A stretch of DNA of 32,000 nt, from positions 870,001 to 902,000 of the forward strand of contig OY970170.1 in assembly GCA_963706795.1 (NCBI GenBank), read 5' to 3'. This DNA comes from Candidatus Saccharimonadota bacterium. GTDB taxonomy: Bacteria > Patescibacteriota > Gracilibacteria > BD1-5 > UBA2023. The notes under the pieces are model-generated. The model was not told where the DNA came from. It searched no databases and saw only the letters and a list, made by a program, of their open reading frames with translations. The translations under genes were made by a program, and so were the position numbers. Shown piece after piece: positions 1 to 32,000 of the stretch (the first letter of the stretch is position 1; the number at the start of each line of letters is the position of its first letter).

Positions 1-217
1 TTGCCTTTCCACCTTCGGTGAGAGCTTTTGTTCCGCAGCAGGCAAGGTGGTTCTTGAGGAGTTCGCGATTTGCACTCTGCAATAGACCCATGGACGCGTT
101 GATCTGGTGGGCGATATCGGCACAGTACACGTCATTCTCGATCATTTCTTGAACTTTTGCAAGTGTGCCCAGTGCTTTCTTGATGCTGAGATTTATCCGA
201 TCTTTGTTGTGAAGCAT
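1..217 (-). CDS. csoR: CsoR/RcnR-family (DUF156) metal-sensing transcriptional repressor; C-terminus cut by window edge
   Basis: Reverse-strand ATG at 215-217. Translation MLHNKDRINLSIKKALGTLAKVQEMIENDVYCADIAHQINASMGLLQSANRELLKNHLACCGTKAL... shows the family helical pattern. It has a C32/H57/C61 triad with the 25/4 spacing of the Cu(I) C-H-C ligands of CsoR. Absent from the ORF track because it runs off the window. Confidence 0.7.
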   Translation of the reverse strand, partial: MLHNKDRINLSIKKALGTLAKVQEMIENDVYCADIAHQINASMGLLQSANRELLKNHLACCGTKALTEGGKA

Positions 218-310
218 ATTGAAATATAAATTGAAAACCCCTATGGTTTGAGTATCCTCGATAAGCTTTTTAGCGAAAGTAGCTCCCGAAAGGGAGCTTT
301 TTATGTGCGA

Positions 311-394
311 CTACTTGTTGCCGCATGCGCATCCAGAACCGCAAGAACAAGTCTCGCAGGTACATGGATTGCATGTGCATTTTTCTGTTTTCAT
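311..394 (-). CDS. 27-aa cysteine-rich peptide with four CxC motifs (metallothionein-like)
   Basis: Reverse-strand ATG 392-394 to TAG 311-313. Translation is MKTEKCTCNPCTCETCSCGSGCACGNK (8 Cys in 27 aa, as CTC, CTC, CSC, CAC). It lies directly upstream of csoR on the same strand, with a palindromic operator-like site between its putative -10 and start. Too short for the ORF track. Confidence 0.45.
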   Translation of the reverse strand: MKTEKCTCNPCTCETCSCGSGCACGNK

Positions 395-415
395 AGATAG
401 CTTGTTGAGAATACC

Positions 416-434
416 TAACCATAGGGTATGGTTA
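416..434. promoter_or_regulatory. Perfect 8-3-8 palindrome TAACCATA-GGG-TATGGTTA, candidate CsoR-family operator
   Basis: Lies 22-40 nt upstream of the Cys-rich peptide ATG, just downstream of a minus-strand TTGCAA-16-TAAAGT promoter-like pair. A degenerate copy sharing the 10-mer CCCTATGGTT sits at 237-255, upstream of csoR. Confidence 0.45.
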
Positions 435-526
435 CTTTAGGGTTTATTAGATTGATTGCAAAAGATTTTTGTTGTGAGTGTGAGTGATTTGAGAATCAAT
501 TAAATTATGCGTATTTTTTTAAAGAA

Positions 527-552
527 CCCCCTCTTCTGTATAGAAGAGGGGG
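527..552 (-). terminator. Intrinsic terminator of the 578..985 gene
   Basis: Perfect 11-bp stem CCCCCTCTTCT / AGAAGAGGGGG with a 4-nt loop, 25 nt after the TAA. The minus-strand tail is TTCTTTAAAAAAA. Confidence 0.65.
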
Positions 553-577
553 TTGAGTGAGGGGATATATTAATTTG

Positions 578-985
578 TTACATCCCCAGCACCTTGTTCA
601 TTGCATCGATCATTGCTGTTTCGAGCGTATGAGAAGGTGAATTGCCCAGTATGGCCTGGACGGCAAAGCCACGATTCAAAAAGAGTGCGTAGTCTTCGAC
701 ATTATTTGATATAGTCGACAAATCCATTGCCAACAAGAGGATTGTTGTGCTGAGTGCCACTTTAATTTGTTCGGCTATATCTTTTGTTAGCAATTTTTCT
801 CCGCCATTCCCATTGTAGAAGTGCATGAGATTTTGGAACTTTTCTTCCGCATTAGGTAATACATTGATTGCATCAAATATTGCCTGTAGATCATCATTTC
901 TTACCTGCATGAGATCTAAGGCATGATTTACCGAAATATTATTTGCGGTACAAAATTCCTTGATCCTATTAAATGAATGTGTCAT
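578..985 (-). CDS. Hypothetical protein, 135 aa, predicted all-helical orphan
   Basis: The ORF-track ORF 578..1078 was trimmed to the Met preceded by GAAGGAGAAAAA (strong SD). The longer version would cover its own promoter. No internal TGA; stops at TAA. No family recognised. Confidence 0.55.
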   Translation of the reverse strand: MTHSFNRIKEFCTANNISVNHALDLMQVRNDDLQAIFDAINVLPNAEEKFQNLMHFYNGNGGEKLLTKDIAEQIKVALSTTILLLAMDLSTISNNVEDYALFLNRGFAVQAILGNSPSHTLETAMIDAMNKVLGM

Positions 986-1014
986 TTTTTCTCCTTCTGC
1001 CACTTGGGCTTTTT

Positions 1015-1064
1015 GTTTAGGTAGGATATTTATAATAAAAATACACAGAAAGTCAAAGATGCTC
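1015..1064 (-). promoter_or_regulatory. Promoter module copy A (minus strand TTGACT-16-TATAAA) for 578..985
   Basis: About 70 percent identical over 50 nt to 1422..1471 (24 of the first 28 nt identical, including TTTATAATAAAAAT). The -35 is the reverse complement of 1051-1056, the -10 of 1029-1034. Confidence 0.5.
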
Positions 1065-1179
1065 GTGCCCCGAGACATAAAAAATCTCTCTCAAATATTT
1101 GAGAGAGATTTTACATATCACAGCTTCTCTGCCACCTTTGCCTCGGTTGTTTTGCCGAGTAGCCTAGAAAATTGCTGTT

Positions 1180-1401
1180 TTAGCAGGTGCTTCGTCTTTG
1201 TACTGACGGTTGGGACTGTGCTGTCATAAAGCCAGGTCTTGCAGATCCCCCTGTCAGGTAATGACTGATTGCCATTCTGTGTTGATGCAACTTGTCAGCC
1301 AGACTTTTATCAAAAGCAAGGGGATCAAAGTTTTCAATCTTCCCATTCATTTCAGAGTCAGACGACACTTGGGGGATTGTGTGCAATGCGTTGGTATTCA
1401 T
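1180..1401 (-). CDS. Hypothetical small protein, 73 aa
   Basis: ATG preceded by GAAAGGAATTATC (SD); TAA stop; no internal TGA. Translation MNTNALHTIPQVSSDSEMNGKIENFDPLAFDKSLADKLHQHRMAISHYLTGGSARPGFMTAQSQPSVQRRSTC. No family recognised. Confidence 0.45.
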   Translation of the reverse strand: MNTNALHTIPQVSSDSEMNGKIENFDPLAFDKSLADKLHQHRMAISHYLTGGSARPGFMTAQSQPSVQRRSTC

Positions 1402-1421
1402 GATAATTCCTTTCGGCGTTT

Positions 1422-1471
1422 GTTTTGGTAGAGTGTTTATAATAAAAATCCTTCATATGTCAAAATAACTC
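1422..1471 (-). promoter_or_regulatory. Promoter module copy B (minus strand TTGACA-17-TATAAA) for 1180..1401
   Basis: Paralogous to 1015..1064. The -35 is the reverse complement of 1459-1464, the -10 of 1436-1441. Confidence 0.5.
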
Positions 1472-1558
1472 TCATTTTACTTTGGAGTTACGCTTTTGAT
1501 TTTGAATAGGTTTTCTGGCTCATATACTTCACACACGTTTTGCATCACTCCCATTTTT

Positions 1559-3316
1559 ATGTCGGAATTTTTGAAGATTGTACAGAGGATTATGCAGCCA
1601 ACATTTGCAATTGGGTATCGAGTCTGGATCCATATTGTATATCGATTTGTAGTGGCTATCTCGGCAATACTCATTGCTCAAATACTGGGGCGTATTACTC
1701 AGGCTATTGCAGTACGCGCATCCTTTGATGTTATAGTGAGCATTGGAATTGAGGCTTTTGCGATTATTGTGCTAAATCTCGTGATACTTGGGATTATGGT
1801 CTATTTCAACGCAACACAGATGGATGTGAGTGTACGAGCATCGAGAGTAATTCGTCAACAACTCTTAGAATCATATTTCAAAAAAGAGCTTTCGCTTCAG
1901 ACTCCAACTGGCAAGGTACTTACTATTTTTGAGAATGGCATCAGTTCATGGCTTACACTCTCTAATCGTGCGGTAATTGATGATCCATTCGGTATCGTCA
2001 CCTTTTTTATTGGTTTTGGATATCTGATATATACAGACATTGGTCTTATGCCTATTGCACTTGGATATATGGCCGTCGTTGCACTCATATCCCACTTTGT
2101 ACAAATTAAGGTTCAACCACTGCGTGAAGAACGTCGTAAGGCTAAAGAAGATGGTGGTCGAGTTTTTGTACGCGCGATCATGGAAAAAGCTACGGCACTT
2201 ATGAATGGCGCTTTTGAATACGAACTCTGACGACTGAGTCAGGCAAGTAGCCGAGTCGTATTTGCCACTCAAAAAGTCGCTGCGATTACCACTCCATGAT
2301 ATAGACTTCCTGGGTATATTCTCGATGCAGTAAGGATACTTACAACCCTTTTCTTGGCGTATAGAGTATCGCAAGGAACTGCAAATATAGGAGATATCGT
2401 AACAGTTGGACTCGTATTTGTGATCCTCGATAGTTATTTTGGTCGACTACTTGATTCGTATCAAATATACACGGACGAATATATTACACTCCAGAGACTG
2501 TGGAATTTTTTGGATACAATCCCAAATTTTGAGCGACTCACAAAAGGGAATGTTTTTGTTTCGAAAAATAGCGATATCGTATTTGATCATGTAAATTTTA
2601 CATATCTTGGCATCGAGACTCCTACGATTAAAGATATTTCGTGTGTCTTTCCAGCAGGGAAGAAGACTGCACTTGTTGGGCGCAGTGGAGCAGGGAAATC
2701 TACGATTATGAAGATGATTCTGGGTCTCTTGCTTCCAGATAATGGAAAGCTCATGGTTGATGAGCAAGATCTCTCTAAAATCAGGCTCGATTCGTATTTT
2801 CCATATATTGGTTATCTCCCACAAGATCCGTCCGTCTTTGACGGAACTATCCGAGAAAATCTCATATATGGAATCGTAACTGAACACACAGATGCCGAGC
2901 TCAAGCAAGCACTTGAGTATGCAAAGTGTGACTTTGTAGAATCTATGAAAGACTGACTCGATACCGAAATTTGAGAGCGCTGAATCCGCCTCTCTGGCTG
3001 AGAGCGTCAACGACTCGCGATTGCTCGTATATTCCTTCGAAATCCAGAGATTCTCATACTTGATGAACCGACTTCGGCATTGGATTCATTTTCTGAGGCG
3101 GCTATTACAGAGGCGCTTCATGAGCTCTTTAAGGGTAAAACAGTCATTGTGGTTGCACATCGATTACAAACCGTCAAAGAAGCAGATAGAATATTTGTAC
3201 TCAAGGCTGGTTCTATCATCGAACAAGGAACACATGATTCGCTACTTGCGTTTGACGGTGAATATGCTCATATGGTTGATCTTCAGAGCGGAAATATGAT
3301 TGAGTATTCGTCGTAA
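1559..3316 (+). CDS. ABC transporter, fused permease/ATPase (exporter type), 585 aa
   Basis: Track ORFs 1496..2230, 2354..2956 and 3080..3316 share one frame and join through six TGA codons (2228, 2297, 2954, 2972, 2981, 2999). Walker A GRSGAGKST, signature LSG[TGA]ERQR, Walker B ILILDEPTSALD, H-loop VVAHRL. Start at ATG 1559 (MSEFLKIV); stop TAA. Confidence 0.9.
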
Positions 3317-3333
3317 GTAGCGCACATCCTCCT

Positions 3334-3675
3334 ATGTCACTCAATACTTCGGGTAAAGTTACCCACTATAATCCAGACAAAAAGAACTCTCCTGATCAGG
3401 AGATATTTATGGAGCGCGCTAGAGACGGATTTTACGCCGTTCTTACAGATGAAGGCATCAGATTAACTGATCGAGAAACCACTGTACATATCATCAAAAA
3501 TGGCCGACATCAATTGGTCCATCGGCTTGATGAAAAAACTTTCGGCCTTATGGTGTATTTCCTACAAGCTACTCATGGAAAGATTCTGACTCACTGGCTA
3601 AAACACAAATTTGAGACAGGGGATTTTGCAGCTATAGAACGCGCATACGGCATATCATTTAGGCGGAAGAATTAA
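3334..3675 (+). CDS. Hypothetical protein, 113 aa
   Basis: Intact ORF 17 nt after the ABC gene stop; no SD; TAA stop. No family recognised. Confidence 0.45.
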   Translation: MSLNTSGKVTHYNPDKKNSPDQEIFMERARDGFYAVLTDEGIRLTDRETTVHIIKNGRHQLVHRLDEKTFGLMVYFLQATHGKILTHWLKHKFETGDFAAIERAYGISFRRKN

Positions 3676-3698
3676 AAAAACGCCCTCAAATGAGGACG
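3674..3698 (-). terminator. Intrinsic terminator downstream of 3722..4018
   Basis: Minus strand reads CGTCCTC-ATTT-GAGGGCG followed by seven T (3674-3680), starting 24 nt after the TGA at 3722-3724. Confidence 0.65.
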
Positions 3699-3721
3699 TT
3701 GGAAGCCACAGTGATAATCTT

Positions 3722-4018
3722 TCATTGCTGAACAAAGTAATGATTATCGAAAGGGGATCGTGGAGTGGCTGGTATTTTTGCCAGTTGAAAGGGAGTGTTT
3801 TGTCCTTCGGTATTTGTTTGTTTGGGGACCACCTCCAATTGGAGGCATCTTCCTGTTTTGATCCACAGCGGCGTACCATCACGAACTTCTACTTGCACGA
3901 AGTAATCTTGGATGATTTCCGGAGAGATGTTCGTATCAACGTTATGAGCAAGAAGAATGGCTTCTGCTTCTACTGTAGTAAACGTTTCGGGTAAAGCGGA
4001 TTGTGTTGTAGTGCACAT
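3722..4018 (-). CDS. Hypothetical protein, 98 aa to the TGA; 119 aa (to TAA at 3659) if TGA is read as Gly
   Basis: Start taken at the Met preceded by GGAAGGAATACAGC (SD), giving MCTTTQSALPETF... The ORF ends on TGA followed by a canonical terminator. Under table 25 it would run on through that hairpin to 3659. No family recognised. Confidence 0.45.
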   Translation of the reverse strand: MCTTTQSALPETFTTVEAEAILLAHNVDTNISPEIIQDYFVQVEVRDGTPLWIKTGRCLQLEVVPKQTNTEGQNTPFQLAKIPATPRSPFDNHYFVQQ

Positions 4019-4093
4019 GCTGTATTCCTTCCAAAGGGTTGATTTTTGTTTTACCACTGAAATCTTCGAATATCGAAAACTTCAGAGTGAAAC

Positions 4094-4123
4094 AAAAACC
4101 CCTCTCGTACGAGAGGGGTTTTT
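4094..4123. terminator. Bidirectional intrinsic terminator
   Basis: 20-nt perfect palindrome CCCCTCTCGTACGAGAGGGG (4099-4118), flanked by AAAAA and TTTTT. Confidence 0.7.
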
Positions 4124-4260
4124 GACAGCGAAAATTACGCACTGATCAAAATCTCCTCTCGGACCGAGCGGAACATTGAACAGAAACGAATGTGTGAAGT
4201 GCTGTAAATCATGAATCCTAAAATAGGAATATTTGAATCTTTGTCAAAGAGAATTTGCTT

Positions 4261-5031
4261 TTAGTGGTGACTACCGTGGCTGTGATCGTCGTGTCCATGG
4301 TCGTCGTGTCCTAAATCGAGATCAAAATCTGCCATGCCATGCTCATCGTGTGAAGTCTCATGTCCATGGTCTTCGTGCGCATTGCTAGAAGCATTTTTGT
4401 CTTTCAGTGATTTGAGCCAAGCAATCAGTGCTACCATGAGAGTTGCCACCATTTCAGCAAAGAGGAGTTTGTAGAGCATGAAAAATACCCCAAACAGCAC
4501 AATGGGTTGGATATGTCGACCAATCCAACCCATAATCTTGGTAGCCTGTAGACTGTGATAGAGATCCGTTTTACCAAGCAGAGTAAATCCTGTGTCGATC
4601 CCAAAGATATATGTCTTACTTGCAAAGCCCATCACGAGTGCTGTCATAAAGACAAGAAGCGCTATTGCGAGCAAAAAATGACTCGCGATTCTTAGAATAA
4701 GATTCTTGGGATAGGGGATTTTAATACCACCAGAGATCGGTGTAAGAATCATCAAAATAAATATCAAATACACCGATGAACCCACCAAAAAATTAGAAAC
4801 TCCAGGACTAAAAAATTTAACCGTATCAGCTGTCTGATATTGTGGTGCAAGCAGTACTGTGAGCATCAAATAGATCGCAAGACCGACAACGAGTCCAAAA
4901 AATACCTCATAGGTTTTTTGTATTCCGATCGCCAAAAATACCACAAATAACACAAATCCCACCGCGAGGATATGAACATCCATCGGCGTAACTTGAAGCA
5001 GAGTGGCGATCTTGAGAATTATTTCGTTCAT
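4261..5031 (-). CDS. Multi-pass membrane protein with His/Asp-rich C-terminal tail (putative metal binding)
   Basis: 256-aa ORF with several hydrophobic segments. The tail is SSNAHEDHGHETSHDEHGMADFDLDLGHDDHGHDDHSHGSHH. TAA stop. Its start is overlapped by the end of pepF. Confidence 0.6.
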   Translation of the reverse strand: MNEIILKIATLLQVTPMDVHILAVGFVLFVVFLAIGIQKTYEVFFGLVVGLAIYLMLTVLLAPQYQTADTVKFFSPGVSNFLVGSSVYLIFILMILTPISGGIKIPYPKNLILRIASHFLLAIALLVFMTALVMGFASKTYIFGIDTGFTLLGKTDLYHSLQATKIMGWIGRHIQPIVLFGVFFMLYKLLFAEMVATLMVALIAWLKSLKDKNASSNAHEDHGHETSHDEHGMADFDLDLGHDDHGHDDHSHGSHH

Positions 5032-6824
5032 GCAACGGTGTTGGCGAGCGCTTCAAATTCTGTAACTTTACGTTCTACTTCTCAGAGTCCGAGTTGGTAA
5101 AATTCGGGCTTAGTAATATCAAATCCGTACTGCGCGAGGAGTTCTTTTGGTCGTACTGATCCACCGGCTCGGAGGATATTTTTGTAGTCGGCGATAAATG
5201 ATTTACCTTCTTTGCGGTAACGATCATAGAGCGCAAATACGAGCAAATGACCAAATGCGTATGCGTAGCAGTAAAATGGCGAATTAAAAATATGTGGAAT
5301 CGTCGCCCATCCGATTTCTTCCTCGGCTGGCACATCATAGGTTATCGAATCTCCACTCATTTTCATCTGCTCAGAACGCCACAGAGTATTGAGATCATGG
5401 TAGGTGAGCTCTTTGCCGCTATGGATCATCTCATGCGCCTTTCGCTCAAAGAGTACATATTGGATCTGTCGGAAAATCGACGAAAACGCATCGAAGAGTT
5501 CATTTGAGAGGAAATCCGTGTATTCCTCAGGACTGAGTCGTGTTTTGATTTTTTCAGAAAGAAGCATTTCCGAAAAAATTGACGCGGTTTCTGCAAGACA
5601 AAGACTGCTGCCATACACGCTATCTCGTTGTACCTGAGAAAGATGTCCATGAATCGCGTGTCCAAGTTCGTGAGAAAGTGTCGGAACATCGGCGAGTTTT
5701 CCTGTGTAATTAAGCAGCACAAAACTTGGCTCATCCTTGCTATAACTTGCAAAAGCACCGCCACGCTTTCATTTTTTTGGAGTCGCGTCTACACGACCAT
5801 TCTCGAACATGTCGATGGAATACGTATAAAATTCCTCATCGAAGTCTTTCATGGTATCGAGGTGGAGCCTCAGCCCTTCCTCAAGTGGCATGGGAGTTTC
5901 ATGATTGCTGATTGGAGCGAAGACGTCGTAGTTCATCATAGTATCGAGTCCTAAAATCTTCTGCTTCGCCTTGATATAGCGAGCATAGAGGGGATAGGCC
6001 TTCTCGATTTCGTTCATGAGTAGGTCGACGACTTCGTTATCGAGTTCTTCGGAGAGATTGCGAGGCTCCATGACGGTCGCATAATCTCGGAGTGTGATCT
6101 TGGTTGACCAGTCTTTGACGATACCAGTATAGCAATTACCAAGGGCGATCTGAATCGTCTTCGAAAGATAGACTTTGCGAATAGATTCGAAGGCCTTCAT
6201 GCGCGTTTGTCGGTCAGGTGACTCGCGGAGCATGCGGATTTCTGAATCCGTGAGAAATTTGATTTTGCCGTCTTCTTCAAACTCAAATTCAAAACTGCCG
6301 ACGAGTTCATCATGGAGAGAATTCGCGAGCGAAAGTGGGCGAGATTTTACATTGAGGACGTATTCTTCACGTTCTGTGAGGATGCGTTTAATGGATTCGG
6401 CAGTGCTTACGAGTGCATTTGCGTGTGGCACCAAAAGCGGATCGTGGCTCCATGTCATCAGTGTCTCATATCCGAGAGACTTCCAAGCCTGTGAGACAAA
6501 AAGAAGACGATTACTGACTTCGATAAAAATCGACTGCATTTCGCCTTGTTGCTTGATGACTTCGGCATTTTGAGTATCGAGACTCTCGAGGTATGAGAGA
6601 TAGTACGCGGGTTTTGTGAGTTTTTTGCTCAGCGCTTCATCCTCATCAAAAAAGGCCGCGAGCTCGCTTGGCTGGGTAAACTTCCCAAGAATTGGTTCAT
6701 ATTTGCGTGCAAATTCGTCTACAAGTGGCAGTATTGCAGCGATATCGGTAATAAATTTTGGATCGTCGAGTCCAGTATAGTAATAACGGGAGAGGTCCCA
6801 TTTAGTTTTGATGGTCGGTTGCAT
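5019..6824 (-). CDS. pepF: Oligoendopeptidase F (M3B metallopeptidase), 601 aa
   Basis: Track ORFs 5769..6824 and 5082..5720 share one frame and join via TGA 5769-5771. The frame continues through TGA 5082-5084 and 5028-5030 to TAA 5019-5021. Contains the HELGH zinc motif and the KRGGAF segment spanning the junction. Confidence 0.85.
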
Positions 6825-6941
6825 GAAGAGAAAAGCATGAAGAGTGAAGATTCTACGATGCTCCTGTAAAATTGCAATGGGAAGGCTTTTCTTTGGGTAT
6901 GATCGAGTTGCAAAATGCGTAATATTTCGTAGAGTTTGCGC

Positions 6942-8414
6942 ATGTCGTTGTACTTAGATTATCGCCCAAAGGACTTTGATTCGCTTCATGGTCAGACTTT
7001 TGTAAAGGAAGCGCTTTTAAACGCGCTCCGTTCCGGTCGCACTGTCGGAGCGTATTTATTTCATGGCTCTCGCGGAACAGGGAAGACCACGGTCGCCCGC
7101 ATTTTAGCGAAGGCTTTTAATTGTCTCGATCTTCGATCAGATGGGAATCCATGTGGCAATTGTGCTAATTGTCGAGCATTCGACGAAGCTCGTATGCTCG
7201 ACATTATTGAGATCGATGCCGCCTCAAATACCGGAGTCGACAACATTCGTGAGATGATCGAAAAAGCGCAATTCCAACCAAATGAAGGGAAATATAAAGT
7301 CTATATCATAGACGAGGTGCATATGCTCTCAAAGGGTGCATTTAATGCCCTCCTCAAAACACTCGAAGAGCCCCCAGCTCATGTAAAATTTATCCTCGCG
7401 ACTACCGAAATCCATCGTATTCCTGAGACGATTATTTCGCGTTCTCAGCGCTATGATTTCCGTAGAATTACTGAAGCGGATATCATGTCACGTCTCTGAT
7501 TTATCGCCCAAAACGAAAAAATCGATGCCGAAGAATCCGGTCTGGAACTCATTGCAAAACTAGCAAAATGAGGGCTTCGTGATGCGATCTCACTCTTTGA
7601 ACAATACGCAATTGGTGGAGTGCTTCGCAAAAAGTTTATCGAAGAAAATCTCGCTCTAGTAGGTGAAGGATTCCTCTCGGATTTCCTCGCAGCACTTGCT
7701 AATAAAGATGCTGTTCGAGTACTCGAAAAACTCGCCGATCTCAAACTCCGATCGATCGAAGCTCGCAGATTTTTTGATGAGCTCTTGTTCTTTATGCGAG
7801 ATCGTCTCGTTGAAGCGCTCTCTACGCCTCATTTTGCGACCTATGAGCGCATTTTTAGAGCATTCGAATGAGCATATGGGAAGCTCAGAGATTTCCCAGA
7901 GCCGTTTTTGCTCCTTGAGATTACGAGCCTCTCACTCGTAAATGTTTCGTCTGTTATGGCACATTCGGATGTGCCACTTCGCGCTCCTGTAGCCGAGTCC
8001 AAGCCAGTGCCCCGCAAAGAAGCTCCTGTGGCAGAAAAGATCATCGAAGAAATCGAATACGTTGTTGCTCCTGTAGTCACTCAAGTGCCAGAGTCACTTC
8101 CAGAAGCTCCGAGTTCGTCAGGAATATCGACTGATTTTGATCTTCTTGCGCTCATAAACCATGTGAAGACTCAGCCTGGCAAAGGATTCGTTTTGGCGGC
8201 GCTCAAAAATGGAGATTTCACGTTGGGTGACAATACGATTACATTTGGCTGTTCAAGCGAATTCGAGCGCAAAAAACTCGATACACCAGAGATTCAGAGT
8301 TTTCTCTGAGAGTCTATTGAACTGCTTTTTGGGATGAATCCAAGCATTGCCTTTAGTCTCTCTAAAAAGAAAAAAGTCACTCTGGAAGCTCACGAAGTCG
8401 CCGATATATTTTAA
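6942..8414 (+). CDS. dnaX: DNA polymerase III subunit gamma/tau, 490 aa
   Basis: ORFs 6936..7499, 7620..7871 and 7908..8309 share one frame and join via TGA at 7497, 7569, 7869 and 8307; stop TAA 8412-8414. Walker A GSRGTGKTT, Zn module CGNCANC, IIDEVHMLS. AK[TGA]GLRDA matches the conserved GG(S/L)RDA box. Confidence 0.9.
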
Positions 8415-8423
8415 TATTTTCGC

Positions 8424-9644
8424 ATGCGCGTACCATTTCTCCTCAAACTCATATTCAACCGATACTTTTTTGAAAAGCTCGTAGTATTTATGCTTCTCGG
8501 GATACTTTTGTATACGTTTGAATCCTTCTTGTTCATTTTTTTGATCACTTTTCTCTTTGCGTATCTTTTCTTGGATCTTGCAAAGTGGATTGAAGGGAAG
8601 CTTGGACACCTTCTTAAAAAAATGAAGGCGAGTCCAGTAAAGGCTTTCCTCGCAAAGATCAATCGACTTCCGATCATTGTGACACTCGTATATATTAGCT
8701 TTATTATGTTGGTGGCAACGATTTTTTATAATCTCGTTCCACACCTCATTGAGGAAACAAAGTCGCTCATCAAGGAAGGACCACAAATGATGGGTCGACT
8801 CCAGAATGCTGCGGATAATCTCCAGGGTGCAGTAGATTTTGATCTCGGTCTCGATCAGGTTTTCTCAAGCGTCGTCAATAAAACAGCTGTTGAAACCACG
8901 CTCAATAACGTATTCGAAAACGTAAAAAATATCGGAATCTTCCTCTTTAAGGTGATGATCGCGCTCATTTTGAGCTACGTATTTATCATCGATCGAGAGC
9001 GAATCGAGGGATATTTTGCACTCATTAAAACAGGAAATTTCTCATTTATTTACGATCAGTTTGCGATTATCGCGCAAAAGATTTCTAAGGGATTTGGGCT
9101 CATTTTTAAGGCACAAGCGATCATTGCGCTCGTCAATGCGATCCTCACAGTTATTGGACTTTTGCTCATTAGTTTTTTCCATGGAGGAGAGAGTTTTCCA
9201 TTTATTGCGACGCTCGGGATTACAGTATTTATTTTTGGATTTATTCCGGTACTTGGATTTTTTATCTCATCAGCTCCGATTCTAATTATTGGATTTAATT
9301 ACGGCGGAATCAATGTCACCGCAGCTATACTCATCATGATCGCGATCGTTCATGCAGTAGAAGCGTATTACCTCAATCCAAAAATCGTGTCTTCATATAT
9401 GGAGTTTCCAGTATTTATCACATTTTTGGTCCTCCTGCTTTCTGAACACTTCTTTGGATTTGTAGGACTCCTCATTGGTGTACCGCTTTTCTATATCTTT
9501 GTGGACTCGATCAAGGACTTTGACCTCTATGTAGAGAAGATCAAAAAAATCTCGCATACTATCGATACGGCAAAAACGACCACAAAGGAAGCGATCCACA
9601 AAAATATCCGCCTCTCACGATCTGGAAAACGAAGCGCAGAATAG
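8424..9644 (+). CDS. AI-2E family (UPF0118/PerM-like) membrane transporter
   Basis: 406-aa polytopic ORF. The overall architecture and the FGFIPVLGFFISSAPILIIG segment resemble the family. Assignment made by eye only. Confidence 0.55.
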   Translation: MRVPFLLKLIFNRYFFEKLVVFMLLGILLYTFESFLFIFLITFLFAYLFLDLAKWIEGKLGHLLKKMKASPVKAFLAKINRLPIIVTLVYISFIMLVATIFYNLVPHLIEETKSLIKEGPQMMGRLQNAADNLQGAVDFDLGLDQVFSSVVNKTAVETTLNNVFENVKNIGIFLFKVMIALILSYVFIIDRERIEGYFALIKTGNFSFIYDQFAIIAQKISKGFGLIFKAQAIIALVNAILTVIGLLLISFFHGGESFPFIATLGITVFIFGFIPVLGFFISSAPILIIGFNYGGINVTAAILIMIAIVHAVEAYYLNPKIVSSYMEFPVFITFLVLLLSEHFFGFVGLLIGVPLFYIFVDSIKDFDLYVEKIKKISHTIDTAKTTTKEAIHKNIRLSRSGKRSAE

Positions 9645-9686
9645 TCCCGAAAAGTACGCATCCGATATATCTTATCGATTTTTTCC

Positions 9687-10874
9687 ATGTCTCCGTCTCA
9701 TTCGTCTATCAAGCCGTTCTATCGAAATTTTTTCATCACATTGGTACTTTTGTGTCTTGTGAGCTATTTTGTAGCGGGATTTAAGCTCTATTTTTGGACG
9801 CTGTTTCATGGCCAGGACGGCTTTAGTCTCGAGACGCTCTCTGCCTATCTCTCGCTTTGAAGCGCACTTGGTTTTTTTGTCTGACCGATTGCGGTAGATC
9901 GACTCGGCGTGCGCAATACGACGCTATTGTCAGTATTTTTGTGTGTTTCTGGCTTTGCTGGATGACTGTTTTTTGGACAGGCATCATACACAGCTTTTGT
10001 CATTGGTGCGTGTACAGTAGGTACAGGATGAGCCCTCTGGTTAGTTACAAAAAATGTACTCCTGCCCATCGCGATCTGAGAGACGAAGTATTCGGATACC
10101 GTGATTTCGGGGCTTGCGAATGTAGTTTTTACGATTTTTACGATTGTTGGAACGATTGCAGGTTCATTCTTCGCTGAAAAATACGGATTTATGGGCTCGG
10201 GTGGACTCGTGAGTGCAGTCATCCTCGCCACACCATTTGTACTCTTCTTTAAAGAGCCAAAGCTCGAAAAGATTCATCGAACGGGATACGCTTCTTCGAT
10301 CTTTAAGATCATTCGTGAATATTTCCCATATATTCTCTCAATTTCGCTCCTTTGGGCGGTAATTACAGCGCTTGCACAGATCTTTGTAGAGGCATGAGTG
10401 GCACTATTTCATGAGACGCATACACGAGCTTCGCTTCTGCTTTTATGGGCAACGCTCGGTGGTGTTATCGGGAATATCCTCTCGATGAGCTGGCACGAAA
10501 AAAGATGGCAAATCTATCGGTTTGCGCTCGTTGTTTTTGGACTTTTGGTTTTTGTAAGCCATCCGCTCATACACCTTTTCGCAATGATGCACTCGATCGT
10601 GGCATTTTCAGTCTTGGCGGTCTGTATTGGATTTTTCTTTGGAATTGCAGTCAATCTCGTCGAAGGCTACTACTTTTTAAAACTCGAAGCCTCACCACTT
10701 AAATCCTACGGTGCAGCCGTATACGGCCTGGTAGCAAGTATCTCGATATTTTTAGTGATGCACCTGGTGCTTGCTGTCAAGGAGGTGTCGAGTGCAGCTT
10801 CGCTCCTGCTGAGTGGATGCATTATTTTGACGCTTCTCCTGATCTCATTTGGGAATGCTTTTGGGAAGCGTTAG
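9687..10874 (+). CDS. Polytopic membrane transporter, MFS-like, 395 aa
   Basis: ATG 9687 through six in-frame TGA (9858, 9882, 9963, 10029, 10077, 10395) joins track ORFs 10101..10397 and 10398..10874. About 12 hydrophobic segments. Stop TAG. Confidence 0.5.
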
Positions 10875-10877
10875 AAG

Positions 10878-12206
10878 TTACAAAAGCTTCCCCAATGCCG
10901 CAATACTCTCCACAGGCACAAGCTTAATTCCTTCCTTCTTTTTGATTTTGGAAGTCGCAGGATAGTAGATTTCGTCAAATCCGAGCTTGATAGCTTCATC
11001 AATACGGCGCTCGAGCGAGTAGATGTGTTTGACGAGTCCAGTGAGTGAGATTTCTCCCAAAAAAAGGCGATTGCCGAGAGGGAGATTTTTTTTGCTTGAA
11101 ATAATGGCAGCAGCGAGTGCAAGATCAATGCCAGGCTCGGATACTGTGAGTCCTCGGCCGATATTGGCATAGACGTCGTAGCTCTCAAGTTTGAGGTCTG
11201 TATATTTTGAGAGAACCGCGAGCAGGAGATCGATCTTGCCTTGTGGAATACCGCGAGCTGAGCGCTTTGGGTAGCCAAATTTGGTATAGGTCGTGAGGGC
11301 TTCGATCTCGATGACGAGTGGGCGAGTACCTTCGATCGTCATGCCGACAGCCGAACCGATGAGTTTGGTTCTTTCGGCGTCAATAAACTCGAGTCCAGGG
11401 TTCTCGATATCTGAGAGACCATCTTCGCCCATGCGAAAAAGTCCGATTTCATCAGTGGGGCCAAATCGATTTTTGAGTGCACGAAGGATGCGATAGTTTT
11501 CGTAGCGGGACCCTTCTAAAAAGAGGACAGTATCTACGAGATGTTCGAGGGTTTTTGGTCCCGAGATCGAACCATCTTTGGTGACGTGCCCAATGATAAT
11601 GATCGCTTTTTTGGTGCGCTTTGCGAGTTGCATGAGGGCTTCGGCCATGGCTCGGATGAGACTCACGGTTCCTGAGTTTGAGTCAATGGAGAGTGACTGA
11701 AAGACTGAAATAGAGTCGAGAATAACGAGCCCACTTTGATCGTTTTCGATCGTCTGAACAATGTGCTCAAATACAGACTCAGAGAGCAGATTGATCTCAG
11801 CGTTGGTAATCCCAAGTCGCTTCGCACGAGAAGCGATCTGGCCGACATTTTCTTCGGCACTAATATAGAGACTACTCGTGCCATTTCGGGCATACCAGTC
11901 AGCAATCTGGAGTGCGAGCGTTGATTTACCAATACCAGGTTCTCCTGAGAGCAAAATAAAAGACCCAGGTACTAGTCCACCACCGAGGACATTGCTGAGC
12001 TCCTTCGAAGAAATCGGCGAGCGAACCATTGTTTCATCCGAGGTGGTGCTCAGGCCTACTGGCATTTTTGCGGTGCCGGATTCTTTGAGTTTTCAGGGGC
12101 GTTTGGCTGCTTCGACACGTTCTTCGAACGTATTCCAGCTGTCGCAATTTGGACATTTTCCGGACCACTTTGGCTGCGAGTGGTGACAATTGGTGCATAT
12201 GAACAT
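10878..12206 (-). CDS. radA: DNA repair protein RadA/Sms, 442 aa
   Basis: The track ORF starts at 12065, but the frame continues upstream through TGA 12093-12095 to ATG 12204-12206. This recovers the N-terminal zinc finger MFICTNCHHSQPKWSGKCPNC. Also has Walker A GEPGIGKST, the KNRFG motif and a Lon-like C-terminal domain. Confidence 0.9.
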
Positions 12207-12351
12207 GGCGACATGTTAGTGAAATGAATCCGAAAGAGAAGGAAGAATTGATGAAAAATATGCTTCCTCCTCTTTTTTGCTATACTCCTCGGGTTTCTCT
12301 CCACTCTACGACTTTATGCGGCGTAATATAATTAGACACGTAAATTAATCC

Positions 12352-13692
12352 ATGAATCTCAAACGCGTTCGCAAATTACAAGATGGCCCAGAATGAACTG
12401 GTCCGATTGTCTATTGGATGGACCGCGAGCAACGAATATTTGATAATTGGGCGCTCTTTTTTGCTGTAAAGCTCGCAAAACAAAAATCTCGCGAACTCCG
12501 GATCATCTACAATCTTGATCCAAATTTCCTTGGCGGAACCCTCAGGCAATTGGATTTTAAATGTAAGAGTCTCAAGGTAGTTGAAACTCAAGCTGCCAGT
12601 CTTTGAATACAACTTGAGATCGTATGTGGTGTAGATACTGAGAAGGATATTGTTTCGTTCGTTCATAGCCAGAATGTCTCCATACTCGTCACGGATTTTT
12701 CACCGCTCAAAATTCAGCGAAAATGGAAAGAATTTGTCGCAAAAAATATCGAAATCCCGTTTTTTGAAGTCGATGCTCATAATATCGTTCCAGCTTGGCT
12801 CATCTCTCAAAAGATCGAGTTCCAAGCGGCGACCATTCGACCAAAGATTCATCGTGCATTACCCGAGTTTTTGGATGCTCTTCCAGATCAGGAAGATTTT
12901 AGGATGTGAGAAGCGATCGACACTTCTATCGATTTTGACTCGCTTCTTGCGAACGCAGTGACCGATCGGACAGTTTTGCCAGTTACATGGATAGAACCTG
13001 GTCCGATCTGAGCTCAGGCGATGCTCGTGGATTTTATTGCGAACCATTTGGATGGCTACGATACACTCCGTAATGATCCAAATGCGAGGGCTCAATCCAA
13101 TCTCTCGCCGTATCTTCATTACGGAAATATCAGTGCTCAGCATATCGCTCTCGAAGTACAGGCATCCACCGCACCAGAGACTGCAAAAGAAGTATTTCTT
13201 GAGGAGCTCATTGTACGCAGGGAAGTGGCTGAAAACTACTGCCTTTATTGTCCAAATTATGATCGCTTTTTAGGGGCGTGGAAATGGGCACAGGATTCAC
13301 TCGAGGCTCATTGGGATGATCCGCGTGAGTATATTTATAGTCTCGAACAATTCGACTGTGCTCAAACGCATGACACTCTTTGGAATGCAGCACAATCAGA
13401 GATGGTCAAAACTGGCAAAATGCATGGCTATATGCGAATGTACTGGGCGAAAAAAATCCTCGAATATTCAATAAATCCAGAAGAAGCCATCAAAATAACG
13501 ATTACACTGAATGACCGCTACGAGCTCGATGGCCGTGATCCTAATGGCTATACAGGGATTATGTGGTCAATTTGTGGGATCCACGATCGTCCATGGTTTG
13601 ACCGCCCCATTTTTTGAAAGATTCGCTATATGAACCGCAATGGATGCGACAAAAAATTTGATACTGATGCCTATATTGCAAAGTGGAAATAA
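12352..13692 (+). CDS. phr: Deoxyribodipyrimidine photolyase, class II, 446 aa
   Basis: One frame from ATG 12352 through TGA at 12394, 12604, 12907, 13009 and 13615 to TAA 13690. N-terminus GPIVYWMDREQRIFDNWAL. C-terminus HGYMRMYWAKKILE...RPIF[TGA]KIRYMNRNGCDKKFD is typical of class II enzymes. Confidence 0.8.
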
Positions 13693-13744
13693 CATTGATT
13701 CCCAAGCGAGGTCCGAAGTGCTTTAAAACTCGCGGGACTTCTTT

Positions 13745-13772
13745 TTGACTCACTAAAACTTCTCTCTATAAT
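13745..13772 (+). promoter_or_regulatory. Sigma-70-type promoter of secE-nusG (TTGACT-16-TATAAT)
   Basis: -35 at 13745-13750; consensus -10 at 13767-13772; about 45 nt upstream of secE. Confidence 0.6.
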
Positions 13773-13817
13773 CTGCCCCGAGCGTTGACAAACGCATAGC
13801 TTTTAATGTGTCTTTAC

Positions 13818-14147
13818 ATGAAGAACTTCTTAAAAGAATCCCTCCAAGAATTCGACCACGTAGTTTGGCCTACAAAGGCAGAAACCAAGAAATATTTCAC
13901 GATCGTTGTCTCAATGATCACGATATGTGCTCTTGTGCTCTTTGTTTTTGGATCTGCTGTGACGAATGCACTTTTTGCGGTTCGTGGAGTAGTAACTCCT
14001 GCCCGAGTCTATCAACCAACTACTGAGTCTAATGCTCAGGCTGACCAGATTCTCAAAAATCTCAAGGCGCGTACTGAGGCGCACTCTGGTGCTACTTCTA
14101 CTGGATCAGTCAAGACGGCAACTGGCACTGTAACACCTAACAAATAG
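13818..14147 (+). CDS. secE: Preprotein translocase subunit SecE with extended C-terminal tail
   Basis: MKNFLKESLQEFDHVVWPTKAETKKYFTIVVSMITICALVLFVFG matches the SecE N-terminus plus its single TM, and it lies immediately upstream of nusG. An alternative ATG exists at 13806. About 55 extra residues follow the TM. Confidence 0.8.
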   Translation: MKNFLKESLQEFDHVVWPTKAETKKYFTIVVSMITICALVLFVFGSAVTNALFAVRGVVTPARVYQPTTESNAQADQILKNLKARTEAHSGATSTGSVKTATGTVTPNK

Positions 14148-14150
14148 TTC

Positions 14151-14702
14151 ATGTTCGATAGTTTGAATAACGAAGGAGGTGAGTGGTATGTGATCCGAGT
14201 AATCTCCGGAACAGAAGAAAACGTACGCTCTTCTCTCATGCAGCGCCGTGAGGCATTCGGTCTTGAGCGTTTTGTTCTCGATGTATTCGTGCCAACACAT
14301 GATACTGTTGCAGTTCGTGCAGGTGGTAAGAAGGTTGTAAAAAAGAAAAACATCTTCCCTGGATATATCCTCGTAAAGATGGTTGTTACAAACGAGAGTT
14401 GGTATATTGTCCGCAATACTCCAAATGTTACTGGATTCCTTGGAGCGGGTACTGTCCCAGTTCCAGTGAAGGGTGAAGAACTCGAAAAGCTCAAGGGTGT
14501 TCTCTCTGACAAGACTGAAAAATACACAACGACTCTCCGTATTGGTGACGAAGTAACCATCCTCTCAGCTCCATTTGAGGGAAGTGATGGATTTATCACT
14601 GAGATCAACGAAGGGAAGGGTGTGCTCAAGGTAAATGTCAATCTCCTCGGTCGCGACACTCCAGTCGAAATCGAATTCGGGAACGTTAGACCTAAGAAAT
14701 AA
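14151..14702 (+). CDS. nusG: Transcription termination/antitermination factor NusG
   Basis: 183 aa with an NGN domain (WYVIRVISGTEENV) and KOW motif (GDEVTILSAPFEGSDGFITEI). Conserved secE-nusG order. Confidence 0.9.
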   Translation: MFDSLNNEGGEWYVIRVISGTEENVRSSLMQRREAFGLERFVLDVFVPTHDTVAVRAGGKKVVKKKNIFPGYILVKMVVTNESWYIVRNTPNVTGFLGAGTVPVPVKGEELEKLKGVLSDKTEKYTTTLRIGDEVTILSAPFEGSDGFITEINEGKGVLKVNVNLLGRDTPVEIEFGNVRPKK

Positions 14703-14710
14703 TCATTTTT

Positions 14711-15400
14711 ATGAGAGCAGTCGTTGCGATCCTCTTGGTTCTCGTGCTCGGCGTCATGGCGAATATCTGATTTGCGGTCTTTTCACCAAGCTACCGCGCC
14801 AAGATCAAGTCTATCACCGGAGGTGCGAGCATTAAAACTGAGGCCGTGACTACTTCTCCACCAAGTGAAGTTCAAAAGCTCTCTGAATCCATCGAAAAAA
14901 TGGCCATTGGCCTCGATGCTCTCTCACTTACAGGATCGACACAGGCTGTACCAAAGACATCAACTGGAGCTATAAATCCTCCTGTCGAAACTCCAAAAGC
15001 ACCGGCATTGCCTGATAAAAAAGACTATCCAATCTCAGCTCTCATGCTGACTCGCCTCATGCCCGATGTCTTCCCAAAAAAAGTCGAGAACAAAGGCATA
15101 TTCGACATCCATATATTCTCGTCGATCGATTACACGACCTATACAGATGACAAAGCAAAAGTAAAAATCTATGTCTTTGCAGAGCCCTACTGAGTAATGC
15201 TCTCCAATCTCAAACTCGTTTCTTCGGTTTATACGATCAACGAGTCAGACACCTTCTACGATGCGACGTTCTATCTCAATGCAACCAACAAAAAAGACTC
15301 GACAGTCCGATTCGTAACTTCGCTCGAAGGACGTGCAATTGGTCTCGAAGTACCAAAATCCCTCTATCCCAAGATCAAGAAACTCTTAACTAAAAAATAA
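14711..15400 (+). CDS. Hypothetical membrane-anchored or secreted protein, 229 aa
   Basis: ATG 14711; N-terminal hydrophobic segment MRAVVAILLVLVLGVMANI. Joins track ORFs 14846..15193 and 15197..15400 via TGA 14768 and 15191. TAA stop. Confidence 0.55.
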
Positions 15401-15410
15401 TATTTCTCCC

Positions 15411-15884
15411 ATGGCTAAGAAAACACTCCTTACGACCGAAGGTCTCGCCGAAATTCAGGATGAGCTTAAAAACCTCAAGGAAACCAAGCGTCTCGAAGTT
15501 GCTGAAAAGCTCAAAGAAGCGATCTCATTCGGTGACCTCTCTGAAAACTCAGAATACGAAGATGCTCGAAACGAGCAGGCTCAGATCGAGCTTCGTATCA
15601 TCGAACTCGAGGAAATCCTCAAGAACCACGAGCTCATCGATGAAAAAAAATCTTCTCGTAAATCTGCAGGTCTCGTTATCGGAAGTACCGCTACCATCAA
15701 ATCTCCAGAAGGTGAAGTTTTCACATACAAGATCGTAGGTCCAACTGAGGCAGATATTTTTGAAGGGAAGATCAGTAATGAATCTCCTATCGGAAGCGCA
15801 CTCATCGGTAAGGAAATCGGTGACAAGGTCCATGGTAAATCAGGTGCAGGACCATTCGAATTTGAAATCATTGAGGTAAAATAA
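15411..15884 (+). CDS. greA: Transcription elongation factor GreA
   Basis: 157 aa. The N-terminal coiled coil carries the acidic tip motif FGDLSENSEYEDAR; C-terminal globular domain present. Confidence 0.9.
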   Translation: MAKKTLLTTEGLAEIQDELKNLKETKRLEVAEKLKEAISFGDLSENSEYEDARNEQAQIELRIIELEEILKNHELIDEKKSSRKSAGLVIGSTATIKSPEGEVFTYKIVGPTEADIFEGKISNESPIGSALIGKEIGDKVHGKSGAGPFEFEIIEVK

Positions 15885-15885
15885 T

Positions 15886-16299
15886 ATGTCGATTTTCTTC
15901 TCGAATCATCTCTATCTCATCCCAGTTCTTTCTTGGATTCTTGCGGTAATTACGAAGGGGATTTATCTCGCTTACCACGGGAATTATTCATTTAAGAACG
16001 CAATGGGATCAGGAGGAATGCCTTCTGTTCATTCAGCGCTCGTAACTTCACTCACAACAGCGATTGGGATCAAATACTCGATCTTCAATGATCTTTTCCT
16101 CGTGTGTTTGGTGTTCTCGACGATCATCATCTACGATGCAATCAATGTCCGTTACGAATCTGGACTCCATGCCAAGGCACTCAACGATATCACAGGGAAA
16201 GAAACCGTATTTAATGAATCCATCGGTCATTTACCACAGGAAGCGTTTGTAGGGAGTTGCTTAGGTATCATCACCGCCATCATCTTCCTAGGGTTTTAA
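15886..16299 (+). CDS. Divergent PAP2 / DUF212 family membrane protein (acid phosphatase/vanadium haloperoxidase-related)
   Basis: 137 aa with GGMPSVHSALVTSL and IIIYDAINVRYESGLHAKALN segments typical of the family. Confidence 0.65.
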   Translation: MSIFFSNHLYLIPVLSWILAVITKGIYLAYHGNYSFKNAMGSGGMPSVHSALVTSLTTAIGIKYSIFNDLFLVCLVFSTIIIYDAINVRYESGLHAKALNDITGKETVFNESIGHLPQEAFVGSCLGIITAIIFLGF

Positions 16300-16415
16300 A
16301 GATTGATTTTAAGCTCGAACTTCGCGTTCAAAGCTCCGTTCCTCGTTCAACGTAGCTGTGCTACGCCTCACTACGGTACTCGCTTTTCACGCGAATCTCT
16401 TCGTTTAAATCAATC
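16300..16415 (+). other. 116-nt rod-like imperfect hairpin (long terminator, structured RNA or MITE-like element)
   Basis: AGATTGATTT (16300-16309) pairs perfectly with AAATCAATCT (16406-16415). Inner helices are CGAA/TTCG, TTCGCGT/ACGCGAA and AAAGC/GCTTT. The apical hairpin is CGTAGC-TGT-GCTACG (16351-16365). Confidence 0.4.
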
Positions 16416-16511
16416 TAGGGAGCCTCCGATATTTTGAATTTTTTCTCTAAAAATATGCACTTGTATCTCTGTTAGCTTGTATACTCGACCCGAATTAATA
16501 ACTTTCTGCTT

Positions 16512-17597
16512 TTGTTCTCGATCCATGACGAAAACCGCGTAAAAGAACTCCTTGTTGCCAATGGTCACAAGGCATTTCGCTATGCACAAATCGAAAATGC
16601 GATCTACAAGAACTTTATTACGGATTTTGAGCAGATAGAGACGCTTCCAAAAGAAATTCGCACCCTTCTGGCAGAGAATTGCTACTTTATGTCGCTTACT
16701 GTTCATTCGGAAATCACTTCGGATGATGGTCAGACGACGAAGTTTCTCTTCAAGACGCACGATGACAAGATGATCGAAGCAGTTCTCATGCGTCATCTCT
16801 CAGGCCGCAATACGCTTTGTGTCAGCTCACAGGCAGGATGTCCTATGGCATGTTCGTTCTGTGCGACGGGTAAGCTCGGACTCATCCGCAATCTCGATTT
16901 CACCGAAATCATAGAACAAGCCGTGCATGCTTCACATCTCCTCAATACAGATGGGAAGAAGCTTCGAAATATTGTCTACATGGGAATGGGGGAACCACTT
17001 CTCAACTATGAGAATCTCAAAAAATCCATCCAGATTCTTTGTGCTCAAAAGAAGATTGATATCTCTAATCGTCGTGTCACCGTTTCGACGTGTGGAATCG
17101 TTCCAGGTATCGATAAATTTGGAGATGATTTTCCTCAGACTTCTCTTGCAGTCTCACTCCATGCTCCAAATGATGCGGCACGATCTCGTATTATGCCAGT
17201 GGATCATACCTACCCGATTGATAAGCTCATGGAAAGTCTTGATCGCTACGTTGCCAAGACAAACAAGCGAATTTTCTACGAGTACATCATGATCAGTGGA
17301 GTCACTGACCGTGTTGAATACGCACGCGAGCTCGCCGTGCTTTTAACTGGACGACTTGCACATGTAAATTTTATTCCCTACAATCCAGGAGAGGGGATCA
17401 TGGGAACTGGAATGCTTCCGACTTCAAAACTCTTGATTCAGAAATTCCAGCGAGAACTCGAGAAGGCAGGAATTCCATCAACGATTCGTCACACTATGGG
17501 TGATGATATCGATGCAGCCTGCGGTCAGCTCGCGCTCAAAGAAAATGGCGAATCTCTCGCCACCGAAAAATGAAGAAGTATCTCAAAAGATATCTAG
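16512..17597 (+). CDS. rlmN: 23S rRNA/tRNA (adenine-C2)-methyltransferase RlmN (radical SAM)
   Basis: Contains CPMACSFCATG (CxxxCxxC) and GMGEPLLN. TTG start at 16512, as there is no in-frame ATG upstream. The frame reads through TGA 17571-17573 to TAG 17595-17597. Confidence 0.85.
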
Positions 17598-17684
17598 TTC
17601 TTCCTATATAGTCCCATACGAACGGGATTATCACCAAATACTTCAACCACTCTAGAATTCTAGGGTGTTTCTTCGCATATTTTT

Positions 17685-19442
17685 ATGAAAAAATCATCTA
17701 TATTCGCGCTCGTTCGCGATATGCTTTTGGAGTACAGGCCACTCGCAAAGCATCTTTTCTGGATTGTTCCAGTATCTATCCTGCTCGTGGCAGTGCAGGT
17801 TTCTGAGCCGTATATTTATAAGCTCATCATTGACGAACTTGGTGCGTCTAATTTCGTGCCACACCAAGCAAGTTCCCTCGTTCTGCTCATTGCTTTTTGG
17901 TGAGGATTTGTGTTTGTGTCGATCGCATTTGGATTCGTGCTTGATTATTATTTCCATCGACTGATGCAATCACACTGGGCAGTGGTTATTGGTCGAGGTA
18001 TCCGAGCATTCTTGATGCGACCGTATGCATATCACATCTCGACCAATAACGCCGAGAAGATCAAAATCTTTAATCGCTGAGTGGATTCTATCTACGATGC
18101 AACAAACGAAGTGATACTCAATATGCTCAAGAATTTTCTCTTGTGTATCGGATTTATCGCTCTGTGTTTTATGACGAGTCCAGTTGTAACGATTACACTC
18201 CTGATCGTCATTCCTGTTGTTTTTATCCTGCCAATTCTCCTTGGAACAAAGGCACATGTCGCACAAAAAAGTGCAAGCGATAAATGGGATCAGGTCTATG
18301 CTAGGGCGGGAGACAGCATGCTCAATGTACTCGTTGTAAAACTCTTCACTCGCATAGGATTTGACGTAAATGAGCTACAGTCCCGAGTTCAAACTGCCGC
18401 GCTCGCGCAACGAAAAGTAAGTGTGTACTGGGCATTTCTCGAGGCAGGCGGACAGTCAATCCATTTGATCATATCACTCGCTGTTATGCTCGCGTCGCTC
18501 TATTTCTATTCGCGTGGCATGATTGGACTTGGAGATATTGTGCTTTTTGTTGCAGTTTCTGGGAAGCTCACAGGTCCATTTCTCCAGCTTGAAGGAAGCT
18601 ACCGCAATCTCGTCCGATTCGCAGCTGACTATGCAAAATATCAAGACGTTCTTAATGCAGAATCCGAAGCAGACACGGGAATACATTCATTTCCTGGTAT
18701 TCAGAAATCTCTTACCTTTGATAAGGTTTCCTTCGTCTATCCAGGGACTGAGCGTAAGGTACTCTCAGATGTCGATCTCGAATTCACTCGCGGTACAAAA
18801 ACTGCGCTCGTTGGTCATACTGGATCTGGAAAATCCACACTTGCAAGCCTTCTCTCAAGGTTTTATGATCCTGTTTCTGGTTCCATCCAGGCGGATGGAG
18901 TCGATCTTCGAGAATTCTCACTCGAATCATTCCGTGGTAAAATTGCTGCAGTGTTCCAGGATACTACGCTCTTCAACGATACCCTCACAAACAATCTCGG
19001 ATATGTCCGAGAAGGCATCACGCTCGATCAGATCAAGCAGGCCTGTGCAGATGCGAATGTTCTTGAGTTCATTGAGTCACTTCCTGATGGATTTGATACC
19101 ATGGTCGGTGAACGTGGACTCAAACTCTCCGGTGGTGAAAAACAACGCATCGCAATTGCCCGAGCCATCCTTGCAAATCCAGAGATTCTTATTCTTGACG
19201 AAGCCACTTCCGCTCTCGATGCCAAGACCGAGAAGCTCGTCTCTGATGCTCTCGAGAAGCTCATGGCCGGTCGTACTTCGATCATCATTGCGCACCGACT
19301 CTCGACGATCCAGCATGCCGACAAGATCTATCTCCTCGAGCAGTGAGAAGTGATCGGAAGCGGAAGTCATGCTGAGCTCTATAACTCGTCCTCAGTCTAC
19401 AAAGAAATGGTAGATTATCAGAAGCACGGATTTATAGAATAA
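17685..19442 (+). CDS. ABC transporter, fused permease/ATPase (exporter type), 585 aa
   Basis: ORFs 17685..17903 and 18081..19346 share one frame. TGA at 17901, 18078 and 19344; stop TAA 19440. Walker A GHTGSGKST, LSGGEKQR, ILILDEATSALD, and LEQ[TGA]EVIGSGSH. Confidence 0.9.
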
Positions 19443-19450
19443 AATTCTCC

Positions 19451-19481
19451 AAAAAACCTCCAGTAATTTGGAGGTTTTTTT
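19451..19481 (+). terminator. Intrinsic terminator of the ABC gene
   Basis: AAAAAA-CCTCCA-GTAATT-TGGAGG-TTTTTTT. Confidence 0.7.
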
Positions 19482-19597
19482 AACTCTCAAAATTCCGAAA
19501 GTCGTTGACAGGGAAGAGCTTTTTGATAGTGTCTTTTGGAGGATAATTTCGTCCTCGAATACAAATACCTTTTTTAAAAACAGAAAGGAGGACAACC

Positions 19598-20215
19598 ATG
19601 TTATATGGTGTCAGCCATCAGGAGTTTACGGCTCCAATTAAGGGAATCCCTGAGCAAATTGCTCTGCTTAGCGAATCCTTCAAAGAAGAATTTGATCGAA
19701 AGGAAAGCCGAGGTTATGCTGAGTTGTGTATGAAAATACTCACTGGTGAACCATTTCCCTGGGCTCCGCGCGCACCCATTTTTGCTTTTCCTCGATGGCA
19801 GTGCATTGCTGGTACCTACCTTGGTGCGGTGGAGAGAGTGTTTGCAGAGCTCTCAAAACAACATGCTCATTATTCGTTCAGAAACTGTGCCAATGATCAG
19901 GCCTTTGCAAGGCTAGTTCAACCACGTGATCATTGGGAAAACTATGTCCGAAAGAGTCAAAGTGGAAAGCAGGGGAATTCAAAAATCCTCCTCTGGCCTA
20001 TTGATTACATTCAAATGGATAGCGAAGCATCGCCGCGCATTCTTTTTGATAAAGGTGCTGGTCCTCGCTTGAATGCCTTTGAGATGGCGATTATACTCTT
20101 CACACATCCAGAGTTGCTCGTGCGTGATCGTCCTATCAAGATAATTGTACAAGAAGCGCTGAATCCTAGGCCTTTCTACTTTTACTACCATCAAAACGCA
20201 CTCACGTTCAATTAG
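19598..20215 (+). CDS. Hypothetical protein, 205 aa (paralogue 1 of tandem pair)
   Basis: Intact ORF with SD AAAGGAGGA, a TTGACA -35 at 19505-19510, and a TAG-TAA double stop. No internal TGA. Shares motifs with 20435..21034. No family recognised. Confidence 0.6.
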   Translation: MLYGVSHQEFTAPIKGIPEQIALLSESFKEEFDRKESRGYAELCMKILTGEPFPWAPRAPIFAFPRWQCIAGTYLGAVERVFAELSKQHAHYSFRNCANDQAFARLVQPRDHWENYVRKSQSGKQGNSKILLWPIDYIQMDSEASPRILFDKGAGPRLNAFEMAIILFTHPELLVRDRPIKIIVQEALNPRPFYFYYHQNALTFN

Positions 20216-20287
20216 TAATACAAAAACAAAACCCTTCGAATATCCCATCAAACATCTCCCCGTGTTTTGATTGCGAGTTCAATCTTT

Positions 20288-20314
20288 GGAGCGTCTTCGG
20301 GCGCTCCTTTTTTT
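20288..20314 (+). terminator. Intrinsic terminator with C(UUCG)G tetraloop
   Basis: GGAGCGTC-TTCG-GGCGCTCC followed by T7. Confidence 0.75.
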
Positions 20315-20434
20315 GTGGAGGCATAGATTTCGTACTTGTGGTAATTGACAAAATCTCTCTTTCTTTTACGCTACATTTAGCCAATGTTTGAGGGCACATT
20401 TTTTAATACTCAAATACTACAGAAAGGATTAGAT

Positions 20435-21034
20435 ATGAGTGACTTCGTATCTCAACGACAAGAACAACTGGATCAGTTGTTTAAGCTCTACCCAGGAATA
20501 GGTGGATCCGAATCGCAGGTTGCTATGAAGGTGGAATTACCTCCAAAAGAAAAGGTATATCCGTCAGCTACGGCAGAGTATTTTGCACTGCCATGCAGTA
20601 ACGGCTTTGCAAAAAAATATTCTGAGGCGGTAGGTATCGTGCTCGGAGATCTTGCTGAGCAGCAGGGGACCCGGTTTGAGAACTTTTGTTCTCATCTGAT
20701 CGTTTCTGATGAAATTTTTGTCAGAAACGTACTGACCGCCTACGGCATTGCAGATTTGCGCAATGCACAAAAAACAAAAATCCCATCTCTCCTCATTGAT
20801 TTTTTGGAGTATCAAGATGGCCTCAAGCCAACATGTATCATGAATTCCGAGCGTCATATTTCGCTTGGTACATTTGAAGTAGCACTGCTCCTGCAATTAC
20901 ATCCTCATCTGCTTTCTCAGTACGAAGGCAAAAAGTTGATTGTATGTGGCGATGCTATTCGGACTCACGGTAGTCCGCATGTGATGTATTTTTATTACTC
21001 CAATGGCAAGCTCACGCTTAATTTGGACGAATAA
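20435..21034 (+). CDS. Hypothetical protein, 199 aa (paralogue 2 of tandem pair)
   Basis: Start taken at the Met preceded by ACAGAAAGGATTAGAT (the same SD context as paralogue 1). TTGACA at 20345-20350; TAA stop; no internal TGA. Confidence 0.6.
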   Translation: MSDFVSQRQEQLDQLFKLYPGIGGSESQVAMKVELPPKEKVYPSATAEYFALPCSNGFAKKYSEAVGIVLGDLAEQQGTRFENFCSHLIVSDEIFVRNVLTAYGIADLRNAQKTKIPSLLIDFLEYQDGLKPTCIMNSERHISLGTFEVALLLQLHPHLLSQYEGKKLIVCGDAIRTHGSPHVMYFYYSNGKLTLNLDE

Positions 21035-21082
21035 TCTGATAATGTGTTCATATTCTGAATCGCATTGTCATGTATTTGATAC

Positions 21083-21108
21083 AGGGCGTCTTCGGACGCT
21101 CTTTTTTT
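21083..21108 (+). terminator. Intrinsic terminator with C(UUCG)G tetraloop, homologous to 20288..20314
   Basis: AGGGCGTC-TTCG-GACGCTCT followed by a T run. Confidence 0.75.
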
Positions 21109-21193
21109 GTCTCATTTTTGGCATAAACATGATTCGGAAATAGGGAAGAATTTTCTCAAAACCCCGCTTGAAAAAGAGATTGTTTCGCCTATC

Positions 21194-21754
21194 ATGACGC
21201 CCATGACCGACTCCCTTCTTCGATATATTCACGAAATCGAAACCCTCAAAACATCTGGTGCCTACCTCGAGGCGAAAAAGCTCGTTGATTCTCTTCTTTT
21301 AGAATTCACCGATGACTATCGACTCTATGAGGAGCTTGCGGATATTTACCTCTACCAGGGCAATCTCACTGCAGCCGAATCCTCAATGCGCATAGCACAG
21401 GATCTCAATGCGGATTCTGCTACAGGTATGTATTTAATGGGCTATATTGCAGTATCACGTGGTGAATTCGACCGTGGAATAGACCTCCTTGGACGCGCGA
21501 ATTCTAATTTTCCAAATAATCCCGAAATCCTCCGTAATCTCGGTTGGGCATATACGGTAACAGGGAATGGTGATAAGGGTATCTTCCTTCTCAAACGTGC
21601 TCTCAATCTCGCACCTGAGGATGTCCTCATTATGGAAGACCTCTGAGTCGCACTCCTCTCTGATGGACGCGAACTTGCCGAAGGAGAAGAGCTTCTTCGC
21701 AAGGCTGGTAAGGAATACCGCATTCCAGAAATTCGAGCACTCATGCATATCTAA
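21194..21754 (+). CDS. TPR repeat protein, about 186 aa
   Basis: Repeated A/Y/L-patterned helices (YLEAKKLVDSLL, LADIYLYQGNLTAAE, GMYLMGYIAVSRGEFDRGIDLL, LRNLGWAYTVTGNGDKGIFLLKRAL). The frame reads through TGA 21644 to TAA 21752. Start is uncertain (ATG 21194 or 21203); the track TTG at 21107 lies inside the preceding terminator. Confidence 0.6.
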
Positions 21755-21757
21755 TTC

Positions 21758-22951
21758 ATGGGATTCAGCATTCGAACGCTCTCAGAGTATGACCGCTTTT
21801 TTGTGGTAGACATTGGATCTTCACGTGTGAAGGTTCTTTTGTGTGAGCTTGCTAATGGTGAACTCAAAATCCTCGGAAAAGCATCAACGCGCCAGAGTAA
21901 AAAACTCACGATCGATGGCGAGATTGCTGATCTGCGCTGAGTTTCTGAATCCGTTCGCAAGACTGTTCTCAAGCTTTCACAGTCGCATGAAGGCACAGTT
22001 GAGGATATTATATTCTCGATCCAATCAGGTTCGATGCTCACGGATACGCTCTCGATGAACTACGTTCGTGAAAGTGCGAGTACACCACTCGACATGGAGG
22101 AAATCGACCGAATGATCGGCAAAATCGAAAACAAATCCCTCGAGCGTGCGAAGCCTCGGATTCTCTCGCGCGTCTTCGAATCCGAAGGCCAAATGAAACT
22201 CGTTACTACCGCGCTTACTTCGATCGTCATTGATGGCAAAAAAGTAAGTAATCCTATTGGATTTACTGGTACGAATGTCAGTCTCACGGTCTGTAATGTA
22301 TTTTTGCCAGTCAGCACCTTTTTGCTCTATTCGAGTATTGTGCGTGATCTCGACAAAAAGCTCATCTCATTTGTGCCGACTTCGATCGCACTTCCAAAAG
22401 CTCAGGAAGCTTCTCTCGAGCTCTTTGATCCGAATTGTTTTGTAGATATTGGTTCGGCTCGCACGACCGTGGTTCTTGAGAACTATTCAGAAATCCTCGG
22501 ATCGGTGGTGATCCCTTTTGGGTCAGCGCTTTTTGAGCGAATATTTGCCAGCAAAAACCCTACACTCTCACATCTCGAGATCGAAAATCGCATCATCGCA
22601 GCTGATCCCGAAGATGCTTCATACAAACGCTCTCAGGATGAATTTCTCGATCTACTCGTTGAAGCTGTTGTGGTCGCACTTCGTGATATTGCTCCAGATT
22701 TTTTGGTACGAAATGTATATTTCTCGGGAGCGATCAGTACTGAGCTCTTCATTGAGGCTTTCATGGCAATGTTCAAATCAAAGCTCCCACATATGAATCT
22801 CAAGGGAATTCCTCTGATTCCTTCTGCCGAAAATCTTCCTGCCGAATACGGAGTGGCCTATGCGCTCACAAAAACCGCCGAAGAACTCGTTCGTCAAAAA
22901 CGTGATCCGATTGCCCGCATCCTCCGATACGTAATCTACCGATATGAATAG
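21758..22951 (+). CDS. ftsA: Cell division protein FtsA-like actin-family ATPase, 397 aa
   Basis: ORFs 21758..21940 and 22034..22951 share one frame and join via TGA 21938. Phosphate-1 FVVDIGSSRVKVL and phosphate-2 VDIGSARTTV. Confidence 0.7.
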
Positions 22952-24590
22952 AGATGCTCGCCTTGTTATAGACAATCGCCTCGATATTGCCGAAATCATG
23001 GCCATGATTTCGGGTGTTTCTGAGTCGATTGTTACGCTCGAGCTCGTAGGACATACTGCGCTTCATCAGTATTTTTCACTCAAGTTCCTCCTCTCTCGAT
23101 TTCCGAGCAAAAAATTCCAGATTGTTTCGAGCGACAAAGATTTGAGACGAATTGGCGAAGGACTTGGAATTCGATTTTTTTCAAAGAGCGATAATATCGA
23201 GTTCGAAGAATCCTACTCCAAAGAGCATATTCTGCGCCACAACTTTACGTTTTTTGAGTATTTCCTCTACGAAATCCGCAAAGTGGTCTATCGCATGGCC
23301 TACATGTTCGAAAAGAAGCGTTCGCGACATCACACATATAAAAATGCTTCGTTTCTTGCGGATTCGAATGTCTTTTTGCTCTTTGCTGGACTTGTGCTCT
23401 CGATCTCGCTTTTGATATTTATATTCTATTTTGCGGTTTCTAAGACTTACGTCTCGATTACCCCAGACTTTGTAGTCAAGACCGTATCGCAAAATCTCAT
23501 TTTTCAAGAGAGTGATTATCAGTCAGTTCTCGATACGCGTGCGATTGTCCCAGTTCGCAAGGTCGAACACACTGCAAGCATCGATTTTGCCTTTAATGTC
23601 TCGACATTTGATCTCGCGAGTGTGCGTGCTGCAAAGTGATCGGTCGAAGTCTTCAATGAGCTCCCAAATGAGCAAGTTTTCCGTCCGAATACCCGTTTTG
23701 TGACACAGGATGGCCTCGTGTATCGCTCACAAGAATGGATTAAAATCCCAGCAATACGAAGTGATTCTGGAGCGGTAAATATTGGACGAACGACCTCGAC
23801 GCTTATAGCTGATGGCTACGATACCAAGGGCGAACTTATCGGAGTTCGTGGGAATATTCCTGAAGCGACACTGCTTGATATTCCTGGTCTCAAATTTAAT
23901 CGCGACAAGATCTACGCAAAAGTCTCAAAAGGCTTTACTGGTGGACAAAATCCAACGGTACATGTACTGACGGAAGACGAACTCAAAAAATTTAAGGCTA
24001 TTCTCGTTGATAAACTTCGATCTGCCGCGCTCGATGGACTCAAAGACGACCTCGCAAAATCCAATGCCGAATCTGGCAAAAATTTTGATATCCTCGATAT
24101 TCCTGAAAATATCCGCTACTCTGAGCCGGTGATTGAGATTGCAAATGGCGTAAAGGTGGGTGACAAGATCACGGATGTTACGCTCAAGGGTAATCTCAAG
24201 GTAACAACCTACCTCTTTGATCGAGCAGCTGCACTGAGTATTCTTCGTAATCTTATGAATGAGAAGCTCCTCTACGGTACCGAAAAGCTCCATGAGATAC
24301 TCAATGATTCTCTCAAGATCACCAATATTATCAATCGCACCGAGACTCCGCAATTTGCGCTCAAGGGTACAACTGATCTCTCTGCGACGATCTCCTATAA
24401 TTTTGAGGATTCGAGCAATAATCTCACAAAAAAGCTCAAAAATCTCATTGCCGGTCTCTCTATCGATGGCGCAACTTCGGTGCTGCTCAATGACAACAAT
24501 ATTGCAAAGGTAAAGATCCGCCTTTCACCATTCTGGCTGACGCATGTATCGTCGAGTCCTGATAACATCGACTTTATTATTGAGAAGTAA
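22944..24590 (+). CDS. Hypothetical bitopic membrane protein, 548 aa, translationally coupled to ftsA
   Basis: ATG overlaps the ftsA stop by 8 nt (ATGAATAG). ORFs 22944..23639 and 23700..24590 share one frame and join via TGA 23637. Single TM VFLLFAGLVLSISLLIFIFYFAV, with a large C-terminal domain. Confidence 0.6.
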
Positions 24591-24594
24591 CCTC

Positions 24595-25572
24595 ATGTAC
24601 TTCCTCGCTTTTGAAACCTCGTGTGACGATACTTCGGTTGCCCTCTTTGATGGTCCGAAGCTCATTACAATGAGTACAAAAGGACAACTCAAAGAACACA
24701 ATGAGACACAATGAGTCGTCCCTGAAGTTGCTGCCCGCCTCCATGCAAACGCGATTTTTGAAGTACTCGAAGAAGTTCTCCAAAAATGAAATGTCGAACT
24801 CTCTGATATCGAATTCATAGCCTGTACCAGACAGCCAGGGCTTCTCCCATCTCTTTTGGTAGGGCGCACGGTCGCAAAGACACTTGCTCATACTCTTGGT
24901 AAAGAAGTGCTCTGGATTGATCACATTGAATCCCATATTTTTGCAAATCTCCTCGAACGAGATCTCTCAGACATAGCATTTCCAATCGTCTGCCTCACGG
25001 TTTCTGGCGGGCACAATGAGCTCTATTTCTGGAAGAGTCTCTTTGAATTAGAGCTCCTTGGTCAAACTCGCGACGATGCAGCAGGGGAGGCCTTCGACAA
25101 GATCTCAAAAGCCATGGGAATGAGTTTCCCAGGCGGACCTGAGATTGCAAAGCTTGCGAGCGAGTGGCAGAGACAATATGCTGGCATGTTCCCAATCGCA
25201 CTACTCGATGAGGGGAGTCTCGATTTTTCGTTTTCTGGACTCAAAAGCGCAGTCAAGCGAGAGATTGATGTACGGATAGCACTTCGATCAGAGCTGACGC
25301 TTGATGACAAGCGAGAGATTGCCTACGAGTTTGAACAGGCAGTGGTTCGCACGCTTACGGCAAAGCTCTTTCGGGCTGCAAAATCCAAAGGGGTAAATAC
25401 TGTTTTGCTTGCAGGATGAGTCAGTGCGAATGATGTGCTTCGGTCGCAGATCGCACTCGAGGCGCAAAAACTCGGAATGCATTTTGTTTCTCCTGTGAGT
25501 AAACTCTATAGCATGGATAATGCGGCCATGGTTGGAATGCGTGCCTACTACGAATGGAAGCGCTTTCATTAA
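24595..25572 (+). CDS. tsaD: tRNA N6-adenosine threonylcarbamoyltransferase TsaD (Kae1/Gcp), 325 aa
   Basis: MYFLAFETSCDDTSVAL; Q[TGA]VVPEVAARLH (conserved GGVVPE); SGGHNELY; LAG[TGA]VSAN. TGA at 24712, 24787 and 25417; TAA stop at 25570. Confidence 0.9.
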
Positions 25573-25683
25573 AAAACTCGTCCAATTTAAAGTTCATTAA
25601 AGTTTAGAAGGCTCCTGCGAGCAAATTGCGTTTGAAATACATAAAAAACCGTATACTCTACCGCGTTATTTCTAACTCACATT

Positions 25684-26646
25684 ATGGAAAAGAAACAAAA
25701 CCAATCAGAAGGAATGGGATCAGATATGCAGAATCGCTGCGCGTCATACTGCCGCTCTTCGTTCTCTTCACTCATGATCGCTATCATGATCCTCAATCTC
25801 ATCGCTACTGCTGGACTCGCTTACGCGATGTATGACTACAAGACTTCTGGTATTAAGGCTGCCGAAGCAAGCGCTAAAACAGCTATGCTCCAAGTCGAAT
25901 ACGATCGCTCAGGAGGCAAAGAAATCTACGACCTCATTACTCAGGTACAAAAACTCTCTGCTCCACAAACAAAGCAGCAGATCGAAGCAGCTATTAAGCA
26001 ATTAGGTGGTACTACTGCTCCTACAACTACAGATGGTTCGGCTACTACACCTCCATCTACCTCCTCTACTGATCTCACAGCTGACCAGTATGCTGCAATC
26101 ATGAAGGATTCATATGCAGAAGGAAACAAGAGCGCCAAGATTACTCTCGTCGAATATTCTGACCTCGAGTGTCCGTACTGTATTATCCAATACAAGAACA
26201 AGACGATTTCAAAGCTTCAAGAAAAATACGGAGACAAGGTCAATGTCATCTACAAGCCTCTCAATCTCGCCCGTCATCCAGGTGCAGATCAGAAGGGTAT
26301 GGCTTCGCTCTGTGTAGCACAGATCGCCGGTGCTGAAAAATATTCTAAGTTCTACAATGCTATCCTCGATCGTTCAAATGAGCGTGGACCAGTATTCCCA
26401 CTCGATAATATCAAGGCTCTCGCCAAAGAAATCGGTGGTATTGATGCTACAAAGTTCGCCGCATGTTACGATGGTCAGAAGACTAAGTCTGTCTATGAGT
26501 CATACACTGCCGAAGCTCTCGCCCGTGGTGTTGAAGGAACTCCTACAATCATGGTCCTCAATAACGAAACAAAGAAATTTGAACTCGTGAAGGGTGCAGC
26601 TGATGTGAGCTCATTCTACCCAGTCGTTGATCGCCTCATGAAATAA
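25684..26646 (+). CDS. DsbA-family thiol:disulfide oxidoreductase, membrane anchored
   Basis: N-terminal TM, a T/S/P-rich linker, and a thioredoxin fold with the CPYC active site (LVEYSDLECPYCIIQY) and GTPTIMV cis-Pro loop region. Confidence 0.75.
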   Translation: MEKKQNQSEGMGSDMQNRCASYCRSSFSSLMIAIMILNLIATAGLAYAMYDYKTSGIKAAEASAKTAMLQVEYDRSGGKEIYDLITQVQKLSAPQTKQQIEAAIKQLGGTTAPTTTDGSATTPPSTSSTDLTADQYAAIMKDSYAEGNKSAKITLVEYSDLECPYCIIQYKNKTISKLQEKYGDKVNVIYKPLNLARHPGADQKGMASLCVAQIAGAEKYSKFYNAILDRSNERGPVFPLDNIKALAKEIGGIDATKFAACYDGQKTKSVYESYTAEALARGVEGTPTIMVLNNETKKFELVKGAADVSSFYPVVDRLMK

Positions 26647-26661
26647 TCCATTTTGGATAGT

Positions 26662-26696
26662 CCTCCCAAGCTCGCAAGAGCGAAGGAGGGTTTTTT
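26662..26696 (+). terminator. Terminator hairpin after the DsbA-like gene; left inverted repeat of the thyA cassette
   Basis: CCTCC-CAA-GCTC-GCAA-GAGC-GAA-GGAGG plus T6. It is 26/29 identical to the reverse complement of 27799..27828. Confidence 0.7.
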
Positions 26697-26713
26697 AATG
26701 GAAATCGGTACAG

Positions 26714-26740
26714 TTGACATTACGTATTATTACGTATAGT
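26714..26740 (+). promoter_or_regulatory. thyA promoter (TTGACA-15-TATAGT) with two ATTACGTAT direct repeats in the spacer
   Basis: -35 at 26714-26719; -10 at 26735-26740. ATTACGTAT occurs at 26719-26727 and 26729-26737 (10-bp phasing), and each copy contains the palindrome TACGTA. Confidence 0.45.
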
Positions 26741-26834
26741 TCATGACAACTATACCGATTCGGTGGTTTCGATTATTCGGGGCGGATAGCATGTTCTTTA
26801 AATTCAACGATTCTTTTTTCTTTAGGAGGCCATC

Positions 26835-27767
26835 ATGGGTCAACCAACCGCAGAAGTTCAAAAACTGATCGATGCAGCAAAAGCGAGTGAGTATGCAGGC
26901 TATTACGCACATCCAGAATCATGGGGGGATGAGAATCATTTTATTCTTAGTCCTGATAATGAATCATTTGTGGATATGGAATACTGCAAGCTTCAAACGC
27001 ATGTTCTCAATACCGGTACATATAAAGCTGATCGTACTGGCACGGGCACGCTGTCTGTGTTTGGCTATCAGATGCGCCTTGATCTGGACAAAGGTTTCCC
27101 TCTGCTGACGACCAAAAAAGTGCATCTGAAATCTATTGTCCACGAGCTCATTTGGTTTTTGGCGGGTTCTACCAATATCAAATACCTCAAGGATAACGGC
27201 GTCTCCATCTGGGATGAATGGGCTGATGAAAATGGTGATCTGGGGCCGGTCTATGGTTCTCAGTGGCGCAATTGGCCAACACCAGGCGGTGGACATATCG
27301 ATCAAATCAAACAAGTGATCGACCAAATCCGCAATAATCCTGATTCGCGCCGTCTGATAGTTTCAGCATGGAATGTTGCTGATATTCCACAAATGAAACT
27401 GCCACCATGTCATGCGTTATTTCAGTTTTACGTCGCAGATGGCAAGTTGTCGTGTCAGCTGTATCAACGCAGTGCTGACGTTTTCCTGGGTGTACCTTTT
27501 AATATTGCATCCTATGCTCTGCTGACGATGATGATTGCAAAAATCTGCAATCTCGAACTCGGCGATTTTATCTGGAACGGTGGCGATGTGCATCTGTATG
27601 TCAATCATCTTGAACAGGTGGCAACACAGCTGGATCGTCTGCCGATTCGGGCACCAAAAATGATCATCAAAGATCGTGGTCAAGATATTTTTGGTTTTCA
27701 ATTCTCCGACTTCATCCTCGAAGACTACGATCCTCATCCTGCCATCAAGGCGACAGTGGCGGTCTGA
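26835..27767 (+). CDS. thyA: Thymidylate synthase ThyA (proteobacterial type) with 47-aa N-terminal extension; ends on TGA
   Basis: [84 protein letters not shown], and C-terminus [10 protein letters not shown]. Strong SD AGGAGG. The stop codon is TGA 27765-27767; under table 25 the frame stays open to TAA 27987-27989. Confidence 0.9.
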
Positions 27768-27792
27768 AAGAAATGAAAGAATTGTTGTTTTT

Positions 27793-27835
27793 ACAAAACC
27801 CTCCTTTGCTCTTGTGAGCTTCGGAGGGCTTTTTT
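27793..27835. terminator. Bidirectional terminator between thyA and rlmE; right inverted repeat of the thyA cassette
   Basis: ACAAAA-CCCTCC-TTT-GCTC-TTGT-GAGC-TTC-GGAGGG-CTTTTTT. Confidence 0.7.
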
Positions 27836-27846
27836 ATGGTTTATTC

Positions 27847-28470
27847 CTAGTCTTTTTTACCGAGACAGAGGAAATATTCTTCAAAGCTACGATCGCGGCA
27901 GGCTTCTGGTTTGACGCGTTTGAGGTTTTTGTAGCGCTGCATGATGGGAGTGATGAGCTCTTGGATGTCTTCACCAACAAATACTTTAAGCAGGAGATTG
28001 CCGCCTGGCTTCAGCCATTTGTGGGTAAATTCGAGGATGGCAATATTGAGCTCGATTGAGCGATATTGGTCAACTCCCGTGAGCCCCGTCGTATTTGGTG
28101 CGATATCCGAAGTCACTACATCAAATTGCTCAATCTCGAGCTTCTGACAAAATTGTTCAATCTTTGGCGCATCAAAAATATCCCCCTGAAGTACGCGGAT
28201 ATTTTGCTGTCCAAATGGCTTGATCTTTTGGATATCAACTCCAGCGACGACTCCTTCTGGTCCAATAATTTTGGAGATCACTTGGAGGAAGCTACCAGGC
28301 GCGGATGCTACATCGAGAACTTTCATTCCAGGCTCGATGATCTTAAAACGATCCTGGATTTCTATGAGCTTGAATGCGCTGCGTGCTCGGTATCCGAGCT
28401 TCTTCGCTTCAAAAAACCACTTGTCTTGGACAACATATTGTCCTGTACCTTTTTTCTTTTTCGTTGACAC
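27847..28470 (-). CDS. rlmE: 23S rRNA (uridine2552-2'-O)-methyltransferase RlmE/FtsJ
   Basis: 207 aa with a GTG start. Contains RSAFKLIEI, the SAM motif VLDVASAPGSFLQV, and DIAPNTTG. Confidence 0.85.
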   Translation of the reverse strand: MSTKKKKGTGQYVVQDKWFFEAKKLGYRARSAFKLIEIQDRFKIIEPGMKVLDVASAPGSFLQVISKIIGPEGVVAGVDIQKIKPFGQQNIRVLQGDIFDAPKIEQFCQKLEIEQFDVVTSDIAPNTTGLTGVDQYRSIELNIAILEFTHKWLKPGGNLLLKVFVGEDIQELITPIMQRYKNLKRVKPEACRDRSFEEYFLCLGKKD

Positions 28471-28523
28471 GTATCGGAGATTAGTTACTATACCCTGTCT
28501 TTCCCTTACTGTAGCGCAAAGCT

Positions 28524-29501
28524 ATGAAACATCAAGCCGTCCTCGATCAAATCGCACATCACTGGCAAGAAAGTCAGACGATTTTGCTGACTGGAGCCTC
28601 AAATCTCGATGGAGATGCGCTGGGGTGTTTGCTCGCACTCTATGATTTTGGTGTTGCACAGGGCAAAAAAATGATCATCGCAAATGAGAAGCCACTCTCG
28701 AGTTTGTACGGTTTTTTAGAAGTCGCTGATCGTGTAGTGATCAAGCTTCCAGAGCTTACATATGATCTCATTATCATCTGTGACACCGGATCATTCGAAA
28801 TGCTCGGATCCATCTATACTGACAACAAAGCTCTTTTTGAAGCGACAAAAAAGATCAATATCGACCATCATTCGTCATGTTATGGTGATGTGTGCTGGTC
28901 GACTTGTAGCTACGAAAATACTTCTGCTACCATGATGGTCGCAAATTTTATCGAATACACTGCCGGTGTCGAAGCCATTACCAAGGACATGGCGACATAC
29001 TTGCTTCTTGGGGTTTACTACGATACGGAGTGTTTTCGTAATGCAAATACGACGCCACATGGACTGAGGTTTGCTGCGCATATGCTCGAACTTTTTGCAG
29101 ATCATAATTGCCTCATCCGCAATCTCTATCAGAGCACAGATCCAAACTATATTGGACTCTATGGAGAGGTCCTTGCCTCGATCCAGATTATTTTGGATGG
29201 AAGGGGAGTCATCGGTCTCGCGACGCAGGATATGTTTAAGCGCCGAAATATCTCATGTGACTGTCTTGGGAACGAGCTCGTCAATGACTATCTGAGATCC
29301 GTTCGTGCAAAATTTGTGATCTTCCTCAAAGAAACTCCCGAGGGCGAGTATCGCATCTCCCTGAGATCCAAGGACGAAGCCTATGACATGCGGGCTCTTG
29401 CAGGTATCTTTGGAGGCGGTGGGCATGCTATGGCCAGCGGAGCATGTACCAAAAAACCACTCCCAGAAATCATCCAAACAATCGAAGCATTTTTTAAGTA
29501 G
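28524..29501 (+). CDS. nrnA: DHH/DHHA1 family phosphoesterase (NrnA-like oligoribonuclease/pAp phosphatase)
   Basis: Motifs NLDGDALGC, IICDTGS, NIDHH and GGGGHAMASG. Confidence 0.8.
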   Translation: MKHQAVLDQIAHHWQESQTILLTGASNLDGDALGCLLALYDFGVAQGKKMIIANEKPLSSLYGFLEVADRVVIKLPELTYDLIIICDTGSFEMLGSIYTDNKALFEATKKINIDHHSSCYGDVCWSTCSYENTSATMMVANFIEYTAGVEAITKDMATYLLLGVYYDTECFRNANTTPHGLRFAAHMLELFADHNCLIRNLYQSTDPNYIGLYGEVLASIQIILDGRGVIGLATQDMFKRRNISCDCLGNELVNDYLRSVRAKFVIFLKETPEGEYRISLRSKDEAYDMRALAGIFGGGGHAMASGACTKKPLPEIIQTIEAFFK

Positions 29502-29574
29502 TGCCATGCGATTACTGATACGCTTCCAGAATGAAAAAAACCGCTTGTTTTAGAAGAAGGTATCCAGAGAGCTA

Positions 29575-29611
29575 ATAAAAAAATCTCTACCAATTTGGTA
29601 GAGATTTTTTT
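29575..29611. terminator. Bidirectional terminator (nrnA-like gene / PhnA-like gene)
   Basis: A-run, then TCTCTACCA-ATT-TGGTAGAGA, then T-run. Confidence 0.7.
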
Positions 29612-29831
29612 ATTTCAGGGGCTTCTTTTTTAGGAAGCAGGTCTTGAGGACGAGAGTGGTTTTTCCATCTTTACATTCGATTGCTTCCTCATCTCAGGTG
29701 AGTCGGATGTTCTTAAATACGGTTCCAATTTTGAGAGTCGTATTAGAACCTTTTAATTTGAGATCCTTGATGAGCTGCACTGAGTCACCATCTTCGAGAA
29801 GAGCACCATTGCTGTCTACAGTTGTATTCAT
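29610..29831 (-). CDS. PhnA/YjdM C-terminal-domain protein, 73 aa
   Basis: Not in the ORF track because of the in-frame TGA at 29694-29696. Translation [45 protein letters not shown][G][27 protein letters not shown] matches the PhnA C-terminal domain pattern (DSNGN.L.DGDSV...KDLKVKG....LK.GT.V.NIRL). It has no N-terminal zinc ribbon. Confidence 0.65.
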
Positions 29832-29885
29832 AAGAGAGGAGATAGATATTGCATCTGATTGTGGTTAGATATATCACAAAAGCAA

Positions 29886-29926
29886 AATAAATCCCCCAAA
29901 GTCCATAGGACGAAGGGGGATTTATT
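29886..29926 (-). terminator. Intrinsic terminator of rplL
   Basis: 12-bp perfect stem AATAAATCCCCC / GGGGGATTTATT with a 17-nt loop. The minus-strand tail is TTTGCTTTTG. Confidence 0.6.
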
Positions 29927-29942
29927 ATTTGGTGAATCCCAA

Positions 29943-30323
29943 TTACTTGAGTTCAACAGTTGCACCCTGCTCAGTGAGCTGTGCAGCGAGCTTTTCTCCA
30001 TCAGCGCGAGAAACATTTTCCTTGATGTTTCCTCCGTTGTCTGCGAGAGCCTTAGCTTCAGCAAGACCGAGACCAGTAATTTCGCGAATAACCTTGATTA
30101 CAGCGATCTTAGCTCCTCCTGCGCTTGTCATAACAACATTAACAGTTGTCTTCTCTTCGTCAGCGGCTGCTGCTCCGGCTCCTGCTGCTGCTACTGGAGC
30201 TGCTGCAGAAACTCCGAATTTCTCTTCCATTGCTGAAACGAGATCTGCGAGTTCAACGATTGTGAGGGTCTCAACGAGATCCATGATCTTCTGCGCGTTT
30301 GCGCTGAGTGTAACTTCTGACAT
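29943..30323 (-). CDS. rplL: 50S ribosomal protein L7/L12
   Basis: MSEVTLSANAQKIMDLVETLTIVELADLVSAMEEKFGV, an Ala-rich hinge, then the C-terminal domain KIAVIKVIREITGLGLAEAKALAD. The track uses an upstream TTG (30329). Confidence 0.9.
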   Translation of the reverse strand: MSEVTLSANAQKIMDLVETLTIVELADLVSAMEEKFGVSAAAPVAAAGAGAAAADEEKTTVNVVMTSAGGAKIAVIKVIREITGLGLAEAKALADNGGNIKENVSRADGEKLAAQLTEQGATVELK

Positions 30324-30402
30324 AGACAAAAAGTGAAATAAGTAACGATTTGGCGAGGAATCTCCTCGTCAGAGCCTTCCCGAAGGAAAACTCTAGACGA
30401 AA

Positions 30403-31089
30403 TTATTCAGCAGCGGGAGCTTCAACTGGAGCTTCTGCAGGAGTTTCAGCTACAGCTTCTGGAGCTGGTGCCTCTGCTTCTACGGCTGGAGTTTCGGCAA
30501 CTACTTCGGCTACTGGAGCTGGAGTAGGAGCGGCAACTGGTGCAGCTGCCATGGCCTTTGTGAGGTCACCAACAGTCGTACCACCCTTTGTTCCGATATC
30601 AGTCTTTGCAGCATCGAAGAATCGTGCAAGTGCAGAGAGAGGAGACATCATAGAACCGAGGAGCTTCGCGAGGAGAACTTCACGTGAAGGAAGACTTGCG
30701 AGCTTGGTAGTTTCTTCAGCCCCGAGAACGCGACCGTCGATGTAACCACCCGAGAACTTAATCTTCTGTTCCTTTGCGAATTCCTTTGCGTATCGTCCAA
30801 CTACACCGAGTGGAGCGATCTTGTCTTCTTTACAGATGAGAGTCGCAACCTGACCTGGAAGTGAATCAATGTCGAGATCGATATTGAAAACATTCTTGAA
30901 TGCAATGCGAACGAGAGTCTTCTTTGCAATCATGTATGTTCCACCGAGTGCGCGGATTTCGTTCTTCATCTTAGAAACTTCGAGAACCGTGAGTTTCTGG
31001 TTTGTAGTGAAAGCAACGCTCTGTGCGTCCTTGAAGTGACCTTCGAGAACTGCGAGAATCGCAACTTTCTGAGCTTTTGATACAGCCAT
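30403..31089 (-). CDS. rplJ: 50S ribosomal protein L10 with about 50-aa Ala/Pro/Glu-rich C-terminal extension
   Basis: 228 aa. The N-terminal 170 aa resemble L10 (AVSKAQKVAILAVLEGHFKDAQSVAFT...LVRIAFKN), and it lies directly upstream of rplL. The tail is AAAPVAAPTPAPVAEVVAETPAVEAEAPAPEAVAETPAEAPVEAPAAE. Confidence 0.85.
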   Translation of the reverse strand: MAVSKAQKVAILAVLEGHFKDAQSVAFTTNQKLTVLEVSKMKNEIRALGGTYMIAKKTLVRIAFKNVFNIDLDIDSLPGQVATLICKEDKIAPLGVVGRYAKEFAKEQKIKFSGGYIDGRVLGAEETTKLASLPSREVLLAKLLGSMMSPLSALARFFDAAKTDIGTKGGTTVGDLTKAMAAAPVAAPTPAPVAEVVAETPAVEAEAPAPEAVAETPAEAPVEAPAAE

Positions 31090-31247
31090 GAAATGGATAT
31101 TAGATATTGGATCCTTCGGTCAGTCAGAACAAAAAAATTCGTGACATCGCACGAACAAGAAATCCCATACTGGGAAAATTCAATAGAATTGCTCTTGTCT
31201 CGGGAGGGCTTACGGATGCCTCCTGTCTGCGACTGACTTAGAAAGTC
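31090..31247 (-). promoter_or_regulatory. rplJ 5' leader, candidate L10-leader autoregulatory RNA with internal attenuator hairpin
   Basis: Minus-strand promoter TTGACT (rc of 31276-31281)-15-TATACT (rc of 31255-31260). The leader contains long-range pairing GUCAGUC/GACUGAC and the hairpin GGAGG-CAUCCGUAAGC-CCUCC. UUCGUG-CGAUGU-CACGAA followed by U7 (31131-31155) lies about 45 nt before the ATG. Confidence 0.45.
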
Positions 31248-31273
31248 GGGGATTAGTATAGAGAAATATTTAT

Positions 31274-31292
31274 GAAGTCAAATTTTGACTTC
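31274..31292. promoter_or_regulatory. 9-1-9 perfect palindrome GAAGTCAAA-T-TTTGACTTC providing back-to-back TTGACT -35 boxes
   Basis: TTGACT on the plus strand (31285-31290) faces gene 31345. TTGACT on the minus strand (31276-31281) faces rplJ. Confidence 0.45.
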
Positions 31293-31344
31293 TAGCCAGC
31301 TTGGGCGATACTTATGACGTGCTTTTAACCAAAGGGAGGATAGC

Positions 31345-31743
31345 ATGGAACAATGGAATATAGGAATTGTTTTCACTGTAGTACTCTGTTTCGGATTGAT
31401 CGTTGCAGCCTTGTTTCTGAATAAGGCAAAAATAACATTTATCTACCGGCCTGGTGCAAATTTTTTACCAAGCTTTAAGACCTCTCCATCTGCTGATGTC
31501 GTTGTTCAGATATATTCTTATGAAATATCTCAGCTTCAGGAAGCGATGGAAAAACAGAATAAAGATGTTTTTTCTGTTGAAATGTTGGTTCAAAAATGTG
31601 GCATGACGGAGCTCTTTGCACGTCACTTTATTCAGAAGCTATTAGATACTGGCATGCTTCGTTGTGATGCCACTTCTGATGGCAAAAATACGATGTATTC
31701 ATTCGTGATGTCTGATTTTCAGTCGCTACGGATTGCAGCCTAA
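31345..31743 (+). CDS. Hypothetical protein, 132 aa: N-terminal TM plus possible winged-helix-like C-terminal region
   Basis: SD AAAGGGAGGA; TM IGIVFTVVLCFGLIVAALFL; C-terminal segment FSVEMLVQKCGMTELFARHFIQKLLDTGML. TAA stop; no internal TGA. Confidence 0.5.
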   Translation: MEQWNIGIVFTVVLCFGLIVAALFLNKAKITFIYRPGANFLPSFKTSPSADVVVQIYSYEISQLQEAMEKQNKDVFSVEMLVQKCGMTELFARHFIQKLLDTGMLRCDATSDGKNTMYSFVMSDFQSLRIAA

Positions 31744-31755
31744 AAGGAGGGAATT

Positions 31756-31786
31756 AAAAAAGTCGTATTTCGGTACGGCTTTTTTA
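31756..31786 (+). terminator. Intrinsic terminator of 31345..31743
   Basis: AAAAA-AGTCGTA-TTTCGG-TACGGCT-TTTTT, with one G-U pair. Confidence 0.55.
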
Positions 31787-31897
31787 ATTGCTTATAGACA
31801 AGCGTAGAGGATTCTGTTTGACTTTTTGCATATCATGATCATATTGTCGGGGTTGTATCATACGACATCAAACAAACATCAACTCAAGGAGAATTAC

Positions 31898-32000
31898 ATG
31901 AATCAATTCATCGCTTTTCTCGTAAATATCTGGTTGGAACAAAAGATAGCACTCAGCTGTCTCGGAATCTCTGTGGTATTTGTCACAGCATGTGTCGCAT
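31898..32000 (+). CDS. Hypothetical protein, N-terminal fragment (runs off window)
   Basis: ATG 31898 preceded by CAAGGAGAATTAC (SD) and an upstream TTGACT box. Translation begins MNQFIAFLVNIWLEQKIALSCLGISVVFVTACVA (hydrophobic). Confidence 0.4.
   Translation, partial: MNQFIAFLVNIWLEQKIALSCLGISVVFVTACVA

Follow-up and report, generated by a model that had tools for sequence, protein, structure and literature searches.

A probable minimal copper metallothionein encoded at the head of a csoR operon in Gracilibacteria that use genetic code 25

In Mycobacterium tuberculosis, the CsoR paralogue RicR represses the copper metallothionein gene mymT together with the oxidase gene mmcO, lpqS and others (PMC4801387, PMC7558416). 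Bacterial metallothioneins are few, a 2020 review of copper homeostasis covering only SmtA-type proteins and MymT (PMC7558416). The canonical type-2 CsoR operator is TAC-N9-GTA with G-tracts (PMC3902906). Sequence alone does not reveal which metal a CsoR-family protein recognises; relatives bearing similar motifs act in persulfide sensing or in the control of sulfur oxidation (PMC8643695, PMC10318464). A literature search found no paper tying Gracilibacteria or CPR bacteria to metallothionein or CsoR. Here we describe a locus at the left end of a 32-kb stretch of DNA (the window), in which a csoR-type gene is preceded by an ORF of only 27 codons. The original prediction, which likened this arrangement to RicR–MymT, is largely supported, and the two layouts appear analogous. 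The reading that we favour, with better than even confidence, is that of a copper-responsive Gracilibacteria operon (genetic code 25) in which the peptide serves as a minimal copper metallothionein or buffer under the control of CsoR.

The repressor gene occupies positions 217 to 1 of the minus strand, which hold the first 72 of its 90 codons, and continues beyond the left window edge. The 72-aa fragment matches Pfam PF02583 with 55 bits (cutoff 22.8, E=1e-14), and the same family is assigned, as a precomputed match, to the full-length protein (P0001) and to every homologue. The window translation contains C32, H57 and C61, and also Y31 and C60. The C-H-C spacing of Cu(I) CsoR proteins had been proposed from the truncated gene; the complete set C32/H57/C61 is kept in the 90-aa P0001, C-terminus included. 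Their aligned counterparts in M. tuberculosis CsoR (2HH7) are C36, H61 and C65, and the best PDB relatives of P0001 are the Cu(I) CsoRs 2HH7, 4ADZ and 4M1P from M. tuberculosis, S. lividans and G. thermodenitrificans, respectively. The best NCBIfam match is RicR, with a score far under that model's cutoff. Furthermore, Y31-C32...H57-x3-C61 is invariant among about 40 relatives, the three ligands being so in 35 translated ones, with Y31 a candidate second-shell residue, and the motif FI[DE]EL is kept throughout. In Cu(I) CsoRs the second-shell Tyr and a Glu on alpha-3 link Cu binding to DNA release. For this Glu, the phmmer alignment puts D75 opposite E81 of the M. tuberculosis protein, whereas alignment by eye of FI[DE]EL with IEEL puts E79 there; an acidic residue is present in either register.

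A nickel-sensor reading (H-C-H-C), prompted by H3, was rejected, as H3 is not conserved among the relatives and the N-terminus is shorter by three residues than that of RcnR. Since H3 is not conserved, the fingerprint is x-C-H-C, with Cys where alpha-2 begins and His-x3-Cys 25 residues further on, rather than the H-C-H-C or H-C-H-H of nickel sensors, and the gene reads clearly as that of a CsoR-family repressor with the Cu(I)-sensing x-C-H-C fingerprint.

We consider it improbable that the regulator instead senses a non-copper species (persulfide or other reactive sulfur, or Zn, Cd, Ag or Ni) which the peptide then buffers. The family does include the CstR persulfide sensors and TTHA1953 (PMC8643695, PMC10318464), and peptides of the metallothionein type bind Zn and Cd too. 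However, CstR-type sensors lack the His that is invariant here (H57), and the best matches of known structure are Cu(I) CsoRs. The vicinal C60-C61 pair, present in many relatives and in favour of this reading, is itself not conserved, position 60 being S, H, T or K in many others. Moreover, the genes near csoR in related genomes, described below, are specific to copper (CopA with HMA, multicopper oxidase, CopZ, cupredoxin).

In-frame TGA codons fall at conserved Gly positions in the window (LSG#ERQR, #ER#IRLSG and LAG#VSAN, where # is TGA), and in the peptides of two related loci (L010 and L019) an in-frame TGA aligns with the Gly codons of other peptides. The window uses genetic code 25 (TGA=Gly), and this recoding confirms the Gracilibacteria (CPR) origin that had been assumed, as do the related loci, which belong to MAGs of Candidatus Gracilibacteria or Peribacteria. 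The csoR gene and the mini-ORF have no TGA codons and are therefore expressible unchanged in E. coli.

The predicted 27-codon ORF is present immediately upstream of csoR on the same strand (311 to 394, minus strand). It encodes the peptide MKTEKCTCNPCTCETCSCGSGCACGNK, which has 8 Cys in 27 residues (30%) arranged as four CxC pairs, no F, W, Y or H, and no signal peptide. Its stop codon is TAG, a true stop in code 25, and an in-frame TAA lies upstream at 439-437. A search of species-representative genomes with CsoR gave 36 Gracilibacteria csoR loci, and 22 of these carry a (CxCxx)n peptide of 24–37 aa on the same strand upstream of csoR, at a distance of 78–190 nt (mostly about 95); the mini-ORF is absent from the other 14. 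The CxCxx register is kept while the repeat number varies from 3 to 6 CxC units, and the residues between the cysteines are conserved. The core is represented by 20 distinct DNA sequences, among which each of its six Cys codons alternates between TGT and TGC with the Cys kept; every one of the 13 third positions is variable, and pN/pS is 0.34. Conservation in frame beside csoR, on which the prediction depended, is thus observed, and the mini-ORF is a real gene under protein-level selection.

The low size of the peptide, its high proportion of Cys in CxC pairs and its lack of aromatic residues and His correspond to the operational definition of a metallothionein, which asks for about 30% Cys in CxC, CxxC or CC motifs; this is also true of most homologues, a few longer ones carrying one Y or H. 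The peptide gave no Pfam or NCBIfam match at E<=1, a PDB profile search with 15 of the peptides gave nothing at E<=10, and among 5.8 billion proteins a profile whose first row had 51 aa found no match at E<=0.001, its 21 word-sharing candidates all being non-significant. Having no Pfam, NCBIfam, PDB or protein-profile match, it is placed in no named metallothionein family, and because homology to MymT, SmtA or any entry of these databases is not detectable, the term metallothionein is applied here on composition and context. Standard gene callers have a length limit of about 90 nt, and the mini-ORF, being shorter, was overlooked in annotation. As anticipated, the window peptide is absent from a collection of 15 billion proteins, and nine of ten exact peptide sequences are missing there.

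Small Cys-rich ORFs may also encode precursors of ribosomally made modified peptides, such as a thioether or thiazole product or a chalkophore, and copper-binding natural products made from Cys-containing precursors exist. Such an origin is hardly credible for the present peptide, as genes for a maturase, radical-SAM protein, cyclodehydratase or exporter are not consistent neighbours, each locus has different genes upstream with the csoR linkage alone conserved, and no leader/core organisation is found within 24-27 residues. Instead, the mini-ORF probably encodes a new, very small bacterial copper metallothionein.

The promoter proposed for the mini-ORF is present in the sequence (434 to 461, minus strand), with a −35 element TTGCAA (461-456), a 16-nt spacer and a −10 element TAAAGT (439-434). 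It matches the consensus at 8/12 positions and was not listed by the promoter scan because of the scan's 9/12 threshold. It is accepted as a promoter because relatives show a matching architecture, in which TTGCtt-16/17-TAnnnT abuts the operator.

The putative CsoR operator, TAACCATACCCTATGGTTAGGTAT on the gene strand (411 to 434), begins at the last base of the −10 element and spans the predicted transcription start. Two overlapping dyads can be drawn within it, namely TAACCATA-N3-TATGGTTA (416-434) and ACCATACC-N4-GGTTAGGT (413-432). The 19-mer at 416-434 had been described as a perfect palindrome; it is more exactly 8+3+8, with perfect 8-bp arms TAACCATA and TATGGTTA around a non-symmetric GGG. 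The invariant core is ACCATACCCTATGGT in the window (418-432) and ACCATACC(C/A)TATGGT across loci. The operator was present at essentially all of the Gracilibacteria loci, the strict pattern giving one copy per locus in 34 of the 36, always upstream of the first gene and in fixed register to the −35 and −10 elements. The expected conservation at orthologous loci, at a fixed position after the −10, was therefore found. The 32-kb window contains a single copy, and a relaxed search of it gave no further copy better than chance. An inverted repeat with 8-bp arms arises in about 5% of dinucleotide shuffles of a 700-nt region. In this one sequence the palindrome is only modestly significant, and the strong evidence is its conservation across the 36 related loci. 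The canonical type-2 site TAC-N9-GTA was sought in the operator loci and was absent, with 6 or 11 bp separating TAC from GTA and C/G runs of only 2-3 bp. Judged by its sequence, the operator is a variant, and the mismatch concerns the canonical type-2 site, not the family membership of the repressor.

Between the mini-ORF and csoR, a conserved block at 218 to 258 (minus strand) appears in the alignment of mini-ORF-bearing loci as AGTATAyyGAAAtCATAGGGtTTTTCAATATAAT, conserved in all of them, and contains a candidate half-operator, AACCATAGGG (239-248). At 239-248 the sequence CCCTATGGTT matches positions 417-426 exactly when reverse-complemented. The degenerate operator copy predicted before csoR is thus seen as a partial one, an exact 10-nt match to the main operator. 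On its sense strand the block can also be read as a promoter, CTCAAA-18-TATATT, with 5 nt between its end and the csoR ATG; if used, it would give a leaderless or near-leaderless csoR mRNA. The plus strand likewise reads as a promoter, TTGAAA (231-236)-16-TATCCT (253-258).

Folding of spacers from divergent loci shows two tandem hairpins (262 to 298, minus strand). Hairpin 1, AGCTCCC-TTTC-GGGAGCT (281-298), is preceded by an A-tract and has no U-tract on the sense strand; read on the plus strand it is followed by TTTTAT and resembles a canonical terminator. Hairpin 2 lies at about 262-280. Compared by per-sequence folds, both hairpins recur in divergent loci with differing stems (CCCGCGG../CCCACGG../CTCTTGT../CCTCCCGG..). 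The hairpin sequences differ too much for alignment, so that RNAalifold, run on MAFFT-aligned spacers, yielded only 3 pairs. An Rfam scan of 1-1200 gave sub-threshold noise only, with no family matched to the hairpins. The probable role of the tandem hairpins is to stabilise the mRNA 3' end or to terminate transcription in part.

A short ORF followed by two conserved hairpins and a downstream gene is also the layout expected of a Cys-rich leader peptide, itself functionless, through which Cys-tRNA availability would govern hairpin read-through into csoR; at one locus (L033) a tRNA-Cys gene even lies in the spacer. This we regard as very improbable. An alternative, anti-terminating pairing is not apparent, hairpin 1 is without a sense-strand U-tract, as noted above, and cysteine supply bears no logical relation to csoR. 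Moreover, the inter-Cys residues and the regular CxCxx register are maintained, the slot is interchangeable with copZ, and the motif also occurs as a domain fused to a membrane protein.

The module is bounded on its 5' side by the terminator hairpin of the neighbouring gene upstream (578-1078, minus strand), a 13-bp perfect inverted repeat at 525 to 554 which is terminator-like on the minus strand. Downstream, a short Logan contig (L039) extends the sequence about 830 nt past the left window edge, and two small membrane-protein genes follow csoR just outside the window; the visible part of the window's own operon, including these 830 nt or so, has no copA. In loci without the mini-ORF, either csoR follows the operator directly or the mini-ORF slot behind the operator is taken by a CopZ-like gene, as by an HMA (CopZ-like) gene in L032 and L034. 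Downstream of csoR, relatives encode a CopA-type P1B ATPase with HMA (L029), a multicopper oxidase (L009), a CusB/HlyD-like protein (L007), an HMA-DsbD_2-cupredoxin protein (L015) and also DUF305 proteins. At three loci (L093, L086 and L021) the membrane protein encoded after csoR carries an MT-like Cys-rich domain as an N-terminal fusion; the partner is a DUF305 protein in L021, and in L093 the stretch scanned gave no Pfam match. Linkage of csoR to genes of copper export and detoxification is therefore a feature of the relatives, and some Gracilibacteria have two csoR loci per genome (L005/L008, L010/L034 and L012/L037). The module had been called unexpected in a reduced CPR genome; it is not peculiar to this genome and is common across Gracilibacteria.

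The same neighbourhoods could point to a peptide that stands in for CopZ as a copper chaperone or hand-off factor, its Cu(I) passing to an exporter, to CsoR itself or to the membrane proteins encoded downstream. The peptide gene takes the exact slot of the CopZ-like HMA gene of L032 and L034, the window operon runs on into two membrane proteins, and the MT-like domain is tethered to a membrane protein in L093 and L021. We judge this rather unlikely, given that eight Cys in CxC pairs are typical of multi-ion thiolate clusters, whereas chaperones use a single MxCxxC, and that variation from 3 to 6 CxC units among relatives suits capacity better than a docking surface.

For the favoured copper metallothionein or buffer, the order of elements is promoter, operator, 27-aa peptide gene, two hairpins, csoR and two small membrane-protein genes. 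At low copper, apo-CsoR would occupy the pseudo-palindromic operator (411-434), as tetramers by analogy, and, with the −10 directly adjoining this site and the transcription start lying inside it, the operon is proposed to be off. As cytosolic Cu(I) rises, the ion would be coordinated across two subunits, by C32 from one and H57/C61 from the other, and CsoR would leave the DNA. The short first cistron would then be strongly transcribed, and the four-CxC peptide would sequester several Cu(I) ions in a thiolate cluster. The hairpins 3' of the mini-ORF probably hold the peptide mRNA well above that of csoR, which seemingly has its own weak promoter, with the half-operator in its spacer. Cu(I) as effector, metal binding by the peptide, DNA binding at the operator, repression by CsoR and the roles of the hairpins and second site are all inferred from sequence and context.

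If this reading is correct, the peptides may constitute a third family of bacterial metallothioneins, of 24-37 residues, that accompany a copper sensor and are conserved throughout a CPR class, and a dedicated copper defence would be retained in host-dependent bacteria of roughly 1.3 Mb. Copper buffering would evidently be worth keeping in predatory or epibiotic cells that dispense with most other metabolism. A search by DNA pattern also finds similar unannotated mini-ORFs elsewhere, in very different prokaryotes and phage-like contigs, by metal-handling genes, which marks a gap in annotation. A more speculative joint reading, unlikely in our estimation, is that the peptide is the founding, regulator-linked member of a much wider class of 22-45 aa CxC(N/D)PCxC MT-like genes hidden from gene callers and adjoining metal-handling genes, and that the two-hairpin spacer encodes a cis-antisense RNA of ~45 nt. 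The putative antisense elements are a face-to-face promoter pair with a common CsoR half-site and an antisense-oriented terminator. If true, such an RNA could set the peptide-to-repressor ratio, and the peptide would be the smallest bacterial metallothionein known.

Among known copper systems, fungal and plant Cu-metallothioneins resemble the peptide in their length of about 25 aa, their CxC pairs, a CxCGSGCxC stretch and a CTCNPCTC-type motif; C-terminal CxCxPCxC motifs occur in plant metallothioneins, and plant-type sequences were recovered by the same DNA pattern (L059, L067 and L076). Comparison with the 25-26 aa Cu-metallothionein of Neurospora crassa is a lead only. In contrast to these proteins, the peptide belongs to a bacterial host under operon control, and no statistical homology was found by PDB profile or among the Pfam metallothionein families; the likeness is low-complexity and probably convergent. 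The peptide would share with SmtA/BmtA and the Csps the role of a cytosolic, Cys-based metal buffer of bacteria (PMC7558416). SmtA, of about 55 aa, has a zinc-finger-like fold with His ligands, the Csps are four-helix bundles of roughly 120 aa, and neither matches the peptide.

The CsoR-copZA systems of B. subtilis, S. lividans, L. monocytogenes and S. aureus share the repressor fold and x-C-H-C ligands, an operator overlapping the promoter, autoregulation and a small cytosolic copper-binding protein encoded first, which is CopZ-like in L032 and L034 as well. They differ from the Gracilibacteria system in their operator, which in the latter is AT-rich with ACC/GGT triplets 5 bp apart, rather than TAC-N9-GTA around G-tracts (PMC3902906). 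Furthermore, RLxR in alpha-1 is replaced by (S/N)-(I/L)-K-K in Gracilibacteria CsoR (alignment by eye), and a CxC peptide stands in place of CopZ, with no copA in the visible part of the operon.

The closest parallel is the RicR regulon, which likewise brings together a Cu(I) repressor of the CsoR family, a palindromic operator and a small Cys-rich peptide that at first went unannotated, with a multicopper oxidase in the same response; two csoR loci are also present in some Gracilibacteria. MymT has 53 aa, so the Gracilibacteria peptide, at 24-37 aa, is half its size, and it has regular CxC-xx repeats with no detectable similarity to MymT. The operator sequence also differs and, rather than being a separate member of a regulon, the peptide gene is the first gene of the csoR operon itself, in a CPR bacterium that uses code 25.

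The 27-codon ORF upstream of the repressor gene csoR (mini-ORF, 394..311, minus strand) encodes the Cys-rich peptide MKTEKCTCNPCTCETCSCGSGCACGNK and ends in TAG, with an in-frame TAA upstream at 439-437. Querying species-representative genomes with P0001, the full-length CsoR protein, gave 36 Gracilibacteria-type loci. An ORF of 24-37 aa was present in 22 of the 36, on the csoR strand and 78-190 nt (mostly ~95 nt) upstream of csoR, with peptides following the pattern M-x(1-6)-(C-x-C-x-x)n...C-x-C or CC; the register is constant and the number of CxCxx units is about 3 to 6. Across 20 distinct core DNAs, TGT and TGC interchange at every one of the six core Cys codons, the single non-Cys case being a Pro codon (L010). 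Variable codon positions comprise 13/13 third, 8 first and 7 second positions, with a mean pN/pS of 0.34. The in-frame conservation beside csoR anticipated in the original prediction was thus observed, and the codon pattern identifies the mini-ORF as a genuine gene that has been conserved. A chance ORF was considered and is ruled out by the codon-level conservation.

The peptide had no match in Pfam, NCBIfam or the PDB. Nine of ten exact peptide sequences were missing from a collection of 15 billion proteins, and the tenth was present only as a nameless, artefactually extended 51-aa call. The peptide is outside every described metallothionein (MT) family. A CopZ-like chaperone role is unlikely, as the eight cysteines in CxC pairs and the variable repeat number suit a multi-ion cluster, and a RiPP precursor is most improbable given that no conserved modifying enzyme lies nearby.

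In two relatives (L010 and L019), in-frame TGA codons align to Gly codons of the other peptides, supporting both genetic code 25 and translation of the mini-ORF. As its TGA codons show, the whole window uses code 25, the code of Gracilibacteria and Absconditabacteria. Under the standard code TGA interrupts large genes of the window, and read-through restores ABC exporter, PepF, DnaX, RadA, photolyase, RlmN and TsaD, with TGA codons falling on conserved glycines (e.g. LSG#ERQR, #ER#IRLSG, LAG#VSAN, KK#KRGGAF). An ORF caller set to the standard code fragments most of the window's large genes (e.g. 1469-3316, 5019-6953, 6933-8414 and 24514-25572). Both csoR and the mini-ORF are free of TGA, and the TAG and upstream TAA of the latter are true stops in code 25. 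The window's source contig measures 1.27 Mb, and the closest csoR loci all come from MAGs titled Candidatus Gracilibacteria or Peribacteria which, together with code 25, bears out the predicted setting in a reduced CPR genome. Shine-Dalgarno sequences are rare in the window (2 of 17 gene starts), so that their absence before csoR and the mini-ORF is normal here.

Two further window genes were noted. In thyA (26835-27989, plus strand) the canonical C-terminus ...ATVAV is followed at once by TGA (27765-27767), and code 25 would add ~74 codons up to a TAA at 27989. The C-terminal carboxylate matters in this enzyme; either thyA carries an unusual C-terminal extension or TGA is read as a stop there. 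A multi-pass membrane protein (4261-5031, minus strand) carries a C-terminal tail very rich in His and Asp, HEDHGHETSHDEHG...HDDHGHDDHSHGSHH, and by this composition may be metal-related; Pfam offers no match for it, and no operator lies in its vicinity.

CsoR residues 1-72 (217..1, minus strand; MLHNKDRINLSIKKALGTLAKVQEMIENDVYCADIAHQINASMGLLQSANRELLKNHLACCGTKALTEGGKA) score 55 bits against the Pfam model PF02583 (E=1e-14), and the best NCBIfam match of this fragment is RicR, at a score far under the cutoff of that model. The proposed ligands C32, H57 and C61 were found at these positions in the translation, and the complete 90-aa P0001, ending in ...CCGTKALTEGGKAKEDFIDELVRTWDVVTRK, retains the full set. 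Y31-C32, H57-x3-C61 and an FI[DE]EL motif are invariant among 35 translated relatives, in which H3 and C60 vary. The best solved relatives are Cu(I) sensors, from M. tuberculosis (2HH7), S. lividans (4ADZ) and G. thermodenitrificans (4M1P), and C32/H57/C61 align to C36/H61/C65 of the M. tuberculosis protein. This alignment and the unconserved H3 therefore give an x-C-H-C fingerprint. Candidates for the second-shell Glu are D75 (phmmer alignment) or E79 (motif alignment).

The CsoRs of the related loci divide into roughly three subclades, two of which include loci with the mini-ORF, and some genomes hold two csoR loci (L005/L008, 7.4 kb apart on one contig; L010/L034; L012/L037). A contig labelled 'Pseudomonadota bacterium' (L011, JBPOIP010000073.1) carries a typical Gracilibacteria mini-ORF-csoR locus with 79% CsoR identity and is probably mis-binned.

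The predicted mini-ORF promoter, TTGCAA(461-456)-16-TAAAGT(439-434) on the minus strand, is present as described. The palindrome reported at 416-434 proved to be a perfect 8-bp inverted repeat, TAACCATA-GGG-TATGGTTA, around three asymmetric central base pairs rather than a perfect 19-mer. Inverted repeats with 8-bp arms arise in about 5% of 700-nt shuffles, and the single-sequence evidence for the palindrome is therefore modest. Across orthologous loci, where the palindrome was also expected, the strict pattern ACCATACC-N4-GGT occurs as a single copy in 34/36 (and in the 32-kb window), and a best-match search located the operator (411-434 in the window) in all 36. It directly follows an A/T-rich −10 in every locus, at a fixed distance to the −35 TTGC(t/a)(t/a), and therefore includes the predicted start of transcription.

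The invariant core of the operator is ACCATACC(C/A)TATGGT, with little information in the flanks. The operator contains two overlapping dyads, 2.5 bp apart, with equal symmetry scores (0.64 vs 0.65). The originally predicted dyad, ACCATA-N3-TATGGT, lies within the core and reaches 8+3+8 in mini-ORF loci, and ACCATACC-N4-GGTATGGT is palindromic throughout (20-24 bp) in several loci without the mini-ORF (L005, L034, L035). In the L005/L008 pair, the mini-ORF accompanies the operator variant GGTTAGGT at one locus, and an HMA-DsbD_2 gene accompanies the perfect palindrome at the other. As their CsoRs are ~96% identical, both variants are probably bound alike. The published type-2 CsoR operator consists of TAC-N9-GTA around G-tracts and is bound by two tetramers (PMC3902906); the present operator differs from it in sequence and is a variant of the known CsoR operator type.

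The predicted second copy was also recovered: CCCTATGGTT at 239-248 matches the reverse complement of 417-426 exactly. For S. lividans CsoR, no binding to an isolated half-site could be detected (PMC3902906). In all mini-ORF loci the spacer before csoR comprises an A-tract with hairpin 1, whose stem sequence varies from locus to locus, a small hairpin 2 and the conserved block AGTATAyyGAAAtCATAGGGtTTTTCAATATAAT. On the sense strand the block has the form of a promoter, CTGAAA-16-TATAAT, whose end is 7 nt from the csoR ATG (CTCAAA-18-TATATT and 5 nt in the window). Such proximity would make the csoR mRNA leaderless and place the half-operator CATAGGG inside the promoter spacer. The opposite strand reads TTGAAA-16-TATAyT, and hairpin 1 with TTTTAT resembles a canonical terminator; hexamers and terminator orientation are retained in relatives, making a ~45-nt antisense RNA opposite the spacer possible. 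In the window (231-304, plus strand) a promoter-like TTGAAA-16-TATCCT precedes two hairpins and TTTTAT. Rfam had no match for the spacer. One relative has a tRNA-Cys(GCA) gene between its Cys-rich mini-ORF and csoR (L033:3910-3983).

A Logan contig identical to the window over 1110 nt (L039) extends past the left edge. There, 12 nt separate csoR from the gene of a 160-aa membrane protein, which matches DUF6962 weakly, and the operon closes with a 65-aa single-pass membrane protein rich in Cys (L039:1690-1890) and a terminator. Genes downstream of csoR in relatives encode a CopA-type P1B ATPase with an HMA domain and DUF6803 (L029), a multicopper oxidase (L009), CusB/HlyD-like proteins (L007 and others), HMA-DsbD_2-cupredoxin (L015, L005) and DUF305 (L021). 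This context supports a putative link to copper. An effector other than copper is improbable, given the invariant His57 and these copper-specific neighbours. In loci without the mini-ORF the operator lies 4-70 nt before csoR, or (L032, L034) precedes an HMA (CopZ-like) gene in the mini-ORF slot. This shared slot, the conserved inter-Cys residues and the lack of an anti-terminator make a Cys leader-peptide attenuator highly unlikely.

A csoR-independent scan of metagenomes, using a DNA pattern that encodes CTCNPCTC, found three Gracilibacteria-type loci, with the operator in 3/3 and csoR 96 nt downstream in 2/3. In the third (L103), an insertion sequence (reverse complement, about 3290-4130; inverted ends AGGCTCTTGCCTAGGA, transposase-like ORF) lies exactly at the expected csoR start, with operator, mini-ORF, hairpins and second conserved site intact; it may be a natural csoR knock-out. 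Two further loci (L086, L093) have the order operator, csoR and membrane protein with an MT-like N-terminus, CNNPNCTCENCTCNPCTC, and a similar Cys-rich N-terminus occurs on the DUF305 protein (L021:4735-5373). Such domains, joined to single-pass membrane proteins encoded immediately behind csoR (L093:7760-8100, L086, L021), indicate that the Cys-rich module also exists as a protein domain in csoR operons.

The TM segment of the 65-aa protein resembles that of the L021 protein. A motif, MREHCK(M/T)MP(E/N)M.GCE, recurs near csoR in dissimilar proteins, among them a multicopper oxidase, a MauE-like and a DUF305 protein (L009:5949-7517, L003:4221-4976, L021:4735-5373, L093), and may be a shared Met/Cys copper-binding module.

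On balance, and with some reservation, we favour a mini-ORF-csoR operon that would be derepressed by Cu(I), whose first and most strongly expressed product would be a minimal metallothionein-like copper buffer, csoR being co-induced as feedback.

The same scan returned ORFs of 22-45 aa with the CTCNPCTC motif (e.g. MDPNCSNPNCKCVNCTCNPCTC) in unrelated metagenome contigs. The ORF at L051:3650-3718 adjoins a YHS-MauE protein; others adjoin an AraC-type regulator with an MxCxxC N-terminus (L062) or CopA, HMA and PpoB2 genes (L052), occur on phage-like contigs (L040, L055, L081, L102) and were also found on L054, L080, L058, L100, L046, L045 and L075. Their position beside metal genes suggests a broader unannotated class of tiny ORFs, whose low-complexity peptides are alike by motif, not by established homology.

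No paper was found in the literature that links Gracilibacteria or CPR bacteria with metallothionein or CsoR. The parallel drawn in the original prediction with the mycobacterial RicR-MymT pair holds for the manner of working, though the peptide is outside the described MT families; the module, hosted by a CPR bacterium with code 25, would operate much like that pair and like CsoR-copZ operons (PMC4801387, PMC7558416).

Follow-up and report, generated by a model that had tools for sequence, protein, structure and literature searches.

The thyA gene lies in the analysed window (the whole stretch of DNA, 32,000 nucleotides) between two convergent core host genes, a dsbA-like gene and rlmE, and is bracketed by two hairpins in inverted orientation. 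The features of this locus, in coordinates of the window, are the following:

25684–26646, + strand: dsbA-like thioredoxin-fold gene, a core host gene with a TAA stop (Pfam Thioredoxin_4/DSBA)
26659–26698, + strand: left arm of the inverted repeat, consisting of the hairpin at 26662–26690 and a U-run at 26691–26696 (repeat search, fold)
26703–26760, no strand assigned: imperfect palindrome of 25 nt, arms 26703–26727 and 26736–26760, 80% complementary (repeat search)
26824–26829, + strand: Shine-Dalgarno sequence AGGAGG, 5 nt ahead of the thyA ATG (read from the sequence)
26835–27767, + strand: thyA, intact, 310 amino acids (Pfam Thymidylat_synt, PF00303, 3e-123, profile positions 2–266 of 266)
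27765–27986, + strand: read-through stretch of 74 extra residues if TGA encodes glycine (translation; code 25 open reading frame 26826–27986)
27791–27830, − strand: right arm of the inverted repeat, with the hairpin at 27799–27828 (repeat search, fold)
27847–28470, − strand: rlmE, encoding an FtsJ-like 23S rRNA methyltransferase, a core host gene with a TAG stop (Pfam FtsJ, 1e-49)

Judged by its coding sequences, the host is a Gracilibacterium in which UGA is predicted to encode glycine (genetic code 25), because in-frame TGA codons occupy conserved glycine positions of TsaD and of an ABC ATPase. The TsaD gene is fragmented under code 11 and whole, at 24514–25569, only with TGA as a sense codon; its in-frame TGA codons stand at conserved glycines between ETQ and VVPE and between LLAG and VSAN. 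The ABC ATPase gene contains one in-frame TGA, at the conserved glycine between LLEQ and EVIGSG. Translation with code 25 yielded more than twice as many long open reading frames in the window, and RlmE homologues retrieved in a protein search were labelled Gracilibacteria or Altimarinota. The Gracilibacterium genome of 1.34 Mbp described by Sieber et al. (2019; PMC6851277) is a different genome, and thyA is not mentioned there.

A first-pass annotation of this DNA had described the hairpins as inverted copies of one sequence, and both their sequences and their positions were confirmed. The left hairpin reads CCTCCCAAGCTCGCAAGAGCGAAGGAGGG, and the reverse complement of the right one reads CCCTCCGAAGCTCACAAGAGCAAAGGAGGG. 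Their arms form the longest inverted repeat between 25500 and 29000 (40 nt, 88% complementary, 1092 nt apart); they agree at 35 of 40 bases, differ at five, and match beyond the stem by AG on one side and TTTT.TAA on the other. The inverted orientation is genuine: over the 28-nt core, left and right hairpin show three mismatches when compared in inverted orientation and ten when compared directly. Of the ten positions that are not self-complementary (the two 3-nt sides of the internal loop and the tetraloop), seven match in inverted and none in direct orientation (binomial P ~0.0035). A degenerate 28-mer covering both hairpins had just these two matches in the 32 kb window, and 0 of 100 shuffled sequences matched. 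Another inverted pair, 26793–26816/27776–27799 (24 nt, 79%), was considered as inner cassette ends and dismissed as noise, as many AT-rich pairs of equal quality occur in the region.

In the fold of either hairpin, an outer stem of 6 bp is separated by a symmetric 3x3 internal loop from an inner stem of 4 bp, which is capped by a tetraloop. The free energy of the left hairpin is −16.3 kcal/mol on the + strand; the right one reaches −18.6 kcal/mol on the + strand and −22.7 kcal/mol on the − strand, and the z-scores range from −2.7 to −6.3. On each strand where a gene ends the hairpin is directly followed by a U-run (UUUUUU, CUUUUUU, UUUUGU), and the distance past the stop codon is 15 nt for the TAA of the dsbA-like gene, 31 nt for the TGA of thyA and 18 nt for the TAG of rlmE. 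The purine-rich strand of the left hairpin lies in the dsbA mRNA and that of the right hairpin in the rlmE mRNA. Both hairpins thus have the sequence features of intrinsic terminators, as had been proposed: the left one is a predicted terminator of the dsbA-like gene, and the right one a predicted bidirectional terminator, serving rlmE on the − strand and thyA on the + strand. Elsewhere in the window, two almost identical terminators with a UUCG loop (at 20288 and 21083) each follow one of two neighbouring paralogues that are 28% identical, so that terminators here stay alike while genes diverge.

The segment between the hairpins had been read as a promoter, a leader and thyA. Whereas thyA is evident, the other two elements are less so. 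The palindrome at 26703–26760 includes a −35-like TTGACA (26714–26719) and, after a spacer of 15 nt, TATAGT (26735–26740); this pair would make a weak promoter and was absent from a promoter scan with spacers of 16–18 nt. It is possible that the palindrome is a putative promoter/operator of thyA. The region upstream of the gene (26691–26840) folds with a z-score of −2.7, and an Rfam scan of 25400–29000 found no riboswitch or leader family upstream of thyA, only chance-level miRNA and histone matches. No transposase, integrase or recombinase was found there or among the syntenic neighbours, in agreement with the annotation.

The first 47 residues of the product (26835–26975) are an extension, and the canonical core begins at M48 (26976). 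All ThyA homologues, at most 77% identical, lack this extension, and searched alone it had no match among 1.84 billion representatives. Aligned with the homologues, the product retains the PCH and RSAD motifs and matches them residue by residue up to its terminal KATVAV, which predicts a full-length ThyA with the catalytic cysteine and the C-terminal residues kept. The stop codon is a TGA (27765–27767), located exactly at the C-terminus common to the homologues. A second TGA comes right after it, and the next 74 codons include neither TAA nor TAG; the read-through path crosses the right hairpin and continues antisense into rlmE until a TAA at 27984–27986. As a TGA read as glycine would lead either to the 74-residue tail or to non-stop transcripts ending at the hairpin, we infer that thyA is probably poorly functional or non-functional in this host.

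Codon usage also sets thyA apart from eight host genes of the window. Among leucine codons CTG accounts for 55% in thyA versus 7% in the host genes and CTC for 21% versus 64%; glycine GGA reaches 4% versus 42% and arginine CGA 0% versus 26%, and the usage of AAA codons is likewise strongly unlike that of the host. The GC content of 45.9% and the GC3 of 43.9% equal the host values. Among 5.8 billion proteins, the closest ThyA sequences were 76–77% identical, 264 amino acids long and derived from Methylophilaceae, Undibacterium, Sulfuricella and Adhaeribacter, the best matches being Betaproteobacteria and Bacteroidota; none exceeded 77% identity, and none came from a close relative of the host. 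The best ThyA was 69% identical in a protein search of a phage collection and 73%, again without the N-terminal extension, in IMG/VR. A DNA search of plasmids gave thyA matches of only ~70% and none for the flanks.

Comparison with related genomes places the insertion between conserved flanks. Window positions 21151–26630 and 27853–31282 are collinear with L005 (NCBI MAG JBMOJK01) at 75–84% nucleotide identity, and L001, L006 and L041 are similar. Synteny of the dsbA-like gene with L005 and L006 (74–75% nucleotide identity) extends up to 26630–26648, and that of the rlmE side with L005, L001 and L041 starts at 27826–27854. What lies in the slot between the two genes differs from relative to relative. 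In L005, whose RlmE clusters with that of L001 (DNA 75–78%), the slot holds only a decayed piece of a second dsbA copy. In L006, which the overlap of its contig end with theirs assigns to the lineage of L001/L002 (92%), this second copy of dsbA is intact. The slot of L038/L039 (RlmE 74% identical to that of the window) is a non-coding stretch of 220 nt. It carries a pair of pilin-like genes in L004 (75%), genes for two proteins with Lcl_C domains in L040 (67%) and, in L042 (87%), a gene with a PAS domain that is encoded on the same strand as rlmE. In L041, the closest relative (93%), a different simple terminator is followed by GC-rich sequence. Other cargo of the slot is edged by different, unrelated terminators. 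From its content in these genomes, the slot is recognised as a variable hot spot for gene gain.

The empty site that the first-pass annotation had asked for was found, as L005 and L038 have the same flanks and a slot counted as empty. No relative carries thyA, which disagrees with vertical inheritance at this locus. A target-site duplication was not seen: the outside flanks TCCATTTTGGAT and TTTTTATGGTTT share T-runs only, at every plausible boundary. All relatives compared are at least 19% diverged in DNA, too far to replay the insertion nucleotide by nucleotide. Absence from the same site in relatives with conserved flanks, together with foreign coding signals, is what a horizontally transferred gene is expected to show. 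With its TGA stop in a host that reads TGA as glycine, its atypical codons, its homologues in non-relatives and a slot without thyA in relatives, the gene is identified by sequence comparison as a foreign insertion from a standard-code donor, not vertically inherited. This transfer of a gene across genetic codes, with an unadapted stop codon, is a more notable point than the hairpins.

The hairpin occurs at the same site in genomes without thyA. L005 has a single one, CCCTCCAAGCTCGTAAGAGGAAAGGAGGGGG (9108–9134), 7 nt from the rlmE stop and with its purine-rich strand on the dsbA side. The sequence ahead of it (..TTGATCGACCGATGAAATAAT..) resembles the last codons of the dsbA-like gene of the window (..TTGATCGCCTCATGAAATAAT..); comparing the 3' ends by eye, the last ~20 nt of this gene resemble the decayed second dsbA copy before the L005 hairpin. 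Because position, left flank and orientation are the same, the left hairpin of the window appears to be the positional counterpart of the L005 hairpin. The contigs of L001 and L002 (rlmE side) and of L006 (dsbA side) all end inside one hairpin and overlap there; joined and read in rlmE sense it is AAAAATCCCCCTTCGTAGCTCGTAGAGCGAAGCAGGGGGATTTTT, in the orientation of the right hairpin of the window. For each window hairpin there thus seems to be a lone equivalent of the same orientation in a genome that lacks thyA. The contig breaks themselves were rejected as proof of a flip-flop, since the break points lie 2 nt apart between samples and may be coverage drop-outs.

Further copies exist at other loci of the relatives and in many unrelated genomes, while the window holds only the two; every further copy seen is single. 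In the MAG of L005 a family hairpin (L015) is flanked on one side by a gene for a protein of 157 aa and on the other by an EF-P-like gene convergent with it. A looser stem-only pattern that leaves the hairpin interior free also retrieved one directly after a dCMP deaminase gene (L001, 2622–2649), which breaks the rule that the purine-rich strand lies in the sense mRNA. An exact-pattern scan of 185,579 GTDB species representatives, a set that does not contain the source genome, gave 31 loci in very different phyla. The free positions of the pattern were filled non-randomly, with the consensus CCUCC-GAA-GCUC-NNNN-GAGC-GAA-GGAGG. One match (L030) falls in a 16S rRNA gene and runs in the sense of the rRNA; others lie on the opposite strand inside 23S rRNA genes (L018, L032), an RNase P RNA gene (L012) and a group I intron (L026), and several further ones are terminators in Patescibacteria and Bacteroidota (the latter in L019, L029 and L033). 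IMG/VR contained no match to the hairpin pattern, the hairpin was not found beside any close thyA relative, and a metagenome scan with the window-specific pattern had no match either; a broader pattern matched four unrelated metagenome loci, none of which had long open reading frames requiring code 25 that would tie it to the lineage.

The two window hairpins differ from each other at 3 of 28 positions and from other family members at 1–4 of 28, although most members were found with a window-derived pattern that has seven free positions, so that low mismatch counts are partly built in. Individually, they have two and three mismatches to the L015 copy, three and four to the L001 copy at 2622, and one and two to a Prosthecobacter copy. 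The L001 copy, retrieved with its interior unconstrained, thus agrees with the pattern-selected members. Given single copies in relatives without thyA, occurrences at unrelated loci and a window pair no closer than other members, the hairpin is most likely not part of the thyA cassette. Insertion by a mechanism that targets the hairpin, as had been suggested, fits poorly with the same hairpin standing alone at this site in the thyA-less L005 and L001/L006 and also at unrelated loci. That the hairpin might be a generic terminator-like sequence had been named as the observation that would speak against a mobile element, and this is largely what was found.

We consider it on balance probable that the hairpins are family terminators of two convergent core genes and that foreign thyA landed between or beside them. 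The lineage would favour one hairpin type as intrinsic terminator at several loci, shaped as a CCUCC/GGAGG stem, a 3x3 purine internal loop, a GCUC/GAGC stem and a tetraloop, followed by a U-run. The mRNA of either core gene would carry the purine-rich strand of its terminal hairpin, and the two copies would be inverted because the genes converge and each hairpin stands in the sense of its own gene. The insertion of thyA may have hit the space between two existing terminators of this kind, or it may have occurred next to a single one, the other being acquired in a separate event. For its own transcript, thyA would rely on the rlmE terminator read from the other strand. We infer that both hairpins are older than the thyA insertion, a state with two ancestral terminators being suggested by the opposite hairpin orientations in L005 and L001/L006; these orientations could reflect flipping of the hairpin interior just as well as the loss of one ancestral copy out of two. 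Against this reading, no relative has two hairpins flanking anything, and, should the family be rare, two members separated by 1.1 kb with the sole foreign gene between them would hardly be a coincidence; the count for the source genome covers the 32 kb window only.

The most serious rival, though rather unlikely, is that the insertion itself copied the resident hairpin in inverted form, by fold-back priming or template switching at the hairpin during the break repair that joined thyA, so that the second hairpin would be a by-product of integration. This would explain why the empty site of L005 has one hairpin and the window two, why interior positions match in inverted but not in direct orientation, and why the repeat reaches a few bases past the stem. 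However, the arms differ at 5 of 40 positions although thyA keeps its unadapted stop and foreign codons, their mutual similarity does not exceed that to family members at other loci, and most of the match beyond the stem is the U-run, a requirement of every terminator; in addition, the orientation of the right hairpin exists without thyA, as the single hairpin of L001/L006. Small hairpin-loop inversions are known from chloroplast non-coding DNA, and an unlikely alternative starts from direct duplication of the terminator, or from a terminator of the same widespread type brought by thyA, after which the interior of one hairpin flipped, through recombination or template switching involving its own stem arms. 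The opposite orientation of the orthologous single hairpin in L005 and L001/L006 agrees with such a flip, yet no relative is close enough to show it as a single event. The + strand after both hairpins is alike in direct orientation (GGAGGG-TTTTTTAATGG and GGAGGGCTTTTTTATGG), but this likeness amounts to the U-run plus 4–5 bases. Bacteroidota, which are among the best ThyA matches, do have terminators with the same 28-mer, while the hairpin was found in no IMG/VR viral contig and not beside a close thyA relative. Quite unlikely, in our view, is that the family is more than a preferred terminator and marks safe-harbour slots of these reduced genomes, being recombination-prone or related to uptake, and that foreign genes were captured beside it, an interior being flipped or copied inverted in the process; this reading draws on the opposite orientations in L005 and L001/L006, on contig breaks within the hairpin in three independent assemblies and on variable regions beside other copies.

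A chimera of assembly or binning, with the thyA segment stemming from a standard-code organism in the sample, would explain why a gene of a code 25 genome stops with TGA and uses foreign codons, and why this thyA is unique to one contig; the similar hairpins of other phyla could seed false joins. It is nevertheless very unlikely: two false joins would be needed within one contig of 1.27 Mb, both junction hairpins belong to the family of the host lineage and stand on host flanks, and GC and GC3 of thyA equal those of the host. Of the cassette interpretation, the foreign gene inserted in a hot spot held up, while the role of the hairpins as terminal repeats did not. A non-autonomous mobile cassette with hairpin inverted ends, its enzyme encoded elsewhere (REP/RAYT-, IS200/IS605- or integron-like), is highly improbable. 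Inverted hairpin ends around a single gene without a recombinase, and a hairpin family dispersed in relatives, do suggest it; against it stand the lack of a target-site duplication, the absence of any further thyA unit from the collections searched (protein, phage, plasmid, viral), a hairpin that is solitary both at the empty site and elsewhere, like an ordinary terminator of convergent genes, different terminators around other cargo of the slot, and a length too short for attC, without a GTTRRRY core.

The locus calls for caution, as near-identical inverted hairpins around a foreign gene mimic the ends of a mobile element and can be sense-oriented terminators of convergent genes. An intact standard-code thyA, still ended by TGA, in at least one assembled genome with UGA as glycine is a case for genes crossing the code barrier, and the locus lets one ask what befalls such genes soon after arrival. 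The CCUCC-GAA-GCUC-loop-GAGC-GAA-GGAGG hairpin recurs in unrelated phyla, both in terminators and in rRNA and RNase P RNA, and may merit study as an RNA building block.

Among known systems, intrinsic terminators of convergent genes share with the window a GC-rich hairpin and a U-run directly past the stop codons. The right hairpin has an A-run upstream and a U-run downstream and could thus end the transcripts of both strands, and in relatives a single hairpin of this kind separates the gene pair. Unlike in ordinary terminators, the stem is broken by a conserved symmetric 3x3 purine loop of the GAA/GAA type, and the recurrence of the same 28-mer at several loci and in other phyla is unusual. 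REP/BIME sequences and REPINs of Proteobacteria, which are mobilised by RAYT, are also imperfect palindromes of ~30 nt dispersed at intergenic 3' ends of genes, often between convergent genes and seen as inverted pairs. They are the closest analogue among mobile sequences. The members of a REP pair, however, are spaced by tens of bases, whereas here 1.1 kb with a gene lies in between, and genomes with a REP/RAYT system have tens to hundreds of REP copies. No RAYT (Y1 transposase) was present among the neighbours examined (the 32 kb window and syntenic neighbours), and the copy number appears low, with two copies in 32 kb and two exact-pattern matches in the L005 MAG. Identical hairpins in rRNA and RNase P RNA of other phyla, moreover, suggest a favoured fold and not a spreading element.

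Integron cassettes resemble the locus as single genes without their own recombinase, bounded by hairpin-forming imperfect repeats. Their attC sites are direct repeats of 57–141 nt with a GTTRRRY core, with intI adjacent and usually no promoter, whereas the window hairpins are 29–30 nt long, inverted and without this core, and their flanks are housekeeping genes collinear with relatives. From transposons and MITEs the locus differs in having no target-site duplication and no further unit or paired ends in the collections searched. Horizontally acquired gene islets are similar in their conserved collinear flanks, a cargo that varies by relative and atypical cargo codons; the difference here is a cargo that crossed a genetic-code boundary and keeps a stop which the host reads as glycine. 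For Gracilibacteria, code 11-compatible phages have been predicted that avoid in-frame TGA and stack different stops at gene ends (Liu et al., 2023; PMC10746230). In both cases standard-code DNA meets a code 25 host, but thyA neither avoids TGA nor stacks varied stops. By analogy, such phages are a possible route by which genes like thyA may enter these hosts.

In the window's genome TGA is a glycine codon (code 25; window 24514-25569, 17664-19442, and 22935-24590). It makes up about 4% of the glycine codons in eight reference genes, and in ORF lists made under code 11 TsaD, an ABC transporter and other genes are broken up. The foreign gene thyA nevertheless ends with TGA, and a second TGA follows two codons further on; the first in-frame TAA or TAG lies 74 codons downstream of the thyA TGA, past the terminator hairpin and within the antisense rlmE gene (window 27765-27986). 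The gene looks unadapted to its host. At the other end, ThyA carries an N-terminal extension of 47 residues (window 26835-26975), preceded by a strong AGGAGG. A search of 1.84 billion representative proteins returned no homologues of this extension, which may have originated at integration. Further upstream, an imperfect 25-nt palindrome with a -35-like box inside it was observed (window 26703-26760); it might serve as an operator, or be left over from the donor or from integration.

The slot beside rlmE also differs in L041, the closest relative by RlmE (93%), where a different simple terminator is found (L041 752-851). In the same stretch the terminator is followed by GC-rich sequence, which in the reading direction toward rlmE has a TGA at its end, shortly ahead of the terminator. 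Judged from 100 nt, this slot may thus hold a further foreign gene written in the standard code. The region from the dCMP deaminase gene to the L10 operon likewise differs among relatives (L001 2622-4767 versus L005 14120-15072 and window 31293-32000), and in L001, a contig of a relative lacking thyA, it begins directly after another hairpin of the two-tier family.

At the site between the dsbA-like gene and rlmE, three Logan contigs from three samples (L001 8620-8652, L002 4146-4178, and L006 9780-9808) each break off within one shared hairpin, where they overlap by 13-15 nt. Polymorphism, hairpin flipping or loss of coverage could each be the cause.

Over its final ~20 nt (window 26626-26646), the dsbA-like gene ahead of thyA is closer to the second, decayed dsbA copy (9083-9103) in L005, a relative with a single hairpin at this site, than to the end of the first copy there. 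This points to an origin of the window's gene by a deletion that fused two paralogues. Elsewhere in the window, two adjacent same-strand paralogues (28% identical) are followed by nearly identical UUCG-loop terminators (20288-20317 and 21083-21112), with 16 of 20 stem-loop bases the same.

In a scan of GTDB species genomes (L007-L037), the 28-mer CCUCC-GAA-GCUC-NNNN-GAGC-GAA-GGAGG recurred in unrelated phyla far above chance. It was found within RNA genes:

L030 279-306, rRNA strand: within a 16S rRNA gene
L018 3742-3769 (one example), opposite strand: within a 23S rRNA gene
L012 3937-3964, opposite strand: within an RNase P RNA gene
L026 6937-6964, opposite strand: within a group I intron

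Further occurrences lie 3' of tRNAs, and two Acidobacteriota genomes contain it five times, with flanks that are conserved.

Follow-up and report, generated by a model that had tools for sequence, protein, structure and literature searches.

A thymidylate synthase gene, thyA, ends on TGA in a bacterial genome that reads UGA as glycine. Within the window, by which is meant the whole stretch of 32,000 nucleotides analysed, the segment that carries this gene is inserted relative to the same site in relatives, bears foreign signatures and has no stop of the host code close behind its TGA. The preferred reading, held here with a probability of about 0.72, is that a standard-code thyA cassette inserted between two host hairpins, that its UGA is read as Gly, and that the gene is a poorly functional, code-incompatible acquisition. 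As judged from sequence alone, the proposed fates of transcript and protein and the resulting loss of activity are the most likely outcome of such an event.

The host genome and its code

Host genes of the window are broken when translated with table 11 and whole with table 25; among those that in-frame TGA codons interrupt under the former, and that are intact under the latter, are tsaD, dnaX and the ABC transporters. The genome closest to the window (L001) is a Patescibacteria MAG, and 12 orthologue pairs could be aligned between the two. In these pairs, all ten window TGA codons stand opposite GGA, GGC, GGT or TGA in L001, and in the reverse comparison all ten L001 TGA codons stand opposite GGN or TGA in the window. 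Among the window genes whose ends are definable, every host gene stops on TAA or TAG (23/23), and thyA is the sole gene to end on TGA. The codon alignments and the stop codons together bear out the premise of a preliminary description of this DNA, namely that the host reads TGA as Gly. RlmE homologues with 61-69% identity carry the names Candidatus Gracilibacteria or Altimarinota, and these homologues and the closest genome place the window in the Gracilibacteria.

The gene for release factor RF2, prfB, is missing from every BD1-5 genome examined (PMC6851277). No tRNA genes were found within the window. For this host, prfB is assumed to be absent and tRNA-Gly(UCA), ssrA/smpB, thyX and folA to be present, on the model of its lineage. 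A relative (L083) encodes a dCMP deaminase; the lineage therefore makes dUMP and needs a thymidylate synthase.

The thyA gene and its product

Read with the standard code, thyA (26835..27767, + strand) encodes a protein of 310 aa with its core at residues 48-310, recognised by a PDB search and by PF00303, the latter precomputed for a protein (P0001) identical to that of the window. Similarity to a characterised enzyme is full-length: the PDB search pairs residues 49-310 with E. coli ThyA residues 3-264 in one ungapped stretch (E = 8e-126), with 174 of 262 positions identical (66%). The alignment runs to the last residue of the E. coli protein, and ThyA homology thus ends at the TGA at 27765-27767, as had been proposed. 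In the same alignment, the equivalent of the catalytic Cys of E. coli, C146, is conserved within the motif PCH, as are all of the substrate-binding residues R21, R126', R127', R166, D169, N177, H207 and Y209 (E. coli numbering). The window protein therefore resembles the short bacterial ThyA of E. coli in its catalytic Cys in PCH, in its dUMP-binding arginines and in the C-terminal end ...IKAxVA[VI] that the two have in common. It differs from E. coli ThyA in carrying an orphan N-terminal extension of 47 aa and in that its gene, under the host code, has no stop at the conserved C-terminus. A gene that is intact and retains every catalytic motif would be unexpected after long uselessness.

The 47-codon extension (26835..26975, + strand), already pointed out in the preliminary description, is present and has no homologue; all close homologues start at about query residue 48, and neither a word-based search nor Pfam gave any match to it. 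An exhaustive HMMER search returned only weak matches (E = 6e-5 to 4e-4), owed to a "YxHPE"-type motif that recurs in unrelated repeat proteins, and these are not taken as homology. An apparent match of a viral locus (L007) to residues 4-310 was likewise set aside, as a stop codon separates its upstream part from its ThyA. An AGGAGG Shine-Dalgarno site (26824..26829, + strand) lies 5 nt upstream of the ATG at 26835. Since this site precedes the extension, the 47 residues may be real.

An insert between two convergent host terminators

The lineage-specific insert (26699..27790, + strand; 1,092 bp) comprises a putative promoter, the Shine-Dalgarno site, thyA and a short 3' tail, and is absent from L001. 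It sits exactly between two convergent host terminator hairpins. The left neighbour is a dsbA-like host gene of the thioredoxin fold (25684..26646, + strand; stop TAA; Pfam DSBA/Thioredoxin_4), which has host-type codon usage and an orthologue in L001 with 70% aa identity. Its predicted terminator hairpin (26659..26698, + strand) has a stem at 26661-26690 followed by TTTTTT and a folding energy of -16.3 kcal/mol. The right neighbour, convergent with thyA, is rlmE, which encodes a 23S rRNA methyltransferase (27847..28470, - strand; stop TAG; Pfam FtsJ in homologues) with 92% aa identity to the L001 protein and 91% to that of the metagenome contig L002. The hairpin on this side (27791..27830; stem 27799-27828) is flanked by CTTTTTT at 27831-27837 on the + strand and by TTTTGT on the - strand. 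It folds on both strands (-19.3 kcal/mol on the + strand, -22.7 kcal/mol on the - strand) and is therefore read as a two-way terminator. The hairpin terminator that had been described 3' of the thyA TGA is thus found here; by ancestry it belongs to rlmE, and in the window it terminates the thyA transcript as well. The two hairpins are the left arm (U) and the right arm (D) of a 40-nt inverted repeat (I1; 26659-26698 / 27791-27830) that brackets thyA, with 35 of 40 positions complementary (88%). The window holds only these two copies, and none are expected by chance.

Within the insert, a possible promoter can be read from the sequence (TTGACA at 26714-26719, a 15-nt spacer, and TATAGT at 26735-26740); because of its 15-nt spacer, it was not called by the promoter scan. 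Over it lies a palindrome found by inverted-repeat search (I2; 26703..26760, + strand; 25-nt arms, 80%), with a possible role as operator or leader structure. Rfam gave nothing at gathering thresholds, with chance-level matches only in 26600-27900.

The same site was compared in relatives. The L001 genome is collinear with the window on both sides, and its gap between the dsbA-like gene and rlmE measures ~215 bp and holds no thyA. It contains one hairpin, of left-arm orientation, which abuts the rlmE stop and has a degenerate dsbA 3' end in front of it; window positions 26627-26697 align with this hairpin and the dsbA 3' remnant. In L002, homology to the window begins exactly at 27791, the hairpin beside rlmE matches the right arm at 35 of 37 positions and is followed by a different gene. 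The left arm thus has its orthologue in L001 and the right arm in L002, and both hairpins therefore predate the insert. Two other origins of the hairpin pair were considered and rejected. That the insertion made the inverted repeat is ruled out, each arm having its own orthologue in a different relative. A genome-wide repeat does not fit either, with two copies in the window and, among the fetched loci, only L002 matching the spaced pattern (the hairpin at the dsbA-rlmE locus of L001 has a different spacing). More distant relatives hold other cargo beside rlmE, which in L085 encodes a glycine-rich and a pilin-like protein and in L086 consists of small ORFs, so that the site is a variable hot spot. 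The contigs of L083 and L084 end 28-30 nt past rlmE, short of the junction.

Foreign and host-like signals

All 23 host genes lack a Shine-Dalgarno site. Apart from thyA, the only gene that has one is also lineage-specific, with AAGGAGG before 19598 in a second segment that is absent from L001; the contrast that the preliminary description drew between the AGGAGG of thyA and its neighbours therefore stands. Its second contrast, between CTG-rich Leu codons in thyA and a CTC/CTT bias in the host, is equally clear: CTG makes up 16 of 29 Leu codons in thyA (55%) against 58 of 860 in host genes (7%; Fisher p = 3e-11), which prefer CTC (58%) and CTT (23%). The Gly codon GGA is used once in 23 (4%) in thyA and 197 times in 532 (37%) in host genes (p = 6e-4), and Arg codons of thyA are exclusively CGC, CGT and CGG. 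The gene thus leans towards CTG/GGC/GGT/CGC/CGT, unlike the host. Global codon measures are less discriminating. By a leave-one-out codon likelihood thyA cannot be told from host genes (z = -0.4), and a codon G-test flags it (z = 8.3) together with L10, dsbA and an ABC transporter; among codon measures, the sole diagnostic one is the direction in which usage is biased (CTG, GGY, CGY). The tri- and tetranucleotide distance of thyA is mildly high (top 7-9% of windows; tetranucleotide z = 1.4), and its GC and GC3 equal those of the host. The atypical signals are accordingly the Shine-Dalgarno site, the codon choice and the stop codon, with tetranucleotides mildly unusual. The lack of an internal TGA in 310 codons, which had been counted as a further difference, is correct and yet uninformative: with TGA making up 7% of host Gly codons, such a lack has P = 0.19, and it is shared by 10 of the 23 host genes.

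Origin and age of thyA

The nearest ThyA proteins are 74-77% identical to that of the window, and among 5.8 billion clusters nothing exceeds 77% bar an identical protein. The named nearest matches come from Methylophilaceae, Undibacterium, Sulfuricella and Adhaeribacter, and the closest proteins are those of Betaproteobacteria and Hymenobacteraceae, that is, of ordinary standard-code Proteobacteria and Bacteroidota. Two near homologues whose DNA was read (L087, L089) end on GTC TGA and GTA TGA. They lie in hom-thrC-thyA-mutS and thyA-folA contexts of ordinary proteobacterial type, with 70-71% DNA identity to the window gene and 55-59% GC. No table-25 organism occurs among the named or context-checked near homologues, the named ones being a minority of the top matches. 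Nearest homologues in table-25 Patescibacteria and an alignable C-terminal domain had been named beforehand as counter-tests of a foreign origin; both were looked for, and neither turned up.

The preliminary description had left the type of donor open between bacterium, plasmid and phage. Of these the bacterium is retained, and a phage or plasmid origin is unsupported, the best viral ThyA being 73% identical and plasmid DNA matching at no more than ~70%. With the best protein at 77% and the best DNA at ~71%, no donor is identifiable either. A best protein at 77%, homologues in standard-code contexts and their TGA ends lead to an unsampled standard-code bacterium as the donor, whose stop codon the TGA therefore was. 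Acquisition from a standard-code source, with no adaptation to the host code, is thus upheld by the absence of the insert in L001 and L002, the Shine-Dalgarno site, the codon preferences and the TGA-ending homologues. What does not hold is that the acquisition was "recent". The available comparators have only ~78-80% DNA identity, so that the insertion may fall anywhere on a long branch, and host-like GC and GC3, the tetranucleotide z of 1.4 and the lack of a donor closer than 77% in protein or 71% in DNA likewise give no sign of recency. On these comparisons thyA is lineage-specific rather than demonstrably recent. Given its host-like GC and GC3 and its mild tetranucleotide deviation, it may even be old and maintained, in which case the tailed product works or UGA is handled differently in the host.

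The TGA end and the expected fate of the transcript

The TGA at 27765..27767 (+ strand) is a donor-type stop, shared with the two homologues whose DNA was read, and is expected to be decoded as Gly in this host. The next in-frame stop of the host code is the TAA at 27987-27989, which gives a protein of 384 aa. The extension of 74 residues, running through the terminator and antisense into rlmE, that had been predicted is thus confirmed as an open frame. This read-through tail under code 25 (27765..27989, + strand) consists of 74 codons, GKKGKNCCFYKTLLCSCELRRAFLWFIPSLFYRDRGNILQSYDRGRLLVGRVGGFCSAAGWEGGALGCLHQQIL, followed by the TAA, and holds seven TGA codons counting that at 27765-27767, six of them beyond it. 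An open stretch of 74 codons is unremarkable, as ~35% of random window positions and frames are equally open when only TAA and TAG are counted as stops. A Pfam search with the tail gave no match, and it contains no alignable C-terminal domain. It is not a domain because its sequence from 27791 on is that of the host, first intergenic and then antisense to rlmE. With the standard code, the protein has a free C-terminus at the conserved last residue, and the next in-frame stop is another TGA 3 codons further; under the host code that free C-terminus is lost. The T-run of the terminator ends 24.3 codons past the thyA TGA, and no in-frame TAA or TAG occurs before 27987. A single G-to-A change at 27766, converting TGA to TAA, would repair the stop and is not present here.

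In the course of events proposed here, a seemingly complete thyA cassette, from promoter to stop, would have entered a variable intergenic spot of a UGA = Gly genome and kept the features of its donor, namely the Shine-Dalgarno site, the CTG/CGY/GGY preferences and the TGA stop. With its UGA decoded as Gly, the ribosome would continue into the rlmE terminator. Transcripts that end at this terminator, ~24 codons past the TGA, would be non-stop mRNAs, devoid of UAA and UAG, and trans-translation would rescue or tag what is made from them, probably for degradation. Transcripts that pass the terminator would yield ThyA with 74 additional residues. The enzyme would lose its free C-terminus in both cases, and thyA is for this reason most likely poorly functional. 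The product of "+74 aa" foreseen in the preliminary description is therefore right as to the frame, which adds 74 residues, and incomplete as to the likely product, which is not simply +74 because the terminated transcript would have no usable stop. Deletion of the C-terminus of thymidylate synthase reportedly abolishes dTMP formation, a result ascribed to Carreras et al. in 1992 and likewise to Perry et al. in 1993. When the active site closes, the C-terminal segment of the enzyme serves as its lid (PMC5148040, where Perry et al. 1993 is cited on C-terminal deletion).

Alternative readings

The features just described could also belong to a gene that works in this host despite its TGA, the tail being tolerated or removed, or UGA being poorly decoded in this context. 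Removal would proceed by stalling at the hairpin or at the mRNA end, followed by factor-mediated release or by proteolysis, and would leave a near-native ThyA. The intact 310-codon ORF with all catalytic motifs and a GC3 that matches the host would suit a working gene, as would the need of the lineage for a thymidylate synthase indicated by the dCMP deaminase of L083; the one-base change from TGA to TAA would have gone unselected, as expected if the TGA has no cost. Against this, RF2 is reportedly absent from the lineage (PMC6851277). No host gene of the window ends on TGA, and there is no sign of tail processing. No thymidylate synthase is known to bear a C-terminal extension, which counts against a working tailed enzyme, and in all known fused DHFR-TS enzymes TS is the C-terminal part. 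A working thyA is on balance unlikely. Narrower still is the proposal that its UGA yields functional enzyme in an RF2-less, UGA = Gly host, whether by termination or by rescue, and this we regard as very improbable. The same low expectation attaches to the routes it would need, context-dependent termination at the combination of UGA, hairpin and mRNA end or a rescue that releases near-native protein, each of them a long shot. If true, it would make the thyA UGA a natural case of a dual-meaning UGA or of rescue-dependent expression in bacteria.

The age of the hairpins bears on another possibility, that thyA is an old resident, ancestral between them and lost in relatives. Both hairpins do predate the split, the left-type hairpin of L001 abuts the rlmE stop as if the intervening segment had been deleted, and GC3 matches that of the host. 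Such a history would need independent losses in L001/L083, L002, L085 and L086, and it sits poorly with an uneroded CTG bias and Shine-Dalgarno site and with the want of any other protein above 77% identity among the 5.8 billion clusters, so that ancestry is quite unlikely. A foreign read or contig joined in during assembly would also account for a segment that is foreign in composition and code, and the short-read contigs of L083 and L084 do break at the hairpin, 28-30 nt after rlmE. Yet both junctions lie inside host sequence common to relatives, and the divergence of the two hairpin copies (35/40 matching) shows that they are no collapsed repeat, which together make a chimera unlikely; it would also require a foreign genome with both hairpin flanks, and the identical protein is recorded on one contig of 1,267,896 bp. 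An artefact is accordingly hardly credible. The insertion of a standard-code cassette that the host misreads thus remains the preferred account.

Relation to known systems

Alternative genetic codes are often proposed as a barrier to incoming genes. Natural mismatched genes in recoded genomes have, to our knowledge, rarely been described gene by gene. The present thyA is a clean natural code mismatch after gene transfer; it is expected in kind and involves no new mechanism. New here are the bounded insert between two convergent host hairpins and a terminated mRNA that would have no usable stop. The defect to be expected is well defined: an enzyme with a C-terminal active-site lid would carry 24-74 additional residues or a degradation tag. 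Together with the one-base repair, this allows the cost of a code mismatch to be tested directly.

A horizontally acquired thyA has already been reported in Patescibacteria (PMC12455944), and there too a CPR/Patescibacteria thyA was received from other bacteria. A text search of that report finds no mention of the genetic code, whereas in the present case the recipient reads the stop of the donor as an amino acid. A parallel in terms of code is offered by standard-code-compatible phages predicted to infect Gracilibacteria/Absconditabacteria, which are reported to put backup stops close after TGA (PMC10746230). Like the thyA insert, these phages bring DNA without in-frame TGA into code-25 hosts, with some genes that end on TGA. 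Unlike in the phages, the next TAA or TAG of the window thyA is 74 codons away and beyond a terminator; no phage gene lies near it, and the best viral ThyA is 73% identical.

The insert can also be compared with intergenic islets between convergent genes, which likewise carry lineage-specific cargo with atypical signals at sites where the cargo varies in relatives. Absence from the same site in L001 and L002, and other cargo in L085 and L086, agree with such an islet. Unlike islets, the thyA insert has no integrase or transposase ORF, no tRNA gene and no direct target-site duplication at its flanks, which are instead an inverted pair of pre-existing hairpins. In this reduced genome, the insert shows where a small recombination hot spot lies, flanked by mirror-image terminators. 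If the two hairpin arms stood back to back, they would make an 80-nt near-palindrome, an arrangement that might be fragile.

Translation starts of host genes and a second segment absent from the relative L001

Comparison of the window with L001, a related Patescibacteria MAG that lacks thyA at the corresponding site, revealed a second segment without counterpart there (19443-21151), the matching empty site lying at about 16325-16348 of L001. The same sequence, TCTCAAAAYYCCG..., occurs as a direct repeat at the two junctions of the segment (near 19485 and 21155). The segment holds a pair of ORFs (19598-20215 and 20384-21034) that are distant paralogues (28% identity, E = 2e-6); neither matches a Pfam family nor contains an internal TGA, and downstream of each come a GC-rich hairpin, similar in the two cases, and a T-run. 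The first is preceded by an AAGGAGG Shine-Dalgarno site, whereas host genes have no such site: none of the 23 host gene starts in the window (for example 1559, 6942, 15411 and 25684) carries a Shine-Dalgarno sequence, the region upstream of these starts being pyrimidine- and AT-rich. Translation initiation in this host seems to proceed without Shine-Dalgarno pairing.

The dsbA-rlmE site in relatives

At 10625-10687 (reverse-complement coordinates 9932-9994), L001 contains a decayed second copy of the 3' end (~20 nt) of the dsbA-like gene, TTGATCGACCGATGAAATAAT, which matches the window copy at 18 of 21 nt. It lies immediately 5' of the L001 hairpin, about 150 bp downstream of the real dsbA stop and a separate terminator. 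This duplicate, and the fact that the dsbA-like gene is the least conserved orthologue between the window and L001 (70% aa), suggest that DNA at this site was once replaced or rearranged. Two independent short-read contigs of a relative (L083, 6625-6652; L084, 4149-4178) both end 28-30 nt past the rlmE stop, within the hairpin, where the palindrome appears to have broken the assemblies. L085, which is more distantly related (RlmE 75%), has two genes in the interval from rlmE to the dsbA-like gene (2120-3913), encoding a 199-aa protein composed mostly of glycine runs and a 304-aa protein with an N-terminal methylation motif of the pilin-like type.

Sequences bordering thyA and its N-terminal extension

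The sole promoter-like hexamers 5' of thyA (TTGACA and TATAGT, separated by a 15-nt spacer) are overlapped by a palindrome with 25-nt arms (26703-26760). This palindrome has no match in Rfam and could be an operator that arrived with the thyA cassette. Within the orphan N-terminal extension, ThyA residues 11-29 (26865-26921) weakly resemble a motif, LADAARAKEVASWYLHPER, that recurs several times in unrelated repeat proteins (P0241-P0244; E = 6e-5 to 4e-4), a likeness that may be due to chance. Directly after thyA lies a tandem pair, TGAAAGAAA TGAAAGAAT (27765-27782). Read in the standard code, it provides two TGA stops three codons apart, both of which are non-functional as stops in this host.
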